From: a virus
IMG/VR virus record: IMGVR_UViG_3300037468_000183
Coordinates: 1 to 64,000 of that record
Reading direction: 5' to 3' (one strand)
Length of the DNA: 64,000 bases
Shown here: positions 1 to 64,000 of the stretch, one piece after another
Position numbering within the stretch: position 1 is the stretch's first letter
Layout of the letters: each line of letters begins with the position of its first letter
Position numbers and translations under genes: made by a program
The notes under the pieces: generated by a model
Database searches by the model: none
What the model saw: only the letters and a program-made list of their open reading frames with translations
Told to the model about the DNA's origin: nothing

Positions 1-42
1 GAAGGACACACGCGTACGCGAAATTGAGCTTTAGGGGTTGAC

Positions 43-525
43 GTGAGGGGACGCAAACCAAAACCGACGGCTGAGAAAATCCTGGCTGGCAATCCGGGAG
101 GACGGCCGTTGAATGAGCACGAAGCGCAGCCGGAAGTCCGGATGCCGCGCTGCCCGGAGCACCTGGGCGACGAAGCGCGCAAAGAATGGAAGCGCATGGC
201 GCGCCAATTGTTCGACGCGGGCCTGCTGACCAGCATCGACCGGGCCGCGCTGGCGGCTTATTGCGTCTGCTACGGGCGCTGGGCCGAGGCGGAAATCCTC
301 GTCAAGGAAAAGGGCACCATCGTCAAGACCACCAACGGCAACATCGTGCAGAATCCGTATCTGGCAATCGCCAATCGTGCGATGGATGACATGCGCAAAT
401 ACCTGATCGAATTTGGCATGACGCCATCGAGCCGCAGCCGAGTCAAGGCCGTTGACATGGACGGCGGCGACGACCTGGCGAGTTTGCTATTTTTTGAGAG
501 CAGCGTGGCGCTGAGCAATGGCTGA
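43..525 (+). CDS. terS: Terminase small subunit, P27 family
   Basis: MRGRKPKPT start, QNPYLAIAN and FGMTPSSRSR motifs; overlaps terL. Confidence 0.93.
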   Translation: MRGRKPKPTAEKILAGNPGGRPLNEHEAQPEVRMPRCPEHLGDEARKEWKRMARQLFDAGLLTSIDRAALAAYCVCYGRWAEAEILVKEKGTIVKTTNGNIVQNPYLAIANRAMDDMRKYLIEFGMTPSSRSRVKAVDMDGGDDLASLLFFESSVALSNG

Positions 526-2065
526 GAGCTTCGTTTTCGACGAACGCGCCGCCGACAAAGCCGTGCGTTTCTTCGAGAAAATCCTGGTGCATACCAAAGG
601 CGAATGGTCGGGCCACGGCTTCACGCTGATGGACTGGCAACGCGACGGCATCATTCGCCCGCTGTTCGGCTGGAAGCGCGCCGATGGCAAGCGCCGCTAT
701 CGCACGGCCTACATCGAGATTCCGCGCAAAAACGGCAAAACCACATTGGCGGCGGGCATCGCGTTGTATCTACTGTTTGCCGACGAGGAGCCGGGGGCGG
801 AGGTCTACTCGGCGGCCAGCGACCGCGACCAAGCGGCCATCTGTTTCGAGCAGGCGAAAGGCATGGTCGAAGACTCGCCGCTGCGCAAGTTTGCCGATGT
901 CTGGAAACGCGCGATTGTGGTGCCGAAGACCAGATCGTCGTACAAGGTGCTGTCAGCGGATGCCTTCACCAAACACGGCCTGAACGCTTCGGGGGTGGTC
1001 TTTGACGAGCTACACGCGCAACCAACGCGCGAGCTATGGGACGTGCTGACCACGGCGACGGGGGCACGCCGGCAACCGCTGGTCGTCGCCATCACTACGG
1101 CGGGCTATGATCGCACGTCGATTTGTTGGGAGCAGCACGTGTACGCGCAACAGGTGCTCTCCGGTGTCATCGAGGATCCGGCCTTTTTCGCCTACGTGTC
1201 AGCCGCCGAGGAAAGCGCCGACTGGACTGATCCGGCCGTGTGGCACAAGGCCAATCCAGCGTTGGGACAGACTATCAAGCTCGACTATCTCACGACGGAG
1301 TGCGAGCGGGCTAAACAGGTGCCCGCGTACCAGAACACGTTTCGGCGCTTGCATCTGAACCAATGGACGCTGCAAGACACGCGCTGGCTGGATTTGGGCG
1401 CTTGGGATGCCTGCGGCCTGCCGGTCGATCTGGCTGAGTTGGCGGGACGCACCTGCTACGGCGGGCTCGACTTGGCGAGCACGACCGACCTGGCGGCCTT
1501 CGTGCTGGTCTTCCCGCCGAGCGAGGAAGGCGAGCCGTATCAGGTGTTGCCGGTATTCTGGTGTCCGGAAGAAAACATCCTCGAACGGGCACGCCGGGAT
1601 CGTGTGCCTTACGATGCCTGGGCGCGTGATGGCTTCTTGCGTGCCACGCCGGGCAACGTCATCGACTACGCCACGATCTGCGCCGACATTCAGGCGCTAG
1701 GCGCGCAATTCAATATCCAAGAGATCGCTTTCGACCGCTGGGGCGCGGCGCAGATGAGTCAGCAGCTTGACGGGGCGGGTTTTACCATGATCCCGTTCGG
1801 CCAGGGGTTCGCTTCGCTGAGCGCGCCGACGAAAGAACTACTTCGCCTGGTGCTCGACAAGAGCCTGGCGCACGGTGGGCATCCGGTACTGCGTTGGATG
1901 GCCGACAATGCCGCGGCGCGTCAAGACCCGGCTGGCAATATCAAGCTAGACAAGGCCAAATCGACGGGCCGCATCGACGGCCTGATCGCGCTGATTATGG
2001 GCCTGGATCGGGCGACGCGGCGCGCCGTCTCGGTCTACGAATCACGCGGCGTGCTGGTGCTGTGA
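518..2065 (+). CDS. terL: Terminase large subunit (Terminase_1, HK97/P27-like)
   Basis: Walker A IPRKNGKT, Walker B VVFDELH, ITTAG coupling motif, nuclease GLDLASTTD and RIDGLIA. Confidence 0.96.
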   Translation: MAESFVFDERAADKAVRFFEKILVHTKGEWSGHGFTLMDWQRDGIIRPLFGWKRADGKRRYRTAYIEIPRKNGKTTLAAGIALYLLFADEEPGAEVYSAASDRDQAAICFEQAKGMVEDSPLRKFADVWKRAIVVPKTRSSYKVLSADAFTKHGLNASGVVFDELHAQPTRELWDVLTTATGARRQPLVVAITTAGYDRTSICWEQHVYAQQVLSGVIEDPAFFAYVSAAEESADWTDPAVWHKANPALGQTIKLDYLTTECERAKQVPAYQNTFRRLHLNQWTLQDTRWLDLGAWDACGLPVDLAELAGRTCYGGLDLASTTDLAAFVLVFPPSEEGEPYQVLPVFWCPEENILERARRDRVPYDAWARDGFLRATPGNVIDYATICADIQALGAQFNIQEIAFDRWGAAQMSQQLDGAGFTMIPFGQGFASLSAPTKELLRLVLDKSLAHGGHPVLRWMADNAAARQDPAGNIKLDKAKSTGRIDGLIALIMGLDRATRRAVSVYESRGVLVL

Positions 2066-2259
2066 TGATAGGTCAAGATCATTTCCTGCTTGGTTGGCTG
2101 TGCCCCTGGTGTGGACGCGTTTGGTCACCGAAGATCGAAGAATGCAAGTACTGTCGGCGCGACGATCCAGCCGTGCCATATCAAGACATGCCGGCAGCGT
2201 GCGCGCCAAGCGAGACGGCCATGCTGGACTATCCGGGGGTGCAGGTTGAAACGCGTTAG
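2065..2259 (+). CDS. Small Zn-ribbon protein
   Basis: TGATG overlap with terL stop; WLCPWCGRVWSP...CKYC. Confidence 0.55.
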   Translation: MIGQDHFLLGWLCPWCGRVWSPKIEECKYCRRDDPAVPYQDMPAACAPSETAMLDYPGVQVETR

Positions 2260-2398
2260 CCTGGCTGATATCGCGGCGGTGCTCGGTACGCTTATGCTGG
2301 CGGTGGGTTTGGGGCTGTACGATTGGCGATTGGTATTGATCCTGTTCGGGGCGATTTTGTGCGGCGGCGGAGTGTGGGCGGCCACACGGGAGCATTAG
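2246..2398 (+). CDS. Small two-TM membrane protein
   Basis: TTG start, hydrophobic; usual position between terL and portal. Confidence 0.55.
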   Translation: MKRVSLADIAAVLGTLMLAVGLGLYDWRLVLILFGAILCGGGVWAATREH

Positions 2399-2415
2399 CG
2401 CATGGCGGTGCCGGT

Positions 2416-3279
2416 ATGAGCGTGACCTTGCTCCTGGGTGATTGCACGAAGCTCATGGCCGACATTCCGAGCGCGTCCGTGGATGGCCTTATCACTGATC
2501 CACCATATCCCGAAATCTCGCGCGACTACGGCCGCATGACTGAGGCGGCCTGGTGGGACATGATGATGGTGGTTTGCGCCGAGACGCGGCGCATCCTGAA
2601 GCCTACGGGCAGCGCGGTGTTCATCCTGCAACCGAACAGCCGCAAGGTTGGCTCAATGCGGGGCTGGCTGTGGGAGTTCATGGCCTGGGTGTGTCGCGAG
2701 TGGAACATGGTGCAAGACGTGTGGTGGTGGAATATCGCGGCGCTTCCTGTGGGCGGAGCCACAAACGGAGATTTGACGCGCGCAAGTATCAAGGCGTGCG
2801 TTTGGGCCGGCTCCGACAACTGTTATAGGTATCAGGAGCGTATTTTATTGCCAGAAGCGGATAGGACTCAAAATCGCAATTCTAGCAGAGAGAAAAGGCT
2901 AGGCGGTGAAAACATCCTGCGCACTGCATCCGGGCAAACCGTTCGCGTCTCGAAGATCGGAGATGCGGCGATACGAAGGGGCGGGGTTACGCCTTACAAC
3001 TGTCTTCCAGTGGGCACGAACAGCATAAACGGCAATAGCGGTCACGGCGCAGGCACACCGCTCGAACTGGCGAAGTGGTGGACGCGCTACATCGTGCCAC
3101 CGGGCGGGGTGGTCTGCGATCCATTCATGGGCAGCGGCACGATGGGCTTGGCGGCGCTGGCCTACGGGTGCGACTTCATCGGCATGGAGAAGGAAGATCG
3201 ACCGGGCTACTACCCGACTGCGACGGCACGACTCGCAGACGCGCAAGAGCAGCCACGGCTTGAGGCGGTGCCAGCATGA
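2416..3279 (+). CDS. Amino (N6A/N4C) DNA methyltransferase, beta class
   Basis: LLLGDC, ITDPPY (motif IV), DPFMGSGT (motif I). Confidence 0.9.
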   Translation: MSVTLLLGDCTKLMADIPSASVDGLITDPPYPEISRDYGRMTEAAWWDMMMVVCAETRRILKPTGSAVFILQPNSRKVGSMRGWLWEFMAWVCREWNMVQDVWWWNIAALPVGGATNGDLTRASIKACVWAGSDNCYRYQERILLPEADRTQNRNSSREKRLGGENILRTASGQTVRVSKIGDAAIRRGGVTPYNCLPVGTNSINGNSGHGAGTPLELAKWWTRYIVPPGGVVCDPFMGSGTMGLAALAYGCDFIGMEKEDRPGYYPTATARLADAQEQPRLEAVPA

Positions 3280-3295
3280 CGACAAGGATTAGCGC

Positions 3296-4645
3296 ATGGG
3301 CCTATTAGCGGACTTGCTGCGACCGGAGCGGCGCTTCCAGAGCATAGCCGATATCGACGCGCTTTTTGAGCGTGGCCCAACGACGTTGTCCAGTACGGGC
3401 TTACCGATTGGCCCGACGACGGCGCTGTCCAGTCCGGTCGTGTATGCCTGCGTCAACGTGCTGGCGCAGACGATTGCGGCGCTACCATTGCTGGTCTATC
3501 GCCGTTTGCCGGATGGCGGCAAGGAACGCGCGCCGTATCATCCGCTGTATGACCTGATGCACACCGCGCCTAACCCGGAGATGACCGCCTACGAGTTTCG
3601 CTCGTGTCTGGTGGGCCATCAAGCCTTGTGGGGCAATGCCTACGCCGAGATTCAGCGCAGTGACGCCAAGATTCTTGCACTGTGGCCGTTGCGCCCGGAT
3701 CGCATGACCGTGCAGCGCAACGAAGCGAGTGAGTTGGAGTACAGCTATCGGCTGCCGGACGGAAGATTAAAGTTGTTCCCCTTTGCCAATATCATGCACT
3801 GGCGGGCGTTGTCATCGAATGGCATCCTGGGCTACTCGCCGATTCAAATGGCGGCTGAGGCGGTGGGTCTCGACCTGGCGGCGCGTCAGTACGGGGCCAG
3901 ATTCTACGGCAACGACTCGCGGCCCGGTGGTGTACTCAAGAGCTCCGGCAAGCTGAGCGACGCCGGGGCCAAGCGCCTGAAAGATTCTTGGGAGTCTGCG
4001 CATCAGGGCTTGTCGAATAGCCAGCGCGTGGCCGTGCTGGAAGACGGTGTCGAGTGGCAACAAATCGGCATCCCGCCTGAGCAAGCGCAATTTTTGGAGA
4101 GCCGCAAATATCAGCGTTCCGAGATTGCCGCGCTGTACCGGGTGCCATTGCATATGGTAAATGACTTAGAGCGTGCAACTTTTTCTAACATCGAACATCA
4201 ATCATTGGAGTTCGTCAAATTTACGCTGTATCCGTGGTTAGTGCAGATCGAACAGGCCATTCAACGCGATTTATTCAGGATTTCTGCCGGAAAACGCACA
4301 CATTTTGGCGAGCATTTGGTAGATGGTTTGCTGCGCGGCGATATCCAGAGTCGTTATACGGCATACCAGATTGCGCGGCTGAACGGCTGGATGAACGCTA
4401 ATGAGATTCGCGAGCTCGAGAACATGAATCCAATTGACGATGCCGCAGGCAAACAATACTGGATGCCTGCCAATATGACGGTGGCGGGCGAGCCACGTCC
4501 GCAGGCTGCGCCGTTGCCGCAGGCGGAGCCGGAAGCCGAGCCGGAGGATGATGCCGACGAAGCGCCGGAGGACGGCGAAAGTTCCGACGAAGCGCAGAAT
4601 GCGGATAGATTCGCGCTAGTTCGAGACAAGGATAAATCGCAGTGA
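3296..4645 (+). CDS. Portal protein, HK97 family
   Basis: VYACVNVLAQTIA, PNPEMT, GNAYAEI, QFLESRK, TFSNIEHQ, NEIRELEN. Confidence 0.96.
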   Translation: MGLLADLLRPERRFQSIADIDALFERGPTTLSSTGLPIGPTTALSSPVVYACVNVLAQTIAALPLLVYRRLPDGGKERAPYHPLYDLMHTAPNPEMTAYEFRSCLVGHQALWGNAYAEIQRSDAKILALWPLRPDRMTVQRNEASELEYSYRLPDGRLKLFPFANIMHWRALSSNGILGYSPIQMAAEAVGLDLAARQYGARFYGNDSRPGGVLKSSGKLSDAGAKRLKDSWESAHQGLSNSQRVAVLEDGVEWQQIGIPPEQAQFLESRKYQRSEIAALYRVPLHMVNDLERATFSNIEHQSLEFVKFTLYPWLVQIEQAIQRDLFRISAGKRTHFGEHLVDGLLRGDIQSRYTAYQIARLNGWMNANEIRELENMNPIDDAAGKQYWMPANMTVAGEPRPQAAPLPQAEPEAEPEDDADEAPEDGESSDEAQNADRFALVRDKDKSQ

Positions 4646-6147
4646 CGCGCAGTGTGTTGGTCATCGGCCCGCCCTTATCGGGAAAATCTACCTGGGTTAA
4701 AGAACATGCCCAGGCCGGGGATTTGATTTGGGATTTCGATCTCGTGCATTCGGCCTTGTCGTTGCAGGACTCGCACCAACACATCGACAGTATTAAGCCG
4801 TATGTATTCGTCGTCCGAGATGCGATTTTCAAGCGGCTGAGAGAGCCAGGAATCGCTAACGCCTGGATTATTAGCTCGTCTCCTGAGAAAAGCCGGGTGC
4901 AGGAGCAGATTGACCAATTGGACGCGCAGGTGATGCCGCTCCTAGCTACACCGGAGGAAGCGCATCGCCGGGCGGACAAAACCGAACGACCAGCAGCTTG
5001 GCACGGCTACATCGATAATTGGTTTGCAAAAAATGACTGGACAGCGGACGATTTTCATGGGCGTTTGTTCGAGGAGCAAAAACGGACGCTATCCGGGACA
5101 CCGCAGATTTTGCAAGTACCGATGAAGCCGAGCCGGAAGGAGAACCAGATGCCGTGGGTGATTAATCTTCACGAGGATGGCCCGGACAAAGGCCGTTTCT
5201 GCGTGCACAAGGAAAACGCCGATGGCAGCGCGGGGGAAGCCATCGCCTGCCATGACACCGAGAAGCAGGCGAAGGCGCATCAGGCCGCTTTGTATGCCAA
5301 CGAGCCGGAGGCGAATGCCAAGCCGAGCCGACCAGCGCGTCCGCTGCGCGACGATGGCAGCGAGCGCCGCACTCTGCTCGTGGAAGACATTACGCTGCGC
5401 ACCGACGAACAAACCGGCGCGCCGTTGGTCGAGGGCTATTCGTCGGTATTCAACAGCCTGAGCGAAGTCCTGTTCGAATGGGATAACGGCCGCTTCCGCG
5501 AGCAGGTTGCGTCTGGTGCGTTCACGAAATCGCTGCGCGAGCAGAACGTGCCGCTGTTGGTAGAGCACGCCAATCTGCCATTGGCGACTACCGGATCGGG
5601 CACACTGAAGCTGACAGAGGACAGTCACGGCTTGCGCTTCTCCTCGTCGCTCGACATGAGCGACCCGGACGTGCAGCGCCTCGTGCCCAAGATGCGCCGC
5701 GGCGATCTAAACAAATGCTCGTTCGGCTTCATCCCGATTCGGGAGTCCTGGGACGAAAAGACCAAGCCGCGCACACGCACGCTGCACGAGGTGCGCTTGC
5801 TGGACGTGTCGATTGTCGGACGGCCCGCTTATCCCGCGACCGAGGCGAAGGTGCGCAAGGCGCTCTTGGATGAGGGCTTGGATGCCGAGAGCATCACCGA
5901 TGTACTGGTGCGCGTGCGGCAAGGATTGCCGCTTGAAGACAACGACGTTGACCTGTTGCGGTTGCTCGTGCGGACGTGCAGCCAGCAACTTGCCGAGATA
6001 GCCACTGCGCCGGAAGTCGCGCCGCTCCTAGCTGAGCACCCGACCGAAAGCCCACAGCCGGCTCCGCTGCCAAGCGCGCCGAGTCCTGAGACTCACTCGC
6101 TGGCCTGGTACAGGACACGACTCATAAAACTGGAAGGTGTAATATGA
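4642..6147 (+). CDS. HK97-type prohead protease with an in-frame N-terminal P-loop kinase-like domain; internal start at 5149
   Basis: GPPLSGKST at N-terminus; protease motifs GYSSVFN, LLVEH, CSFGF, DVSIVGRPAYPAT; AAGGAG before ATG 5149. Confidence 0.88.
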   Translation: MTRSVLVIGPPLSGKSTWVKEHAQAGDLIWDFDLVHSALSLQDSHQHIDSIKPYVFVVRDAIFKRLREPGIANAWIISSSPEKSRVQEQIDQLDAQVMPLLATPEEAHRRADKTERPAAWHGYIDNWFAKNDWTADDFHGRLFEEQKRTLSGTPQILQVPMKPSRKENQMPWVINLHEDGPDKGRFCVHKENADGSAGEAIACHDTEKQAKAHQAALYANEPEANAKPSRPARPLRDDGSERRTLLVEDITLRTDEQTGAPLVEGYSSVFNSLSEVLFEWDNGRFREQVASGAFTKSLREQNVPLLVEHANLPLATTGSGTLKLTEDSHGLRFSSSLDMSDPDVQRLVPKMRRGDLNKCSFGFIPIRESWDEKTKPRTRTLHEVRLLDVSIVGRPAYPATEAKVRKALLDEGLDAESITDVLVRVRQGLPLEDNDVDLLRLLVRTCSQQLAEIATAPEVAPLLAEHPTESPQPAPLPSAPSPETHSLAWYRTRLIKLEGVI

Positions 6148-7451
6148 CCCTGGAAGAAATGCGGGCAAAACGCTTGGAATTGGCGCGGAGTGCGCGGGCC
6201 ATTCTGGCGGTCTGTGAAGACGAAAAGCGCGAACAGACGCGCGAAGAAGAACGCATCCTGAAGGACTTCATCGAGCGCGGCGAAGCGATGGCTGCGCTTA
6301 TCGAGAAAGAGGCGCGCGTGCAGGCGTTGGAGGAGATGACCGAACGCTCCCACGCCGAGCCGACCAAACCGGACGTGAGCGAGGAAGACAATCGCCAGGC
6401 GCAGGGTTCACCCCGGCGCTTCCGTTCCTTCGGCGAGCAGATGCAGGCGGTGATTCGGGCCAGCCAGCCGGGCGGGGGTGTCGATCCCCGACTGTTGACG
6501 CGTGCCGTGATGGGCATGGGGGAAGGGACGCCTTCGGACGGCGGCTTCCTGGTGCAGACCGACTTCGCGGCCGAACTGCTGAAGCGGACTTACGAGACCG
6601 GCCAGGTTGCCAGTCGTTGCCGGCGCATCGGTATCAGCGCCAACGCCAACGGGCTGAAAATCCCGGCCATCGACGAGACCAGCCGCGCGGACGGTTCCCG
6701 CTGGGGCGGCGTGCGCGCCTACTGGACGGCTGAGGCGGGCGACAAGTCGAACGCCACACCGTCCTTCCGCCAACTCGAGCTGAACCTGAAGAAGCTGACG
6801 GGCTTGGCTTACGCGACCGACGAACTGTTGGCGGACGCCAGCGCCCTGGAGAACGTGCTGATGCAGGCGTTCTCGGAGGAGTTCGGTTTCAAACTGGACG
6901 ACTCGATTATCAATGGCGACGGTGCAGGCAAGCCGCTGGGCGTGCTGGTTTCCCCGGCGCTAGTCAGCGTCACGAAAGAAGTGGGCCAGCCCGCGGCGAC
7001 ATTGCAGCCGGAGAACCTCATCAAGATGTGGTCGCGCTGCTATGCGCGCTCGCGCTTGAATGCGGTCTGGTTCGTCAACCAGGACATCGAGCCGCAACTG
7101 TTCACGATGGGTATCCAGGTCGGCACGGGCGGCGGCACGGTCTACATGCCACCGGGCGGCCTGAGCGGGCAACCCTACGGCACGTTGTTTGGGCGGCCCG
7201 TGATCCCCATCGAGCAATGCGCGACGCTCGGCACGAAGGGCGACATTCTGCTGGCGGATATGAGCCAGTACATCCTGATCGACAAGGGCGGCATGCAGAG
7301 CGCCTCCTCGATCCACGTGCGCTTCACCAACGATGAGAGCGTGTTCCGCTTCGTCTACCGCGTGGACGGTCTACCGATCTGGCAGTCGCCGCTCACGCCG
7401 TACAAGGGCAGCGCGAACACGCAAAGTCCGTTTGTGGCCATGTGGGGATAA
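6144..7451 (+). CDS. Major capsid protein, HK97 fold with N-terminal delta domain
   Basis: Coiled-coil N-terminus, DGGFLV, IINGDGAGKPLG, LFGRPVI, FRFVYRVDG. Confidence 0.95.
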   Translation: MTLEEMRAKRLELARSARAILAVCEDEKREQTREEERILKDFIERGEAMAALIEKEARVQALEEMTERSHAEPTKPDVSEEDNRQAQGSPRRFRSFGEQMQAVIRASQPGGGVDPRLLTRAVMGMGEGTPSDGGFLVQTDFAAELLKRTYETGQVASRCRRIGISANANGLKIPAIDETSRADGSRWGGVRAYWTAEAGDKSNATPSFRQLELNLKKLTGLAYATDELLADASALENVLMQAFSEEFGFKLDDSIINGDGAGKPLGVLVSPALVSVTKEVGQPAATLQPENLIKMWSRCYARSRLNAVWFVNQDIEPQLFTMGIQVGTGGGTVYMPPGGLSGQPYGTLFGRPVIPIEQCATLGTKGDILLADMSQYILIDKGGMQSASSIHVRFTNDESVFRFVYRVDGLPIWQSPLTPYKGSANTQSPFVAMWG

Positions 7452-7461
7452 GGAGGAAGCC

Positions 7462-7959
7462 ATGAGCAGTCCATTCTCCCTGCTGGAGAACTTGAAGCCG
7501 GTGCAGTTCATCACCCCGCGCGTGGGCAATGGCGCGTGTACGGGCGATTACGTCAGCCTGAAAAACGCGCTCAAAGCCTGGATCGTGCTGGACTTTACCG
7601 AAGGCGGTGCGGAAGCCGTATCGTTTCAGCCGGTGAAGGCGACGGCGGTCGCGCCGACCAACTCGACGGCGATCACGGCGGTGGTGCGCATCTGGAGCAA
7701 TCTGGACACAGCCACCAGCGATCTGCTTGTGGAGCGCACCGCGGCAGTACTGTATGCTGCCGATGCCGTGGCGACGAGTAAGCAAATCGTCTTCGAGATC
7801 GACCCGAATGACCTGGGTGAGTTGGCAGGTGTGCCCTACGATGTGATCTCGCTGACGGCGACCGCGCCGAATGCGGGTGACTACCTCTCTGGCACGATCT
7901 GGATTCAGCCGCGCTATGCCAGTCGGGTATTGACCTCCCCGACCGCGCTCACGGATTGA
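7462..7959 (+). CDS. Putative head decoration protein, paralogue A1
   Basis: AGGAGG RBS; directly after MCP; GDYVSLK and RIWSNL shared with 8006-8497. Confidence 0.7.
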   Translation: MSSPFSLLENLKPVQFITPRVGNGACTGDYVSLKNALKAWIVLDFTEGGAEAVSFQPVKATAVAPTNSTAITAVVRIWSNLDTATSDLLVERTAAVLYAADAVATSKQIVFEIDPNDLGELAGVPYDVISLTATAPNAGDYLSGTIWIQPRYASRVLTSPTALTD

Positions 7960-7965
7960 CGTAAG

Positions 7966-7993
7966 GCGGGTCGGTGGGTGACTACCGGCCCGC
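7966..7993 (+). other. Intergenic GC hairpin
   Basis: gcgggtcggtgg-gtga-ctaccggcccgc. Confidence 0.5.
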
Positions 7994-8005
7994 AAGGAGT
8001 GAGAG

Positions 8006-8497
8006 ATGAGTTTACCTTTTGCATTGCCCGAAAACGTCAAGATCGTTGAAGGCTTGGTGCCACAGATCGGCGCAGCCGCGGCGGTGACTGGCGATTATGT
8101 CAGCTTGAAAGGTTGTCATAAAGCGTATGTCGCGATTCACTATAATCAAGGCGACGCAACTGACATCACCTGGAACGTGACGCGCGCGACGGCTGTAGCG
8201 CCCACCGGCGCGGTGGTGATGACCGAGTTGATGCGCATCTGGAGCAATCTGGCGTGCGCGACGAGCGATCTGTTCGTGGAACGCACGGCCGCGGTGAACT
8301 ACGCCAGCGGCGCGGCCCAGACGCACAAGCTCGTGATCTTCGAGGTTGACCCGGATTCGTTGACGGAAACCTTCGACTGCATCGCCGGGGCAAGCACTAC
8401 GGCCATCGCCGCAACGAGTACCGTGGCGATTACGTACTATCTGATTCCGCGCTATCCGGGGCGGGTGCTGACTTCACCGACTGCGCTCACGGACTAA
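8006..8497 (+). CDS. Putative head decoration protein, paralogue A2
   Basis: Same C-terminus RVLTSPTALTD as A1. Confidence 0.7.
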   Translation: MSLPFALPENVKIVEGLVPQIGAAAAVTGDYVSLKGCHKAYVAIHYNQGDATDITWNVTRATAVAPTGAVVMTELMRIWSNLACATSDLFVERTAAVNYASGAAQTHKLVIFEVDPDSLTETFDCIAGASTTAIAATSTVAITYYLIPRYPGRVLTSPTALTD

Positions 8498-8507
8498 CAT
8501 CACTGGT

Positions 8508-8534
8508 CGCGCCCGGTCGGACTGGCCGGGCGCG
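8508..8534 (+). terminator. Hairpin, possible terminator or processing site
   Basis: cgcgcccggtc...ggccgggcgcg; no U-tract. Confidence 0.4.
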
Positions 8535-8556
8535 CAACCTCAGGAGGGTTGCGACC

Positions 8557-9339
8557 ATGCTACACTCAAGATGGATCAACGGGGCACTGGCCTATTGGGA
8601 TACGCACCAGTGCCGCATCATCGACGCCATCGGTACATCGGTGGTCAAGTACAGCAATCACTTTGTGTCTGTGCCACTGGATGACACGACCCGCAACCCG
8701 TCAGAATGGCGCTGGGTTTCGGACACTGCCACGGACGCCATCACGCTGCCCATCTCGACTACCGGGGGCGTGATGCAACTGGCGACCGGGGCGGGTGGCG
8801 AGAATGAGACTTACCTGCAACTCGGCGGCGCGGCCAGCGTTACCAATGCGCCGTTCATCATCGCGGGCGCGGCGGGCGTTGCGACCAACCAGCCGCTCTA
8901 TTTCGGGATTCGCGTCAAGGCGCTGGAGCACCTGGCTGAAGGCGTGTTCGTCGGATTGGCCGGCGAAGGCGCGGCGGCGGGGAACTTCCTAACCGACGTG
9001 TCGGGCGTGATTGCCGATGATGACTTTATCGGCTTCAACATCCTGTCTGCTACGCCAGCCGCCTGGAACATCACCTGGCGCAATGCGGGGCAAGCGGTGC
9101 AGGCTGTTACCGGCGTGGCAACCAATGCCGACGACTGGCACATTTTCGAGTTCTACTACGATGGCGCGACGACCGTGACGTTCTGGGCCGATGGCGTGGC
9201 CAGCGCAACGGTGGCCACCACGACCGCGGCAACCTTCCCATTCAACGAGGAAATGGGGCCGATCCTGGCCATCAAGACGACCGCGGCTTTCCTGAAGCGG
9301 TTGCAGGTCGATTGGCTGCGGGTCATTCAGTTCAACTAG
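8557..9339 (+). CDS. Putative virion beta-sandwich (ConA/LamG-like) protein, paralogue B1
   Basis: DWHIFEFYYDG..VTFW, LQVDWLRVIQ; capsid-region location. Confidence 0.65.
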   Translation: MLHSRWINGALAYWDTHQCRIIDAIGTSVVKYSNHFVSVPLDDTTRNPSEWRWVSDTATDAITLPISTTGGVMQLATGAGGENETYLQLGGAASVTNAPFIIAGAAGVATNQPLYFGIRVKALEHLAEGVFVGLAGEGAAAGNFLTDVSGVIADDDFIGFNILSATPAAWNITWRNAGQAVQAVTGVATNADDWHIFEFYYDGATTVTFWADGVASATVATTTAATFPFNEEMGPILAIKTTAAFLKRLQVDWLRVIQFN

Positions 9340-9348
9340 GAGGCGGAT

Positions 9349-10140
9349 ATGCTACATTCACGTTGGGTCAACGGCAATCTCGCCTTCTGGGATACGCAGC
9401 AGTGTCGCATCATCGACGCCGTGGGGGCGGGAGTGGTCAAGTACCTCAACCACTTCACAGACCTACCGCTCGATAATGCGACCTGGTTCCCGGATGATTG
9501 GAACACCTTCGCCACGAATGCCGGGGCGGATATCGTTGCGCAGCCGATCAGTGTGCCGGGCGGTGTCTTGCAGCTCTCGACGGGCGCGGCAGCTACCGAC
9601 AATGACGAGACCTACATCCAACTCGGCGGTTCGGCTTGTGTCACCAATGCGCCGTTCGTAATCGCGGGCGCGGCGGGCGTTGCGAACGCTTCTCCGCTGT
9701 ACTTCGGGGCGCGCGTCAAGGCGCTGGAAGTGGCGGACGGCGGGTGGTTCGTGGGTCTGGCTGAGGAAGGCGCGGCGGTCACGCTGTTCATGGCGGCCAA
9801 CTCGGCGGTCTTGGCGGCGAAAGACCACATCGGCTTCAACATCCTGACGGCCTCACCAGCCGCCTGGAATATCACGTGGAAACGCGGCGCGGGCGCGGTA
9901 CAAACTGCGGCCGCCGTCGCTGTCAACGCGGGCGATTGGCATACGTTCGAGTTCTGGTATGACGGCGCAACCACCGTCACGTTCTGGATTGACGGTGTGC
10001 TGAGTGCGACCACCGCGTTGACGACAGCCGGGACATTCCCCTACGCTGAGGAAATGGGGCCGATTCTGGGTGTCAAGACCGGCGAGAACGTGCTGAAGCG
10101 GTTGCAAGTCGATTGGCTGCGCGTGGTGCAGTTCAGCTAG
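9349..10140 (+). CDS. Putative virion beta-sandwich protein, paralogue B2
   Basis: Colinear paralogue of 8557-9339 (MLHSRW...LQVDWLRV). Confidence 0.65.
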   Translation: MLHSRWVNGNLAFWDTQQCRIIDAVGAGVVKYLNHFTDLPLDNATWFPDDWNTFATNAGADIVAQPISVPGGVLQLSTGAAATDNDETYIQLGGSACVTNAPFVIAGAAGVANASPLYFGARVKALEVADGGWFVGLAEEGAAVTLFMAANSAVLAAKDHIGFNILTASPAAWNITWKRGAGAVQTAAAVAVNAGDWHTFEFWYDGATTVTFWIDGVLSATTALTTAGTFPYAEEMGPILGVKTGENVLKRLQVDWLRVVQFS

Positions 10141-10151
10141 ACGGAGGAACT

Positions 10152-10493
10152 ATGGCAAAGAAAGCTGAGGAGCGCGAGGAACCGCAGGCAGAGCCGTATT
10201 GGCCCGTCGCGGCCTGTGAGATTCCAGCCGGCGACGTGGTTATCAAGCTGGCTCCGGCAGATGGGCCAATCGCGCTGGTCATCGGTTCACCGGCCCGCGT
10301 CGCCAACCGGCACGCCCTGGACGCACGCTGTACGGTGCAATGGTTGCCACTGCTAGATAACGGACGCTTCACCGTGCAACTGGTCAGCGGCAAAGTTGCG
10401 GGCGGCCAGGTGCTACACGCCGGTAAGACGGTTGGCTTTGCGCTGAAGCATGGTGAAACGGTAGAGTGCCTCCTACCGGTGGCAGGCGAGTAA
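10152..10493 (+). CDS. Hypothetical protein
   Basis: GGAGG RBS, co-oriented. Confidence 0.6.
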   Translation: MAKKAEEREEPQAEPYWPVAACEIPAGDVVIKLAPADGPIALVIGSPARVANRHALDARCTVQWLPLLDNGRFTVQLVSGKVAGGQVLHAGKTVGFALKHGETVECLLPVAGE

Positions 10494-10499
10494 CAGCAC

Positions 10500-10525
10500 G
10501 GGGGACGGTTTGACCGCCGTCCCCG
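10500..10525 (+). terminator. Hairpin after head genes
   Basis: ggggacgg...ccgtcccc. Confidence 0.45.
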
Positions 10526-10537
10526 AATGAGCGCAAC

Positions 10538-11440
10538 ATGGCAAACGAGCTACAGGCGCACGGCACCACCGGTCAGACTGTCTACTGCGTGCTGCGGAAA
10601 ATGAGCAGCAGCGGCAAAGTTTGGAACGGCAGTACTTTCGTACCGCTCAGTACCGGCGATTGGACGGGCTACGCGCTGACCATGACCGAGTCGGGCAGCA
10701 CCGGCACGTATCGGGCATCGATGCCCGCGGTGACGGCGGGGTTGTATCACTTCACGGCCTACATCCGGGCCACTGGCACGCCACTCGTCAGCGATGTGCA
10801 ACTCGACGCCGACGAATATACCTGGGCCGGCACCAGTACCATCGCGTTGACCAACCTCACGCGCTACGCGACCGCGGCGGAACTCAAGAACCGCATCGGT
10901 ATCCGGGATATGCTGGACGATACGATCTTAGGCCAGGTGCTCGACGCCGTGAGTCGGGGTATTGATAACTACTGCGGACGCTCCTTCTACGCGTCGGCGG
11001 CGGGCGTGGTGCGCTACTACACGCCACTCTCCGCCGAGATGGTCTTGATCGATGACTGTATCGCGCTGAGCGCCGTCGCGACCGACGACAACGCCGACCG
11101 CACGTATGCCACGACCTGGGCCACGACGGACTACGATCTGCTGCCGGAGAATGCCGCAGCCAACGGCGCGCCGTATGACACCATCGCCACGACACCGCTC
11201 GCCGCTTACCGCTTCCCATCATGGCGGCGGTCACTGAAGCTGACGGGCGCGTGGGGTTGGCCCGCCGTGCCCGATCCGGTACACGAAGCCTGTCTGATTC
11301 AGGGTTCGCGTGTGTTCAAGCGCAAAGATGCGCCGTTCGGTATCTCCGGCACGCCAGAGATGGGACAAATGCGCCTGGGGCGGCTTGACCCGGATGTGCT
11401 GTGGATGCTGGAAACCTATCGCAAACTGGTAGTGGCCTGA
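10538..11440 (+). CDS. Head-tail adaptor (gp6/gp15-like) with extra N-terminal domain
   Basis: YATAAELK..IDNYCGRSF..WGWPAVPDPVHEACL..LETYRK. Confidence 0.82.
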   Translation: MANELQAHGTTGQTVYCVLRKMSSSGKVWNGSTFVPLSTGDWTGYALTMTESGSTGTYRASMPAVTAGLYHFTAYIRATGTPLVSDVQLDADEYTWAGTSTIALTNLTRYATAAELKNRIGIRDMLDDTILGQVLDAVSRGIDNYCGRSFYASAAGVVRYYTPLSAEMVLIDDCIALSAVATDDNADRTYATTWATTDYDLLPENAAANGAPYDTIATTPLAAYRFPSWRRSLKLTGAWGWPAVPDPVHEACLIQGSRVFKRKDAPFGISGTPEMGQMRLGRLDPDVLWMLETYRKLVVA

Positions 11441-11913
11441 TGGAAATCACAATCAACGCGACGGGCATCACCGAGGCGCTGGCGGCGGTCGATCCAAAGA
11501 AAGCGTACATGATTATCGATTTGTGGTATCTGCGTTCGACTGACTACGCCAAGCGCGAGCTACAAACACGTTCGCCAGCCAGACTCAGGCGCAAGGTGCG
11601 CGTGTTGTTCGACGGTTACAAACCGCACCGTTGGGCGCGTGTCTTCGTCAAGTCGCCGTTGGCGCATCTGCTCGAAGGTGGCACCGGGTCTAGGGGCGTG
11701 TCCCCCTTCAAGCACGTCGGCAGACATTGGCCGAGCACGAAGGGCATCATGGAGGCGACGGGCCTGCCCAAGCCGGAGGCTTTTCTAGTGGCACGCAGCA
11801 TCGGCTTGCGCGGTGGCAATCCACCCAAGCCGTTCCTGCAGCCGACCTGGAATGTGGTTATGCCGCGCATCAGTGAGATGGCGGAGCAGGCGGCGGCGGA
11901 GGTGCTGCGATGA
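11440..11913 (+). CDS. HK97 gp10-like neck/tail completion protein
   Basis: AHLLEGGT and PKPFLQP motifs; synteny. Confidence 0.7.
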   Translation: MEITINATGITEALAAVDPKKAYMIIDLWYLRSTDYAKRELQTRSPARLRRKVRVLFDGYKPHRWARVFVKSPLAHLLEGGTGSRGVSPFKHVGRHWPSTKGIMEATGLPKPEAFLVARSIGLRGGNPPKPFLQPTWNVVMPRISEMAEQAAAEVLR

Positions 11914-12332
11914 CGCTGGCAACTCTGGCAACCATCATCGCCGGCATTCAAGACGAGGTGCTGACGCTGTCCGATATCCGGCTCGCGCCCGACGTGCCAC
12001 CGGAGCAGATCGCGGGCGGCGGCGTGTTCGCCGTGGTCTATCCGGCATCCGGGCGCTTCGAGCAAACCACCTCCGATGATCGGGGGCAGGGCGAGCACAC
12101 GTTGCACCTGATGGTAGCAACACCACAGGTCAACCTGCGTTCGGATTGGGCGCGCATCATCGGCTTCGGCACGACAGTTCCCAACGCCATCCTGCACGGC
12201 GCGACGTTGGGCGGCGCCATCCTGCAATCCAACCAAATCCGCTACACGTTCGGGCCGCTGGAATGGGGCGGGCAACAGATGTTTGGCTGGCTGTTTGAGA
12301 TCGACGTGTTGACAGTCGGTCTGATTACGTAG
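11910..12332 (+). CDS. Putative tail terminator
   Basis: Size and position before tail tube genes. Confidence 0.55.
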   Translation: MTLATLATIIAGIQDEVLTLSDIRLAPDVPPEQIAGGGVFAVVYPASGRFEQTTSDDRGQGEHTLHLMVATPQVNLRSDWARIIGFGTTVPNAILHGATLGGAILQSNQIRYTFGPLEWGGQQMFGWLFEIDVLTVGLIT

Positions 12333-12343
12333 GAGGAAGATTC

Positions 12344-12775
12344 ATGGCACACACAGTTTTTACCGGCAAAAGCGCGACCACCGTCGTCTCCGTGGCATCA
12401 GGAGCCGTGACGGGCTGGCGCGAAGTCACCATCGAGGAAAACGGGCGTCCGGTCGCTGAGGCGATGGACATCACGAAGGCCGGCGATCTGCTCTATACCT
12501 ACATGGACGATCCGCTCGGCGGCAAGGGCCAGCCGTCCTGCAAGATCACGGTTTCGGGCCTGCTCAGCCGGTCGGATAAATCCGATTCCGGCAAACTCAC
12601 CGGCACGGCCAAAGGCGCGACCGTTACCGTAGTCGTGACGACCGCGGCCGGTGGTGACACCTTCACCATGACGAACGGGCGCTATACCTCGCTCGACACG
12701 CCGCACGGTGTCGGAGAGGTGGTGCCTTATACCGCAGTTTTCGACAAGGCGGCCACAACCGGCGTTTGGTCATAG
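12344..12775 (+). CDS. Putative tail tube protein, paralogue C1
   Basis: Strong RBS, Thr/Gly-rich beta protein, DDPLGGKG. Confidence 0.6.
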   Translation: MAHTVFTGKSATTVVSVASGAVTGWREVTIEENGRPVAEAMDITKAGDLLYTYMDDPLGGKGQPSCKITVSGLLSRSDKSDSGKLTGTAKGATVTVVVTTAAGGDTFTMTNGRYTSLDTPHGVGEVVPYTAVFDKAATTGVWS

Positions 12776-12787
12776 GAGTGATGCGCA

Positions 12788-13225
12788 ATGGCTCAAGTTG
12801 AGTTTACAGGCCAGAAGATGACGGCTACCGCGGGCATCATCACGCTTGAAGGTGTCACGCGCATAGTCATCAACGACGTTGGCGCGCCCGTCCCCGAAGC
12901 GTTCGACGTGACGGTGGTGGCGGATGGCACTTACACCTTTCTCGAAGACCCGCTCGGCGGCAAAGGCGCGCCGAAGGCCACTGTCACCGTCACCTGCCAG
13001 GCATCGACGGCAAGCCTGGCAGACGGCAAGGCGGCTTCCGTGGCGTTCAACACACCCGCTGCGTTTCTCGTTGAGTCGGGCCAGACACCCACCGACAACA
13101 CCTGGGCGCACACTACCACTGAGTTAGTCAAGCGCGTGACCAAGATCACCTGGGGCGCACCAGTGGCAACCGTGGAGTTGACCTTCCAAGCCAATACCTG
13201 CGGCACCTGGGGGTCACACGCATGA
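12788..13225 (+). CDS. Putative tail tube protein, paralogue C2
   Basis: Aligns with C1 (PVPEAFDVT..YTFLEDPLGGKG). Confidence 0.6.
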   Translation: MAQVEFTGQKMTATAGIITLEGVTRIVINDVGAPVPEAFDVTVVADGTYTFLEDPLGGKGAPKATVTVTCQASTASLADGKAASVAFNTPAAFLVESGQTPTDNTWAHTTTELVKRVTKITWGAPVATVELTFQANTCGTWGSHA

Positions 13226-13506
13226 GCGCCGTCACGTATCACGCCGACGCGCCGCGCAAGGACTGGGTGGAGCTTGCGGGAGTCGCACAACTGCCGATGC
13301 GCGAGCTCGTCAAGATGGACGCCGATTCGACAACGGGCTATGAGTTCGCTAAGTCCGTGACGCTCGACGGCATGTTCTTCGACCAGGCGGGTGAACCCGT
13401 GGACTGGCGCAATGACTTTTTGGCGCTGACTGTGCAACAATGGGACTGGTGGCGGGGTCGCATCTGGCGGGCGGCGCGTGAGGAAATTATCGACCCGGAA
13501 GCCTAG
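13222..13506 (+). CDS. Tail assembly chaperone (gpG-like)
   Basis: Between tube and tape measure genes; ends IDPEA. Confidence 0.7.
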   Translation: MSAVTYHADAPRKDWVELAGVAQLPMRELVKMDADSTTGYEFAKSVTLDGMFFDQAGEPVDWRNDFLALTVQQWDWWRGRIWRAAREEIIDPEA

Positions 13507-13706
13507 AGGCGCTGTATGCAACGTGCCAGGGGTGGCAGGATACAGCGCCGGTGGTAGCGGTGCGCTTGTTCGAGCGGGCGCGCTTTGTGGCCGAGCATCC
13601 GGGCTGGACGTATCGCGACTACGACGATGCGGCGGCCTCTGATATCCTCTTTGACCGGGAGTATCGCGCCATGATCCAACCGATCCCCAAGAGCAACAAT
13701 GGCTAA
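13503..13706 (+). CDS. Tail assembly chaperone extension (gpT-like, -1 frame)
   Basis: Open -1 frame LEALYATCQGW...HPGWTYRDYD...SNNG* ending over the TMP start. Confidence 0.62.
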   Translation, partial: LEALYATCQGWQDTAPVVAVRLFERARFVAEHPGWTYRDYDDAAASDILFDREYRAMIQPIPKSNNG

Positions 13707-16149
13707 CGTCAACCTCGACCTGAAAGCCAGCGACAATGCCTCGCGCGCGATGCAGATGGTCTCCGAGCGCCTGGTGCAACTGCGCACGGAGATTGACGCG
13801 CTGCGCGCCAAAGGCACGATCAATCTGACCGTGGCCGATGCCGGCAACCTGAACCGCCTGACCGCCGAGGCTACGCGCCTGGAGCGGGCGCTGCACACTA
13901 CCGGGGCCACGGGCACGGCGGTCGCGGGCCAGATGAGCGGCGCGTTCAGGGGTCTCGATGGCGTGCTCAGCAACCTGGGTTTGGGCGGCCTGGGGATGAT
14001 TGGCAGCGCGGCGGGCCTGGGCGCGGTGGCGATTGGTGTCGGAAAACTCACGCTTGATTTGACCAAGCTCGGAGAGGAAAGCGCGCAACTGGAAGCGCGC
14101 TTCAACGCGTTCGCGGGCGGGGCGGCGCAAGGCGCGGCCAATCTGCAATTGATGAGCACGGCCGTCGCGGGCGTTATCACGCGCGATGACCAGATGATTG
14201 CGCTGAACAAACTCATGGCTTCCGGCTTGACCGACACGGCGCAGGAAGCCGCCAAAGTTGCTGAGGCGGCGGTATGGCTCGGCAGCGCCACCGCGCAGCC
14301 GCTGGATCGCATCGAAGCTCTGACCAATGCCCTGTTGAGTGGCCGCACGAAGGGGCTAGTCCCTTACGGCATCGACATGGACAAGCTCAAAGGCCGCATG
14401 GCGGAGTTGCAGGCGGCCAATGGCAGCTTGACGGCCAGCCAGGCCACGTTGAATGCGTTCATGGAACAGGCCGGGCCGCTGATGCGCAAGGTCCAGGATG
14501 AGGGCGGCCTTGCCGCGACCTCGACGCAAAAGCTCGCCGTCGCGTGGGGCGATCTCAAGGATCAGATGGGCAGTGTGATTGCGCCCCGCATCACGCCGAT
14601 CATCGAAGGCACTGCGCAGACCATTGCGTCTATCGGCAATGTCGGCCCGTATCTGGAGAAACAGCGCGCCACCGCTGCGGCTACAGCGGCCCTGAACGAT
14701 TATAAGTTGGCCGTGCAGAATACGGCAATGGCCGAGCAGCTTTTGGCCGAGGCGCAACGTACCGGCTTCGGTACGGGGGCGGAGCAACAGGCGCTTGACA
14801 TCGCACGCGCCAATGAGGAAGCGGCGGCCCGCAGCGTGCGCGCTTGGGAAGCCGTCGGCAAAGCCGGTCTAGGCGAAATCAATGTCGGCATGACGGATGA
14901 GGGCCGGAAGGCGGTCGCGACCTGGGGCAAGGCCGGCGCAGATGCCGCCTCCGGTTTCGCCAATGCCTTCAATCTCGGCCTGGGCGGATTGCCCGGCTCG
15001 ATGGACATTGTAGCGCAGAGCGCCGCGGCGCGTATGGGCGCGGCCTTCAAGGGCTTCGACTTCACCAAGTTCGTAGACTTCCAGAAGGCGCAAGCTGGCT
15101 TCAACCTCTCGCCTATCGGCTCCGCACCGCAGTTCGATCTACAGCGCGCGGCGCCCGCCGAAGGCTTGGCCTATCTGCAAAATTACAACAAAATCGCAGA
15201 GTCCGCGATTCAGAATCTAACCGGTTTTCGCGAAGATGCGACCTCTGCCGATCTTGATACGCAGTCCAGAATGGCGAAGGAGGCCAGCGCTGCCTGGCGG
15301 GAAGCTGCCGCGTCAACCGAGCGCCGCTGGACAGCCGCAGCTAACGTGCTGATGAGCATTACTGGTGTGCCGGGCGGCGCGCCATCGGCAGTTACGCAAA
15401 CCGATGTAGACCTATCGAAAGCGGGACTGTACCAGAACAAGCCGGATGAGTACTTGCGGCGCTTGCGTGATGAAGTCGCTCAGGGCAAGGACATCTACCC
15501 GCAGGTCTCGGTCGAGGATGCCGCGGCGCGTATGGGCATCTCTGGCGGTGTCGATCCAAAGGCGATTCTCGCGCTGTTTGAAAAACAGTGGGCCAGCGGT
15601 GAGTTATTCGCCAACAAGGGCAATCTCGATCTGATCGACAAGGACGCCGTCGCGCGTGAACTCGCCAGCAAACAGGCGGCGGCACAGGGCATCGCAAATG
15701 TGCAGGGTGCCTTCGGCGTGCCCCTCGAGGGCATGAAGGGCCAAACCGATCTGATCAATGCGATTCAGGGACTCATCAATCGTCTGCCTGCGGTGATACC
15801 GGGTGCGAATGCCTTACCTGGCGCAGCCGTGCCGCCGGCGGGCGGTGACCTCGCCAAGCCGGGAGCCGGGGCTATTGCTGCGATGGCGCTCAATGCGCAG
15901 ATCATCAATATCAGCGCGGCGACGGCCAGCATCACAGCGGGCACGCTCGCGGCACCTGCGGGGCCAAGCGCCACGGCGCAAGCGGTCAACATCACGATTG
16001 CCGCAGGCGGCGTGCTGATCGGCGGCGACACGTCTACCGGCGCGGAAACGCGTCTGAGGGATTGGCTCATCGAAGCCTTCAGGGGCTTCGCACAATCTGA
16101 GCAGCGGCGCGCACCGTCTGCGCCAGCGTTTATGCCGGGCAATCCATAG
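13699..16149 (+). CDS. Tape measure protein
   Basis: 816 aa, Ala/Gly-rich helical, LKASDNAS start; synteny. Confidence 0.85.
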   Translation: MANVNLDLKASDNASRAMQMVSERLVQLRTEIDALRAKGTINLTVADAGNLNRLTAEATRLERALHTTGATGTAVAGQMSGAFRGLDGVLSNLGLGGLGMIGSAAGLGAVAIGVGKLTLDLTKLGEESAQLEARFNAFAGGAAQGAANLQLMSTAVAGVITRDDQMIALNKLMASGLTDTAQEAAKVAEAAVWLGSATAQPLDRIEALTNALLSGRTKGLVPYGIDMDKLKGRMAELQAANGSLTASQATLNAFMEQAGPLMRKVQDEGGLAATSTQKLAVAWGDLKDQMGSVIAPRITPIIEGTAQTIASIGNVGPYLEKQRATAAATAALNDYKLAVQNTAMAEQLLAEAQRTGFGTGAEQQALDIARANEEAAARSVRAWEAVGKAGLGEINVGMTDEGRKAVATWGKAGADAASGFANAFNLGLGGLPGSMDIVAQSAAARMGAAFKGFDFTKFVDFQKAQAGFNLSPIGSAPQFDLQRAAPAEGLAYLQNYNKIAESAIQNLTGFREDATSADLDTQSRMAKEASAAWREAAASTERRWTAAANVLMSITGVPGGAPSAVTQTDVDLSKAGLYQNKPDEYLRRLRDEVAQGKDIYPQVSVEDAAARMGISGGVDPKAILALFEKQWASGELFANKGNLDLIDKDAVARELASKQAAAQGIANVQGAFGVPLEGMKGQTDLINAIQGLINRLPAVIPGANALPGAAVPPAGGDLAKPGAGAIAAMALNAQIINISAATASITAGTLAAPAGPSATAQAVNITIAAGGVLIGGDTSTGAETRLRDWLIEAFRGFAQSEQRRAPSAPAFMPGNP

Positions 16150-16157
16150 GGGTCAGT

Positions 16158-16496
16158 ATGCCAACAGGTTTTGGGGCAGTCGAGTTCGGCATCTTGGTAG
16201 CTTCGACCGGGGCGCGGCGTATCGATGCCGACGTAACTGAGATCAAAATTCCGGGCGGGCCGACCTATGTCGATATCGGCGGGCCGCGCGCGATCCATAT
16301 TTCGCTCGAGCTCTTTTTCGCCACCGGCTCGGTTTATGCCAGTCTGGAGGCGCTGGTGGGTACGCAGGCCACTTTGACCACCGAGATCGGCGCGATTGCC
16401 AACGCCTGTTTGGTCTCGCTGGCGCGCACCTGGTACAATGCGGGCGGCACGGGGCCGACGAAGGCCGCGGCCGAGTTCGTCATACCGAGCGCCTGA
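16158..16496 (+). CDS. Putative distal tail protein
   Basis: Follows TMP; ~110 aa beta protein. Confidence 0.55.
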   Translation: MPTGFGAVEFGILVASTGARRIDADVTEIKIPGGPTYVDIGGPRAIHISLELFFATGSVYASLEALVGTQATLTTEIGAIANACLVSLARTWYNAGGTGPTKAAAEFVIPSA

Positions 16497-16498
16497 GT

Positions 16499-17647
16499 GT
16501 GACGACCTATCTGCGCCAGCCGATCTTGACCGTGAGCGTCAACGGCATTCCATTGTCGGAGGTCATCTCGGCTCGGTGTCAAATCGGCTATACACTGAGC
16601 ATCGCACAAGCTGAGGTCGAGTTACCGAGCTTGCCGGAGGGTCTTGTGCCTTTCGATACCGTCGAGGTGTTCATGGGCGCGACCGAGGCGACGATTGAAG
16701 TGCGCTTCACCGGCTACGTAACGCAGATCGAGAATGAGCTTTATCCGAAGGCGGTCAAGCTCACCTGCCGGGGCAACTTGCAGAAAGCCGAAACGTACGC
16801 GGCCATGACCGACGTAGACATGACGAGCTATGCCTACTATTTGATAAACGGCGGCACGTTCGGGCACACCGATGAAACGATGGTTAGCACGATCCTATAC
16901 ATTGTCGGTCTGACTACTGGCTACACGCCATCGGGTGAAACGCCATATACTGGTATCGGCGGTACAGGCACTATGCTAGGAAAAACGGTGCCGTTTGTCA
17001 ACACAGCGTTTACCTGGAATACCGGCGAAAGTGGACTGTCATTCATCCAAAAACTCGACAGCGTATGCCTGGGCTATTGTACTTTCGAGTTGGCCGATGG
17101 CTCAATCGTGCGCCAGCAAATCAGCGCCCTGCCCGCCGTCAGTGCATCGAAGACCTTCACTGAGCACGTGGACATTTACCGAGCGACAGCACTTGACACG
17201 ATCCTGGAAGCCAAGAACCGCATCAAAGTTTCTGGCTGGCAGCGCAACAATAACACCGATGCCGCCAAAAATGAGGCTACGGCGGATGCGGAAAATTACT
17301 GGTTCAACATCCTGTCCGGTTCCACGCAATGGTACGTGCAGCATAGTCTGTCAAGCGCGATGATTGAGGGCAGTCTAATTGATGGCGTTGACCCTGCGGG
17401 TCTGGAGTGCCAGGCGGTAGCAGATTGGCAATTGGCCGAGTTGAACGTCAGACGGTTGCGCGTGAACCTCACAACGCCTCGCGATGATAACATTGCGCCG
17501 GGTGCGACGATTGCGATAAACTCACCGACGCGCCTGGGCATCACGACGCAAAACTTTTGGGTGCAGGAAGTGGCCTGTGAGGTCAACCGCCAGAATCAGT
17601 TTGCACAAAATCTTGTGTGCCTGGGCGTCGTGCCGGAGCCTGCCTAA
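16499..17647 (+). CDS. Putative tail tip hub protein (gpD/gp27-like)
   Basis: VRFTGYV, NRIKVSG, IAPGATIAI..FWVQEV pattern. Confidence 0.65.
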   Translation: MTTYLRQPILTVSVNGIPLSEVISARCQIGYTLSIAQAEVELPSLPEGLVPFDTVEVFMGATEATIEVRFTGYVTQIENELYPKAVKLTCRGNLQKAETYAAMTDVDMTSYAYYLINGGTFGHTDETMVSTILYIVGLTTGYTPSGETPYTGIGGTGTMLGKTVPFVNTAFTWNTGESGLSFIQKLDSVCLGYCTFELADGSIVRQQISALPAVSASKTFTEHVDIYRATALDTILEAKNRIKVSGWQRNNNTDAAKNEATADAENYWFNILSGSTQWYVQHSLSSAMIEGSLIDGVDPAGLECQAVADWQLAELNVRRLRVNLTTPRDDNIAPGATIAINSPTRLGITTQNFWVQEVACEVNRQNQFAQNLVCLGVVPEPA

Positions 17648-18237
17648 TGCCTGGCGATCCTGAACTGACTCAAGCCGTACAGGTTTTCCTGTCGCAGATG
17701 TGGCAGCACATCGACAACACGATTCGCGCCATGATCGGGCATCATCATCGGGAGCATGAGCCGGGCGGTAACGATCAAGTGCGCTTGCCCGTCTACGCCC
17801 TATCTGATGTACACTGGCTAAAAGACGCTTCCGGGGATCCACCCGACGATGGCGATACGCTCATCTATTATCGGCATAAGACCGACGGCGTAGCGAGCTA
17901 TGAGCGTGATGGCTGGTGGGAAATCGAGCCAGCTGGCAGGCACCAGGCGCATCTTGGTGTGATCCTGCCCGCCTCTGTGATCCCGCCAGGGCCGACGAAC
18001 ATCACCGGCAAATCGTTCTCTGTTCGTGGCGTACTGATTTCATCCGATGGCGCGTGTACTGGCACCCTGAGCTTTGGCGGCTCATACTCGTTTTCGTTTG
18101 GCGCGGCAGGCGGCTCGCAGTCATGGGACTTGGAGAACACTCCCGGCACATGGGGCGGCGGCAGTTCCATAAGCGTAACCTACCCTAACGATACGACCGC
18201 ATCATGGCTCACAGCAGATATTTGGTTGGCAGGCTAA
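17647..18237 (+). CDS. Putative minor tail protein
   Basis: TAATG overlap; HHREHEPGGND, LSDV..PDDGDTLIY. Confidence 0.55.
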   Translation: MPGDPELTQAVQVFLSQMWQHIDNTIRAMIGHHHREHEPGGNDQVRLPVYALSDVHWLKDASGDPPDDGDTLIYYRHKTDGVASYERDGWWEIEPAGRHQAHLGVILPASVIPPGPTNITGKSFSVRGVLISSDGACTGTLSFGGSYSFSFGAAGGSQSWDLENTPGTWGGGSSISVTYPNDTTASWLTADIWLAG

Positions 18238-18238
18238 A

Positions 18239-19489
18239 ATGACAAAAGCACGCTGGTCTATCGCATTCATGTTTATCGTGGCGCTGTTCGTGCTGGTGAT
18301 GTGCACGCAGCCCGCGACCTCCACACCGCCCATTGACGAGATGGGTTTGCCGCGCGCGCAGGGTGGCAGTTGCAGCACCTATTCGAATAGTACGACTATA
18401 ACAATCCCGGATGGTGATTCAACGGGCATCACCTCCACGATTACTATTCCGCCCGTCGCAGGGATAGTAACGTATGTGCGCGTTTCGATAGGTATCGATC
18501 ACGCCTATCCTGGCGACCTCAGCGCCTATTTGACGACGCCGAATCTGTGCATGAGCGAGATATTCGCCGGTGATATGGGTTCGGACGCCTTCGCAGGATC
18601 GCTATATTTCGCCAACGATGGCGCGATGTATATCTATGACGATAGTGTTCCGTTCTCAAATCTTTACAGACCAAATGCCGAATTTAGTTCCAATTTTCGC
18701 GCGGGCGGACGCTGGACACTGAACATATCTGACAATGCAGGTGCCGACGAGGGCACGCTAACCGGTTGGAGCGTCACGCTTTGTACCGGCAGTGCGCGGC
18801 CTAGCGATGGGCCAGCTACGGCCACGCCAACGATTACGCCGACACCGACCACTACACCGATAGGAACTGTTACACCGATCCCCTTCAGCGCGTGCGTTTC
18901 CATCTATGAGGTAGACACAGGATTTGACAACAATTCTCCTGGCGATCTCGAACGTTGCCCGTCAACTCCACCGGCGGGCGATGGCGCATCGTCTGGATAC
19001 CATCTATATCAGCAAGTCGCACCGCCTAACTGGGCAAATCACGCCATTTGCGCATATACAAAATATCCATATAACATTCAAGTCTCTCTAGGACCAAGCG
19101 AATCTTACGAGTGGGGCGGCGGAAACGGCTATTTATCCGGTGGTTTTTGGTTGCCGGAACCGTACATAGATCCGTATGTTGGTCCAGTCTCAGAAAGTAC
19201 TAATGGCACATATGTAACTTGTGGTGAAGGCAATAGCTATCGGAGTGGCATTTGGCACAAGAATACCCAAAGCCAAATCACCGGCTGGTACGGTTCTCCT
19301 GGCGTTATTGCTAGTCAGGGTCTCGCGTGGCAAGAAAAGGTTGATGAATGTGTGGGCGGTGGCGGCGCATACATTGACGAAACCATTACTATTTTGGCGT
19401 GCGAAATGCCAGCGCCAACCGCAACGCCCACGCCGCGTCTGCCGATCTGTGGCACACCGCGCCCCGGTGGCGGCTGGGGCATCTTCTAG
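18239..19489 (+). CDS. Secreted protein with proprotein-convertase P-domain, PT linker and Cys-containing C-domain
   Basis: Signal peptide; ITIPDG..ITSTITI..HAYPGDL..GRWTLNISDNAGADEGTLTGWSV. Confidence 0.75.
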   Translation: MTKARWSIAFMFIVALFVLVMCTQPATSTPPIDEMGLPRAQGGSCSTYSNSTTITIPDGDSTGITSTITIPPVAGIVTYVRVSIGIDHAYPGDLSAYLTTPNLCMSEIFAGDMGSDAFAGSLYFANDGAMYIYDDSVPFSNLYRPNAEFSSNFRAGGRWTLNISDNAGADEGTLTGWSVTLCTGSARPSDGPATATPTITPTPTTTPIGTVTPIPFSACVSIYEVDTGFDNNSPGDLERCPSTPPAGDGASSGYHLYQQVAPPNWANHAICAYTKYPYNIQVSLGPSESYEWGGGNGYLSGGFWLPEPYIDPYVGPVSESTNGTYVTCGEGNSYRSGIWHKNTQSQITGWYGSPGVIASQGLAWQEKVDECVGGGGAYIDETITILACEMPAPTATPTPRLPICGTPRPGGGWGIF

Positions 19490-19498
19490 GAGGTAGAC

Positions 19499-19852
19499 AT
19501 GGCAGTCGAGTACAGAGGACAAGGCCGATTTGAGATAGTGCATGGCTGTGCGCAAACGTCAACTAACAGCCTGGTAGTGGTCACTGGCAGCGAACTTGAC
19601 GTGCGCGGTTGGCGCTCGGTCGAGTACACCATCAGCGTCGCGACCAATAGTGTCAAGTGGACGGTTTACGCCGACAACGACAGCGCCTTCGGGACGGAGG
19701 TCGTGGTGAAAGCAGAGGCGACGGTAGCCGCGCTGGCAACCGGCACATACTCGATTGCTAACGCGCCGTACACCGATTATCGTATCAAGATCGACTCGGC
19801 GGTCGATGACGTGCACGGCAAAGTCAGCATTACCGCGCTGATGACGGGTTGA
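19499..19852 (+). CDS. Hypothetical beta-sandwich protein
   Basis: AGGAGG RBS. Confidence 0.65.
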   Translation: MAVEYRGQGRFEIVHGCAQTSTNSLVVVTGSELDVRGWRSVEYTISVATNSVKWTVYADNDSAFGTEVVVKAEATVAALATGTYSIANAPYTDYRIKIDSAVDDVHGKVSITALMTG

Positions 19853-19926
19853 GGTATACTGATAGCGCGTTAGGCGCAACGTATCGGGCTTTGCCATAGA
19901 CGGCGAAGCAGAAGCGAAGGTCATCC

Positions 19927-20535
19927 GTGAGCATCGCATTATGGGTTGCGTTACTCCTGGCTCCGCTGGCGCCGTTCCTGCCGGTGCCCTACACGGCTAT
20001 CGAATTGGTCTCAGCCAACATCCCCACCGCTGGGATATGTTTCAACGTGGCCTATGGTCTGGAACAAATCACGGGGGGCGACAGGCCGACATTTGAGCGC
20101 ACGGGGATACTGTTTCAGGCGCGAGCGGTGTGTTCAGCCGAGGATATTACACCCGTCGAGCCGTGGCACTCGATCAACGAGAAAGTCACATTGCCGGATG
20201 AGTTGACGTATTTAGATTTCCCGGAGTTTCTGGTGGTGGCCTGGACGGATCGGCGGAGCGGAACGCGCCAGGTACATTGGGCGAATGTCTGGAAAAGCGG
20301 GGAGTCGTATGGCATCTTCCGCGATATCGTTTCGGCGGCATACCCGCTCTCGTTTGCCCCGACCATCTGGCTGTCATCCAGTCCCAATTATCCGGGGCCA
20401 CGCTTGGAGATGGCAATCAGCGCCGTTGAGGCACAGCGGTTTCGGCTGATAACTACAGCAGATGGGCCGCACTGGATCGAAGCCTATGATCCGCCGCCGA
20501 CGTACATCTATTTGCCTGCTGTGAGGTTTCCGTGA
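19927..20535 (+). CDS. Secreted protein with C-terminal YIYLPAV motif
   Basis: Hydrophobic N-terminus; C-terminal PPPTYIYLPAVRFP. Confidence 0.65.
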   Translation: MSIALWVALLLAPLAPFLPVPYTAIELVSANIPTAGICFNVAYGLEQITGGDRPTFERTGILFQARAVCSAEDITPVEPWHSINEKVTLPDELTYLDFPEFLVVAWTDRRSGTRQVHWANVWKSGESYGIFRDIVSAAYPLSFAPTIWLSSSPNYPGPRLEMAISAVEAQRFRLITTADGPHWIEAYDPPPTYIYLPAVRFP

Positions 20536-20621
20536 AACGATACGCTGCACTCGTCGCCTTGCTGCTGGTTGCGCTGGCGCTGGTCGCGCTGGTCTTTGCT
20601 GCCTACGGCGAGGCGATCTGA
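20532..20621 (+). CDS. 29-aa hydrophobic peptide
   Basis: GTGA and TGATG overlaps with neighbours; MKRYAALVALLLVALALVALVFAAYGEAI. Confidence 0.45.
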   Translation: MKRYAALVALLLVALALVALVFAAYGEAI

Positions 20622-20923
20622 TGAGCACAAGCGATCAGTATTCGCCGGGTGTGCCGTTTGTGGCATCCGGACTTTGTCGAACGGAGGGCCGAGTGAATCT
20701 GTTACAGAGATTTGGCGAGCCGCGCGAACGTCTGCGCTCATGGTTGATCCGCACGCTCGCAGGTGACGTGCCGGTGATTCTCAACTGCCACATCACCGTA
20801 CCGACGACGTTGGCACATCCGGGCTTGTACGTCGACAATCGGCGCGCCATCATCGTGTTGTCCGACATTGCCAGCAGTGACGAAATGTGGAGTAAGGCGC
20901 ATGGCGTCATCGAAACCGACTGA
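20621..20923 (+). CDS. Hypothetical protein
   Basis: Coupled ORF. Confidence 0.5.
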   Translation: MSTSDQYSPGVPFVASGLCRTEGRVNLLQRFGEPRERLRSWLIRTLAGDVPVILNCHITVPTTLAHPGLYVDNRRAIIVLSDIASSDEMWSKAHGVIETD

Positions 20924-21134
20924 GGCCATCATAGCCGCGGCTGATGGTGACTTTGCCGATCCCGCCACCTGGAGCCGCGTGCTCACGTGCACAGTCTGCG
21001 GATTGCCCTGGGCGCGCATCCAGGACGGTCAGATCATCGTAATCTCTCGCCATCACGGCGAGCAACACACCAACAGTACGCCCCTGTGCGTCACGCCCAA
21101 CGAGGACGCGACGCATGGCGACAATCGTAGCTGA
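20901..21134 (+). CDS. Small Zn-binding protein
   Basis: CTVCG...HHGEQH. Confidence 0.5.
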   Translation: MASSKPTEAIIAAADGDFADPATWSRVLTCTVCGLPWARIQDGQIIVISRHHGEQHTNSTPLCVTPNEDATHGDNRS

Positions 21135-22518
21135 CAGCAGCGGAAATTTCAGCGCCACAGGCACCTGGACGGGCGACGCTGTCCCCGGCGAAAACGATGT
21201 GGCGCAGACCGGCGCCTACACCGTCACCATCGACGCCGACATTACCTGCACGCGCATCGAAGCCACATCGAGCGGCCACTTCGAGGTCACGACGGGCGGC
21301 ATTACGATCAATGCGGCAGTGACACACGCCGGCAGTTATGCCACGAATGGCGCCTTGCGCTGCACGCATACCACCGGCACGGTTACGGTCAATGGCGCGG
21401 TGACAGGCGGCGGCACAAATGCGCACGGCATCGGCAATGGCGCCGCGGGCACGCTCACGGTCATCGGTAACATTACCGGCGGAAGCGCGGGGCATGGCAT
21501 CCGCAACATCTCCACAGGCACCGTCAACGTCGGTTCAGTGGGCACGCCGACGACGATTCAAGGCGGAGCCAGCGGTTATGGGTTTTCCAACGTGTCCACC
21601 GGCACCGTCAACATCATCGGCAATGCCATTGGCGGGAGCAGCCTAACCGGCCATGGTGTATACAATGGCTCTACGGCAACCATCACCATCACAGGCAACG
21701 TCACAGGCGGCAGCTATAATGCAGCCTATGGCGCTTACAACAATGCCGGGGGGACGATCAACATTTCCGGCGATGCCACAGGCGGGTCAGTAGCCGGTTC
21801 AGCCGGAACCTACAATTACAGTACCGGCACAGTCACCGTTAATCGGGCCATTGGTGGCACGGGAGCCTATGGACTCTACGGCGAAAACTCTGGCGGCACG
21901 ACCACCTACAAGCGCACCGGCTCGCAGGCCAACGGCTGGGGCGCACTCGGCGGCTACTGCAAGATGGTGGTTGACGCGGACTACAATGTGATTGTCGTTA
22001 AGGACTCGGCGGGCAATGACGTGAGCATGAGCAACGACTATCCGGCAGCGGCGAAGGTCATCGATGACACGACCTACAACCGCACGACGCAGGTCGGCAC
22101 CTATCACGCGGCGGGTGCGGGCGAGGTGCTGGACTCCGCCGTGTTCGGCGCAGCCAGTGGCACCGCGGGCACTTACCACGCGCCTGATGCGGGCGAGGTT
22201 ACGTCTAACGCCGCCTTCGGCATCAGCAGCGGCACATCGGGCACCTACCACCGCCCGGAAACCGCTGAGGTCATCGACTCAGCCACGTTCGGCATTACTG
22301 GCGCCCAGACCGGCACCGTGCATCTGCCGAGCGCGGCTGAGGTCATCGACACGGCGGTCTTCGGCGCGGCATCCGGCACGGCTGGCACGTTTGCGATTCC
22401 CGCCGAAGCAGACGTGGAGAGTGGCGTACAGTACGGCGCGGGCGGTACGGAGTTCACGGGCGAACTCGTTGCGGGTGTTGGCGGTGGCGGCGGCTTCTTT
22501 CCGCCGCCGTTCAGCTAA
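21115..22518 (+). CDS. Gly-rich beta-helix tail fibre/spike-like protein
   Basis: Repeated GTVTVNG.VTGG..AHG units; C-terminal 26-aa repeats GTYH.P.A.EV...A.FG. Confidence 0.7.
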   Translation: MATIVADSSGNFSATGTWTGDAVPGENDVAQTGAYTVTIDADITCTRIEATSSGHFEVTTGGITINAAVTHAGSYATNGALRCTHTTGTVTVNGAVTGGGTNAHGIGNGAAGTLTVIGNITGGSAGHGIRNISTGTVNVGSVGTPTTIQGGASGYGFSNVSTGTVNIIGNAIGGSSLTGHGVYNGSTATITITGNVTGGSYNAAYGAYNNAGGTINISGDATGGSVAGSAGTYNYSTGTVTVNRAIGGTGAYGLYGENSGGTTTYKRTGSQANGWGALGGYCKMVVDADYNVIVVKDSAGNDVSMSNDYPAAAKVIDDTTYNRTTQVGTYHAAGAGEVLDSAVFGAASGTAGTYHAPDAGEVTSNAAFGISSGTSGTYHRPETAEVIDSATFGITGAQTGTVHLPSAAEVIDTAVFGAASGTAGTFAIPAEADVESGVQYGAGGTEFTGELVAGVGGGGGFFPPPFS

Positions 22519-22541
22519 TCTCATTCTAGGAGAGCTATCCC

Positions 22542-22832
22542 ATGACATCGCAGAAGAAACTACAGTACATCAAGCAGGTCAAAGCCGCGGCTACGAAACT
22601 CGCGCAGGCCATCGAGGAATGTGACTCGCTGGTGGCGGTCTATACTGATCGTGGCTATGCAGAGAAGGGGTCTGATCCCATCATGGCTACCGACGCCGCG
22701 CGTGAGGAAATTACGCCGGAGCAGATCGCCTACTTCGTGGCGTTCGTCGGCGCATTGGACAGCATCGGCGCGACGATCCCGGAGTTGATGGGGTACTCTG
22801 CGTTGCTGAACACGCTGCGCACCGACAAATAA
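22542..22832 (+). CDS. Hypothetical protein
   Basis: AGGAG RBS. Confidence 0.65.
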   Translation: MTSQKKLQYIKQVKAAATKLAQAIEECDSLVAVYTDRGYAEKGSDPIMATDAAREEITPEQIAYFVAFVGALDSIGATIPELMGYSALLNTLRTDK

Positions 22833-22844
22833 TGAGGTAGCGCC

Positions 22845-25514
22845 ATGATCGTACTGCAAACTTCGACGCTCGCGAATCAGGATATTTCCGCTTATCTACT
22901 GGTGGACACATACACGGTCTTGGCAGACGAGATTGAGCTTCAGGTCTTCGTCGCCCTGGATCAGGTCGCGGGCGGCGGAAACTATAGTATCTATTTGACG
23001 CGGCAACTGGCGGGCGCGGGCGCGGCCTACATGCTACCCATCTCCACGGTTGCTGTGCCTGCCGCGCAGACGGCTATCGCGTTCCAGACGACAGGTGCGA
23101 TTCAGGCTGAGTATGATGACGTAATCAAGGTCTACGTCAAGGGTCTCGTTGGCGATACAGCGACCCCGGATATTGCGGTGCGCTGGTATGACGTTTCTAT
23201 GACCGCGGCTGGGATTGCCGGAGCGACGCGCACCGAACTCGCGACCGAGCTCGCGCTCCTCGTGACGGCATTGCCAGATAGCGCACCAGGCGCGGAAGGC
23301 GGCCTAACGCTGGCCGGCCCGCAAGGATTCGTCCAAGCAATTTCCGTGGGGTACGGCGACATGGATGGGTTGAGGAATCCTGTGGGCATCGAGGCTACCA
23401 CCGTGCCCGCGGATGTTGACAATGATACCGTGCTGATCCTGACGGATTTTATTGGCATGGCAGACGACTCATTCAAAAACTATATGGTCTTGACCGGCAA
23501 CCGCCACACCTATCGTGCGCTCGCGTTCAACGGCACGACGGGCGCGCTTACCATCTCGCCAGCAATGCAAGCGTTCGAGGCGGAGAGCGTGATGTTTCTG
23601 ATCCCCGCCATTGCTGGCAGCGATGGCGCTACGGCGGAAGAAGTCGCGGACGCGGTATGGGATGAGGTTGCCACCGGGCACACTTCCGCGGGCAAAGCCG
23701 GCGAGCAACTGTGGACAGACATGGACGCAGTGTTGGCGGATACGGCGGCTACTCGCCGGGCGCTGGTGCTCAACTCGACTACCATCGCGACCCTGGCGAC
23801 GCAGCTGTCATTCACGCTGACCGCGGGTGCGCCCGACAATTCCGCCTATCCGAAAGGTTCGGCCGTTGTCGTGCGCGATGCCACAACAGCATTGCAGCGT
23901 TGCGTTGGTATCCTGGAGACATACACCGGCGCGAGCAAGACCGTGACCCTGGAAGCCGATCCGGGCGTCTACACAATGGCCGCGGGTGACCTGGTGGATA
24001 TCATCGCCAGCACGCCGCTCCTGCAAGATATTGACGACGAAATCGATAACATCGAAGCGATGATTGGCAACATCGCCGTAACCGGCGCGCCGTCCTACAA
24101 AGCGGCCTCCTCGTTCACGATCACCGCGGCGAGCATCACCGAAACCAACACCTACGAGATGACCGACACGTCGAACGGCATCAATCACACGTTGACGCCA
24201 GCGAGCACCAGTGTCGATGGTTACTACGAATATCTACTTGGCGGCGATGAGGTCGCCACGTCTGTCGCTTTCAAGGGCCGACTCTACAGCAATCCGACCG
24301 CTTCCCGCACGTTCGTGATCCAGGCTTGGGACTGGGTAGCCGGTACGCCGGCTTGGGTGACACTGGAAACCATCAACGCCGTCAACACGGACGCCGCGGC
24401 GAATGATGTGGCACGCGCGCCGATCCTGGTCAGCAAATATACCGGCACAGGCGCGAACCTGGGCAAGGTGCATATCCACATCTACGGCACCGGCTTGACC
24501 ACCTCGACGCCGATCCGTATCGACCAACTGGTGGTCGGACGCGCCAACACGTCGCGCACGGTCGGTTACGCAGACGGCGCAGTCTGGCTCAACACCAACG
24601 CCACGGCCAACACCGGCACCGAGTCATATGTGGACGGCACGGCAGATCATCCGGTGACGACCATCGCCGCAGCCATCACGATTGCGGACGCGATGGGCCT
24701 GAAGCGCATCCGCATCGCCAACGGCTCGGCGGTCGAGTTGTCTGGCACCATTGCCAACAAGTCTTTGGTCGGTCGCAATTGGACGTTGGATTTGTCCGAT
24801 GAGGCGATTACCGGTGCGTACATCGAAGGCGCGACCATTTCCGGCATCTCCAGCGGTACGGATGCCGAGTTTGTCGATTGCCACTTTACGGGCACGGCGA
24901 CAGTCGGCGGCGGCGATTACTTCCGCTGCGGCTTCGGCGTTGTGACCTTCACCATGCTGGCGAGCAGCAGTTATAACTTCGTGGCCTGCTTCGATGACGA
25001 CCCGGACACGGCCACGAGTCCGATCTTCGTCTTTGCGGCTTCGGCGGTGGTCGGAGCGCGCAACTGGCGCGGCGCTTTCCAAGCCAACGCTATGGCGACC
25101 GGCAACAAGCTGACGCTCGACGGCGCGGGGCGGTTGGTCATCGGCAGCACCTCCGAGGGCGGCGCGATCACCATGCGGGGCTTCTTCGCACCCATCACCG
25201 GCGGGGGGGGCTTGCATACCGAAGCCGAGTTCGTCGCGCATGGCGGCTCACCGATTACGCAGACATCGCGCTTCGATACCGCCAACGTGGCCGACTCCAT
25301 ACTGGCACGCGACATCGGTTCTGGCACCGGGGCGGGCACATCCGAGGAGCGCACTGTACGGGCGGCGCTGCGCTTCCTGCGCAACAAGCGCGGTATCGCA
25401 GCGGGCACACTTACCGTCACAAAGGAAGACGACACGACCGCGGCATGGACGGCCGCAGTCACCACCAGCGCCGCGGCGGAACCCGTCACGGCTATCGACC
25501 CAGCCGGGCCTTGA
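22845..25514 (+). CDS. Large mosaic virion structural protein
   Basis: 889 aa Ala/Thr-rich; AEEVADAVWDE, DGTADHPVTTIAAA, KEDDTTAAWT modules typical of phage minor structural proteins. Confidence 0.7.
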   Translation: MIVLQTSTLANQDISAYLLVDTYTVLADEIELQVFVALDQVAGGGNYSIYLTRQLAGAGAAYMLPISTVAVPAAQTAIAFQTTGAIQAEYDDVIKVYVKGLVGDTATPDIAVRWYDVSMTAAGIAGATRTELATELALLVTALPDSAPGAEGGLTLAGPQGFVQAISVGYGDMDGLRNPVGIEATTVPADVDNDTVLILTDFIGMADDSFKNYMVLTGNRHTYRALAFNGTTGALTISPAMQAFEAESVMFLIPAIAGSDGATAEEVADAVWDEVATGHTSAGKAGEQLWTDMDAVLADTAATRRALVLNSTTIATLATQLSFTLTAGAPDNSAYPKGSAVVVRDATTALQRCVGILETYTGASKTVTLEADPGVYTMAAGDLVDIIASTPLLQDIDDEIDNIEAMIGNIAVTGAPSYKAASSFTITAASITETNTYEMTDTSNGINHTLTPASTSVDGYYEYLLGGDEVATSVAFKGRLYSNPTASRTFVIQAWDWVAGTPAWVTLETINAVNTDAAANDVARAPILVSKYTGTGANLGKVHIHIYGTGLTTSTPIRIDQLVVGRANTSRTVGYADGAVWLNTNATANTGTESYVDGTADHPVTTIAAAITIADAMGLKRIRIANGSAVELSGTIANKSLVGRNWTLDLSDEAITGAYIEGATISGISSGTDAEFVDCHFTGTATVGGGDYFRCGFGVVTFTMLASSSYNFVACFDDDPDTATSPIFVFAASAVVGARNWRGAFQANAMATGNKLTLDGAGRLVIGSTSEGGAITMRGFFAPITGGGGLHTEAEFVAHGGSPITQTSRFDTANVADSILARDIGSGTGAGTSEERTVRAALRFLRNKRGIAAGTLTVTKEDDTTAAWTAAVTTSAAAEPVTAIDPAGP

Positions 25515-25533
25515 CCCATAGGAGAGGATTATC

Positions 25534-26019
25534 ATGGCAGCAGCAGTTTCAATCCGGGTGTACACTGGCGCAGACGCCGCCACACAGAGCGACGCCGTTA
25601 CCGGCATCGACTTTCTCAGTGCCGACAACGCCACCAACAGCACGGCCAACCGTGCCGCTTTCCCGATCACGGCGGGTACGCGCAGCTACGAGAAGTGGAT
25701 CCGGGCTTACGTCGATACCGCCGCCGACAACTACGTCTCGACGTTCCAACTGTGGGGCGACGGCGCGGTGCAGGCTTCGACTGTGCTCTACGTCGGGAAG
25801 ACCGCGACGGGCGTCACGCCGACGACCACGACCAGCGCCGTCGCGACCAATACCTGGGTGACGTACACCAGCACGAGCAAGTTCGCCTGGCACGCCACGA
25901 ACATGACGGGCGTCGGTAGCACGAGCGACGCGGCAGTCCTGCAACTTTTGGCAAATGCGGATGCAGCCGCCGGCAACTGGACTCAAGAGACGGTCAACTA
26001 CAGTTTCAACGAAGCCTAA
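25534..26019 (+). CDS. Putative structural protein
   Basis: Strong RBS; Thr-rich; RSYEKWIR. Confidence 0.65.
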   Translation: MAAAVSIRVYTGADAATQSDAVTGIDFLSADNATNSTANRAAFPITAGTRSYEKWIRAYVDTAADNYVSTFQLWGDGAVQASTVLYVGKTATGVTPTTTTSAVATNTWVTYTSTSKFAWHATNMTGVGSTSDAAVLQLLANADAAAGNWTQETVNYSFNEA

Positions 26020-26040
26020 TTGCACGAAAGGGGCAATTCA

Positions 26041-27369
26041 ATGCAGTTACCACAAACGACCGTCTTTGGCGTCAGCACGCTCCAATCCTGGGGCGACCTG
26101 GCGCTATGGGAGCTATTCCTGAACGACCACCCCGATCTCAAATGCATCATCGAGATTGGGACGTATGCGGGCGGCCTGGCGCTATTCCTACAGCAGCAGG
26201 CCGCCGCGCGCGGGATGCGTTTCACGACCTGCGACAACGAACGCTATCCAAGCGCGGCTATCGAGAGACTGGAAGATAACTTCATTCTGGGCGACGCGCT
26301 AACGCATGATCTGATTCGTGAGGCGCTGGAAAATCCAGACAACCATCCGCTGCTGGTCTACTGCGACGGCGGCGACAAGCCTGCCGAGTTTGCGCACTTC
26401 GTGCCACTCCTCCAACCCGGCGACTTCATCGGCGTCCATGACTACGGCAGCGAGTTCACGGATGTGCACGCGGAGCAATTCGCAGACAGCCTGCGTCCTG
26501 CCGCCGTCGAGCGCCATCGGCAAGCCAAGAGCTTGACGCGCTTCTATCGGCGCGTCGCGCAGGATGGGTGGGGTAGCATCGGCGTGGGCGTGCGCATCTC
26601 CAAATATCCTGAGCCGGCGTTTTTCTGCGCGTGGACGGCGCTGCTCACGGGCGGCTTACACCGTGAGGACACGGTGCTACTTCCTGCGACGCATATGCCC
26701 GCGCATTGGGCCGCCGACGCCCTGGTGCGCGAGTTCATCAAATCCGGGCGCGATACGCTGCTCCTGGTGGATGACGACATGACTTTCACACCGGACGCGC
26801 TGAAGACCTTGCGCGAGCACGCAGCCAACTGGCCATACGATATTGTCACCGCTGTCGCCACGCATCGCTCTTGGCCGCCAACGCCGGTCATCATGCAATT
26901 GCAAGAGCAACCCAGTGGCCCGGAATCCCGCAAAGGCGAGTTCTTCAGGACGATCTCGGACTGGACACCGGGCGAGGTGGTGCCCGTGGATGCCTGCGGT
27001 TTGGCCTTCACGCTGATTCGGCGCAACGTGCTAACCGAGATGGCCGACAAAGCCTACAATCTCGATCTCAATTACTGGTTTCACTATGGGCCGGGCAATG
27101 AGAGCGACGACATTCCTTTCTGTCGCCGGGCGCGCAACATGGGCTTCCGGCTCGGCGTCGATACGTCCATCGAGCTTGGGCATATCGCCGCTGTGCCATT
27201 GACCGCCGAAAACTGGCGCGGCTTCCAGTCCCAACGCGCGCTGGTCAAAGATGGTTATCGGGCCGATGTGGACGGCGACCGGCTGGCCGCGGTCCTGCGT
27301 GAGGCGTTACCAAACTTGACCGAGCACAAGGCCGACGCCGAAAAGCTCCTGGAGGTGATTCGTGCCTGA
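26041..27369 (+). CDS. Fusion of class I SAM methyltransferase (CmcI/Methyltransf_24-like) and GT-A glycosyltransferase
   Basis: IIEIGTYAGG, YCDGG, GVHDY; then LLVDDDM, ACGLAFTLIRR, ESDDIPFC, LGHI. Confidence 0.82.
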   Translation: MQLPQTTVFGVSTLQSWGDLALWELFLNDHPDLKCIIEIGTYAGGLALFLQQQAAARGMRFTTCDNERYPSAAIERLEDNFILGDALTHDLIREALENPDNHPLLVYCDGGDKPAEFAHFVPLLQPGDFIGVHDYGSEFTDVHAEQFADSLRPAAVERHRQAKSLTRFYRRVAQDGWGSIGVGVRISKYPEPAFFCAWTALLTGGLHREDTVLLPATHMPAHWAADALVREFIKSGRDTLLLVDDDMTFTPDALKTLREHAANWPYDIVTAVATHRSWPPTPVIMQLQEQPSGPESRKGEFFRTISDWTPGEVVPVDACGLAFTLIRRNVLTEMADKAYNLDLNYWFHYGPGNESDDIPFCRRARNMGFRLGVDTSIELGHIAAVPLTAENWRGFQSQRALVKDGYRADVDGDRLAAVLREALPNLTEHKADAEKLLEVIRA

Positions 27370-27730
27370 GTATTTGTACGATATCGCCATCGAAGCACCG
27401 GACGGTCAGATCAAGATCGATTGGGGCCATACGCCTGGTTGGATGGAGACGCACCGCGCTTTGCTCGACACGGCGGAGCGCGTCAGTCTGCTACCCAAAG
27501 ACCCCGCTGTAGGACTACCGCTCATCTCGACGCAACTGCAACCCGGTCAACGGTGGGTGCTGTTCAGCCGTGTCTACGGACAAGTGACGGGGGGCCAACA
27601 AGTGCGCTTGTATTGCATTGGTTGGCAACAGACGATTGGCGGTAAGAGCGTCAAGGCGCTCACCTGGGTCTATCCAAACGGTGTGATCGAAAACGGCAAC
27701 GAGCCGACTTACTGGCTCAACTTTCTCTAG
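27362..27730 (+). CDS. Hypothetical protein
   Basis: GGAGG RBS, overlaps upstream gene. Confidence 0.65.
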   Translation: MPEYLYDIAIEAPDGQIKIDWGHTPGWMETHRALLDTAERVSLLPKDPAVGLPLISTQLQPGQRWVLFSRVYGQVTGGQQVRLYCIGWQQTIGGKSVKALTWVYPNGVIENGNEPTYWLNFL

Positions 27731-27837
27731 CCAAAGGCGCGGCAATCCCATGTCGTGCTGAGGTGCGCAATGGCAACGAATCCAATCACGATGCAATTTA
27801 ACAACCGAATAGTTGCGGCTGTTCTGGACGGGCGGCC

Positions 27838-30378
27838 ATGAGCGAGGGCTTGTTAGACCTGCTCGGTCTCGGTCTTGGCCTGGGCGTACCGCAGGAAGTC
27901 GGCTCTATCACCGCGGATGCGATTCTGCAACGGGCGCGCAGCGGATCGATAACCGCCTCTGCCGTTATCGGCAAGGCGCAAACGGGTAGCGTCACGAGCG
28001 CGGCGATTATCCTCAGCGCGACCGCAAGCAACATCACCGCCGATGCTGTTATTGTCAGCGCGGAGCAGGAACGCACCGGCAGCATCACGGCTGATGCAAT
28101 CCTCGTAACGAGCAAGGTTGCCAGCGTCACAGCCAGCGCCGTCCTGCTACGTGGTCGGACTGGCAGCGTAACCGCCTCGGCAATCATCGGTAAGGCTCAA
28201 TCTTCCAGCATCACTGGCGATGCGATCCTGCTCCGAGAGCGTAGCGGATCAATCACCGCCGATGCGGTTCTGGTCAAGGCGCAAACTTCCAGCATCACGG
28301 CCAGCGCGATTATCATTCGCGGTCAGTCTGCCGCATTGACCACCGACGCGGTTATTGTGCGGGCGCAGGCATCCGCACTTACCAGCGATGCGACAATCCA
28401 GAACGCCATTGCAAGCGGCATCACGGCCAGCGCCGTTATTCTGCGCGCACGTGCGAGCACCTTCACAACTGACGCCATTCTCCAGACGCTCCGCAGTGGC
28501 AGTATCACCGGCGACGCGACGATCTTCAAGGCGCAGGCGGGCAGTGTTACGGCGGATGCTTACATTGTCACATCGGGCGCGCAAGCCATTACGGCCTATG
28601 CCGTAATTCAGCAGGCACGCAGCGCCAGCATAACCGCCGCTGCCTACATCGTTTGGACGCAGGCGACCAGTCTGACTGCGGATGCGGTCTTGCTCAAGAC
28701 GCAGGTCGGGGCCATCACCGGCGCGGCAATCATTCGGCAGGCGCGGGCGTCCAGCATCACGGCGGACGCTACGTTACAGTCTGTCCGCACCAGCAGCGTC
28801 ACAGCGAACGCGGTTATCATTGGCGCGCAGGCAACAGTATTTAGCGTCGATGCGATAATCCTGCGACTCCGGTCAAGCAGCATCACCGCCGATGCTGTGG
28901 TTCAGAGTCGCGTTGACCGCGCCATAACCGCGGACGGCGTTATTCAGGCGGCGCGTTCGACCAGCATCACGGCGGACGCCGTTATCGACAGGACAGGCTC
29001 CGGGGCGCTGACCGCGGATGCCGTGATTCGCAGCGCACGGACTGGCGCAGTCACCGCTGACGCCGTACTACATAAGACGCAGGCGACAAGCATCGCCGCC
29101 GATGCCGTAATCTGGAAAGCTCGCTCAAGCACTTTTACAACCGACGCCATCCTGCTCCGGCAGCGCAGCGGACAAGCCAACGCCGACGCCACGATCTTCC
29201 GCACACAGAGCGGTAGCATCACCGCAGACGCGTATATCAGCACGACGGGCGGGCAGGCGGTTACAGCCGATGCGGTGATTCAACGCGAACGCACCGGCGC
29301 GGTGACTGCGGACGCGTTTATCATTACGGCGCAAGCGGGGAGCCTCACGGCAAACGCCGCGGTGCAGGTCGCGCGTGCGGCTTCGGTCACTGCGGATGCT
29401 GTAATCCAGGGCGCACGCACCGACGGCATCGCGGCACAAGCGACGATTCGGACGGCGCGCACTTCCAGCGTTAGCGCGGATGCCGTCATTCGCCAGGCGC
29501 AGAGCGGCTCCTTCACCAGCGACGCGGTTCTGACGGCGACACGCACCGAGCAGATTGCGGCGGAAGCAGTCATCGCTCAGACTCGCACCGGCAGCATCAC
29601 AGTAGATGCTGTCCTCGGCAGGGTGCGCACTGGAAGTGCGACAGCCGAAGCCGTCCTGCTACGGACACAGGCCAGCACTTTTACAGCCGACGCCTATATC
29701 ATCACGACTGGCGGGCAGGCCATCACCGCCGCCGCCGTCATCTTGCGCGCACAAACGGGCAGCATCACGGCGGGCGCGTTCATCGTCACGCCACGCACCG
29801 GCAGCATCACCGCCGACGCGCTAGTGTTGGTCGGACGCTCAGGCAGCGTCACCGCGCAGGCTGTGGTACGGCAGACCAACGCCGGCAGCATCGTGGCGCA
29901 AGCAACGATTCAGACGGCGCGGGCGGGCAGTGTCACGGCGAACGCACTCCTGCAACAAACACGCACCGGCAGCATCGCCGCTGATGCCTTCTTGCAGGTG
30001 CTACACGTCGCCAGCATCGCAGCGCAGGCTGTGGTTAAGGCGACTCAGACGGGTGCAATCTCTGCCGCGGCCAGCATCGCGCAACCGCGGGCGGGCAGTG
30101 TCACGGCTTCCGCCTACATCGTGTATGCCGGCATCCGGGATATCTCAGCCGATGCCGTCATTCTCCGCGCGCGCAGCGGTAGTCTCACGGCGCAAGCTGT
30201 GGTGCGTGGAACACAGGCCGGCAGTCTGACTGCCGATGCACGCATTCTAAGCGGTCTGACGCCAGCGTGCCGCATCTATGACGTGCCCGCCGAAGATCGC
30301 ATATTCGAGGTGGCAGCAGAGGATCGCACGTATGACGTGGCGGCAGAAGACAGAATCTACGAGGTGCAATGTGGGTGA
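27838..30378 (+). CDS. Long repetitive fibre-like protein (16-17 aa repeats)
   Basis: Roughly 45-50 copies of (R/Q)(T/S)GSITADAVI; three C-terminal AEDRxYEV-like repeats. Confidence 0.75.
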   Translation: MSEGLLDLLGLGLGLGVPQEVGSITADAILQRARSGSITASAVIGKAQTGSVTSAAIILSATASNITADAVIVSAEQERTGSITADAILVTSKVASVTASAVLLRGRTGSVTASAIIGKAQSSSITGDAILLRERSGSITADAVLVKAQTSSITASAIIIRGQSAALTTDAVIVRAQASALTSDATIQNAIASGITASAVILRARASTFTTDAILQTLRSGSITGDATIFKAQAGSVTADAYIVTSGAQAITAYAVIQQARSASITAAAYIVWTQATSLTADAVLLKTQVGAITGAAIIRQARASSITADATLQSVRTSSVTANAVIIGAQATVFSVDAIILRLRSSSITADAVVQSRVDRAITADGVIQAARSTSITADAVIDRTGSGALTADAVIRSARTGAVTADAVLHKTQATSIAADAVIWKARSSTFTTDAILLRQRSGQANADATIFRTQSGSITADAYISTTGGQAVTADAVIQRERTGAVTADAFIITAQAGSLTANAAVQVARAASVTADAVIQGARTDGIAAQATIRTARTSSVSADAVIRQAQSGSFTSDAVLTATRTEQIAAEAVIAQTRTGSITVDAVLGRVRTGSATAEAVLLRTQASTFTADAYIITTGGQAITAAAVILRAQTGSITAGAFIVTPRTGSITADALVLVGRSGSVTAQAVVRQTNAGSIVAQATIQTARAGSVTANALLQQTRTGSIAADAFLQVLHVASIAAQAVVKATQTGAISAAASIAQPRAGSVTASAYIVYAGIRDISADAVILRARSGSLTAQAVVRGTQAGSLTADARILSGLTPACRIYDVPAEDRIFEVAAEDRTYDVAAEDRIYEVQCG

Positions 30379-30646
30379 CAGTAAAATTTTCAACAAAGAC
30401 CCGGACGCCCTGCTAGACTATCGTGTCGATTGGATCGCCTGGCTGGGCGTCGATACGATCTCGACATCCACCTGGATATTGGAGTCCGGCATCACGAAAT
30501 TTACGGACTCCAAGACAAACACGGCAGCGACAATCTGGCTTTCGGGTGGCACGGCGAACGAATCCTATCGCGTCGTTAATAAGATCGTCACGGCCGGAGG
30601 TCGCACGGATGAACGCACGCTGACGATTGTCTGCGAGTCGAAATAG
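30371..30646 (+). CDS. Phage fibre-tail adaptor-like protein
   Basis: KDPDALLDYRVDW..IWLSGG..GRTDERT. Confidence 0.75.
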   Translation: MGDSKIFNKDPDALLDYRVDWIAWLGVDTISTSTWILESGITKFTDSKTNTAATIWLSGGTANESYRVVNKIVTAGGRTDERTLTIVCESK

Positions 30647-30667
30647 TCGCTCATATAAGGAGCCAAC

Positions 30668-31306
30668 ATGATCGGTAAATGGATAGCTGGCACAGGCGGT
30701 CTGAATCTCGAAATCGTGCCTTACGAGACGCGCCCGGATGCCGCGCGTTGGCAGGGCGGGCCGGTGTATCGCGTCAAGGACATATTCTCGACGCGCAATG
30801 GCTCTTTCGAACCAACAAACGAATTTGGCAGCATCGACCAATGGGCGAAGGATGCGTACTGGTCGGGTGCCAAGTTCGACGGGGCAGGCGGCGATCACAA
30901 CTTTTTCATCCTGGCGCTGGACGAAGCGGGCCAGCCGATTCCAGGGAAGGGCCTGCTGTTCTGGCAAGGCGCAATGACCGCTGATTTCACTCCGAGCGAC
31001 CCGCGCACGGCGAAACATGACGGCTCTGAGAATATCCCGGTATTTGGCTCGTATGCGCCGGATCGCGACGAACATGGTTCGTGGAGCGGCGCGGTACTGG
31101 GAAAATCCGATGTGTTGGTGGGCGTCGGGATGCCGTGGAATCATCACGTTTCGACGTTCCTGGTGCTGCAAGCGGTTGCTGATTCCCAGCCTCCACCACG
31201 ACCGCCTGACCCTCTGCCGGATGACGACTTCCAGCAGACCGTATTGGCGCATCTCGACGCCATTTATTTGCGGCTCGATGACATGGCGAAGCACTTGGGT
31301 GCATGA
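30668..31306 (+). CDS. Hypothetical protein in lysin position
   Basis: AAGGAG RBS; globular domain, Pro linker, amphipathic C-terminal helix. Confidence 0.6.
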   Translation: MIGKWIAGTGGLNLEIVPYETRPDAARWQGGPVYRVKDIFSTRNGSFEPTNEFGSIDQWAKDAYWSGAKFDGAGGDHNFFILALDEAGQPIPGKGLLFWQGAMTADFTPSDPRTAKHDGSENIPVFGSYAPDRDEHGSWSGAVLGKSDVLVGVGMPWNHHVSTFLVLQAVADSQPPPRPPDPLPDDDFQQTVLAHLDAIYLRLDDMAKHLGA

Positions 31307-31332
31307 AAACATGTGAGGGGCGCGCTAAAATA

Positions 31333-33708
31333 ATGACCAAACTTGCGACGGTCGTCTTAGTGGTCTTTTTGCTGGCTGGCTGTATCGCGCCGCCATCGCC
31401 GCCATACACCAGCGTGGGCAACTATCGCGCCGCGCTGCCACCGCAAATCCCCCGACAAATGCCTGCTATGCCACGTGCGCCGCAGACGGCGGTCTGGACA
31501 TACGCGCTGCCGGCGAAGCCGTGTCCCTGGTCATCGTCTGACAGCAATTGCCACTACGCGTCGCCCGCGCTGGCCGATCTTGGGCACACGGGTACTCTGG
31601 ACATTATCGTCGCGACTAATAACGGCCATGTCGTGGCAGTCGATCATGCCGGTAAGCTGCTCTGGGATGTGGATGTGGCACCCGCTTTCGGTATGCTGCC
31701 CGATACTCAGGAAATTGGCTCATCTCCGGCCGTGGGTGATATCGATGCCGATGGCTGGCTGGAGATCGCGGTAGGCGTTGGTTCGGTGTATCCGACCGTC
31801 TGCACCACGGGCGGCGTGATCGTCCTGGATCACATGGGACGCGTCAAGTCCGGCTGGCCGCAACTGGCTGACGATTGGAGCCTGCCGCTCGGCTGCCGCG
31901 ATACTGTTTTTAGCACGCCCGCGCTCGGTGATCTCGATAAAGACGGCAAGCTGGAAATCGTCGCCGGCGGCTTCGACATGAAAATCTATGCCTGGCGCTA
32001 CGATGGTACGCTCCTGCCGGGTTTCCCGCCCGATGGCGCACATGCCGCGCGCTTCCCAACTGAGCCGGAATTGCAGGGCCGTCTCAGTGATACCATCTGG
32101 TCATCGCCCGCGCTGGGCGATTTAGACCGCGACGGTTTTCTGGAAATCGTCATCGGCAGTGACGAGGGCAATCGACCACCGGGCTATAGCTGCCCCTATC
32201 GCCTGCCTCCCAATTGGCGGCCCGACTACTGCGGCGGCGCGCTCTACGTGCTGGATCGCTTTGGCCGCTTTTTGCCGGGTTTCCCGAAATATGTTCTCGA
32301 TATCATCGCGTCTTCGCCCGCGCTGGTGGATTTGGACGGCGACGACTGGCTGGACATTGTCGTGGGCACGGGGCCTTTTTATTCTGACAACTCCCCCAAC
32401 TATCCCGCCAGCGGCTTCCGCGTGTATGTCTGGGATCATCTCGGCAATGATCTTCCGGGCTGGGAGGGCGGTAAGCTCGTCGGCGGCCCTACGCCAGCGT
32501 CACCAAGCATTGGCGACCTGGACGGCGATGGCGAGCCCGAAATAGTCATCGCAACCTATGATCCAGAGCGTAAGCTGTACGCCTGGCATGTTGACGGTGC
32601 GCTATTGCAGGGCTTCCCGATGGCGCCAACCTTCAATGGCGTAACTTATGCTAGTTTCGACACGCCTGCGAATTTCGTCTTGGCGGATTACAACGGCGAC
32701 GGCAGGCAGGAAATCTTTTTCAGCACCGGCTGGCTGGTGACGGTCGTGGATGGTAACGGCAAGCAGCTTACCAGCACGGGTTATGGCAGTCCCCTACCAT
32801 CCTACATGTCCAACGGCTCGCTGATCAATAATCCCGCCATTGGTGACCTGCGCCATGATGGGCAGTTGGCATTGATCGCCACTAACAGCCAGGTGACCGT
32901 TTGGGATTTACCAGGTGCTGGCCGGGCAGCCGCCTGGCCGCTCTTTCGCAACAACGCACCACGCATGGGGAGTCTTGGCACAATCATACCTCTGCCCATC
33001 GTCGCCCATAGCGCACGTGGTCTCGTGGAACGCTTCTACCTGCATGTTTTACGGCGCGCACCGGACCAAGCGGGCATGGATACCTGGACCAATGCGTTGC
33101 TGGATCGCGCCATGAGCGGCGCTGATTTGGCACGCGCCTTTGTCCTCAGTTCTGAATTTGGCGACAGCAACACCACCAATGCTGATTTCCTAACCATCAT
33201 ATATCGCGCATTCTTCGACCGCGTGCCGGATGCTGGCGGTTACAACGTCTGGCTCAGCGCGCTCAACAACGGACTGCCGCGCGTCGAGATGCTGGACGGC
33301 TTTATCCGTTCGCGCGAATTTGCTGAGCTATGCGACAGCTACGGCATCCGCGCCAACACAACGCACCAGGACAAGCTGCGCAGTTTCGTGACGCGCCTCT
33401 ATCGCGAAGTCTTGGGACGCGCACCGGATGCCGCGGGGTTGGCGCTGTGGGCTATGGGCAACCATACGGGTGGAGAGATGGTGCGCGGTTTCGTGCTCAG
33501 CCAGGAGTTCGGCAAGCGCGCATTCAGCGATGAGCAATTCGTGACCATGCTGTATCGCGCACTCCTCAACCGCGTACCGGATAGCGGAGGCTATGACTAC
33601 TGGCTCGCCAATCTCCGCGGCGGCATGAGTCGCACGCGCGTGCTGGAAAACTTTATCGGTTCGGCGGAATTTACCGAACTATGCAAGAGCTACGGCATCG
33701 CGCCCTAA
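31333..33708 (+). CDS. Lipoprotein with FG-GAP/VCBS-type repeats and C-terminal DUF4214 domains
   Basis: Lipobox LLAGC; repeated SSPALGDLD.DG..EIV; RAPDQAGMDTW and RVPD.GGY..W repeats. Confidence 0.85.
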   Translation: MTKLATVVLVVFLLAGCIAPPSPPYTSVGNYRAALPPQIPRQMPAMPRAPQTAVWTYALPAKPCPWSSSDSNCHYASPALADLGHTGTLDIIVATNNGHVVAVDHAGKLLWDVDVAPAFGMLPDTQEIGSSPAVGDIDADGWLEIAVGVGSVYPTVCTTGGVIVLDHMGRVKSGWPQLADDWSLPLGCRDTVFSTPALGDLDKDGKLEIVAGGFDMKIYAWRYDGTLLPGFPPDGAHAARFPTEPELQGRLSDTIWSSPALGDLDRDGFLEIVIGSDEGNRPPGYSCPYRLPPNWRPDYCGGALYVLDRFGRFLPGFPKYVLDIIASSPALVDLDGDDWLDIVVGTGPFYSDNSPNYPASGFRVYVWDHLGNDLPGWEGGKLVGGPTPASPSIGDLDGDGEPEIVIATYDPERKLYAWHVDGALLQGFPMAPTFNGVTYASFDTPANFVLADYNGDGRQEIFFSTGWLVTVVDGNGKQLTSTGYGSPLPSYMSNGSLINNPAIGDLRHDGQLALIATNSQVTVWDLPGAGRAAAWPLFRNNAPRMGSLGTIIPLPIVAHSARGLVERFYLHVLRRAPDQAGMDTWTNALLDRAMSGADLARAFVLSSEFGDSNTTNADFLTIIYRAFFDRVPDAGGYNVWLSALNNGLPRVEMLDGFIRSREFAELCDSYGIRANTTHQDKLRSFVTRLYREVLGRAPDAAGLALWAMGNHTGGEMVRGFVLSQEFGKRAFSDEQFVTMLYRALLNRVPDSGGYDYWLANLRGGMSRTRVLENFIGSAEFTELCKSYGIAP

Positions 33709-33778
33709 TGGAAGGAGGGCCTATGCACTGAACCGAACTTGACGACGGGCAGGCTAATATCATGTTAGGGGGCAAATC

Positions 33779-33985
33779 GTGGGTACACTTCTGGAGCAAA
33801 TCGCGGCGATGGTCGCAACGTTGAACGAGGTCAAGACGTTGTGCGAGGGGATTGTCACAGCGTCAGCGGCACAGGAGACGGACTACAACGCGGCGGAGGC
33901 GGCACAACAGCAAGCCGGTGTTTCGTCGGCGGCGGTCGTGCTTCTGGCGCAACAGGTGATCGCGAAGATCGGGGCCGTCACGTAG
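33779..33985 (+). CDS. Hypothetical helical protein
   Basis: Last rightward ORF of the late arm. Confidence 0.5.
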   Translation: MGTLLEQIAAMVATLNEVKTLCEGIVTASAAQETDYNAAEAAQQQAGVSSAAVVLLAQQVIAKIGAVT

Positions 33986-34002
33986 GACGGCATGCTTCAA
34001 GT

Positions 34003-34039
34003 AAGGACAGCTTTGACTGCCGTAGTCAAAGCTGTCCTT
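34003..34039. terminator. Perfect 16-bp hairpin where late and early arms converge
   Basis: aaggacagctttgact-gccgt-agtcaaagctgtcctt. Confidence 0.7.
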
Positions 34040-34052
34040 GCGAGCGACGAGT

Positions 34053-34517
34053 TTACTTGCTTCTGTAGTAGGCTCCGAACCACTCTAGCCAATGTGCAAA
34101 TGCCTGTTGCTGAGCTGTGCTAGGATAGGTACGTTGAGGCAGTTGAAACTTCAGAAACCAGGCAACTGCAAGTGCAATCGTAGCTGTCCATGCGTTGGCG
34201 ATTCCAACGTCTGCCGCCCAATCGCAACAGAAGTCGAAGTCAGTTGCGCAGACGTCGCTGAGGTCGAACGATTTCCGGAGCAATCGCAAGCTGCAGGTTC
34301 CGCCACCAGAGATGCTACCACCTGTGCCAACGGCAATCAGGCACTCCTCTTTTGACTCCCCGTCACCCACCATGACCTTGTATCGCGTTCCGTCACCGGG
34401 TTGTACGACCAACAACTTCGCGTTGCCAGAGAAACAAACTGTTTGCTGTGTCATTAGTTCAGACTCCCGAAGCGGATTGCCAGGCATCAGGATCGAGTAC
34501 GTGACGAAGTAGGCCAT
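34053..34517 (-). CDS. Hypothetical protein
   Basis: AGGAGG RBS; lower GC. Confidence 0.6.
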   Translation of the reverse strand: MAYFVTYSILMPGNPLRESELMTQQTVCFSGNAKLLVVQPGDGTRYKVMVGDGESKEECLIAVGTGGSISGGGTCSLRLLRKSFDLSDVCATDFDFCCDWAADVGIANAWTATIALAVAWFLKFQLPQRTYPSTAQQQAFAHWLEWFGAYYRSK

Positions 34518-34534
34518 TGTTCCTCCTGGGAAAA

Positions 34535-34550
34535 TGTTTCACGTGAAACA
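34535..34550. promoter_or_regulatory. parS: parS site 1
   Basis: TGTTTCACGTGAAACA, the canonical chromosomal ParB-binding palindrome. Confidence 0.88.
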
Positions 34551-34560
34551 TGCGCGGCGC

Positions 34561-35400
34561 TCAGTCCTCCGTCGCGTCGAGCGGCATCTGCACGGCGCGC
34601 TCCGACTCGTGCGGGAATAGCGGCGCTTGCAGTTGCGCCCGTCCGACACGCTCCCGCGTCAGTGCGATGTACTCAGCGGCAATGTCGATGCCGATAGCCC
34701 GGCGTCCCAACGTAACCGCCATTTTCAGCGTAGTGCCCGATCCGCACATAGGATCAAGCACCACGTCGCCGGGATTGCTCCAGGAGAGGATGTGATCGCG
34801 CGCCAGGGCTTCGGGGAAGATCGCAGGGTGATTTGCTGCGTCAGGATCAGAATAGCCGTTCGTTCCGTGTGATAGGATGTCCCATACGTTATCCTTCACG
34901 CGCATTCCGCCCCCGATTCTGACATTAAGAACTTCTTGGGTGCCTCTTATTTTTGATCCTACGACAAAACCACCATGCCCAGTCGATTTTACTTTTATCA
35001 GATTGGCGGTGGTAGGAGACTCCTTTGACATGATAAACATATACTCAAAAACTGATGCGTAACGGACAGTTTCAGGGAACTGGGGAGCACTCCGGCGATA
35101 GATCATCGTATCGTGAAGGTTGAAGCCCAGGCCCATGAACCCAAGCGCCTGCCGGAAGCTCGTGCCCGTCTCGCTGCCGTTGACCGTCGCATCGGCAACG
35201 ACCCACACGACCACGCCGCCCGGCTTGGTGACGCGCCACAGTTGCGCGGCGATGGCCTCGAAGTCGAAGGTGTAACCGCGGTATTCGCGAAGTCCGTCAT
35301 ACGGAGGAGAAGTCACTGTTAGATCAATCGAGCCGTCTGGAATGTGCGCCGCCATGACAGCAGCGCACTCTCCGGTATACAGCGTCACGTCATTGCTCAT
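34561..35400 (-). CDS. Amino DNA methyltransferase, beta class (SPPY, probably m4C)
   Basis: VTSPPY, HPAIFP, DPMCGSGT. Confidence 0.92.
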   Translation of the reverse strand: MSNDVTLYTGECAAVMAAHIPDGSIDLTVTSPPYDGLREYRGYTFDFEAIAAQLWRVTKPGGVVVWVVADATVNGSETGTSFRQALGFMGLGFNLHDTMIYRRSAPQFPETVRYASVFEYMFIMSKESPTTANLIKVKSTGHGGFVVGSKIRGTQEVLNVRIGGGMRVKDNVWDILSHGTNGYSDPDAANHPAIFPEALARDHILSWSNPGDVVLDPMCGSGTTLKMAVTLGRRAIGIDIAAEYIALTRERVGRAQLQAPLFPHESERAVQMPLDATED

Positions 35401-35467
35401 AGTTGCTTCCCACCGGCTCGCAGGTCGCCACGTCCACGAGCAGATCATCGCCGCCATTCTCCGGGCG

Positions 35468-35545
35468 GATGTACAGCCGGTGTCCGTCCGCGTGGCCGCA
35501 GATGACGACGGCGGGATGACCTTCGTGCAGGATGCGGTCGCCGGG
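35468..35545. repeat. 78-bp direct repeat, copy 1
   Basis: Near-identical to 36271-36348. Confidence 0.85.
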
Positions 35546-35564
35546 TAGGGGACGTGGCTTGCGC

Positions 35565-36218
35565 TCATGGCAAATATGGCCTCTTGGGAAGCTCTGACCA
35601 ATAGTCGCAGTCGGCAAGCCTTACGGGGCTGAAATCCTCCGGGTAGATCAGCACCATCTGGCGCGCCGGTGAATACACGCCGGGCCATACGACGCCGTTG
35701 TGGACTACGAGAATCGTGCCCGCCTGCTTGGGAGCTTCAACGGTGAGATTCCATTCGACCTTTACGATATTGCCGCTGTCCTGCTGATCCTCGATGCGTT
35801 CAAAAAGCATGATGTTCCCCCCATCTGCCATGATTCCGTCAATGTCGTCGCGAAACTGATGGATGGTTTCGATGAGTCGCTGCGCTGCTGAGCCAATCCA
35901 GCGATCATGCTCAGCGTCGTATACCGTCAAACCACGCTCGGCCAGGGCATCCAACAAGGTCGCCCGCAAGACTATAAATTCTTCGTCGCTCATTTTTAGC
36001 AGTCCTCCTACCTGTATTACATCATTCGGTCGATCACTTGGATTGCTCGGCCAGCACCAGCGGCGCGCTGCGAGAGCGTCCAACTCATCTCTGAGCCGCT
36101 GCCTTTCTACCTGCAAATTGCGGATGCACATGCTCCACAAGTGTGTCACCGGCACTATCTCGCCGGTATCCGAGTTCGTGGTTTCATCTAACATCTCATT
36201 GCAGTATTCACATCTCAT
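35565..36218 (-). CDS. Hypothetical protein
   Basis: 217-aa ORF, N-terminal CEYC. Confidence 0.6.
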   Translation of the reverse strand: MRCEYCNEMLDETTNSDTGEIVPVTHLWSMCIRNLQVERQRLRDELDALAARRWCWPSNPSDRPNDVIQVGGLLKMSDEEFIVLRATLLDALAERGLTVYDAEHDRWIGSAAQRLIETIHQFRDDIDGIMADGGNIMLFERIEDQQDSGNIVKVEWNLTVEAPKQAGTILVVHNGVVWPGVYSPARQMVLIYPEDFSPVRLADCDYWSELPKRPYLP

Positions 36219-36270
36219 TGTCGCATTCCTCCAGCAGTTTCAGCAGTTGCCCACGGCGCACCTGTTTGTC

Positions 36271-36348
36271 GATGCTCAGCCGGAGGCCGTCCGCATGGCC
36301 GCAGATGACGACGGCAGGATGGCCTTCGTGCAGGATGCGGTCGCCGGG
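36271..36348. repeat. 78-bp direct repeat, copy 2
   Basis: Near-identical to 35468-35545. Confidence 0.85.
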
Positions 36349-36560
36349 CAGGCGGAGACGTGTATGGTTGCGTCGTCATGTCTCAGGTTGATGTGCATTT
36401 TCCAACGCTGATTACCGCTTGGGTATGCGACCTTGACATTGGAGCCGTCAACCTCGATTACGGTTCCGGCCTTGTCTGTCCAATCGTTGACGATGGCCGA
36501 CAGGTCAAACACGTCATCACCGACCTTGAAACCATGATCTATTGGGTAGACAAATAACAT
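36276..36560 (-). CDS. SH3/KOW-like small protein
   Basis: FKVGDDV..GTVIEVDG..VKV; GAGGAG RBS. Confidence 0.5.
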   Translation of the reverse strand: MLFVYPIDHGFKVGDDVFDLSAIVNDWTDKAGTVIEVDGSNVKVAYPSGNQRWKMHINLRHDDATIHVSACPATASCTKAILPSSSAAMRTASG

Positions 36561-37075
36561 GTTGCTCTCCTCGCTTCCTCTATGATGCGCTCGCACTGCG
36601 CGATACGCTCGGTATGATCAAGACTCAGGCATGGCCGATAGTATGCCTTGCGCGCCTTGCGTGGTCGCGGCGCGGGCAATGTTTCACGTGAAACATGCGG
36701 CGCGTCCGTGACACGCTCGCCGGGGGCCAGGATCACGACCGCGGAGATGGGCGCGTTATGGCAGTCGCCGGCGATGTGGATGCCGTGGCAGGAGGGACAA
36801 GGCGTGACATAGGACAATGGCCCAGGATCAGGAAGATCGAACTTGCGCCTTACCATCCTGTGAGTTTCCCAACTCACTTTAGACCATTCTCCGTGCGCCA
36901 GGGCATAGAGAACATTGTGCGATACGCCCTTGTCTTCTGCCAAAGCGCGCCATGATCGCGAATGCTTATAAGCGACCTGGACGGCCATTCGCGTGAGGTC
37001 TAACTCGGACATGACAAAGTCTGTTTCTGGAAAGAAACAAGGACTGGCGGTATCGTGCAGGGCATCCTGTGACAT
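36539..37075 (-). CDS. HTH plus Zn-finger DNA-binding protein
   Basis: SWRALAEDKGVSHNVLYALAHG; CPSCHGIH..C. Confidence 0.6.
   Translation of the reverse strand: MSQDALHDTASPCFFPETDFVMSELDLTRMAVQVAYKHSRSWRALAEDKGVSHNVLYALAHGEWSKVSWETHRMVRRKFDLPDPGPLSYVTPCPSCHGIHIAGDCHNAPISAVVILAPGERVTDAPHVSRETLPAPRPRKARKAYYRPCLSLDHTERIAQCERIIEEARRATCYLSTQ
36680..36695. promoter_or_regulatory. parS: parS site 2 (inside CDS)
   Basis: TGTTTCACGTGAAACA. Confidence 0.85.
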
Positions 37076-37079
37076 AGTT

Positions 37080-37817
37080 TTACTTTCCGGCGTTCCTGGA
37101 GTGACCGCCTCCGTATACCCAAACATGCCACTCCTTGAGCGGCACAGGAAGGAGCGCAACTTCCTCAAGCGTCATGATGGGAATAGCATTGGTGGCGTAC
37201 TTCCACTTATCCCATATCTCGATCTCCGCGTTATGCCGTAAGGTTTCGGCGTAGTTTGTCGCCCTGGTCGCAGCGGCCTTGTCGGCGCGTGACTGTGCTT
37301 CCTCTGGGGCGAGAGTCTTCGGTTTGTCAATCAAGTTGCGTCCGTTGCGCAGCAAGTCCTGGCGCGAATTGTAGCCGGCGTCCTCGACTATGTTGTGGCA
37401 CTTGCGGCAAAGCAGAGCGAGATTGTCCTCGTGATCCAAGCCACCATCGGCGCGCTTGATGACGTGATGCGGAGTCAGCATGTATTCGGTTCCGCATATC
37501 TCGCACTTTCCTTCGGCACGTCGGCGCACCTTTGCCTCAACACCACCGGGTAACAGCATTGTGGTTTTCATGTGCCTCTTCTCCTGTTCTGTTTTTGGCG
37601 GCATCATCTGACCGGCTATGAATTGCGTCATCTCGTTGACGGTTGCTGTTCGCTTGCGTTTCTCGTTGCGCAATGCGGCGATACTGCAAAGCAAGTTACC
37701 TGCTAGACTATCGAAGGATGCTAAATCGTGATCGTCAAAATCGTCAGGGGTTGCATGGCGCAACTTGTCAGCAGCGGAACGGAGTGCGGAAAACACGCAT
37801 GATGAGTTATCTTCCAC
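37080..37817 (-). CDS. HNH endonuclease (start uncertain; alternative ATG at 37571)
   Basis: CEICG..TPHHVIKRADGG..DNLALLCRKCH. Confidence 0.82.
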   Translation of the reverse strand: MEDNSSCVFSALRSAADKLRHATPDDFDDHDLASFDSLAGNLLCSIAALRNEKRKRTATVNEMTQFIAGQMMPPKTEQEKRHMKTTMLLPGGVEAKVRRRAEGKCEICGTEYMLTPHHVIKRADGGLDHEDNLALLCRKCHNIVEDAGYNSRQDLLRNGRNLIDKPKTLAPEEAQSRADKAAATRATNYAETLRHNAEIEIWDKWKYATNAIPIMTLEEVALLPVPLKEWHVWVYGGGHSRNAGK

Positions 37818-37947
37818 TTTGTCCCTCGGATAAACAAACGGGCCGCTCGGAGCGTTTCTTGTCGAGGGAAACGTGAGCGGCCCGCGGGAGTCCATCTCTG
37901 GACTATCCACCTATGTGATGCTCCCTACCGTTTCCCTCGACAGATAC

Positions 37948-37976
37948 ATTCTACCCTACATCTCCCGGAATGTCAA
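37948..37976 (-). promoter_or_regulatory. Sigma70-type promoter
   Basis: TTGACA-17nt-TAGAAT on minus strand. Confidence 0.7.
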
Positions 37977-38009
37977 CCGGGCCGCGCGGCGCAACGCTCG
38001 CGGTCGCGC

Positions 38010-38459
38010 TCAATGCTGCCTGCCAAACACAAGCGGCAGGTACAGCCGCATGACGGGTACCGCGTGCGTCGTGATTGGCGCGGCACCCATCACTCGATCC
38101 GGCACTGTATCCGGGCCGGTGTCCCATCGCACGTGCTCGCCCTCCTGGACGCCCTGTCACACGATTGACACGAGGTGCGCGCCCGATATGGCGATGGTGA
38201 TATCGAGCGTGTCACTTCCCTGCCACGTTATGTCATCGCCAACCACATTGACGACCATGCCGGGCCGCGTCCAGATGCGCACCGTGTCGCCGGACGTGCC
38301 CCTGAGCGTGTACATGAATGCCGTGCTCTGACCATCGGGCAGCACGTATGGGCCGCAGAAATATACCAGAGTGGCGCCTGAGCTTGGGCCCGCGTGGGCC
38401 GGCACGGATAGCGCCAACAGCATGACGATGCCAATGACAAGACCAAACTTCTGTTTCAT
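38010..38459 (-). pseudogene. Secreted protein split by in-frame TGA at 38157-38159 (nonsense or read-through)
   Basis: Signal peptide ending PAHA; frame continues past TGA to ...RLYLPLVFGRQH*. Confidence 0.6.
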
Positions 38460-38460
38460 G

Positions 38461-38772
38461 TTATTCCTCCTTGAAGTCAACTTCACACGGCGCGCCGCGC
38501 GCAAAGGCACATGCCTCATCGAGCGAGTCGAAGCGACACAACGCGTAAAACGCGGCATCCCGACTCGACGGCATAGGCTCATGTATCCAGTGCCTATTCC
38601 GGCCGAGCACGTAATGATCGCCGCTGCGAATGGCCCAACGGTCGGGCGCGCCGTCGCCGTAAATGCAACGGTCGACTCGAATGCCGAGAATGTCGTGGAT
38701 GGCTTTGCCGTCGTTGTCGGGTCTGACGATCCACACCGAACAAATATCATAGCCGCCTATCCTGTCATCCAT
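38461..38772 (-). CDS. Hypothetical protein
   Basis: GAGGAG RBS; ..HEPMPSSRD..RFDSLDEA. Confidence 0.65.
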   Translation of the reverse strand: MDDRIGGYDICSVWIVRPDNDGKAIHDILGIRVDRCIYGDGAPDRWAIRSGDHYVLGRNRHWIHEPMPSSRDAAFYALCRFDSLDEACAFARGAPCEVDFKEE

Positions 38773-38780
38773 ATCGCTCC

Positions 38781-39188
38781 TCATTCCTCGTTGCGCCTGC
38801 CGCGCATCACGTCCGCCGCGGCTTTCTTGACGCCCTCGGCCATCACGTCGAAAGCGTATTCGTCGGCCCACGTCAGCGCCTCGGCACTGTTCGCGAGCGT
38901 GACGGCCACGTCCGGCAATTCGGCCCTGAGACCAGCGTATGACCGGATGCGTCCGTAGCTCTGCCAGCGCGCCAGATCATCGAATTCGGCGCGGGCCGCG
39001 TCGTGCAGATTGGCGATCAGTTCGTCGGTTTGGCCGCTGAAGCCCTCGACATGGCGCGCCGCCTCGCAGGCTTCCTCAAGCAGCTTGCAGACTTGGCGCG
39101 CTGTCAGTTTCTCAGCAGTCAGTCCCTCTGTATAGCCGCGCGCGACCAGCGATTCAAAGATAGCTTCCTGTGCCTCATGCGTTTGCAT
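38781..39188 (-). CDS. MazG-like all-alpha NTP pyrophosphohydrolase
   Basis: KLLEEACE...AELPDV acidic motif. Confidence 0.6.
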   Translation of the reverse strand: MQTHEAQEAIFESLVARGYTEGLTAEKLTARQVCKLLEEACEAARHVEGFSGQTDELIANLHDAARAEFDDLARWQSYGRIRSYAGLRAELPDVAVTLANSAEALTWADEYAFDVMAEGVKKAAADVMRGRRNEE

Positions 39189-39984
39189 CGCGCTTGTCCT
39201 CCTTGTCCTTGATCCAATACTCCCAAACGTCTCCGCGCTTCCTGCGGGCCAGCTTGCCTTTCTTCTCCATCCTCGTCAGACAGTTGGACGCCAGCGAGCC
39301 GGGAAGATCGAGCACGGCGTTGACTTCGCGGAACGTCATGGGTGTCTTTGCCGCGGTCAGCAACGACAACACCTTTTCAATGTGCTTCTGCTTGCGGCCG
39401 ACCGGGTTGGCCGGCACAGGCGAAGGCACGGCGTTACCCGTTGCCAGCCAGGTAGTGCGCGCCTTGCAGCGTTCGGGGCGGGCGATGCCAATGGCGACGA
39501 TGCGACCCTGATTGCGCAGCAGGCGCCACGCGCCCAGCAGCAACGACTTCTCGCTGTCCACGCCAACGCAACACTCGAAGAACATCGCTGGACGATCCAG
39601 GAGGAGCAGGTTTGCCAACAGCACATCAGCAATCGCTGCAATCTCCACGCGCCTTTGCTCGGCCACGGCTTGCGCGTCTGCCTCGTCAACCGCTGCACGG
39701 CAGACAACCGCCTCCCGCGCGATGTTGGCGCGCTGGCATTCTGCGTAGTACGGACAGGCAGGCCGTTTGGTCTTTGGGTCGTCACACTGGCCCATGCCGA
39801 CGATGCCCGCCTTTGGGTCTGCATGTGACGGCAACGCTTCCCGCCTCACAGCGTCAATCTCGGCCAGGGACAACACCCAGGCATTCGCGAATCCGGGCGC
39901 GCCGCTTGGGATGCGACGCACCGCTGACAGGCCCAAACCGGCGTTGGGCAAAGTGTCAGAGACGAAGGTTCTGCGAGATAGCAT
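39175..39984 (-). CDS. Putative regulator with Cys cluster and C-terminal winged helix
   Basis: CPYYAEC; PMTFREVNAVLDL..LTRMEKKGKL. Confidence 0.6.
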   Translation of the reverse strand: MLSRRTFVSDTLPNAGLGLSAVRRIPSGAPGFANAWVLSLAEIDAVRREALPSHADPKAGIVGMGQCDDPKTKRPACPYYAECQRANIAREAVVCRAAVDEADAQAVAEQRRVEIAAIADVLLANLLLLDRPAMFFECCVGVDSEKSLLLGAWRLLRNQGRIVAIGIARPERCKARTTWLATGNAVPSPVPANPVGRKQKHIEKVLSLLTAAKTPMTFREVNAVLDLPGSLASNCLTRMEKKGKLARRKRGDVWEYWIKDKEDKRDANA

Positions 39985-40089
39985 AGTACTCCTTTCTGTG
40001 GTGAGTCGTCAGGCCGTCCGGCGACAAGAGCGTCTGTCTGCGCTACTGCAAACGCGGACAGACGCTTGCGGGGCGGCTTGGCGTGGTGG

Positions 40090-40296
40090 TTATGCGTGCT
40101 TCTGACGCAGCCACCACGTAAAATCAGCATACGTGAGCGGCTTGGGACATATTTCCGAGTCGTTCGGCCTGGCCTGATTATCTCCAGGCCACATCTCTCG
40201 GCGTACACCATATCCAAGCAGGCAACGCACGCCGATACTGTTTGTATATTCCAGCGCGCGGCAGTTTTTGCACGTCTGTTTCTTGCGTGCGGTCAT
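40090..40296 (-). CDS. Small Cys-rich protein
   Basis: TCKNCRAL..C..CPKP; GGAGG RBS. Confidence 0.55.
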   Translation of the reverse strand: MTARKKQTCKNCRALEYTNSIGVRCLLGYGVRREMWPGDNQARPNDSEICPKPLTYADFTWWLRQKHA

Positions 40297-40327
40297 GCGT
40301 CCTCCGCATTGCACCTGATAAGTGTGG

Positions 40328-40585
40328 CTATACGTGCCTCAGCCAATCGGCTTCTGCGCTCAGATATTCCGCATGGCGTTGCGCAACAATGTCACACTCG
40401 GCGTGATACGCGCCTTCCAGTGCTCGGATGGTCGCATATAACTCGGCGTCAAACGGCTTGCTGCTGTCGGCAAATGAGTCGAGCACCGCATAGAGCGTGG
40501 CGCGCGCTTCGAGCATCTTGCCCACGGCAGCATACTCCGCGTGTTGTGCGTCGAGTCGCACCAGGTCTCTGTCGCGTGTTATCAT
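40328..40585 (-). CDS. Hypothetical protein
   Basis: ATGA overlap, RBS. Confidence 0.55.
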   Translation of the reverse strand: MITRDRDLVRLDAQHAEYAAVGKMLEARATLYAVLDSFADSSKPFDAELYATIRALEGAYHAECDIVAQRHAEYLSAEADWLRHV

Positions 40586-40902
40586 ACGTCCTCCTCCGGG
40601 TCGGGCGCGTCGTCGGCGTCGAGCGTCGGGCAGGTCTCGCGCAGCACGGCGTAGCTGTCCGTCTGCACGTAGGGCGGATTGCTGACAATCGCCAGGATGC
40701 TGTCCGGCGTGTGGTAGATGTCTGACGGCGGCGGCTTGCCACCGGGATAGCGCGCTTCGGCGGCCGCTTCGACAACCTTGAGATCATCTGACGGCATCTG
40801 GTTGCCCTTCGAAATATAGAGCCACCACAGCGCCCCTTCGACAAAGGCGCGCCGCAGATCGTCGGCTGGCAGCCGTCCCTCGATGTGATCGACCCAACTC
40901 AT
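40582..40902 (-). CDS. Hypothetical protein
   Basis: ATGA overlap; RRAFVEGALWW. Confidence 0.55.
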   Translation of the reverse strand: MSWVDHIEGRLPADDLRRAFVEGALWWLYISKGNQMPSDDLKVVEAAAEARYPGGKPPPSDIYHTPDSILAIVSNPPYVQTDSYAVLRETCPTLDADDAPDPEEDV

Positions 40903-41189
40903 GCGTCCTCCCTCGCTGCGTTCTCCGCAGCATTCGGCGCGAGCGCCGTCCGAATCACGTCACGCGCTTGCATCACGTTGACCGGCAGATATACGTGGTA
41001 TTGGCTGCTCTGCTCCAGCAATCGCTGCACGTGCTCTAGCGCCGTGCGCAGGCGCGCGTTCTCGGCTTGCGCCTCATTTCGGACCAGTCGATACTGCTTC
41101 GTCAGGACAAGCACGTATTGCAGGCGCTCGCCGGTCGATTGCAGATAGTCGCGCAGGCGGTCGTTCTCGGCTTGCAGATCGTCTGTCAT
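40899..41189 (-). CDS. Coiled-coil hypothetical protein
   Basis: AENDRLR/AENARLR repeats. Confidence 0.55.
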   Translation of the reverse strand: MTDDLQAENDRLRDYLQSTGERLQYVLVLTKQYRLVRNEAQAENARLRTALEHVQRLLEQSSQYHVYLPVNVMQARDVIRTALAPNAAENAAREDA

Positions 41190-43072
41190 GTGCGGGCCTC
41201 CGGTTTGCGAACAAACCATACATCCTCGTTCAGAATCGCCGCGTGCGGATTCTTCTCATTGGCGAGTCGGCGGAAAAAACTCACCTTGTCGCATTTGAGC
41301 GACTTGTCCTCACCGAGCAGCCCCAATTGCGCGCCGTGATCGGTCGTCTTCCAGGCCGTGACGTGGAGCAGCGGATCGAAGCCAACTGATTCACACAGCG
41401 CCAACCACTGCTCCCCGAAGGGGACGCGCTGCTTGTTGCGCACGAAGTCGCCAGTGATCCAGGCCGCCACTGCGCCAGGCTTGAGCACGGCGTAGGTCTG
41501 GGCGACGATCTCGCGCGCGGCAGTCCAGAACGTGTCTGCCCGCAATGCGCCGACTTGCCCATCTGTGTCGCCGTAATTCGACTGAAACATAGCAGCGCAT
41601 CCAATGTTGGTAGGTGAAACGAATACATCCGGGCGCTTTGTCGTAAACTCACCTTTGGCGTATCGTTCGGCCTTACGTTGGCGGGCCGAATCATCATTGA
41701 TCCCTGTATTGACGCTCGCCTCATACGGCGGACTGCTCACCGTCGCATCGAAGCCGTTGCCCGCTGGCATGGCGCCGAGTTGGCCGGGGGTGGCGCCGTA
41801 GCGTGCGCCCAGGGCCTTGCGCTGCTCCCAGCCGGCCGTCCCGCGAACGAAGTTGCCGTCAGCGTCGCGCAGTCCGCTCGCGCCTTCGTCTCCGCCTGGC
41901 CCGCCGTCGATGCGCGTCTCGGAGTAGGGTGGACTCGAAACACACGCCGAATACCCCTGCATCGTCAACGCCTGCGAGTGCTGGCCGGGCTTGTTGCCGG
42001 TGAGCTTGTCCGTGTCGATGCCGTTGCCGCCGTGCACGGTGTTGGCGCTGTAGGGGGGCGAACCAACTGCCGCCGAGTAGTCGCCGGGTGGCATCTGCTC
42101 CAGTTGCCCCGGTGTTGCGCCATAGCCAGGACGACGCGCTGTGCCTTCGGCGGCCCGGCGCGCGTCTTCAGCGGCATCCAAGCGCACGCTCTGTCCATCG
42201 TGACCAGTCGTGCCCGCATACGGCGGACTCGCAATCGCGCCATCGTAGCGCAGCGCCGCGTCGAAGTCGCCGGGTGGCAGCGCGCCCAGTTGGCCGGGCG
42301 AGGTGCCGTAGGACGCCACTTGCATTGTTCTTCCGGGGCGCGCTTCGGCATTGAATGCTGCATCTGTGCTTTGTAAGCTCCCCTGAAACGGCGGCGACGA
42401 CACGACCGCATCCGCTTCCGCCACGATCTCCGCCAGCCGGCGCGAGTCGCCTTGCAGCACGCGCGCCGTGCCATAGCCGGGGAAGTGCGGCGCGTAGCGG
42501 GCGCGCCATGTCTCCAGGTTGCCGGGCTGATATTCGGCGCAAGGCACGGCGCGCTTGGCTTCCAACTGGCGCAGATGTGCCTGAGCTACAGTCAATTCGC
42601 TGGCGTAGTTCTCGCGCTCAGCATCCGTGATAGGGCGGGGTGGTTCCCAAGTGGCATCGGTTTCGTCATACCTGCCGGACGATTGGATGCCCGTTTTTAG
42701 GATGGCCTCCAGGTCGCGCACGTGTTGGCGCTGGCGGTCAAGCTCGGCTTGGTTCTTGGCGCACGCCGGGCACAGATGCAAAGTGTTGCAGGTGTAGCCG
42801 CGGCACAAGTCAACGAACTTCGGCTCCAATTCCATGCCCGTCCAGTGCAGGCCATACAACGCGGCGTGGAAGGCGCAGCCGCCGATGCCGCCGAACGGAT
42901 CAACAACTTTGTCACCAGGGGCCAGCCAACCTTCGGCCAGCATGTGGCGATAGATGCGCTCGGCCAGGCCGAAAGATATCTTTGCCGGATGCGCGTAGGC
43001 TTCAGCGGCCAACGGTGCGCTCTGCCACGAACCATCATAGCAGCCGAACCACTCAGTTTGCATTGGGGCCAT
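41186..43072 (-). CDS. Atypical amino-methyltransferase with five tandem SPP(Y/F) modules
   Basis: HPAK, DPFGGIG (motif I), MELE, QGDSR; SPPF/SPPY at aa 226, 282, 338, 380, 447; VLKPG. Confidence 0.85.
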   Translation of the reverse strand: MAPMQTEWFGCYDGSWQSAPLAAEAYAHPAKISFGLAERIYRHMLAEGWLAPGDKVVDPFGGIGGCAFHAALYGLHWTGMELEPKFVDLCRGYTCNTLHLCPACAKNQAELDRQRQHVRDLEAILKTGIQSSGRYDETDATWEPPRPITDAERENYASELTVAQAHLRQLEAKRAVPCAEYQPGNLETWRARYAPHFPGYGTARVLQGDSRRLAEIVAEADAVVSSPPFQGSLQSTDAAFNAEARPGRTMQVASYGTSPGQLGALPPGDFDAALRYDGAIASPPYAGTTGHDGQSVRLDAAEDARRAAEGTARRPGYGATPGQLEQMPPGDYSAAVGSPPYSANTVHGGNGIDTDKLTGNKPGQHSQALTMQGYSACVSSPPYSETRIDGGPGGDEGASGLRDADGNFVRGTAGWEQRKALGARYGATPGQLGAMPAGNGFDATVSSPPYEASVNTGINDDSARQRKAERYAKGEFTTKRPDVFVSPTNIGCAAMFQSNYGDTDGQVGALRADTFWTAAREIVAQTYAVLKPGAVAAWITGDFVRNKQRVPFGEQWLALCESVGFDPLLHVTAWKTTDHGAQLGLLGEDKSLKCDKVSFFRRLANEKNPHAAILNEDVWFVRKPEART

Positions 43073-43087
43073 GATCTTCCTCTCTCG

Positions 43088-43441
43088 TCAAGACTCTGAT
43101 AGATACGTCTCAATCTCAGCGGCGGCGTCCAGCCATTGCCAACACACCGCCACGCGATACCCCTGCACTCGCAGGGCGTCGATCCACCATTGCTGCGCCG
43201 CGCTGATGCGACCGCCTTTGGCCTTCATCTCGATGAACAGGCCATGATAGCCGTGACGGGCGCAAGGCAAAAACAAATCCGGCACTCCAGATTTTTCGCC
43301 TTCGGCCTTGAGTCGGGTCGCCGTGGCAATGTGTCGCCAGCCGCCGTTGGGTGTGTGGTGCAGCAGCGCCAACTCCGGCAGGCGCTGCTCGTTGTACGCC
43401 GTCCACTCGAATAGAGCGATCTGCTCTGAGGATTCGCTCAC
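43088..43441 (-). CDS. VRR-NUC domain nuclease
   Basis: ESSEQ, HTPNGG, GVPDL, IEMK, AQQWW. Confidence 0.9.
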   Translation of the reverse strand: MSESSEQIALFEWTAYNEQRLPELALLHHTPNGGWRHIATATRLKAEGEKSGVPDLFLPCARHGYHGLFIEMKAKGGRISAAQQWWIDALRVQGYRVAVCWQWLDAAAEIETYLSES

Positions 43442-43662
43442 TCTGAAGGTTCAGTTGCGGAGATGTCACCAGCAATGAGCGGCAATTGCCGCTCATTGCT
43501 GGTGACAATCAACTCCACCTCGTCCTTGTTGCTTGACAACCACGACAACCTGCCGCGCTGATCAAGCACATTCTGTGTCAGCGTCATCTCAAACGTGATG
43601 GTCGCGTTTCCCGTCACCATGTCGATGCGGGCGGATTTGATGATTGACTTTGGAAATATCAT
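43438..43662 (-). CDS. Hypothetical protein
   Basis: AAGGAG RBS. Confidence 0.6.
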   Translation of the reverse strand: MIFPKSIIKSARIDMVTGNATITFEMTLTQNVLDQRGRLSWLSSNKDEVELIVTSNERQLPLIAGDISATEPSE

Positions 43663-43818
43663 GTTGGCTCCTTGTTGCTCACGTTTTTGTCGTCTTCCAG
43701 AATCTACGCTTGCCGCACAGCCAGGTCATGTGCCTGCCGCTGTGGGCCGCGCTCCGCTCACAGATGCGAAATTTTCCCGCGACGGTTGTCGGAGATCCGC
43801 ACTTGCGCATACGTCCTC

Positions 43819-43932
43819 CTATCGTTTCCCAGATATCTTCTCTCGAATCCACACGAGAATGGTCGCGACAGTCACTATCACCAGAAACATGATGACGACA
43901 TAGCCGAGCATCCGGCCGTCATAGTAGCTCAT
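43819..43932 (-). CDS. Small membrane peptide
   Basis: ATGA overlap, one TM segment. Confidence 0.45.
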   Translation of the reverse strand: MSYYDGRMLGYVVIMFLVIVTVATILVWIREKISGKR

Positions 43933-44240
43933 GCCAGCACCTCGATGATGCGCGCCAGGGGCACGGTTTCGAATTGCATATGTCTCGCTATGGCCCACGA
44001 GCTTTGCATATGGCAGGTGGTGCGATTGACCTTGAGTATCACACCCTCCCATTCGTGGCGCGCCCATCCACCGATCTTGCCTTCGGCGCGCCGCATGTCC
44101 CAGAAGCGCACGCGCTGCCCGACCTGATACGCGCCTTCGTGCTCGCTCACTTTGCCTCCTGTGTTGCAAAAGTCGCAACCGTAAAGGTGATTGCCGCCAC
44201 CGCAGCCGTGCGGGCCGGGGTAGTGGCGGCAGATGTTCAT
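43929..44240 (-). CDS. Hypothetical protein, SH3-like C-terminal half
   Basis: YQVGQRVRF..GVILKVN. Confidence 0.5.
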   Translation of the reverse strand: MNICRHYPGPHGCGGGNHLYGCDFCNTGGKVSEHEGAYQVGQRVRFWDMRRAEGKIGGWARHEWEGVILKVNRTTCHMQSSWAIARHMQFETVPLARIIEVLA

Positions 44241-45007
44241 ACGCCACAGATGCCGCTGCACTCGTCATTCCACAGCGACAGTTGCCCGCGCTCCTCGGCA
44301 TTCGAGAAGTCCACCAGCGCCAACGGTTGCTGCGATGGATGCAGAAACAAGTCATAAGGCGGGCGCACCTTGCGAATGGCATCGTCAACCTCGACGGCCT
44401 TGTGCCAGTCGCCGTTACCGGACGCCTTCATGTCGTGCCAGGCGCGGGTATCGTGAAACGGACAGAACACACAAGCGGACTTGGGGGGCGTCGGTAGATT
44501 GTGGCGCGCCAACCAAGCGGCGCAATCGTTGCGTGTCATGCGCTTTTCGATCAGCGGCCAGCGGTGGGTGATGTACTTCACGTCGCTGTCTCGCATACGC
44601 TGCACCTCATCAAGGCTGATGCCGATCCATTGCTCGACTGGGCGGCCTTCCCGGTTGGCTTGCAGCCAGCGGCGGATGGGTGCGATCTTCCAGCATTGGG
44701 TACATTGTCGGCGGAGTTGTCCGCCTCTATCGGTTGGCGTTGCCGTGAATGACGGGATGAAGATTTCCCCCCCCACCCGGTCGGTTACGATCCGGGGCGA
44801 CTTGTCTTGCACCGTCACCACCCGCACGCCATGTTCTTCCAGCCACGGCGTCCACTGCCGCGCGAACGCATACGTCCCGCTCATCTCGTGCGTCGTGTCG
44901 GCGTGGATCGCGACATCCGGCATTTCGATCTCGCCCAGGGCCGCCATTGCCGCCAACGTGAAGGACTGCCAGCCCCAACCGAGCGAGAGTGTCACAAGTG
45001 GTTTCAT
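44237..45007 (-). CDS. PAPS-reductase-like adenine nucleotide alpha hydrolase family protein
   Basis: SLGWGWQS PP-loop variant, ADT, RQCT..WKI, IGISLDE, SACVFCPFH, ECSGICGV. Confidence 0.8.
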   Translation of the reverse strand: MKPLVTLSLGWGWQSFTLAAMAALGEIEMPDVAIHADTTHEMSGTYAFARQWTPWLEEHGVRVVTVQDKSPRIVTDRVGGEIFIPSFTATPTDRGGQLRRQCTQCWKIAPIRRWLQANREGRPVEQWIGISLDEVQRMRDSDVKYITHRWPLIEKRMTRNDCAAWLARHNLPTPPKSACVFCPFHDTRAWHDMKASGNGDWHKAVEVDDAIRKVRPPYDLFLHPSQQPLALVDFSNAEERGQLSLWNDECSGICGV

Positions 45008-45016
45008 GTCATCTCC

Positions 45017-45130
45017 CTACCACGGCAAGCGCCGCGGTGCCAGCGGGTAGCTCGGAAACTCCCGCTCGAACATGATGCCGGCCAGGATGCCGGCGACGAA
45101 GGCGATAGCCGCGAGCAGCAAGAGTTTCAT
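45017..45130 (-). CDS. Small membrane peptide
   Basis: MKLLLLAAIAFVAGILAG. Confidence 0.45.
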   Translation of the reverse strand: MKLLLLAAIAFVAGILAGIMFEREFPSYPLAPRRLPW

Positions 45131-45420
45131 GGTTGCACCGCGATTTCTAGCGCCGCGCGTAGGCCGATGATCTCCGAGCGCAAGCGCTCGACCTCGGCCT
45201 GTGCCAATGCGCCTATCTGACACATGCGCACAAGGCCAGCATCTCCCCATGTTTCGACAACACCACCGCGTGTATACGCAAAACCTGCATCGATCATCAA
45301 GGCGCGCAGACTCTTGACCTCTGCGCGCAGGCGCTCGACTTCGGTCGCGAGTTCCTGCACTCCCTCGTCCGTCACGGTTGCGCCACCACGTATGATGGCT
45401 TCCAGTTCTTCGTTTGTCAT
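45127..45420 (-). CDS. Hypothetical coiled-coil protein
   Basis: Two EVERLR repeats, strong RBS. Confidence 0.55.
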   Translation of the reverse strand: MTNEELEAIIRGGATVTDEGVQELATEVERLRAEVKSLRALMIDAGFAYTRGGVVETWGDAGLVRMCQIGALAQAEVERLRSEIIGLRAALEIAVQP

Positions 45421-45424
45421 GGTG

Positions 45425-46456
45425 TTATTCCTCCTTCGTTGAGTCGTAAACATCGCCAAGCCGGAAGAACTCCGGCTGCATCACCTGATCGAAACCGCCT
45501 GTGCCGCCCATCGTGTTTTTGTCAATCTGCACGTGGACGGTTGGCGAATAGTTGCCATCTGCCATGCGTTCGCGGCGCAGCAGAATTACGACATTCGCCT
45601 TATTCGACTTGCTGGCGCTGCCACTCATGGCGTTACGATCCATCGTGCGCGCCGTTTCGTCCTTACCGGCCTTGCTCATCTGTGCCACCATCACGACAGG
45701 CAACTCAACGGCCTCGGCCAGTACCTTGAGTTGCTCGACGTTATCAGCCTCGCGCTCCCAGGTATTCGAGCCGTACATCTGCAATTGGCGCTTACTCGGT
45801 TGCGCCTTCTCCAGATAGTCGATAACCGCCACGTCACAGGCGCCCGCTGCGTGCAACTTGCGCAACTCGGCAACCGTGCGCTCCATCGTCCAGCCAGGTG
45901 TATGCAGATAGGTGATATCACCTTCCCAGGCGAGCAGGCGGGGCCGTACTTCGGCAACCATGCTCCGCTGAGCAGGCGACATAATTCCGCTCTTGAGCGT
46001 GCGCACTGGAATCGACGTATGCCGTGCCGTGCGTCGATCCAACATCAATGTCCAGTTGAGCTCGTAGTGCACGAAGACCACCTTGTGGCGGCGGCGCGCC
46101 CAATGCTCGGCTAGGCACTCAACGACAATCGTCTTGCCTTGTCCGTCCGGCGCAGTGATCGATACCAGCATACCGGCTTCGAGCGGATCAATGAAGGAGT
46201 TCCAGGAAGCCCAGGGCCAGTCAATCAAGCGGCGCTCGTTGAGCGGCAAAGCGGCTTGCGCGTCGCGCTTGGCGAGCAAGGCATCGTAGTAGTCAAATGA
46301 TGCTGGCCAAGTCAACGCAGCATTGTCATCACCACCGCCGAAACGTGCCAGGGTCGCGCTCAGCCAGGCGTGCAGGTCGGTGGCGGTTTCGTCGGCCAGA
46401 CAGCGGCGCAAGAGTTCCTTGCCCACTGCCTCGTATTGTGCGACATCGGGATCCAT
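45425..46456 (-). CDS. DnaB-like SF4 replicative helicase
   Basis: APDGQGKT, HYEL, VIDYL, VAQMS, IDKN. Confidence 0.85.
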   Translation of the reverse strand: MDPDVAQYEAVGKELLRRCLADETATDLHAWLSATLARFGGGDDNAALTWPASFDYYDALLAKRDAQAALPLNERRLIDWPWASWNSFIDPLEAGMLVSITAPDGQGKTIVVECLAEHWARRRHKVVFVHYELNWTLMLDRRTARHTSIPVRTLKSGIMSPAQRSMVAEVRPRLLAWEGDITYLHTPGWTMERTVAELRKLHAAGACDVAVIDYLEKAQPSKRQLQMYGSNTWEREADNVEQLKVLAEAVELPVVMVAQMSKAGKDETARTMDRNAMSGSASKSNKANVVILLRRERMADGNYSPTVHVQIDKNTMGGTGGFDQVMQPEFFRLGDVYDSTKEE

Positions 46457-46468
46457 CTTAGCTTGCTC

Positions 46469-47221
46469 CTACCATGTTGCATCCTCCGCCGTGCGTGGCG
46501 TCCGGCGTGCTTCGGCCTTTGTGTCCGCCCAGAAGTATATCCACTCTGCACCATCCGTAGACGGCATCCGTGTGATGACATGCTCGTTGGTCGGTGGACT
46601 GTGACCGTTGCCACTTGCCAGCATTACGGATTCAGCGCAGCGTGCCACATAGTTGACCACGTTCTGCTTGCCCTCGGCTTTGGCGGCCTTCCAGCCCGCT
46701 TGCCACGCCACGAGACCCACTCTGCCTATCGTTTCGAGATGGGCGTCAAGGTGGGGCTTCGTCATCATCAGGTTATCTGCTTCATAGGCGGCGCGCACGG
46801 TGGCGGCGTATGATTCGGATTGGATTGGATTCGGATTGGATTGGATTACGGGTGCATCTGATTTCGGATGATTTCCATTGATATCAGATGATATCATAGG
46901 CGGGTACTTGCTGCGCTTTGCCCGTATCTGCTGATGGTTCTCCCACGTGACGACTTGCAGATACGGCTTGTCAGCTACCATGTAGAGCCGAATCAGGTTT
47001 ACATCGGCCAGCACTCGCAAGGCACTGGCAACCCAACCCTCGGTGACAGTCGCAAGTTTGAGCGGAAAGCACTTCGCCCGGATGATCGCGGGGCGGGCGT
47101 CCATGCGCCCGTAGTCATCGCACTGTACGAGCAGGCGATACCAGAACACTTCTTGCTCAGGAGTCAGTTTGTCGAGATTGTCACTTGTGCAGATGCTATC
47201 CTTCAGGATGCGATTGGGCAT
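46469..47221 (-). CDS. Phage replication initiator (replisome organiser type)
   Basis: MPNRILKDSI..RLLVQCDDYGR..WENHQQIR. Confidence 0.82.
   Translation of the reverse strand: MPNRILKDSICTSDNLDKLTPEQEVFWYRLLVQCDDYGRMDARPAIIRAKCFPLKLATVTEGWVASALRVLADVNLIRLYMVADKPYLQVVTWENHQQIRAKRSKYPPMISSDINGNHPKSDAPVIQSNPNPIQSESYAATVRAAYEADNLMMTKPHLDAHLETIGRVGLVAWQAGWKAAKAEGKQNVVNYVARCAESVMLASGNGHSPPTNEHVITRMPSTDGAEWIYFWADTKAEARRTPRTAEDATW
46812..46897. repeat. Putative replication origin: GGATT-type tandem repeats and GATATC palindromes inside the initiator gene
   Basis: gattcggattggattggattcggattggattggatt; tgatatcagatgatatca; AT-richer. Confidence 0.55.
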
Positions 47222-47222
47222 G

Positions 47223-48098
47223 TTATACCACCTTCTGCCAGCCGAAGCGCTTGGCAATGCCGAACACTGTCGCCACGGTCACGGCTCCGGTGGGGTTGCC
47301 CGTCTCGTGGAAGCTGCGCCACTTGCGCTCGACTTCGCCAGGCGCGCCATCGGCCCACGTTTCGGCCAGCGGTAAGCCGGCGTCGCCAAAGTTTGCTTGG
47401 AGTCCCATGAGCACCTGCACCCATTCGTCGTAGTCGATGCCCCAGGGCGGGATGCGCTTGAGTGCGTCATAGACTTCGGTCTGCGTGGCGGGAGCGGCGA
47501 AATCCTTGTGCTCGACAACGCGTTTCTCACGGCGGCCTGTGTCGCTCCATTGCTGGATCAGATGCTTGACCGTTTCCAGCGTCAGGACGTTTTCGAGATA
47601 GGCAATCTCGCAACCGGTCGCGCCGTAGAAGAAGCGCACCGGGTCTTTGCATTGCCGGTCGGCCGTGCCGAACAGCCACAAGAGCGCCTGCACGGCTTGA
47701 CTGTAGTTCTTGGCCTGCATGATCGGCGTGTCGAGGAGGAAGACAGCGCGTGCTCGTGGCGCTTCGGGTGTGTGGCTGGTCGTGGTGTAGAGCAGACTGG
47801 CGTATTTGGCGATGAACTTATCGGCGCTGAGCGTCGCCAATGTGCTGCGACTGTCTTCGGTATCGAAGTCGAGTCCGATGTGTTGGCCGCAAACGTAATT
47901 CTCAGATGTGCGCCAGCCCTTTGCGTGCCAAGTCGTGAAAGCGTGCCCGGTGTAGATCGAGTCAGCTAAATCCATGCGGCTGACTTCTCGATTGACGAAA
48001 CCGGCGTTGAACGTGCTCCAGAACGTATCACCAGCCGGAATCTTGTGCGTCAGCTGGTGCCTGGATACGGCCACGCGGAATGAAGCGTCATTGCTCAT
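47223..48098 (-). CDS. AEP-type primase with PriCT-2 domain
   Basis: IGLDFD, YTTTSHT..PRAR, DYDEWVQVLMGL..KWRSF. Confidence 0.8.
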   Translation of the reverse strand: MSNDASFRVAVSRHQLTHKIPAGDTFWSTFNAGFVNREVSRMDLADSIYTGHAFTTWHAKGWRTSENYVCGQHIGLDFDTEDSRSTLATLSADKFIAKYASLLYTTTSHTPEAPRARAVFLLDTPIMQAKNYSQAVQALLWLFGTADRQCKDPVRFFYGATGCEIAYLENVLTLETVKHLIQQWSDTGRREKRVVEHKDFAAPATQTEVYDALKRIPPWGIDYDEWVQVLMGLQANFGDAGLPLAETWADGAPGEVERKWRSFHETGNPTGAVTVATVFGIAKRFGWQKVV

Positions 48099-48522
48099 GC
48101 TGCACCTTCCTACTGTTGCCGCGCCCCGGCATCCAGGGCGTTACCAGATCGTGCCACAGGTCGTGATGGTATTTGCAGAGCAGCGCGCCGAATTGCTCCC
48201 AGGCGGCCCACTGTGGCGCGACTTCGGGGTGGTCGTTGAATACTTGCGGCATCCAGTGGTGATTTGCTGCGCCATCCTTCCCGCCGCATATCACGCATGA
48301 TTGCCGATAGTCGTCTTGGATTGGCACATCGTCAAGCGTTTTGCCGACTGCGGCGGCCAGCGCGGTCGCTACCAGATGGCTGATGTAGCGCATTGGTTTC
48401 TCGGCCCATCCATCACAGGCGATGCAACGCCAGGCATACATCACTACGCCATCGGCACTGATGATGCGGCGGACATAGACGCGCTGCGTCTTGCCACACT
48501 GACGGCAGGCGGGCTTTGCCAT
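48088..48522 (-). CDS. Zn-finger/HNH-like protein
   Basis: CRQC, CIAC, CVIC..HH..LCKYHH. Confidence 0.6.
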   Translation of the reverse strand: MAKPACRQCGKTQRVYVRRIISADGVVMYAWRCIACDGWAEKPMRYISHLVATALAAAVGKTLDDVPIQDDYRQSCVICGGKDGAANHHWMPQVFNDHPEVAPQWAAWEQFGALLCKYHHDLWHDLVTPWMPGRGNSRKVQHEQ

Positions 48523-48523
48523 A

Positions 48524-48727
48524 TCATGCCTCGGTATCTTGCAAGATTCTCGCAGATAGTCTGTCGTTCTGCGCCTTGAAGCGTTCGATCTCCGCGCGGT
48601 CAACGCGGTAACCTTTCGGCAGGGGTATCAGCCGGATCATGCCGGCCTTGCCCCAGCGCGTGAGCGTGCGGGTATGCACACGAAGGATGGCGGCGGCTTC
48701 CTGTAGGGTGAGTAGTTCGTTTATCAT
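48524..48727 (-). CDS. Excisionase-like (HTH_17/MerR-type) DNA-binding protein
   Basis: LLTLQEAAAILRVHTRTLTRW..YRV. Confidence 0.85.
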   Translation of the reverse strand: MINELLTLQEAAAILRVHTRTLTRWGKAGMIRLIPLPKGYRVDRAEIERFKAQNDRLSARILQDTEA

Positions 48728-48734
48728 GTCCATC

Positions 48735-48762
48735 ATTATACATCATCGGCTAGAAAAGTCAA
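48735..48762 (-). promoter_or_regulatory. Promoter for the replication operon, probably leaderless
   Basis: TTGACT-16nt-TATAAT; ATG follows after 7 nt, no RBS. Confidence 0.62.
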
Positions 48763-48814
48763 TTCGTCGCAACGGTCAAGCGGGCCGCAGCGCACGCCAC
48801 GGCCCGGTCTGTGC

Positions 48815-49126
48815 TCAGCTATTATTCCGCGACAAGCTATCAAGCACGACGTGTAGCTGAGTGGTATACTCGTGCGCCTTTGCTGCCTCCGCATCGAGTT
48901 TTGCGGCGTAAGCTTTTGCCTGCGCGATTAGCCAGGCGTTGGCATCCGGCAACGTCCCGAATAGCTGATATGTGCCGATCTTCGTAACGCTCGGAAAATA
49001 CATATAACCAAGTAGCGGCTCGTAATCCGGCGCGACTGAGTAGGTCTTCGTCGTTTCCTTGACGATGCCGATACGGGCTAGATTCGCCTTGCCCCACTCG
49101 AATTTTGCCGCATACTTAATCTGCAT
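48815..49126 (-). CDS. Hypothetical protein
   Basis: 103-aa ORF with purine-rich leader. Confidence 0.6.
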   Translation of the reverse strand: MQIKYAAKFEWGKANLARIGIVKETTKTYSVAPDYEPLLGYMYFPSVTKIGTYQLFGTLPDANAWLIAQAKAYAAKLDAEAAKAHEYTTQLHVVLDSLSRNNS

Positions 49127-49169
49127 AGTACCCTTCCATTCTGTGCGCGCCTTGCGACGCGCCCGATGT

Positions 49170-49346
49170 TCAGTCGATGATCTTCAGCAGTCCGACGCTC
49201 ACGCCCCACTGCACTTCGCGACAGGCGATGACCGTCGCCTCTGGATGCGCGAGGGCGTAGCGGCGGGCGGCATTCACGCCGTCACTGCCGGCCCATGTGA
49301 CGATCCTGCCGTCGATCAAGAGCAACTCGAAGGTTCTGTCAGGCAT
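49170..49346 (-). CDS. Hypothetical protein
   Basis: GGAGG RBS. Confidence 0.5.
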   Translation of the reverse strand: MPDRTFELLLIDGRIVTWAGSDGVNAARRYALAHPEATVIACREVQWGVSVGLLKIID

Positions 49347-49513
49347 AGCAGAACGTCCTCCTCCTCGGCATCCTCGGCTAACCAGGATTCGATCTCCTCG
49401 ATGGTGAAGTTGCCTCGGATGGCCCGGCCGTAATTCTCGATGTCGCACGCCGCCGCGTCGCCATCAAACATCCAGTCGAATGACATCATGTCATAGGTCT
49501 TCACGGTATCCAC
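49316..49513 (-). CDS. Acidic small protein
   Basis: 65 aa, strongly D/E-rich. Confidence 0.5.
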   Translation of the reverse strand: MDTVKTYDMMSFDWMFDGDAAACDIENYGRAIRGNFTIEEIESWLAEDAEEEDVLLCLTEPSSCS

Positions 49514-49614
49514 TCCTTGTCTGTTTCGCCCACCCCGCCGCCAGTATCTCTACCCCTCTGTTCCACGGGTCAATTCCCGGTGTAGAAGCGGCGCGCACGG
49601 AGCAGGCGATTGTA

Positions 49615-50808
49615 TCACTTGCCGACGATCTCTTTGCCGGCAACCTTCGCCTCGGCGCGCTTCTCCAGCGCCACGCAGACGGCTTCCAGGTTCTCGGTCG
49701 TTACCTTCCGGAAGTTCTCGGCGTAGACCGCACGCAGAAGGTGCGGCATGTCGGCCTTGCCGTCCTTGCGATAGTACGGGAAGACCTGGACAAAGACCTC
49801 GCACCACTGCGCGAAGGCGTGGGCGGCCTTGCCTTCCATGTCCGCCATCTGGCCTCCGCCATGCGGCTTCGGGGCGGCGCTGCGCTCCACGGTGGCGCTC
49901 GTCATGGCGTGAAACTCCGCCTCCGCATCAGACAACGGCGGCTCGGTCGCGGGCGGTGGCTTGGACGCCGCGACGGGTGGCGGCTCCTCCTCGGCCAGGT
50001 CTTCGTCGTCGTCATCGTAGTCATCGTCATCGTCCGCGTCGTCAACGTGGCGGGCCGTCAGTTGCAACGGTTGGCCCGCGGCCAATGCCATCTGTTCCTC
50101 GGCCTCGACCTGCATCCGTGCCAACACCCACTCGGCGGCGGGCACGATCTTGACCAGGTCCTTGATGGTGCGATTGCGCCGGCCCGCAGCCTTATCCTCG
50201 TCCTTCCAGGCTGGCGTCGAGATGGATTGCTTGACGCGTAGCACGTTGAACAGGATGCCGTTGAGATGGCCGGCTTTGGTTTCGGCGTCCAGCAGACAGG
50301 CAGTGATGGAGACCAGATCATTAATGCTGTGTGTCTCCATCGTCACGAAGCCGACGAAGCCCGCCCGGATCAACTGCGGCACGATCATGCTCAGGCGCCC
50401 GACTTGCTTACAGCCGGGGTTGTCCTTCGCGCGCGTCTTGGTTCCGGTGTAGTACGGACACGGCCGTTCGCCATCGGCATAGTCGCCGTTGGCCGTGCGC
50501 CAGCGGTTCATTGTCTGACCGTCGCAACGATGCACCATACCGCCGTGGTCATATTCCTCAAACCACGTATTCCAATTCTGTTCCAGCGTCGCGAATGGCA
50601 GATAGGCCTCGATCAGCGCGGGCTTACCGCCGTATGCGGCATCGAAAGCGCGCTGCACATCCTGGCGTTCGCTCGTGAAACGCCAGTGATCCAGGTCGGG
50701 GCCGGGGCGCTTCGGGTCGGTCTTGGGGCCGCCCTTGCGGAGTTTGCCCAAGTCCGGGAACTTGGGCGTGATGTCCTGGCGTCTTGTCATGCCGACTATG
50801 GGTGACAT
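49615..50808 (-). CDS. Gp3-like (recombination directionality factor/SSAP-related) protein
   Basis: LGKLRKGGPK..DLDHWRFTS..HRCDG..CKQVGRL..METHS. Confidence 0.72.
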   Translation of the reverse strand: MSPIVGMTRRQDITPKFPDLGKLRKGGPKTDPKRPGPDLDHWRFTSERQDVQRAFDAAYGGKPALIEAYLPFATLEQNWNTWFEEYDHGGMVHRCDGQTMNRWRTANGDYADGERPCPYYTGTKTRAKDNPGCKQVGRLSMIVPQLIRAGFVGFVTMETHSINDLVSITACLLDAETKAGHLNGILFNVLRVKQSISTPAWKDEDKAAGRRNRTIKDLVKIVPAAEWVLARMQVEAEEQMALAAGQPLQLTARHVDDADDDDDYDDDDEDLAEEEPPPVAASKPPPATEPPLSDAEAEFHAMTSATVERSAAPKPHGGGQMADMEGKAAHAFAQWCEVFVQVFPYYRKDGKADMPHLLRAVYAENFRKVTTENLEAVCVALEKRAEAKVAGKEIVGK

Positions 50809-51476
50809 AAAAGTTCCTCCTCTGTATGCTCCTGTAACTTCTTGGCCTGCCACCTCGCGTTTGCCGCCGCGCTTTGCTTGGCCTTTCCATCCGGTGTAGC
50901 CAAGCGGACTTTGTGCGAGGCAGACATCTTGGCACGCGTCTCGGTGCTGTGTACGCGCCCCTTGATTGCAGCGCTGTGTTGGGCACGTGCCTCTGGATTG
51001 CTCATCTGAATTATTGCCGCGGCGCTTATCTTCTCGCGTGTCTCCGGGCTGACTACCTTGCCCCTCTGCGCCGCGCCTATCTTAGCGCGTGTTTCGGCAG
51101 TCTGCGTCCGCCCTCTCAGCATGGCGCGTATTTCGTCGCTATAGTGAACTCCCCTGCACGTCCTGGGGTGTGGAGCTATGTTATAACCATGCTCTCTGTC
51201 GTATGATCGTAACGTGTCCATCCAGTGTTGTTCGCGCTCGTCCAGCCGCGCCAAATCCTCGATGTGTTCCAGGACAATGATCTCGAAAGCCTCCCATCCG
51301 TACTTCGCAACGGCGCGATACAAAGGGTGCGGCTTCTTCCCGACCAAGCACCGATGTTGGTATATGCGCTCTCTGAGGCACTGCGCCTGACCCACGTACA
51401 CCTTGCCGCTTTCCACATGGAAGATGCCGTAGATGCCAGTAAACTTCCAGTCGCCCCAATACGCTTTCGGCATCAT
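50796..51476 (-). CDS. GIY-YIG homing endonuclease with NUMOD3 repeats
   Basis: GIYGI..VYVGQA..R..GYNI; ETRAKI/ETREKIS/ETRAKMS repeats. Confidence 0.9.
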   Translation of the reverse strand: MMPKAYWGDWKFTGIYGIFHVESGKVYVGQAQCLRERIYQHRCLVGKKPHPLYRAVAKYGWEAFEIIVLEHIEDLARLDEREQHWMDTLRSYDREHGYNIAPHPRTCRGVHYSDEIRAMLRGRTQTAETRAKIGAAQRGKVVSPETREKISAAAIIQMSNPEARAQHSAAIKGRVHSTETRAKMSASHKVRLATPDGKAKQSAAANARWQAKKLQEHTEEELLCHP

Positions 51477-51484
51477 GTTGCCTC

Positions 51485-51826
51485 CTATGTCTTGAGAATC
51501 GCGTCCTGCATATCTGCGGGCAATCCGGCGATGATGGTATCTTCCAGCGGATTGTACGGATGCGCTGCGGGTTGTTCGATGGTATCCTGGAGCAGTGCGG
51601 CACGCACATGAGCCGCCGCCCCGCCGTCCGGGAACGTCAGCGTTGAGCCATCCACGAAGCGCACGAGTACGCCGGTATGCGTCTCGTGCTTGACCGCCAC
51701 TGTGACCGCAAATCCATTGCGATCCTGCTCATACTGCGGCACGTCTTTTCGCCACTGAAAGTCAAGGTTGGCCCAGGCGATGGCGTCTAGGTTAATGACA
51801 TGGCCGCCCACGGCGATACTGTTCAT
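51485..51826 (-). CDS. Hypothetical protein
   Basis: AGGAG RBS, ATGA overlap. Confidence 0.6.
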   Translation of the reverse strand: MNSIAVGGHVINLDAIAWANLDFQWRKDVPQYEQDRNGFAVTVAVKHETHTGVLVRFVDGSTLTFPDGGAAAHVRAALLQDTIEQPAAHPYNPLEDTIIAGLPADMQDAILKT

Positions 51827-52065
51827 TGCTCACTCCTATAATGCTTCGGATCGTCCGACCAGTGGCGGTCGAAAGGATCGGCAAAGCCGAGTACGTCCAC
51901 TGCGTAGCCGTATGCGGAGCAGATGACCTCTGGCGCATAGGCATTGTAGCCGTCAATCGTGGCTTTCGGCTCGAAGTCGTAGACTGCGCCGCCTGTCATG
52001 GCAATAAAGACGCCCTCGGCAAACTTGGGATATTCGGCGCTGTCCTCCTGCGGGGTATCGTCCAT
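51823..52065 (-). CDS. Acidic hypothetical protein
   Basis: AAGGAGG RBS. Confidence 0.55.
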   Translation of the reverse strand: MDDTPQEDSAEYPKFAEGVFIAMTGGAVYDFEPKATIDGYNAYAPEVICSAYGYAVDVLGFADPFDRHWSDDPKHYRSEQ

Positions 52066-52075
52066 GTCATCCTCC

Positions 52076-52186
52076 TTACCTGAGTCCCCAGGCCGCGCCG
52101 GGTGACGCGGACACGACATAATACATGAATGCGCCGAATGCCACGCCGACGAGGAGCAGCAGAGCGGCGTCGATAAGACGGTTCAT
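52076..52186 (-). CDS. Small membrane peptide
   Basis: MNRLIDAALLLLVGVAFGAFMYYVV. Confidence 0.45.
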   Translation of the reverse strand: MNRLIDAALLLLVGVAFGAFMYYVVSASPGAAWGLR

Positions 52187-52407
52187 GCTTCCAGCCTAAT
52201 CTGAATCGCGGACTTGATTACCGCGGGCAAGTTGCTCCAGGCGATCAACGGCAGTGAGCGTTGCACCTTTGCGGGTCGCCACTGTATCCAAATGGCGGTG
52301 TTCATACGGGACAAATCAGGATTCGCCGTCACCTGATCTTCGCTGAAGAAATTCGCGTTTCCAGCACGTGAGCCGAGATGCAATGCTATCCACTGTGCGA
52401 TATTCAT
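52183..52407 (-). CDS. Hypothetical protein
   Basis: AAGGAGG RBS. Confidence 0.55.
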   Translation of the reverse strand: MNIAQWIALHLGSRAGNANFFSEDQVTANPDLSRMNTAIWIQWRPAKVQRSLPLIAWSNLPAVIKSAIQIRLEA

Positions 52408-52423
52408 ACCCCATCCTCCTTTT

Positions 52424-52528
52424 GCAGGTCTAGCGCGCCTTGCCCATACGCGACATGCGCAGGGTTGCAACCGCCCGGATGACCGGGGAGTAGCGCACCA
52501 CGAGTTGACACGTGACCCCTAGACCTGC
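52424..52528 (-). ncRNA. Structured RNA element, family 1, copy 1
   Basis: 10-bp closing stem; shares motifs and covarying stems with 52982-53084. Confidence 0.55.
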
Positions 52529-52574
52529 GCCCAAGCAATCATGCTCCGGCCGCCGATAAATGCGACTCGGTTGG

Positions 52575-52910
52575 TTATGATGGCGTATGCCGCCGCTTGT
52601 ATATGGCGTATGCTGCACGATTCAAGTGGCGTTTGCGCCACCCATCGTAGATGCCCCTGATCCAGAGGCCAAGACTCATACTTACATGAGATTGCTCCTG
52701 CCACAACTTGACTTTCAACGTCTCGCGCATCTGGTAATAACGGTCGTTTTGCGCCTTACCACCCAAAATCTCAAGCCATTTTGCTTCGCCTTCGGGTGTA
52801 CCAAATACGACAGTCTCACGCGCCAGCAGTACACGCTCCCACAACTCATCGAATTCTGCTTGTTCTTCGGGTGTAGGCTCTTGGCGCGTATCCTCTTTTT
52901 CGTCAAACAT
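52575..52910 (-). CDS. Hypothetical protein
   Basis: AAGGAG RBS. Confidence 0.6.
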   Translation of the reverse strand: MFDEKEDTRQEPTPEEQAEFDELWERVLLARETVVFGTPEGEAKWLEILGGKAQNDRYYQMRETLKVKLWQEQSHVSMSLGLWIRGIYDGWRKRHLNRAAYAIYKRRHTPS

Positions 52911-52981
52911 AGGTTTGCTCCTTCGATGCCAGCCTTTTGAGATGTCCGGCTGGCAGGGCGTGATATGCTTGCCGACCCACA

Positions 52982-53084
52982 GCGTCTAGTCAGGTCTGGC
53001 CCACATTGCCCACGGCGGCATGGTGTCCGTCAGGGTTGCAACCGCCCCGCTCACGCGAGGGAGTAGTGGACTTCTAGATGACGC
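52982..53084 (-). ncRNA. Structured RNA element, family 1, copy 2
   Basis: TACTCCC, GCGGTTGCAACCCTG, TGGGCAA, AGACCTG conserved; GNRA hairpin. Confidence 0.55.
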
Positions 53085-53293
53085 ATCGTCAGCTTGTCCC
53101 TGTCACCGGCGGCCGGTTGCCGGTTGGTTCTGTTTGCCTGACCACGTGGATCAGCGAGTGCGCTTACCAGCCGCCTGTATCATCATGCCATCGCACCTCC
53201 TGTCTGTCATCTCCCGCCCTGGCGTCAAGTGTGACACGCCGTGCAGTCACGCTCCGCTAGGGGATTGTCACGAGCAGGGCAGGATATTGGCCG

Positions 53294-53494
53294 CTATGCC
53301 TCTCCGCCGCACATCGCGACGATGCTCGTCAGGGCGTCAATGATCCGGCCCATGTCCCCCACGTTGCCCCAGGTGACATCATCCGGTGCGACCTCGCCCA
53401 TGTCGGCCAGATAATCCTGGACACGAGACAGGAGTTCGGTCGCCACGGCGGTGCGGGCGATGTAGGCATCAAGTGCGGCCTGTTTGGTGTACAT
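53294..53494 (-). CDS. Hypothetical early protein
   Basis: cgcaaccATG leader; PDDVTWGNVGD. Confidence 0.65.
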   Translation of the reverse strand: MYTKQAALDAYIARTAVATELLSRVQDYLADMGEVAPDDVTWGNVGDMGRIIDALTSIVAMCGGEA

Positions 53495-53510
53495 GGTTGC
53501 GTATCCTTCC

Positions 53511-53729
53511 CTATGCGATTCTGATGCAGTCATGCTGCACCTTGATCTTGCCTGCGTCGCACAGTGCGGCGATGATCTGCTGATACATATCCAGCGTCAT
53601 GCCGAACTCAGACATGGCGGCGTAGATGATGCCGCTCGGTGCGCCAGTCGGCCCGGCGTGTTCGGCAGCGTCCAGGATGGCCGCACAAGTCAGCCGGAGG
53701 ACCTTGATGGCCCGATCTTTGTCGGTCAT
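53511..53729 (-). CDS. Small winged-helix-like protein
   Basis: GAPSGIIYAAM..YQQIIAALCDAGKI. Confidence 0.6.
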   Translation of the reverse strand: MTDKDRAIKVLRLTCAAILDAAEHAGPTGAPSGIIYAAMSEFGMTLDMYQQIIAALCDAGKIKVQHDCIRIA

Positions 53730-53920
53730 GGTTGCGACTCCTGAAGGGGATGCACGAACTCCATCCCTCCGATGTCGTGCCGCTTGCACTGTGCCAATCC
53801 CTCAGCAATCAGCTTGTCCAGAACGGTCGGGTTGACGAAACCGGATGAATAACGGCCATCGAATCTGCGAATCGGTTCCTCGGTCAAGATTTGCAAAATC
53901 CGTTCACGCTCGTCGGTCAT
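53726..53920 (-). CDS. Small winged-helix-like protein
   Basis: RILQIL..VLDKLIAEGL. Confidence 0.55.
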   Translation of the reverse strand: MTDERERILQILTEEPIRRFDGRYSSGFVNPTVLDKLIAEGLAQCKRHDIGGMEFVHPLQESQP

Positions 53921-54186
53921 GGTTGCGACTCCTTGACAATCGCTGTGAAATAGCTCGTCTTGGGCCAATTGGCCCAGTCATCGCGGCTCGTCACGGTGCC
54001 GGGAATGTCGGCCGCGCGGAGCGCCTGCTCAACGCTGTTGGCCCACATTTCGGCGGTCTTCCCGAAGGCGTAGAAGTAGCTGCGCTTCAGTTCGATCTCG
54101 CCGGTTTTCTTGCAGACGATTTGGTCAGCGAAAACCGGGGCAACGTCCTGGATGAAGGTCTTGATGCGTTCCTGATACGGTGTCAT
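53917..54186 (-). CDS. Hypothetical early protein
   Basis: cgcaaccATG leader. Confidence 0.6.
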   Translation of the reverse strand: MTPYQERIKTFIQDVAPVFADQIVCKKTGEIELKRSYFYAFGKTAEMWANSVEQALRAADIPGTVTSRDDWANWPKTSYFTAIVKESQP

Positions 54187-54274
54187 GGTTGCGTGTCCTT
54201 TCCTGCGTGCTGCGGCGGGCATGGCCCTTCCGACCGGCGAAGGTCGGCGCTCGATGCCCGCCGCGGTTGTTGCG

Positions 54275-54544
54275 TTAGCGATAATTACGAACGGCCTTCT
54301 TGGCCGCTAATACTGCTGCGTCCCAGGCGTCGTAATCGGCATCGCTGTAGTCATCATTCGTCGGGATGGCTGAGCGGAACTGCGGCGCAACGATGTCGCG
54401 CACGAACTCGCGCAGTTGCTTGTTTGGTACATCGCCGGTGACAATGATGTCAATATTCCCATCGCCCGACTCTGAAACCTTCGGGTCTAGCAGTTTCACC
54501 CCGTCTACGGGGTGATTCACGATTGTGAATTTGATGGTTGCCAT
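54275..54544 (-). CDS. Hypothetical early protein
   Basis: AGGAG/AAGGA RBS. Confidence 0.6.
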   Translation of the reverse strand: MATIKFTIVNHPVDGVKLLDPKVSESGDGNIDIIVTGDVPNKQLREFVRDIVAPQFRSAIPTNDDYSDADYDAWDAAVLAAKKAVRNYR

Positions 54545-54658
54545 GTCCTTATCTCCTGTGTTTATTGGCTCCTGACTGCACACGTCAACGCTGCGATGGC
54601 GTGGCGCTGGATGTGCAGTCAGCAGCCAACAAGCGCGGGGCCTGTTGCTGCGGTGGTG

Positions 54659-54823
54659 TTAGCTGACCTGCTCCCAGATGAAGTCTTCAAGCGCCTTCTT
54701 GAAGTCGTGGTTGGTCAAGTACTCTCGAATCAGTTCGGTATCGGCTGCGGCGTCCAGCTTGCCCGCCTTGCGCTGCTCGTCTGCGATCTGGTTGAAGATG
54801 GCCCTTGCTTCTGCGGTGGTCAT
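54659..54823 (-). CDS. Hypothetical early protein
   Basis: AGGAG RBS; ELIREYLTNHDFK. Confidence 0.6.
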   Translation of the reverse strand: MTTAEARAIFNQIADEQRKAGKLDAAADTELIREYLTNHDFKKALEDFIWEQVS

Positions 54824-54863
54824 GTCTGCGGTCTCCTGTGCCCCGGTCGCTGCCGGGGCGGTG

Positions 54864-55049
54864 TTAGCGACTCGTTGCAATCCGGTCGCTGATTTTCCAT
54901 GCCAGTTCCTTGTCTTCCTGCGTTGCGCTGCGGCGAGCGAGCACCGTGCGGATGGCCTCACGAATGGTGCTCAGTCCCCACTCCCGCATGTAGCGCACGC
55001 TGTTCTGGTCTTGCTCGTTCAGGATGCTGCGGGCTTCATTGAGTTTCAT
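54864..55049 (-). CDS. Hypothetical early protein
   Basis: GAGGAGG RBS. Confidence 0.6.
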   Translation of the reverse strand: MKLNEARSILNEQDQNSVRYMREWGLSTIREAIRTVLARRSATQEDKELAWKISDRIATSR

Positions 55050-55322
55050 CCTGTCCTCCTCGTGTCCAGTCATCAGCATTGTGTCGAGGCTTTGAACTCG
55101 CACCCAGGTGGGTGGCTGCTTTACTGGTTGCCTCTGGTTTCTTCTTTTGTAGCTGTGCCCCTGCCAGTTTTCGATTCCCTCACGCTCGCTCCGGGTTTTG
55201 CTTCGGGTGATCTGCTGGGTTACTATCCCGCTTGGTTCACCCGCCTCCCCGTCTCGTCGTGGCGGTCTGCCTGGTCGTTCGGTCTCGGCTTTCAAGGTGC
55301 TTTCTACTTTCTAACTATCTAC

Positions 55323-55351
55323 ACTATAGCACGTTTATACACGTTTGTCAA
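55323..55351 (-). promoter_or_regulatory. Leftward early promoter
   Basis: TTGACA-17nt-TATAGT with extended -10 TG. Confidence 0.78.
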
Positions 55352-55423
55352 TAGGTAAAAGGACGAGTTTTGGAAATGTGTTAAAATGTTAAGGTTCAAA
55401 CTCATAAATACGCTGCGATAAGT

Positions 55424-55452
55424 TTGACAATCTGTTATAATGGGCTTAGACT
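55424..55452 (+). promoter_or_regulatory. Rightward divergent promoter
   Basis: TTGACA-17nt-TAGACT in an AT-rich island. Confidence 0.72.
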
Positions 55453-55473
55453 ATAAACAAAGGAGCAACAACA

Positions 55474-55683
55474 ATGAGCGAAAACGAATATCTTACCGTG
55501 GATCAGGCGGCGGAGCGTGCCAACCGCCACGCGCAGACGATCAGGAATTGGGTACGCTCAGGCAAACTACCTGCCTTTCGCCTGGGGCAATCGTATTTAA
55601 TCCGGCCCGAAGACCTCGACGCAATGTATCAGCCGGTGCAGGTCAAGCCGGTGACGACCGTCGAGCCGGAGGTGGCGCCATGA
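55474..55683 (+). CDS. Excisionase-like HTH_17 regulator
   Basis: YLTVDQAAE..QTIRNWVRSGKLPA.RLG.SYLI. Confidence 0.88.
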   Translation: MSENEYLTVDQAAERANRHAQTIRNWVRSGKLPAFRLGQSYLIRPEDLDAMYQPVQVKPVTTVEPEVAP

Positions 55684-55979
55684 CCTGGCCTGCATCGGGC
55701 TGGACAACGCCGCTTGGCGAAACGTCGCCGCTGATTCATGGCGTCGTTCTGGCATTGCTGGCGCTGACGATCTGGATGTACGGCCATTATTACGTCTGGC
55801 CGGTCGTCGTGCGCATCGGACAACGCGTGCCACGGCCAACGCCGCGTATGCGCACGGCTCAGGTCGCGCCACAGCCAGCGGCGGCCGATGAGGTGGACGT
55901 AATGGCGGCTGATACTGAAACCGTAGCTCAGACGACGCGGCGCGGCAAATACAACATGGGATTCGACTGGGAGCGTTAG
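55680..55979 (+). CDS. Single-TM membrane protein
   Basis: GGAGG RBS, ATGA overlap, hydrophobic segment. Confidence 0.65.
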   Translation: MTWPASGWTTPLGETSPLIHGVVLALLALTIWMYGHYYVWPVVVRIGQRVPRPTPRMRTAQVAPQPAAADEVDVMAADTETVAQTTRRGKYNMGFDWER

Positions 55980-55982
55980 GCC

Positions 55983-57485
55983 ATGAGCGGTGGAAGGTTC
56001 GCACTTGCACTGGTGGCTGGCGGGGTCGTGATTGCCGTCTGCGTGATCGCGCTGAACTTTTTCGATCCACCGGCGCAGAGCGTGCGCGCCACGAGCGCGG
56101 CGTTGACCATCGCTGAGCAGCAGGCGCTCGCGCCGACCTGGATGGACGTCAAGCGCGGACTGCTGACAAGTGCGGGCATGGGTGGTTCGGTGCTGATCGT
56201 CTCGCTGTGCCTGGGCCTCTCGTTCCTGGTGCTACGCGAGCCCTTGCTCCTCCGCCATCACAAAGGTATCTTCCCCGCGTTCTTCACCATCCTCGGACTG
56301 CGCGCCAGCGACCCGCCCGGCAACCCGGAGGCGCACGCTGAGTATGCGCGTGTGGCTGGCGTGCAACGTCCGCTCGGTCGTCCGGCGTTGCCGCGGCCCG
56401 ACGCACAACTGGCGCTGCCCGCGCCCGATGATCTCACTGTCGAGCTTGATCCCGTCGAGGTCTTGGCTCCCGAACTGGATTCGCATCCGCACAAACTCAT
56501 CATTGCCGAGAGTCGCTTCGGCAAAACCAACTTGGCGTGGGCCATCATCCGGCGCTATCAAGCGGCGCTGCCGGATTGCGAGTTCCTGGTGCTGTCGATG
56601 ATCGAAAGCAAGTGGCCCGATCTGCAAGTCGCATCCACCGGCGCGCAGATGTTGGCGGCGATGACCGCCGTCGAGCAGGAATTGATCCGGCGCGACAATC
56701 TGCTGAAGCAACTCCGAATCACGGACGTGCACGAGAGTGACGTGCTGAACGCGTTCGCCGTGGTCTTCGATGAGGTCGAGACGACTTTCGAACTGATGTC
56801 CGGCGCACAGCGCACCGAGTTTCGGCGGCTGGTAACGCGCTACGTCAACCAAGCCGGCAACGTCAAAGGCGCGTTGATCTCGCTGTCGCAAACCGGCTCA
56901 CGCGACATTCTGCCGAAGTCGATCCTGGCGAATGCAGATTTGTATATCGGGCGTTGTGGCACCTACGTGCCGGCGTCGTTCTCGATCCAGGAACCGGTGC
57001 TCGTGAACGCGCTCAGCCGGGCTGAGAAGGGCCAGTGGTATTCGTATCGTCATCGGGCCTGGTTCACGGCTCCGCTGGTCAAACCGCCACATGATGTGCG
57101 GCTGTGGAGTGGCTGGAAGCCGACGCTGGAACTCACCGCCGATGGCGAGGCGGATGGCATGGGTGCCAATGATGCACCGGACGGCGCAGCCCTACCCCTA
57201 CTCCCTACTGACGGGGAGGGGGGGGTGTGGCCCGATTTCGGAGTAGGGGTAGGCGTAGGCGACAGTAGGGGATATACATTTGCCATCGATGAGACCTTCA
57301 AGCGGCGCGTTCTGGAGGTTTGGGATGGTCTGGAGAAGCCGAACTATACTGCCGTCCAGAAGATTATGTTTCCCGATCAGGAAGACGGCGGGGCGCACTG
57401 GAAGGCCATCAAGGCGGTCATCATCGCGCGCCGTGAGGTAGAGCGCCAGCGGCATCGCAAGCAATACCTGGAGGCAACAGCATGA
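55983..57485 (+). CDS. Membrane-anchored FtsK/HerA-superfamily P-loop ATPase
   Basis: Two TM segments; AESRFGKT Walker A; ELIRR; AVVFDE Walker B; LISLSQ; small C-terminal helical domain. Confidence 0.72.
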   Translation: MSGGRFALALVAGGVVIAVCVIALNFFDPPAQSVRATSAALTIAEQQALAPTWMDVKRGLLTSAGMGGSVLIVSLCLGLSFLVLREPLLLRHHKGIFPAFFTILGLRASDPPGNPEAHAEYARVAGVQRPLGRPALPRPDAQLALPAPDDLTVELDPVEVLAPELDSHPHKLIIAESRFGKTNLAWAIIRRYQAALPDCEFLVLSMIESKWPDLQVASTGAQMLAAMTAVEQELIRRDNLLKQLRITDVHESDVLNAFAVVFDEVETTFELMSGAQRTEFRRLVTRYVNQAGNVKGALISLSQTGSRDILPKSILANADLYIGRCGTYVPASFSIQEPVLVNALSRAEKGQWYSYRHRAWFTAPLVKPPHDVRLWSGWKPTLELTADGEADGMGANDAPDGAALPLLPTDGEGGVWPDFGVGVGVGDSRGYTFAIDETFKRRVLEVWDGLEKPNYTAVQKIMFPDQEDGGAHWKAIKAVIIARREVERQRHRKQYLEATA

Positions 57486-57595
57486 AAGCCTGGCTATGGT
57501 TCGGCCTGGGCATGTTGACGATGTGGGTGCTCAGCAATCCGGGCATGTTCAAAGCCTGGCTGCTCAGCGCCTTCGCGATTATGGGAGTACACTGA
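57482..57595 (+). CDS. Small membrane peptide
   Basis: GGAGG RBS, ATGA overlap, hydrophobic 37 aa. Confidence 0.5.
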   Translation: MKAWLWFGLGMLTMWVLSNPGMFKAWLLSAFAIMGVH

Positions 57596-57596
57596 C

Positions 57597-58079
57597 ATGG
57601 CAACCATCATCGTTGCCGCGCCGCAATGCACGCCGGCGCGCTACTGGCAGACGCGTGTCGAGGGCCAGCTTGCAGAGTATGGCGCAAAACAGGCCGGCCT
57701 GCGCGTCGATGCGGAGGAAGTCGGGAAGTCCTACATCCGCATCAAGGTTGACGTTTCGGACGACTACGCCAACTTTGCCGAGTATACGCTACTGCGTTTC
57801 GGCTATCAGCAGATGTCGAAGCCCATCAATCCCAAGAATCAAAAGTTGGCGAAACGCTATCTCGACTTGGCGGCGGCTGGCGCATCATGGCAGGAAGCCG
57901 GCTGCAAGACGAAAAACAAAGGCGCGGTCATCGGGGAGCTTGGCGTGAGTGCGCCGGTGCCATCCTGGAAATCTCAGGGCAAACTATGGAGTCAAGGCTA
58001 TAAGCCGGCGACCAAACGCCGCAAGGCGCGTCAGCACAAGGGTGCTTTGCGGACATGGCTGGAGGATTTGCTACCATGA
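57597..58079 (+). CDS. Hypothetical basic protein
   Basis: GGAG RBS. Confidence 0.6.
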   Translation: MATIIVAAPQCTPARYWQTRVEGQLAEYGAKQAGLRVDAEEVGKSYIRIKVDVSDDYANFAEYTLLRFGYQQMSKPINPKNQKLAKRYLDLAAAGASWQEAGCKTKNKGAVIGELGVSAPVPSWKSQGKLWSQGYKPATKRRKARQHKGALRTWLEDLLP

Positions 58080-58267
58080 CCCTGCCGCAACTGCTCGCCA
58101 TCGCCGCTGGCATCGCCAGCATCATCCTGGTGCTGATCGACAACGAGCGCATCGCGGCACGCTCACCGCCAACGGACGCCACGGAGGACACGCCCGAACC
58201 GCAGCCGGCCATCCGGCTGAACTCATGGGATGAGCAGGAGCGATACATTCGGAGGGAGAAACCATGA
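58076..58267 (+). CDS. Single-TM membrane protein
   Basis: ATGA overlap, hydrophobic N-terminus. Confidence 0.55.
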   Translation: MTLPQLLAIAAGIASIILVLIDNERIAARSPPTDATEDTPEPQPAIRLNSWDEQERYIRREKP

Positions 58268-58551
58268 CCGGAGCATATTGGCCCGCGGCGACTTGGCCCG
58301 CAGATGACAACACGGAGGAAGCCATGACCGGAACGACACCACCGAAACAGCCGAGCACGACACTTGTCGCGTACTGTCCAGAGTGCTTTGGGATGCGCAT
58401 GATCCTGTGTCGCGAGAACATTGTGAGCGACCGGCCGCAAGCGTATTGGTTCGCCTGCACGGACTGTGGGGTAGAAACGACTCATGCGCCAACGCTCAGC
58501 GCCGTCAGAGACATGGTGCGCTGGGTGCCGATTGACGCCACGCTGGACTAG
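58264..58551 (+). CDS. Zn-ribbon protein (Lar-like architecture)
   Basis: CPECFG...FACTDCG..AV..W. Confidence 0.55.
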   Translation: MTGAYWPAATWPADDNTEEAMTGTTPPKQPSTTLVAYCPECFGMRMILCRENIVSDRPQAYWFACTDCGVETTHAPTLSAVRDMVRWVPIDATLD

Positions 58552-58572
58552 GCTGGACGCACCGCAAATGGC

Positions 58573-58600
58573 AAGGCCGACTTCTTGCGGAGTCGGCCTT
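58573..58600. terminator. Bidirectional terminator-like hairpin
   Basis: aaggccgacttc-ttgc-ggagtcggcctt between convergent genes. Confidence 0.65.
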
Positions 58601-58625
58601 GTCATTGTTGGGGCAGGTGGTGCGG

Positions 58626-58880
58626 CTATTCGTCGGTCTTCCGTGGTCTTCCTCCGAGCTTGCCATTGGCGGCGCTGCTTTTGGCCTTGCGCTCGCTGCG
58701 GATGCTGCCTAGTGCAGCGGCGGCGGCGGATGTCGCACCGTAACTTATCACCTCGGCAAACAGGGCCTTGATTGTCGCTTCGTCTTTTACGGCAAAGCAC
58801 TTGCTGGCCCAGGGCCAATATGCGTCATTGTATGCGGAGCACTTGGCGATCAGTTCATCAATGTTAAGGTCGGGTTTCAC
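58626..58880 (-). CDS. Small basic protein
   Basis: AAAALGSIRSERKAKSSAANGKLGGRPRK, a motif common in phage proteins. Confidence 0.65.
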   Translation of the reverse strand: MKPDLNIDELIAKCSAYNDAYWPWASKCFAVKDEATIKALFAEVISYGATSAAAAALGSIRSERKAKSSAANGKLGGRPRKTDE

Positions 58881-58920
58881 GACTTACCGCGCGATACCGG
58901 ACGCCGCGTCACGTTGCCGC

Positions 58921-58950
58921 TTGACACGTGACGCGCATCGGATGTATGAT
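58921..58950 (+). promoter_or_regulatory. Promoter upstream of non-coding structured region
   Basis: TTGACA-18nt-TATGAT. Confidence 0.58.
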
Positions 58951-58954
58951 ACTC

Positions 58955-59186
58955 GCGATGCAGGCACAGACGCCCGCCGTGTGCGCGGGGCGCGTCAGGG
59001 GATGGGGCGCTCCGCCACACGCCTGCAACGCATACCACCGGAAACGCGGCGCTTTGGGCAGCGTCGCGCGACCGGCGCACCTGGAGCAGATGACGTGCCT
59101 TGAGAAAGCCACAGCAACGTCACGGATGCGTTTTCCCTCCTTGTTCCGTGTCCGAAGGTCGAGTGTGCGCAGACCTGTCTGCTCCA
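58955..59186 (+). ncRNA. Candidate multi-stem ncRNA including family 2 element copy 1 (59082-59186)
   Basis: Own promoter, no credible ORF, consecutive stems. Confidence 0.5.
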
Positions 59187-59244
59187 TTGTTCTCACGGAT
59201 TCCCTCAGTGCAGTGCTCTCCTGGTCTCGAGCCTAAATTGCTGC

Positions 59245-59273
59245 TTGACACGCACCATGTATCGTGCTATGCT
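59245..59273 (+). promoter_or_regulatory. Promoter of the EAD7/holin-like operon
   Basis: TTGACA-17nt-TATGCT with extended -10 TG. Confidence 0.7.
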
Positions 59274-59299
59274 GAACATAATACCAATCCACAATATGG

Positions 59300-59797
59300 A
59301 TGAAGATGAATGCCACCGAGCTACGCGCGTTTATTGCAGATCGCTACAACGACGATGAGCTGCGCGCGTTGGCGTTTGATCTTGGCATTCCGTTTGAGGA
59401 TTTAGGCGCACCAGATAGCGGCAAAACCGCACGCGTGCAAGCTCTCATCGAGTGGTGTAATCGTCATGGCCGCTACGCAGAACTGGAAACCACCGCTCGC
59501 CGCGCGCGTACATCCGCCACGGCAGCCCGGCCCGCGCCCGCGATGAATGACTGGGGGCCAGCCGGCATTGATCGCATGGTGCGTCACATGGATGAGCTAC
59601 GCGAGGATGTGGCCGAGCTGGTGACGAAAGTCGAGCTCCAGAACCAGAGGCTCGCGATGCTGGAGAAGCACATTGATAGGATCATCGAGCATCCGCGGTC
59701 AGTATCCTGGCAGACGTGGGCCGTGGCCATCATCGGTCTCGGAATGGCCGTGGCGCTGGTCTACAGCGTCGGACAGTTCTTGCTAGGCGGGCACTAA
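59300..59797 (+). CDS. EAD7-like domain + coiled coil + C-terminal TM
   Basis: LRAFIADRYNDDELRALAFDLGIPFEDL..GKTARVQALIEWCNRHGR. Confidence 0.7.
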   Translation: MKMNATELRAFIADRYNDDELRALAFDLGIPFEDLGAPDSGKTARVQALIEWCNRHGRYAELETTARRARTSATAARPAPAMNDWGPAGIDRMVRHMDELREDVAELVTKVELQNQRLAMLEKHIDRIIEHPRSVSWQTWAVAIIGLGMAVALVYSVGQFLLGGH

Positions 59798-60237
59798 TGG
59801 CAGATTATCCGCGTGAGGGTGTCGTCATCCTGTACGCGCTGCTGACGGCGACGCAGATTTATCTCGCGTTGCTATGGGCGCTGGGCCGGCTGCGACCGCT
59901 CGGCGTCGTCTGGAATACGCTCACCTATCTCGTGCTGGCGCTGGCGTTTGGCTTGACGACGCTGGGCACGTTCAACCCACCGCTCGTCAACCTGGTCGAG
60001 CAGCGCTGGCTGTTGCGGGCCTGTTATACGGCATACCTCGTCTTGTGCGTCTTCGCCATCCTGACACATTGGTTTTCGCTGTTTCGGCAGACGATGCGGC
60101 GCGACGCGGAGGACGCCCGACGCATTGCTGAGGCACGGCAGATCGTGGCGGAGGATCGGCGGCGCATAGCGGAGGATGCGCGCACCGCTGAGCAGGATGC
60201 ACGCAAGCATCCAGCGGATTCTCCGCCAGCATCCTGA
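59797..60237 (+). CDS. Three-TM membrane protein with charged repeat tail
   Basis: TAATG overlap; RRIAE repeats. Confidence 0.65.
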   Translation: MADYPREGVVILYALLTATQIYLALLWALGRLRPLGVVWNTLTYLVLALAFGLTTLGTFNPPLVNLVEQRWLLRACYTAYLVLCVFAILTHWFSLFRQTMRRDAEDARRIAEARQIVAEDRRRIAEDARTAEQDARKHPADSPPAS

Positions 60238-60238
60238 T

Positions 60239-60337
60239 GTGTGGCAGATGGCGCGCTGAACCTCCATCAGCCTGGCAGCGCCACCGGGGTTTGACATTGG
60301 CTGCGGAAGGTCGAGCGCGCAGACCTGTCTGCCACAC
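60239..60337 (+). ncRNA. Structured RNA element, family 2, copy 2
   Basis: 11-bp closing stem; shares GAAGGTCGAG..GCGCAGACCTGTCTGC with 59154-59182. Confidence 0.5.
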
Positions 60338-60357
60338 GACATAACGGAGGCGACATA

Positions 60358-60615
60358 ATGACAGCAACCGGCGACAAGACGGCCGTATACGAGATCCCGG
60401 AGGCGCGCGAGATCGAGCCGATCCCATCGCAGCAACAGGCTCCGCATCTCTACGATTGGGCGACTCTCGCGCTGGCGATTGCCGGTATCATCGCGATCCT
60501 GGGTATGTTCGTGCTCTCGTTGCTTGGCAAGCCTGTGCCCGAGGGCATCGGCACGCTCGGCGGTGTGGCGCTTGGCGCGCTCGCGGGCATGGTGGCAGTC
60601 AGTCGCAAGCCGTAG
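60358..60615 (+). CDS. Holin-like two-TM protein
   Basis: GGAGG RBS; two TM segments around GKPVPE. Confidence 0.55.
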   Translation: MTATGDKTAVYEIPEAREIEPIPSQQQAPHLYDWATLALAIAGIIAILGMFVLSLLGKPVPEGIGTLGGVALGALAGMVAVSRKP

Positions 60616-60904
60616 GGTTTTGAGGCAGTCGGATGGTGAGGGCGGGAGTAAGCGTGCCTACCCGTATTCACGGACAGGCACAGCAGAAACGAGTCGGACG
60701 GAGCCGGGTTGGTCGTTTCGCATCCGTAGGTCAGACGTGTCCAGGCGCAGCTTTACCACTTCCTACGGGCCTACTCTCTTGCGAGACTGCGGCGGTTTGC
60801 GGATGATCTGGATGGGCGAAGGTCACGCCGTTACCCGAAGGCCCAGGATAGGCAATCCCTGGTGTTGTGCTGCATATGGCGCTTGAATCGCCTACAGCAT
60901 AGCA
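60605..60904 (+). ncRNA. Candidate ~300-nt multi-branched ncRNA
   Basis: Nested stems forming a four-way junction plus two hairpins. Confidence 0.45.
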
Positions 60905-60931
60905 TGACTAGAACGGCAGAGGATGACATTG

Positions 60932-61062
60932 AGCCGACACGTTACCGACAGTGAGCCGACATCTAGCCGACATTCCGATAGTAATGATAACCCGTCAAGA
61001 GGGATTGACAACGAACGATACAGCTTGCTGACATTCAGCCGACATTCAGCCGACATTCAGCC
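60932..61062. repeat. AGCCGACA motif cluster with (GACATTCAGCC)x3
   Basis: Exact 11-bp triple tandem at 61030-61062 and several dispersed copies. Confidence 0.8.
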
Positions 61063-61095
61063 AGCGGCAAAATCATAATGCGCAAAACTGGCCTA

Positions 61096-61124
61096 TTGCG
61101 TTTTCGCGCATCCGGGTGTATGCT
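61096..61124 (+). promoter_or_regulatory. Possible promoter for the ParB-MTase/terS2/terL2 operon
   Basis: TTGCGT-17nt-TATGCT; ATG 9 nt downstream, no RBS. Confidence 0.45.
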
Positions 61125-61133
61125 TGTGACGCC

Positions 61134-62489
61134 ATGAATCTAAGCGAGTTTCGTCCCGCACGAGTCAACGCAAATCGCCACACGGCGCGCGGCATCGGCG
61201 CGCTCGAAAAGAGCATCCAGTCAGACGGCTGGATCGGCGCGATGACCACCGCCGCCGATGGCGAGATGATCGCCGGCAGCGCCCGCATCGAGACGGCGGC
61301 GGGCGTGTTCGGCGTGGACGCGGAGCCGGTTGTCATCCACAGCGACGGCAAGCGGCCTATTGTTGTCATTCGCGATGACATCCCGAACGCGTCAACGAAG
61401 GTCGCGCAACGGCTGGCGCTGGCGGACAATCGCATTCACCAGCTTGACCTGGACTTCGACGTGCAGGTGCTCACCAGCTTCGATGCCGACGTGCTGGAAG
61501 GCTTGTGGACGGGCGACGAAATCAGCGACATGGGCCAGCAGTGGGCGGATGAGCAGAGCCGCAACGCCGAAGACCCCGGCGCGCAAGTGGACAAGGCGGA
61601 GGAACTGCAAGCCAAGTGGCACGTGCAACCCGGCGACCTGTGGGCGATGGGTGACCACCGTCTGCTGTGCGGAGATTGTCGGGAGCCTGCATCCTGGGTG
61701 CGCTTGCTTGCGGGCGTCAAGGCCAATGGCGTTTTCACATCCCCGCCTTATGCCGAGCAGCGCAAGGAGCAATACGGCGGGACACCAGCCGCCGAATACG
61801 TGGCATGGTGGGAAGCGGTGCAGGCCAACGTCAAGGCGCATCTCGCGCCCGATGGTTCGTTCTTCGTGAACATCAAGCCGCACTGCGCAGACGGCGAGCG
61901 TGTGCTGTACGTGTTTGATCTGGTGCTGGCGATGAAGCGGGAGTGGGGCTGGCGTTTCGTGGATGAGTTGTGTTGGACAAACCGGGGATTCCCTGGCGAG
62001 CCGCAAGACAGATTCCAGAACGCTTTTGAGCCGGTATATCACTTTTCGGATGGAAAAATCAAGTTTCGCCCAAAGGCCGTTTGGCATTCAAGCGATTCGG
62101 TTCCCGTACACAAGGCGGGGCAGAACTTCAGGCAATCCAATCGAGGAAACGGCTTTGAGAGTCCAGACGTAGAAAGCGGGATGGCCTACCCTCGCAATGT
62201 CCTGGATATCCCAAATGGCAATGGCGGAGATTCGCGACACGCTGCCGCCTTTCCAGTCGCGTTGCCTGACTTCTTCGTGCGCGCCTACTCGGACGCCGGC
62301 GACGTGTGGCTTGATCCGTTCTGCGGCAGTGGCACGACGATTGTCGCCGCGCACAACAACAAGCGGCGGGGATTCGGAATCGAGATGCTGCCGAAGTATT
62401 GCGCCGTGATCCTGGAACGCATCAGCGGCCTGGGGATTACGCCTGCACTGTTGAGCAATGGGGGAACTGTGGCCGATGGCGGGCGCTGA
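61134..62489 (+). CDS. ParB-like N-domain + amino DNA methyltransferase fusion
   Basis: NANRH..SIQSDGW..IAGSAR..LADNR; GDHRLLCGD, FTSPPY, HAAAFP, DPFCGSGT. Confidence 0.9.
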   Translation: MNLSEFRPARVNANRHTARGIGALEKSIQSDGWIGAMTTAADGEMIAGSARIETAAGVFGVDAEPVVIHSDGKRPIVVIRDDIPNASTKVAQRLALADNRIHQLDLDFDVQVLTSFDADVLEGLWTGDEISDMGQQWADEQSRNAEDPGAQVDKAEELQAKWHVQPGDLWAMGDHRLLCGDCREPASWVRLLAGVKANGVFTSPPYAEQRKEQYGGTPAAEYVAWWEAVQANVKAHLAPDGSFFVNIKPHCADGERVLYVFDLVLAMKREWGWRFVDELCWTNRGFPGEPQDRFQNAFEPVYHFSDGKIKFRPKAVWHSSDSVPVHKAGQNFRQSNRGNGFESPDVESGMAYPRNVLDIPNGNGGDSRHAAAFPVALPDFFVRAYSDAGDVWLDPFCGSGTTIVAAHNNKRRGFGIEMLPKYCAVILERISGLGITPALLSNGGTVADGGR

Positions 62490-62820
62490 AAACCTGAAGC
62501 CGTTTGTCAAAGGCGATCCGCGCATTAACCGCAAGGGCCGACCTCGCACCTTCGACGCGCTGCGCGAGCTTGCGCAACAGATCGCGCATGAGACCGTCAA
62601 GGACAAGAGCGGCGATCCCGTCGTCGTCGAGGGCCACGCCGCGACGGTGACCGAGATCATCCTGCGCAAGTGGGCGGCCAGCAATGATCCCCGCTTGCAG
62701 ATGGCGTTCGTGGAAGTCGCCTACGGCAAAGAGGCGCTCAAGGCCGAAATCAGCGGGGCCAATGGTGGCACGCTCGATATCCATGTGATCTACGATGCCA
62801 AGCCAGAACAGACGGGTTGA
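62476..62820 (+). CDS. terS: Second terminase small subunit (DUF5681-like N-terminus)
   Basis: ENLKPFVKGDPRINRKGRPR; C-terminal EISGANGG; between MTase and terL. Confidence 0.75.
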   Translation: MAGAENLKPFVKGDPRINRKGRPRTFDALRELAQQIAHETVKDKSGDPVVVEGHAATVTEIILRKWAASNDPRLQMAFVEVAYGKEALKAEISGANGGTLDIHVIYDAKPEQTG

Positions 62821-64000
62821 CGTGCATCTGCCGACGCCGCACCAGCGCCAGGCGGAGTTCATCGCGTCCGGCGTGCCGAGAAAATGTGTCCGGGCAGGCA
62901 GACGCGGCGGGAAAACGGTCGGCGTGTCTGTGCTGGCCGTCGAGCAATTCCTGGCCGGCAAGCGCATCCTATACGGCGCGCCGACGACTGAGCAGGTGGA
63001 TCGCTTCTGGACGACCGTCACGCGCGCGCTGGCCGAGCCGATCGCGCGCAAGGTCTTCTACAAAAACGAGACCGAGCACGTCATCGAGCGCCTGGGCACG
63101 GAGCAGCGCATCCGGGCCAAAACGTGCTGGAACAGCAATACCCTGCGTGGCGATTACGCCGACGTTTTGATCCTGGACGAATGGCAACTCATGGACGAAG
63201 CCGCCTGGGATGAGGTCGGCGCGCCGATGCTGCTCGATAACAACGGTGACGCGATCTTCATTTACACGCCGCCCAGCCTGCATTCTCGTAGCGTCTCGAA
63301 GGCGCGTGATCCGCAACATGCGGCGAAGATGTTCAAGCGGGCGCAAGGGGACACGTCCGGCAGATGGCAGACGTTCCACTTCACGAGTCGCGAGAATCCG
63401 CACATCTCGACGGCGGCGCTGGACGAAATCGCGCACGACATGACGGCCGTAGCCTATCGCATGGAGATCATGGCCGAAGATGTGGACGAAGCGCCTGGCG
63501 CACTCTGGAAGCGCGAGCACCTCGACAGCGGGCGAGTGCTCCAAGCGCCCGAACTCAAGCGCGTCTTCGTGGGTGTCGATCCTTCCGGCAGCGTCGGCGG
63601 CGATGCGACTGGCATTGTGACGGTGGGTGGCGTCGGCAATCAGCTTTTTGTGCTGGCCGATGACACGCTCAACGGCACGCCGCTAGAATGGGCGAAAGCT
63701 GCCGTGACTGCCTACTATCGCCACGGCGCTAACGGCATCGTGGCAGAGGCCAACTTTGGCGGTGACATGGTGCTCCAGACGATTCGCACGGTAGACGCCA
63801 ATGTACCGGTCAAGCTGGTCACGGCTTCCCGCTCGAAGCAAGTGCGCGCCGAGCCGGTAGCAGCGGTCTTCGAGCAACAGCGCGGCCATCTCGTCGGCAC
63901 GTTTCCGGCGCTGGAAGACGAGCTTGTGCTGTGGACGCCCGGCGATGCGTCACCGAATCGACTCGACGCTATGGTCTGGGCGGCGACCGATTTGCTGAGC
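62795..64000 (+). CDS. terL: Second terminase large subunit (Terminase_6-like), runs off window
   Basis: Translated by hand: PHQRQ, AGRRGGKT, LRG..LILDE, RENPH, VGVDPS..DATG, AEANFGG, SPNRLDA. Confidence 0.92.
   Translation, partial: MPSQNRRVDVHLPTPHQRQAEFIASGVPRKCVRAGRRGGKTVGVSVLAVEQFLAGKRILYGAPTTEQVDRFWTTVTRALAEPIARKVFYKNETEHVIERLGTEQRIRAKTCWNSNTLRGDYADVLILDEWQLMDEAAWDEVGAPMLLDNNGDAIFIYTPPSLHSRSVSKARDPQHAAKMFKRAQGDTSGRWQTFHFTSRENPHISTAALDEIAHDMTAVAYRMEIMAEDVDEAPGALWKREHLDSGRVLQAPELKRVFVGVDPSGSVGGDATGIVTVGGVGNQLFVLADDTLNGTPLEWAKAAVTAYYRHGANGIVAEANFGGDMVLQTIRTVDANVPVKLVTASRSKQVRAEPVAAVFEQQRGHLVGTFPALEDELVLWTPGDASPNRLDAMVWAATDLLS

Follow-up and report, generated by a model that had tools for sequence, protein, structure and literature searches.

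A probable phage amino-methyltransferase with five active-site cassettes on one cofactor-binding core

The window, by which we mean the whole stretch of 64,000 nucleotides that was analysed (positions 1 to 64,000 of IMG/VR record IMGVR_UViG_3300037468_000183), belongs to a 104-kb virus, an uncultured phage of sediment, and carries, within a phage replication module, a minus-strand gene for a protein with the features of a methyltransferase. A VRR-NUC gene lies upstream, and its stop codon (43088-43090) falls 15 nt before the ATG, so that the two genes are packed in an operon-like manner. The virus has seven PF01555-type genes, this one and six others, which suggests strong selection for broad methylation. 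In amino-methyltransferases the strand-plus-loop with motif IV forms the normal active site and is ordinarily single; in this protein the unit occurs five times. The features of the gene, in the direction of reading, are as follows.

41186..43072, minus strand: whole methyltransferase ORF with the five-cassette array, 628 aa plus stop, open throughout.
43076..43086, minus strand: SD-like sequence GAGAGAGGAAG, 3 nt ahead of the ATG.
42797..43072, minus strand: SAM-binding half, part 1 (aa 1-92), identified by Pfam PF01555, the TTHA0409 alignment and an AF2 pLDDT >90.
42881-42901, minus strand: motif I, DPFGGIG (aa 58-64), single copy.
42521..42796, minus strand: optional insert (aa 93-184), a Cys cluster at the foot of a long helical hairpin predicted by AF2.
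42413..42520, minus strand: SAM-binding half, part 2 (aa 185-220), beta3 with GDSRR, then helix alphaC.
42230..42397, minus strand: cassette 1 (aa 226-281), SPPF, 25-aa loop, YGTSPGQLGALPPGD, then the next cassette's strand.
42062..42229, minus strand: cassette 2 (aa 282-337), SPPY, 31-aa loop, YGATPGQLEQMPPGD.
41936..42061, minus strand: cassette 3 (aa 338-379), SPPY, 18-aa loop, KPGQHSQAL.
41735..41935, minus strand: cassette 4 (aa 380-446), SPPY, 41-aa loop, YGATPGQLGAMPAG; docked in trans.
41543..41734, minus strand: cassette 5 (aa 447-510), SPPY, 49-aa loop, YGDTDGQVGAL; seated in the AF2 model.
41189..41542, minus strand: catalytic half (aa 511-628), alphaD (DTFW...), beta5, alphaE, beta6-beta7 hairpin and conserved SFFRRL; AF2 pLDDT >90.

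The protein has a single SAM-binding half (beta1-3) and a single catalytic half (alphaD-beta7). Part 1 of the SAM-binding half holds AHPAK (aa 27-31), beta1 with motif I, and beta2 (ELE), and its PF01555 match exceeds the gathering cut-off (32.6 bits vs 26.7) over aa 26-89 only, corresponding to profile positions 160-218 of 221. With the beta-class DNA amino-methyltransferases the protein also shares an HPxxKP-type element before motif I and a motif IV after beta4; its order of motifs is X-I-III then IV-VIII, not the beta-class order of IV-VIII, recognition domain and X-I-III. Only about 25 residues precede the core, and this N-terminus matches no family. The best sequence match among solved structures, at E 7.4e-6, is TTHA0409 of Thermus thermophilus (PDB 2zie/2zif/2zig), which is also the top Foldseek match and which we take to be a putative beta-class N4/N6 DNA methylase (PF01555). 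It aligns in permuted order, with aa 16-91 on residues 205-274 and aa 499-575 on residues 55-138. By sequence, the core is related to PF01555 and TTHA0409, with motif I placed before motif IV. In part 2, AF2 predicts a strand at 202-207 and a helix at 210-220, and G208, D209, S210 and R211 are invariant across 95 sequences; invariant columns of the catalytic half include F515 and W516 in alphaD and F599 and F600 in SFFRRL. Between the two parts lies the insert; about 20% of the family have one at the equivalent site, most commonly of the type GCDCTG...HWCPxC, and only one of 120 homologues has an insert similar to the window protein's own (28% identity).

Each cassette consists of a beta4-like strand, SPP[YF], a loop of 18-49 aa and an end of the YGxTPGQLG type. 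The five motif IV copies are VSSPPF at aa 226 (42386-42397), IASPPY at 282 (42218-42229), VGSPPY at 338 (42050-42061), VSSPPY at 380 (41924-41935) and VSSPPY at 447 (41723-41734), and in 20,000 shufflings of the protein sequence five or more SPP[YF] never arose. Canonical flanks stand on both sides of motif IV in every cassette. The YG..(P/D)GQ(L/V) end is found in four of them (at aa 255, 317, 425 and 500), the end of cassette 3 is degenerate, and the Gln of PGQ(L/V) is retained by all. An earlier note on this DNA, made from the letters, had described one motif I with five copies of motif IV, four of them closed by a YG...GQ(L/V) end, and a Cys-rich/coiled-coil insert at aa ~90-180; all of this holds, the insert having cysteines at 90, 95, 101, 104 and 178, of which C95, C101, C104 and C178 form the cluster and C90 is variable, and helices predicted by AF2 at 102-127 and 150-172 (pLDDT >90). 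The variable segments do differ from cassette to cassette as it had said, and its range of ~25-50 aa is replaced by computed lengths of 25, 31, 18, 41 and 49 aa. The loops are rich in Gly, Asp, Asn and Arg, and not markedly basic. We considered the conserved Gln of PGQLG as a PrmC-like substrate mimic and set the idea aside: TTHA0409 carries the same element, YEDTPGQLG, as its normal post-motif-IV element, and PGQLG is therefore structural. The first position of motif IV is Ser in all five copies, a residue typical of N4-cytosine DNA enzymes from motif chemistry (PMC10406627), and this marker of m4C association, while no proof of product, points to N4-cytosine as the methylated base. On present sequence comparisons, the protein is most likely an orphan phage SAM-dependent amino-methyltransferase acting on DNA.

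The layout belongs to a large, unnamed family for which there is no curated model. At E<=1e-30 it comprises 956 clusters (50% identity), almost all metagenomic or viral, and relatives lie on at least 137 IMG/VR viral contigs. The window protein carries the family signature (alignments A1 to A3), namely an N-half W.GCY..SW...HPAK...DPFGG, GDSRR, two or more cassettes, and a C-half DTFW and SFFRRL. Comparison of cassette number and order among homologues, which the earlier note had proposed as a check, gives 1-12 cassettes per protein, with a median of 3 in 315 complete proteins; single-cassette proteins are few (9 of the 315; among complete IMG/VR genes, about 2 of 58). In a sub-clade all motifs are variants (SSPF, SAPF, SPAY, SPVY), and some of its members are without a canonical SPP[YF]. 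Most of the short relatives retrieved in a search for shorter forms look truncated or frameshifted, and one, P0362, is a 74-aa single-cassette protein. Scanning all retrieved loci for free-standing cassette ORFs gave chance-level matches only. A tblastn comparison with 50,697 records of isolated phages gave no match at 1e-5, the single protein as query for related loci retrieved no relative from viral contigs or from JGI metagenome contigs, and alignment A2 as query of the genome collection returned only six MAG contigs. NCBIfam holds nothing close to its cut-offs, PHROGs gives the unnamed family phrog_12517 and generic methyltransferase families only, and BFVD gives generic viral methylases only, the best being gp294 of Bacillus phage G (E 8e-6; TM 0.48, normalised to target length). 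Our literature search found no paper on the family and no description of a repeated motif IV in a methyltransferase.

Conservation does not depend on where in the array a cassette stands. Canonical SPP[YFWH] is present in 93.8% of first, 94.9% of internal and 92.2% of last cassettes, and loops of the same type are about 70% identical vs about 55% for their cores, alike for internal-internal, internal-terminal and terminal-terminal pairs; computed in this way from sequence, all positions are under equal constraint. The 1149 cassettes fall into 439 loop types, and two loops of one type hardly ever share a protein (1 of 1876 pairs vs 7.8-15 expected, p=0.004 to 3e-6, against a background inflated by common ancestry). 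Among 49 frequent types, 28 are found as first, internal and last cassette. The window protein's own types likewise turn up at other positions elsewhere, including as first, last or sole cassette: the type of cassette 1 as first and as last, that of cassette 2 (n=16) as internal in 13 cases, first in 2 and last in 1, and that of cassette 4 (n=28) as internal in 20, first in 5 and last in 3.

Related genes record the gain and loss of cassettes. Two homologues, P0029 and P0122, have near-identical cores with different cassettes, P0123 is P0122 with one cassette fewer, and one sediment contig lacks cassette 3 of the window gene by an exact, in-frame absence; judged from such sequences, cassettes are gained and lost between strains. 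In P0126 and P0127 a single cassette with an 'internal-type' end is fused directly to alphaD. Interchangeability of the cassettes, which the earlier note had proposed, is thus supported at the sequence level on an evolutionary scale, and an internal cassette also docks in a model (below). Its further suggestion of an array tuned by recombination within the genome fared otherwise. On the DNA the repeats are old: the best direct repeat between cassettes is 57 nt long at 65-72% identity, and no recombinase or inverted repeat was found near the gene, so within-gene recombination is not supported. Recent duplication or slippage was rejected as well, since Tandem Repeats Finder reported no array on the DNA and the direct repeats are short and diverged.

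Structure prediction, which the earlier note had put forward for seeing which SPPY enters the core, seats only the last of the five cassettes in the AF2 model of the window protein (strand 441-446), and in the two-cassette homologue P0029 it seats the first (strand 129-134). Unseated cassettes, and even the seated loop, are mostly below pLDDT 60 in both models, which are therefore silent on cassette use. We considered an arrangement with all beta4-like strands side by side in a widened sheet; it would part SAM from the catalytic half, is absent from both AF2 models, and was rejected. Docking in trans of the N-half, C-half and SAM with internal cassette 4 gave an ipSAE of 0.87 vs 0.54 for the best control, passing a mark that 58 of 80 solved complexes attain, against 2 of 110 mismatched pairs. 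Three runs had at least 74% of contacts in common, with a partner pLDDT of at least 56, and the docked strand (374-379) sits between beta1 (55-58) and beta5 (535-539). This predicted fit may stem from likeness to solved methyltransferase folds.

The array stands at the topological switch point of the fold, between the SAM-binding and catalytic halves, and there is room for only one cassette at a time between beta1 and beta5. In the mechanism that we infer, any cassette could take the seat, either while the protein folds or once its halves have partly re-opened, with the others looping out; the unseated cassettes would then form a disordered loop of roughly 40-220 aa beside the active site. A population of the enzyme would comprise several active sites with different recognition loops, the loop being the presumed determinant of specificity, and would methylate several target sequences, so that one small gene could protect the phage against several restriction systems of its hosts. 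We give alternative seating that leads to multispecific protective methylation a probability approaching, and not reaching, an even chance. Natural alternate-frame folding, in which five mutually exclusive central strands, each with a catalytic motif and a recognition loop, would serve one two-part Rossmann core and yield a mixed set of enzymes that differ in their DNA targets, we put forward tentatively, as a possibility clearly short of an even chance.

The main rival to alternative seating is that one fixed cassette, the first or the last, does the work, and that the rest are non-catalytic spares for recombination between phages, extra DNA-contact loops, or both; specificity would be single at any time and the array would matter evolutionarily. 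Each AF2 model does seat exactly one cassette and leaves the remainder at low confidence, yet the position is inconsistent, last in one protein and first in the other. Cassette exchange is fast relative to point mutation, as near-identical cores with different cassettes and the strain lacking cassette 3 indicate, and rapid transfer from phage to phage could preserve intact cassettes that are not used at present; on the other hand, the junction DNA of the window gene is too diverged for frequent recombination and has no dedicated recombinase, and internal motifs and loops are no less conserved than terminal ones. Some loop types favour one position (the type of cassette 5 stands last in 8 of its 10 occurrences, and type 0 has 82 of 92 at internal positions), and we know of no natural enzyme that chooses among alternative central strands. 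Against this stands the rarity of single-cassette forms, with extra cassettes that would be costly baggage. Taken together, we think a single fixed working cassette rather unlikely. A non-catalytic array, serving as a flexible platform or spacer (for host proteins, oligomerisation or unstacked ssDNA bases) beside one working cassette or within an inactive protein, would accord with the predicted disorder of most of the array, with the composition of its loops and with the sub-clade that has variant motifs only. A spacer has no need of non-repeating types, however, and every cassette keeps the full motif IV context (strand, SPP[YF] and the TTHA0409-type YGxTPGQLG), while the same loop types serve as the sole cassette of otherwise normal single-cassette enzymes, which makes this explanation improbable.

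A different substrate, RNA or another amino group (guanine-N2, protein glutamine), with cassettes that adapt the enzyme to several RNA or protein targets, is suggested by the order-respecting structural matches. The best are tRNA guanine-N2 methyltransferases, at 20-23% identity: aTrm11 (5e71; Z 19.1, rmsd 3.1 A, 179 aligned, 23% identity), Trm14 (3tlj; Z 19.0, rmsd 2.5 A, 180 aligned) and TrmN (3tma; Z 18.6, rmsd 2.3 A, 174 aligned), and because these are the nearest chains by that alignment, a DNA substrate is not certain. They share with the window protein the fold and the order of I then IV, a shared fold being no proof of function, but they differ in having Asp or Asn in a single motif IV where the window protein has Ser five times, and the residues ahead of its core are too few for THUMP or another RNA-binding domain. 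The Pfam model of these enzymes, PF01170, matches weakly (17.8 bits) and below its cut-off of 22.3, whereas PF01555 is above its own; TIGR01177 scores 22 bits vs 316. Some relatives are named Trm11 by JGI and a Gln stands in the end of every cassette, yet that element is structural by comparison with TTHA0409, the motif IV Ser is of the DNA-enzyme type, and the gene sits in a DNA-replication module of a genome with six further DNA-methylase-type genes. We judge such a substrate very improbable. An artefact (assembly error, pseudogene or decaying functionless duplicates) might be suspected of a metagenome-derived virus record whose covering contigs are shallow. The ORF is nevertheless intact behind its SD-like site; 62-88% of the words sampled from the gene are present in independent sediment runs belonging to several studies, contigs from sediment runs tile most of it, and the layout is common to hundreds of clusters. 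The sequencing runs listed as holding the gene include no RNA holders. At every position about 94% of motif IV copies are canonical, more than decay would allow, and the chance of an artefact as a whole is close to nil.

Five intact active-site cassettes on one cofactor-binding core form a layout not described in print. Use of several cassettes would make this protein the first known natural enzyme with a choice of alternative core strands and a compact means of phage escape from many restriction systems at once, and the loop types would then constitute a ready library of small units, mappable to DNA motifs, for engineering methyltransferase specificity. If one cassette works at a time, the array would still represent a striking case of modular, fast-shuffling evolution of the active site in an arms race. 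In either case, a large viral family without a curated model or a match among the searched isolated phages comes into view.

Comparison with known systems places the protein among several groups of enzymes. TTHA0409 resembles the window protein in its motif I, in the HPA(x)K-type element, in the alphaD-beta5 region and in the Y-x-D-T-P-G-Q-L-G that follows motif IV. The motif IV of TTHA0409 is single and its order is IV...TRD...I, whereas the window protein runs from I to IV, has no separate recognition domain and carries the motif-IV unit five times. The N4-cytosine DNA methyltransferases M.PvuII and rotifer N4CMT (PDB 8s9m, present among the Foldseek matches) are alike in their Ser-Pro-Pro-Tyr/Phe motif IV and SPPF...YG arrangement, and differ as beta-ordered dimers in which a recognition domain accompanies one catalytic loop.

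The C5-cytosine methyltransferases of Bacillus phages SPR, phi3T, rho11s and H2 are multispecific (Wilke et al. 1988, Guenthert and Reiners 1987, Lange et al. 1991, cited in PMC8936443). They are phage-encoded orphan enzymes with tandem modules of ~40-50 aa, used singly with one core to give several specificities, and modules that differ within an enzyme and shuffle between enzymes are a trait that they share with the window family. They belong to PF00145, the C5 core with its Pro-Cys motif, for which the window protein has no match at E<=1, and, as described there, they repeat recognition domains between motifs VIII and IX around a single catalytic loop, whereas the window protein repeats a core beta-strand with the catalytic motif; their multispecificity is demonstrated, that of the window protein proposed. 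The analogy drawn in the earlier note between the two therefore stands as a functional one and does not extend to the repeated element. Alternate-frame folding would make the window protein the amino-methyltransferase counterpart of these phage enzymes, reached by swapping the active site itself, a view that we regard as possible and hold with reserve.

The methyltransferase fold has a switch point between beta1 and beta4 and is tolerant of permutation (PMC7544214). In engineered alternate-frame-folding proteins, a duplicated segment competes for one position in the fold, the unused copy is disordered, and frame preferences from structure predictors are unreliable (PMC12344692, PMC5844902). 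Those are artificial proteins with two frames, in which terminal segments are duplicated; the window family, which may behave comparably, is natural, has up to 12 frames and repeats a central strand.

The gene analysed here lies on the minus strand and encodes an array of cassettes, each made of a beta4-like strand, an SPP[YF] motif IV, a variable loop and a YGxTPGQLG-type end:

41186-43072, minus strand, multi-cassette methyltransferase ORF, open for 628 aa

An SD-like GAGAGAGGAAG lies 3 nt upstream of its ATG, and the VRR-NUC gene upstream stops 15 nt ahead of that ATG. The earlier note had described one SAM-binding motif I with five copies of motif IV, and the protein indeed has a single DPFGGIG loop (aa 58-64) and five SPP[YF] motifs (aa 226, 282, 338, 380 and 447), a number reached in 0 of 20,000 shuffles of its sequence. 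Its description of a YG...GQ(L/V) end on four of the five cassettes was also accurate (YG..(P/D)GQ(L/V)), cassette 3 being the exception with a degenerate KPGQHSQAL, as was that of a Cys-rich helical insert, located at aa 93-184.

Every cassette has the complete context of a genuine motif IV on both sides. Upstream, each unit carries (L/M)P.G..DA.VS, which resembles the canonical pre-motif-IV stretch, and downstream comes YGxTPGQLG, whose counterpart in TTHA0409, YEDTPGQLG, stands directly ahead of helix alphaD. Cassette 1 follows beta3 and alphaC and the last cassette leads into alphaD (DTFW...), both in the normal arrangement. This places the array between beta1-3 and beta5-7, at the fold's topological switch point (PMC7544214). 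Two genes downstream, a 106-aa ORF (40582-40902, minus strand) carries ILAIVSNPPYV, a beta4-like strand plus motif IV; it has no other methyltransferase motifs and no Pfam, PHROG or Atlas relatives, and the stretch may be a chance likeness.

We interpret the core as an amino-methyltransferase related to PF01555 whose order is permuted. PF01555 (N6_N4_Mtase) scores above cut-off on aa 26-89 only, which is the C-terminal end of the profile, and among solved structures the closest in sequence is TTHA0409 (2zie, E 7.4e-6), which is also the top Foldseek match. Because its residues 205-274 align with aa 16-91 and its residues 55-138 with aa 499-575, the order of the half-cores is opposite to that of the beta class. 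None of the curated NCBIfam models fits the protein. When structural alignment respects chain order, tRNA guanine-N2 enzymes rank first:

Structural alignment of the window protein with tRNA guanine-N2 enzymes
aTrm11 (5e71): Z 19.1, rmsd 3.1 A, 179 residues aligned, 23% identity
Trm14 (3tlj): Z 19.0, rmsd 2.5 A, 180 residues aligned
TrmN (3tma): Z 18.6, rmsd 2.3 A, 174 residues aligned

These enzymes share the motif order I-then-IV with the window protein; however, its PF01170 match falls below cut-off, and the ~25 residues before its core are too few for an RNA-binding THUMP domain. DNA is the likely substrate. With Ser in motif IV, the methylated base may be N4-cytosine (PMC10406627).

The insert is modelled with high confidence by AF2 as a long helical hairpin. 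Cys 95, 101, 104 and 178 would lie at its base, and their sequence pattern suggests a putative Zn site. About one-fifth of the family carries an insert here, most commonly of the form GCDCTG...HWCPxC, and the window protein's own is nearly unique. Our guess is that it forms a Zn-stabilised arm for DNA contact or dimerisation.

Relatives of the protein are numerous: grouped at 50% identity, they form 956 clusters at E<=1e-30 and 1743 when the threshold is loosened to E<=1e-10. They are encoded on at least 137 IMG/VR viral contigs. The isolated phages searched gave no match to it, and ~186,000 species genomes gave six, all MAGs. Several studies of sediment and freshwater sediment yielded metagenomes that contain the gene itself. 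Comparison of cassette number and order among homologues, as the earlier note proposed, revealed 1 to 12 copies and loop types that change position. The median is 3, and nine of 315 complete proteins have a single cassette; this sample is skewed toward long proteins, and an IMG/VR set collected by core motifs alone gave a similar picture. One 114-kb record, IMGVR_UViG_2721755344_000002, has two family members, with two cassettes (352 aa) and one cassette (286 aa).

Constraint on motif IV is much the same throughout the array, canonical SPP[YFWH] having a frequency of 93.8% in first cassettes, 94.9% in internal ones and 92.2% in last ones. One sub-clade (including P0034, P0069, P0150, P0168, P0169, P0177 and P0180) has conserved SSPF, SAPF, SPAY and SPVY in place of SPP[YF], and among its proteins the canonical motif is absent in some, while in others the sole canonical copy is internal (third of four).

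We counted 439 types among 1149 loops, and 28 of 49 frequent types occur in first, internal and last positions. Loops of the same type are ~70% identical, against ~55% for their host cores, and this gap is alike in internal-internal (n=2089), internal-terminal (997) and terminal-terminal (508) pairs, a comparison that, with pairs picked by similarity, informs only on the lack of difference between position classes. Within proteins, only one of 1876 loop pairs is of the same type, where between-protein pairs as a whole predict 15, and those restricted to non-equivalent positions 7.8 (p=0.004). The window cassettes have their best matches at other positions, in proteins with more diverged cores; cassette 5, for example, shares 66-67% identity with cassettes from proteins where core identity is 42-58%.

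Natural swaps are seen among homologues. P0029 and P0122 have near-identical cores and different cassettes, P0123 is P0122 minus its first cassette, and in P0126 and P0127 a lone cassette with an internal-type GQLGAMP end is fused directly to alphaD. The two motifs of P0122 are SPPY and, last, SPLF (aa 188), where P0123 has SPPF; SPLF could be erroneous, or this last motif may have been knocked out naturally. A free-standing protein of 74 aa, P0362, occurs on seven contigs (the longest 62 kb) and consists of a strand, SPPY, a loop of the window cassette-3 type and YGTAPGQLG. This protein may be a remnant, or one part of a split form.

Within the phage population, positions 41929 and 42075 are linked through 19 other letters in a contig from sequencing run X3, a net loss of 126 nt that removes cassette 3 exactly and in frame and leaves a sensible junction (...PPGDYSAVISSPPYSETR...), on thin support (depth 2, shorter side 39 nt). 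A sediment contig from run X5 joins 41186 to 43061, the borders of the ORF (depth 4, shorter side 30 nt), and a co-occurring strain may have a diverged allele or lack the gene. The earlier suggestion of a recombination-tunable array fares less well, since the repeated junctions inside the gene are just 65-72% identical over 57 nt, which makes frequent recombination within one genome unlikely.

The gene's neighbours form a phage replication module:

primase-like protein
replication initiator
DnaB-like helicase
PAPS-reductase-like protein
VRR-NUC nuclease

The IMG/VR record is 104,080 bp long (estimated 95% complete) and has seven PF01555 matches, of which only the gene at 41186-43072 is multi-cassette. 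The other PF01555-type genes are:

2323-3279, plus strand
34561-35688, minus strand
61116-62489, plus strand
66947-67156 of the full record (G000:C1), beyond the window (L083)
75152-76078 of the full record, beyond the window
100790-101002 of the full record, beyond the window

In five of these six, DPPY or SPPY occurs once, and L083 has no motif IV within the stretch examined. Six further methylase-type genes are an unusually heavy investment in methylation. A contig of a related phage (L087, 101,061 bp) encodes a six-cassette methyltransferase (4248-6545, 41% identical) and a DnaB-like helicase (10651-11541, 65% identical) in a different gene order; it was binned with a Caldilineales MAG, a weak hint of a Chloroflexota host.

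Structure prediction, proposed earlier for finding which SPPY enters the core, gave a divided answer: one is seated per AF2 model, the last in the window protein and the first in P0029. The model of the window protein (95-sequence alignment, mean pLDDT 72.5) exceeds 90 in both half-cores and seats strand 441-446, with residues 222-440 mostly below 50; that of the two-cassette P0029 (mean 82.6) seats strand 129-134 and leaves the second cassette at low confidence. We also predicted a complex in which the N-half (aa 1-220) and the C-half (aa 508-628) were combined with SAM and, as partner, internal cassette 4 (aa 368-437). Cassette 4 scored 0.87 against 0.54 for the best control, passing a mark that 58 of 80 solved complexes attain, as do 2 of 110 mismatched pairs, with at least 74% of contacts common to the runs and partner pLDDT of at least 56. 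Its strand 374-379 docks between beta1 (55-58) and beta5 (535-539), and its YGATPGQLG end is likewise in contact. This pass may stem from likeness to solved methyltransferase folds; the model shows cassette 4 to be compatible with the seat, and its use there would be a separate matter.

Since all cassettes are intact at every position, arrays bring together different loop types and single-cassette forms are rare, the simplest account, which we favour tentatively, is that the enzyme uses more than one cassette. The seat between beta1 and beta5 can take a single strand at a time, each molecule would seat one cassette, and the enzyme population would methylate several targets. The main rival, which we judge unlikely though a serious contender, holds that one position works and the other cassettes are spare or accessory, kept intact by fast exchange between phages. 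Among lesser rivals, a non-catalytic array is improbable, a substrate other than DNA very unlikely and an artefact hardly conceivable.

We found no description of a repeated motif IV in the literature. Engineered alternate-frame-folding proteins demonstrate that such a principle can work physically, and predictors judge poorly which frame is populated in them (PMC12344692). The nearest functional analogue is the group of multispecific m5C enzymes of Bacillus phages, in which the recognition domains alone are repeated (references in PMC8936443).

What the first reader, a model, noticed from the sequence alone, without database searches (positions are those of the whole stretch)
52424..53084. 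Duplicated structured RNA motif with covarying stems in the early operon (family 1)
Seen on the minus strand: both copies read stem-TACTCCC-hairpin-GCGGTTGCAACCCTG-variable arm-TGGGCAAK-stem'-(Y)AGACCTG. Stem sequences differ but pairing is kept: GTGCGC/GCGCGC vs GTCCAC/GTGGGC, and CCCGG-TCAT-CCGGG vs CCTCGC-GTGA-GCGGGG (GNRA loop). Copy 1 ends 2 nt before an AAGGAGG RBS. Conserved loops with compensatory stems is the signature of a functional RNA. Inference: a new cis-regulatory element or self-cleaving ribozyme; the UGCAA loop and GCAAG bulge loosely recall twister-sister, but the topology differs.
Basis: partly seen in the sequence, partly recalled or inferred. Interest (0 to 1): 0.7.

Follow-up and report, generated by a model that had tools for sequence, protein, structure and literature searches.

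The report
Duplicated structured RNA leader in phage
An uncultured 104-kb phage record carries two copies of an unclassified ~75-80-nt element that most likely folds as RNA in front of two small orphan genes; it is a real candidate for a functional RNA, but it was found nowhere else, so its function is still a guess.

Summary
Two collinear copies lie on the minus strand at 52425-52498 and 52991-53071. They share four invariant blocks of 8, 16, 7 and 7 nt, and the segments between the blocks differ yet keep pairing in three helices (P1, P2, P3). The blocks are not kept in one reading frame. Five G-U pairs fit only the sense strand. Rfam (gathering and E<=10) and ARAGORN find nothing, so twister-sister is not supported.

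No homologue turned up in IMG/VR, JGI metagenomes, GTDB genomes or INPHARED. Covariation therefore rests on two sequences and is suggestive, not proven.

New points:
- Each copy precedes a low-GC orphan ORF with its own Shine-Dalgarno sequence.
- The "family 2" elements at 59-60 kb share a homologous ~23-nt 3' module ending in AGACCTG and a closing helix, so the four may form one superfamily.
- The central block holds a perfect 10-nt palindrome found only in these two copies.

Best reading (0.38): a cis-acting intercistronic mRNA module bound or cut by a trans-acting protein, which sets processing, stability or translation of the downstream cassette. Rivals are a nut/put-like antiterminator, a DNA-level site, a ribozyme, a riboswitch and a self-pairing RNA. 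Interest is moderate to low until relatives or transcript data exist.

The parts
52425..52498 (-). F1 copy 1 core: P1 (6 bp), junction block, P2 hairpin (5 bp, UCAU loop), 16-nt central block, P3 (8 bp with a U bulge), CAAG, P1 3' strand, then the AGACCTG box (52425-52431)
   Evidence: model R1 hit at E 5.8e-22
52991..53071 (-). F1 copy 2 core: same order of blocks; P1 with two compensatory pairs, P2 of 6 bp with a GUGA loop, a longer P3, AGACCTG box at 52991-52997
   Evidence: model R1 hit at E 2.3e-24
52520..52528 (-). 5' strand of a perfect 9-bp outer helix that pairs with 52424-52432 (the box itself) and encloses copy 1 plus a 21-nt insert
53074..53084 (-). 5' strand of the outer helix of copy 2 (5 + 3 bp with a 3-nt bulge). 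Its partner is 52982-52989. The AGACCTG box lies in the 9-nt 3'-side internal loop
52463..52472 (.). Perfect 10-nt palindrome inside the central block of copy 1
   Evidence: only two occurrences in the 104-kb record, both in F1
53034..53043 (.). The same 10-nt palindrome in copy 2
52575..52910 (-). ORF111, downstream of copy 2. It has an AGGAG Shine-Dalgarno sequence, 51% GC and a basic C-terminal tail, and no relative
52183..52407 (-). ORF74, 17 nt downstream of copy 1. Its Shine-Dalgarno sequence is at 52415-52421, GC is 53%, and it matches no family
55323..55351 (-). Best sigma-70-like promoter of the leftward operon (11 of 12 matches, extended -10), about 2.3-2.9 kb upstream of the copies
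53182..53210 (-). Weak promoter-like site (9 of 12) about 100 nt upstream of copy 2's outer helix; it may start a separate unit
   Evidence: consensus match only
59083..59185 (+). Family 2 copy 1: 10-bp outer helix, AGACC in a 3'-side bulge, P1, and a 3' module homologous to that of F1
60239..60337 (+). Family 2 copy 2: 12-bp outer helix, AGACC bulge, 6-bp P1, the same 3' module; it ends about 10 nt before a GGAGG Shine-Dalgarno sequence

Best explanation
F1 is a cis-acting structured module of the sense (minus-strand) polycistronic transcript. It sits in the two long intercistronic gaps in front of two orphan gene cassettes.

Proposed fold: a three-way junction (P1, P2, P3). Its junction strands are invariant, and a closing helix carries the AGACCUG box.

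Proposed mechanism (inferred, not shown): the invariant junction and box form the docking or cleavage site for a trans-acting protein. This could be a host double-strand-specific endoribonuclease of the RNase III type, or a phage-encoded RNA-binding protein. Binding or cleavage just upstream of the Shine-Dalgarno sequence would set the 5' end, the stability and the translation of the downstream cassette mRNA. The four elements that carry the box (F1 x2, F2 x2) would answer to the same factor.

Shown: the repeat, its non-coding nature, its strand bias and the helices that keep pairing. Inferred: that it is transcribed, that it folds this way in the cell, and everything about the factor.
For: - Two collinear copies far above chance.
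- Invariant blocks are separated by diverged segments that still pair.
- The frame is not conserved and copy 2 has stops.
- G-U pairs fit only the sense strand.
- The copies occupy the 383-nt and 167-nt gaps of an otherwise tightly packed operon.
- Each copy lies upstream of an ORF with a strong Shine-Dalgarno sequence.
- The outer helices differ in sequence between copies yet both close the element. This argues for a structural constraint rather than a fixed DNA site.
- A homologous 3' module occurs in the four elements of the two divergent operons.
- The AGACCTG word occurs 12 times against 5.2 expected, and its only four intergenic sites on the elements' sense strands are these 3' ends; a fifth, at 52521 on the opposite strand, is the complement that forms copy 1's outer helix.
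- Two of the four elements end 2-10 nt before a Shine-Dalgarno sequence.
Against: - There are only two sequences, both from one genome.
- The shuffle control on covariation is weak (58/500).
- Folding energy is not exceptional.
- P3 of copy 2 is poorly supported thermodynamically.
- The box is paired in copy 1 but sits in a loop in the other three elements, so the base architecture is not uniform.
- No RNA-binding protein or nuclease was identified among the neighbours; all are orphans.
- A perfect palindrome in the conserved core is unusual for a junction strand and also fits a DNA site.
Confidence: 0.38

Rival explanations
1. Processive antitermination element of the nut/put type. The nascent RNA, alone or with a small basic phage protein such as ORF111, would modify RNA polymerase so that it reads through terminators in the early operons.
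For: - Phage-specific cis RNA elements occur in both divergent early operons, with a shared linear box plus variable hairpins.
- Copy 2 lies directly upstream of a 111-aa, poorly structured protein with an Arg/Lys-rich tail. This recalls nutL-N in lambda (own knowledge; N/Nun binding of nut RNA in PMC4496710).
Against: - No intrinsic terminator was found downstream of either copy on the minus strand.
- There are two copies 570 nt apart in the same operon, not one per operon.
- No boxA-like host-factor site was recognised.
- The P2 loops differ (UCAU vs GUGA), unlike boxB loops, which are the recognition element.
Confidence: 0.12
2. DNA-level element. The 10-bp palindrome would be a binding site for a dimeric DNA-binding protein. 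Alternatively the repeat would act as a recombination or shuffling sequence that flanks mobile orphan cassettes, as PeSL cassettes do in T4-type phages.
For: - The central block holds a perfect 10-bp palindrome present only in the two copies. The chance of a palindrome in a 16-nt block is about 0.007, since palindromes occur at the random rate genome-wide.
- The copies flank or precede low-GC orphan ORFs, as PeSLs flank ORFans (PMC2839356, PMC4122927).
Against: - A 10-bp operator does not explain three further invariant blocks or the compensatory helices around them.
- The strand-specific G-U pairs argue against double-stranded DNA.
- The outer inverted repeats differ between copies and there are no target-site duplications, so the copies are not transposon ends.
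- The motif contains no sigma-70 promoter or U-tract terminator, so it is not a PeSL.
- No integron-type core sites are present (sequence read directly).
Confidence: 0.15
3. Self-cleaving ribozyme of a new class that cuts the polycistronic mRNA between cistrons.
For: An invariant junction core with variable helices and several copies in a phage operon is the usual look of small ribozymes (own knowledge). No known family matches, so a ribozyme here would be a new class.
Against: - No match to twister-sister, twister, hammerhead, pistol, hatchet or HDV models even at E<=10.
- Known ribozyme classes are widespread, whereas this motif was found in one genome only.
- No catalytic signature can be named.
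Confidence: 0.08
4. Riboswitch: the junction binds a small molecule and controls translation of the orphan ORFs.
For: The fold is a three-way junction with conserved junction strands and variable peripheral helices. Copy 1 abuts a Shine-Dalgarno sequence. The CUCC in the first junction block could pair with GGAG.
Against: - No conserved expression platform: copy 2 lies about 60 nt and one extra hairpin away from its Shine-Dalgarno sequence.
- The possible anti-SD pairing is not conserved between the copies.
- The downstream genes are unrelated orphans.
- Riboswitch classes are normally widespread; this motif was found in one genome only.
Confidence: 0.06
5. Self-pairing RNA. The exposed 10-nt palindrome would pair copy 1 with copy 2 on one transcript, looping out ORF111, or would pair two transcripts to build a dimer or higher assembly.
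For: - The palindrome duplex is -16.3 kcal/mol, against an opening cost of 4-7 kcal/mol.
- Predicted homodimers are 7-11 kcal/mol better than two monomers.
- Small natural RNAs, including phage-linked ones, do form homo-oligomers (bioRxiv 10.64898/2026.07.01.735769).
Against: - Any palindrome gives such numbers.
- Two nucleotides of the palindrome are needed for the base of P3.
- There are no data on oligomers.
Confidence: 0.07
6. Functionless remnant of a local duplication.
For: Only two copies, in one genome; no relatives were found.
Against: Neutral decay would not leave 38 nt in four blocks at 100% identity while the segments between them are saturated with changes and indels yet still pair.
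Confidence: 0.08

Closest known systems
RNase III processing signals in the early mRNAs of T7-like and SP82-like phages (own knowledge, not checked in a paper here)
   Same: Repeated, sequence-related irregular hairpins lie between cistrons of a phage early polycistronic mRNA. Two coaxial helices are separated by an asymmetric internal loop, and the elements sit just upstream of ribosome-binding sites.
   Different: The T7 sites are simple two-stem hairpins, not three-way junctions with a 16-nt invariant junction block. Cleavage has not been shown here, and the host and its RNase III are unknown.
lambda nut / HK022 put antitermination RNAs (PMC4496710 for N and Nun binding nut RNA; put from own knowledge)
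   Same: Phage-specific cis-acting RNA elements occur in several copies in the early operons. They combine a conserved linear box with hairpins whose stems covary. One copy lies directly upstream of a small basic protein gene.
   Different: No boxA or boxB was recognised. No terminator was found downstream. Two copies lie in the same operon. The hairpin loops are not conserved.
PeSL regulatory cassettes of T4-type phages (PMC2839356, PMC4122927)
   Same: Short repeated non-coding elements flank orphan genes in a variable part of a phage early region, and could serve as recombination points.
   Different: PeSLs are a sigma-70 promoter plus a terminator stem-loop conserved as sequence. F1 has neither, and its helices vary by compensation.
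   Same: A multi-helix junction with conserved unpaired nucleotides, in a phage setting.
   Different: No match to the covariance model even at E<=10. The topology differs, and no cleavage site can be named.
Family 2 elements of the same record (59083-59185 and 60239-60337)
   Same: They share a homologous ~23-nt 3' module (14 invariant columns), a GC-rich P1, a closing helix, and AGACC bulged on the 3' side.
   Different: Their upper domains are unrelated to the F1 junction and to each other, and they lie on the other strand in the rightward operon.

Membership tests
Any Rfam 15 family (4227 models, including twister-sister, twister, hammerhead, pistol, hatchet, HDV-like, riboswitches, EGFOA) | Score at or above the family's gathering threshold, or at least a marginal hit | tested here: not met
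   No hit in the window at gathering. No hit at E<=10 in 52300-53250.
tRNA / tmRNA-like element | Cloverleaf or tmRNA fold recognised by ARAGORN | tested here: not met
   No genes found in the window.
Protein-coding conservation | The blocks are kept in one open frame in both copies | tested here: not met
   Indels of 2 and 5 nt lie between the blocks. Copy 2 has no minus-strand ORF of 30 aa or more over it.
PeSL-type promoter/terminator cassette | A strong sigma-70 promoter plus a terminator stem-loop inside the repeat | tested here: not met
   No promoter-like or minus-strand terminator-like site lies inside either copy.
Integron attC site | Inverse core RYYYAAC at one end and core GTTRRRY at the other, at the 3' end of a cassette | tested here: not met
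   Read directly. The ends are the outer helices, which lack these cores, and the elements lie 5' of the ORFs.
MITE or transposon ends | The same terminal inverted repeats in all copies, flanked by target-site duplications | tested here: not met
   The outer inverted repeats differ between the copies and there are no duplications.
nut/put antitermination RNA | Location between an early promoter and a terminator that it overrides; boxA/boxB or the two-hairpin put fold | tested here: inconclusive
   An early promoter is found upstream. No minus-strand terminator lies downstream, and no boxA or boxB was recognised by eye. The function cannot be tested with these tools.
RNase III processing site | About 20 bp of coaxial double-stranded RNA, often with an internal loop; cleavage by RNase III | tested here: inconclusive
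   The outer helix (8-12 bp) plus P1 (5-6 bp), with an asymmetric loop, is seen in 3 of 4 elements. Cleavage cannot be tested here.
CRISPR repeat mimic (solitary repeat / RNA anti-CRISPR) | Near-identity to a host CRISPR repeat: hairpin plus a conserved 8-11-nt handle | not tested
   The resemblance is loose (hairpin followed by a block ending in AAC). The host and its repeats are unknown. A literature search for the 8-mer found it only at the 5' start of unrelated repeats. Pairing of P1 across the whole element speaks against this reading.

The most novel reading that the evidence does not exclude
F1 and F2 together would define a new, phage-specific class of modular RNA elements. All share a common base: a closing helix, an AGACC bulge, a GC-rich P1 and a conserved 3' module. 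A single factor would read this base in both divergent early operons. The F1 top would be a new three-way-junction domain with a function of its own: catalysis, ligand binding, or self-pairing through its 10-nt palindrome.
Probability: 0.15. Interest if true: 0.7.

Novelty: new variant of a known kind. Interest (0 to 1): 0.35.

Why it matters
If real, this is an unclassified structured RNA used four times by one phage to handle the expression of orphan "cassette" genes in its early operons. It would add a case to the small set of phage-specific cis RNA signals (nut, put, RNase III sites). It could also show how newly acquired genes are plugged into an operon together with a ready-made leader. 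Its present value is limited: it is known from a single uncultured genome, with no host, no transcript data and no relatives to test covariation.

Tried and rejected
**Known RNA families**
- Rfam at gathering and at E<=10 gave nothing.
- ARAGORN gave nothing.

**Pattern scans for the blocks**
- IMG/VR: one-gap and three-block patterns gave 0 hits. A loose two-block pattern gave 118+ hits, all chance on inspection.
- JGI metagenomes: 28 hits. Eleven are one HTH coding sequence and the rest are chance.
- GTDB genome contigs: 14 hits, all chance.

**Covariance model R1**
- It finds only the two copies in the 104-kb record.
- Nothing in five records with the nearest TerL.
- Nothing in five arbitrary genomes.
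- Two weak GC-rich chance hits in 151 Actinomycetota genomes.

**Searches through neighbouring proteins**
- ORF111, ORF74, the Gp3-like protein and an 801-aa tail protein gave no related IMG/VR locus.
- TerL relatives are at most 58% identical.
- INPHARED blastn and tblastn gave nothing useful.
- ORF111 has no relative among 5.8 billion protein clusters.
- The ESM Atlas gave no usable hit for either ORF.

**Other attempts**
- A generic scan for the shared base architecture gave 10 hits; shuffled sequence gave 6-16, so it has no discriminating power.
- Literature searches for the palindrome returned only primers and unrelated CRISPR repeats.

**Ideas rejected after inspection**
- Kink-turn at the AGACC bulge: no consistent tandem G-A.
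- tRNA-like T-loop in the central block: the stem is too weak and ARAGORN is negative.
- Conserved anti-SD pairing: present for copy 1 only.

Full report
**1. What is there**

On the minus strand, copy 1 spans 52425-52498 and copy 2 spans 52991-53071.

MAFFT aligns them over 82 columns at 85% mean column identity. Four blocks are invariant:
- CTACTCCC
- a 16-nt block centred on a 10-nt palindrome
- TGGGCAA
- AGACCTG

The segments between the blocks differ in sequence and length.

A Smith-Waterman comparison of the two whole intergenic regions scores 56. In 500 shuffles the score is 18.1 +/- 2.6, with a maximum of 29. The similarity reaches about 13 nt upstream of P1.

A single exact 16-mer repeat would not be significant in 104 kb (my estimate: about 2.5 such pairs expected by chance). 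The collinear set of four blocks is significant.

**2. It is not coding, and it is strand-specific**

The spacing between the blocks differs by 2 nt and by 5 nt, so the blocks are not in one frame. No minus-strand ORF of 30 aa or more covers copy 2. The 62-aa ORF over copy 1 has no counterpart at copy 2.

Three helices are kept:
- **P1** (6 bp) has two pairs changed on both sides.
- **P2** is a 5-bp hairpin with a UCAU loop in copy 1 and a 6-bp hairpin with a GUGA loop in copy 2.
- **P3** keeps a five-pair base with a bulged U, and its distal parts are different hairpins.

On the shared 16 pairs every cell is a standard pair. Three pairs changed on both sides and three on one side. Structures slid by 1-3 columns pair only 19-58% of cells. 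With two sequences the shuffle control cannot be strong (58 of 500).

The proposed fold costs only 3-4 kcal/mol more than the MFE. P1 and P2 are well populated; P3 of copy 2 is not.

On the opposite strand, 2 of 19 and 3 of 20 pairs would be C-A mismatches. This favours an RNA of the sense strand, or single-stranded DNA of that strand, over a duplex DNA site.

Folding energies are ordinary for this GC-rich sequence. The case therefore rests on the conservation pattern, not on stability.

**3. Setting**

The window is the first 64 kb of a 104,080-bp IMG/VR record.

A self-comparison shows that the record holds two related phage genomes in tandem. Region 16-40 kb is matched by 86-104 kb at 29-95% amino-acid identity (85-95% over the last 10 kb), and the second genome's early operon is cut off by the record's end. 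No second version of the F1 region is therefore available.

The best promoter pair is the divergent one at 55.3-55.45 kb. The leftward operon is tightly packed with small orphan ORFs. The two F1 copies occupy its 383-nt and 167-nt gaps.

Each copy precedes an ORF with a good Shine-Dalgarno sequence:
- ORF111 (52575-52910, 51% GC)
- ORF74 (52183-52407, 53% GC)

The record as a whole is 60% GC, and neighbouring genes have GC3 of 0.69-0.79. The two ORFs are unrelated to each other. ORF111 has no relative among 5.8 billion protein clusters. Both ORFs have low-confidence predicted structures. They look like acquired cassettes, each with an F1 leader.

**4. Known families and relatives**

Rfam gives nothing at gathering for the whole window, and nothing at E<=10 for 52300-53250. 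ARAGORN finds nothing. Twister-sister and every other curated ribozyme, riboswitch or leader family are therefore not supported.

I could not find one homologue:
- Block patterns in IMG/VR, JGI metagenomes and GTDB genome contigs returned only chance or coding hits.
- Model R1 finds only the two copies in the record. It finds nothing credible in the records and genomes I could reach.
- Protein-anchored searches found no close relative of this phage.
- INPHARED has nothing.

Transcript evidence and the second contig holding ORF111 were therefore out of reach.

**5. Link to "family 2"**

I compared the ends of the two families.

The last ~23 nt of all four elements align with 14 invariant columns. 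The order is a GG.C.A word, the 3' strand of a GC-rich P1, zero or one nucleotide, then AGACCTG.

AGACCTG occurs 12 times in the window against 5.2 expected. Its only intergenic sites on the elements' sense strands are these four 3' ends. The one further intergenic site, at 52521 on the opposite strand, is the complement that forms copy 1's outer helix.

Each element is closed by an outer helix whose sequence differs from copy to copy:
- 9 bp in F1 copy 1
- 5 + 3 bp in F1 copy 2
- 10 bp and 12 bp in the two F2 copies

In three of the four, AGACC lies in a 3'-side bulge between the outer helix and P1. In F1 copy 1 the box is itself paired with an upstream complement.

I read the four as one superfamily with a common base and different tops. 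This is an inference from four sequences in one record.

**6. The palindrome**

The central block contains a perfect 10-nt palindrome that occurs nowhere else in the record. Ten-nt palindromes are as common as chance predicts genome-wide (104 against about 102). Finding one in a 16-nt invariant block has a chance of about 0.007 and probably means something.

It could be:
- a site for a dimeric DNA-binding protein, or
- a self-pairing RNA segment. The duplex is -16.3 kcal/mol, the opening cost is 4-7 kcal/mol, and predicted homodimers are 7-11 kcal/mol better than two monomers.

Neither reading can be settled here. The other three blocks and the compensating helices are not explained by an operator alone.

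**7. Mechanism**

The most economical reading is a cis-acting intercistronic mRNA module recognised by a protein. The features that point this way:
- invariant unpaired junction strands
- a shared box at the base of four elements in both early operons
- closing helices that vary by compensation
- positions 2-10 nt before a Shine-Dalgarno sequence in two of the four elements
- restriction to one phage lineage, which fits co-evolution with a specific factor better than a widespread ribozyme or riboswitch class would

Stacked outer helix plus P1, with an asymmetric loop, resembles phage RNase III processing signals (own knowledge). A nut/put-like role is the main RNA-level rival. Copy 2 lies just upstream of a small, basic-tailed, poorly ordered protein, as nutL lies upstream of N. 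However, no downstream terminator was found. I give the protein-recognised processing or translation module 0.38, and "functional sense-strand RNA of some kind" about 0.6-0.65.

**8. Comparison and verdict**

The element is not a member of any curated family. It works most like phage intercistronic processing or regulatory signals. As repeats in front of orphan genes it also recalls PeSL cassettes (PMC2839356), but it lacks their promoter and terminator.

It is a new motif of a known general kind. The interest score should come down from 0.7 until relatives or transcript data exist.

Noticed in passing
whole record; window 16-40 kb vs record 86-104 kb: The 104-kb record holds two related but non-identical phage genomes in tandem. 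Tail and early genes are 29-95% identical at the protein level (85-95% over the last 10 kb). The packaging modules differ, and the second genome's early operon is cut off at the record's end. This may be a chimeric assembly or a true tandem.
   Followed up: partly
window 60723-60817 (minus strand): There is a sub-threshold Rfam hit to EGFOA RNA (RF02955): 27.4 bits against a gathering score of 37.7, E 0.021 in a 2.1-kb search. It lies in the ORF-free region upstream of the second packaging module. The EGFOA consensus loop contains a word close to the AGACCTG box, but in this hit that word is not kept.
   Followed up: partly
window 59083-59185 and 60239-60337 (+ strand): The family 2 elements have 10- and 12-bp closing helices that differ in sequence between the copies, a bulged AGACC, and a 3' module homologous to F1. 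A local AGGTC/GACCT hairpin could compete with P1.
   Followed up: partly
window 53721-53742 and 53912-53933; also 53492-53512 and 54184-54204: An identical 22-nt translation-initiation region (Shine-Dalgarno sequence, spacer, ATG and the first two codons) heads two adjacent small minus-strand ORFs. Similar versions head two more. The ORFs may be paralogues, or this may be a shared regulatory site.
   Followed up: no
window 53213-53283 (minus strand): A long hairpin (9-bp outer stem and 6-bp inner stem) lies directly after the stop codon of the 66-aa ORF, with no U-tract. After it come a weak promoter-like site (53182-53210) and a possible 11-codon mini-ORF (53151-53186) ahead of F1 copy 2.
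   Followed up: no
window 50796-51476 and 49615-50853 (minus strand): A free-standing GIY-YIG/NUMOD3 homing-endonuclease gene and a Gp3-like (recombination directionality factor-like) gene lie 1-3 kb downstream of the copies.
   Followed up: no
window 53105-53126 (+ strand): A terminator-like hairpin with a T-rich tail lies on the plus strand, antisense to the leader of F1 copy 2. There is no plus-strand gene upstream of it.
   Followed up: no
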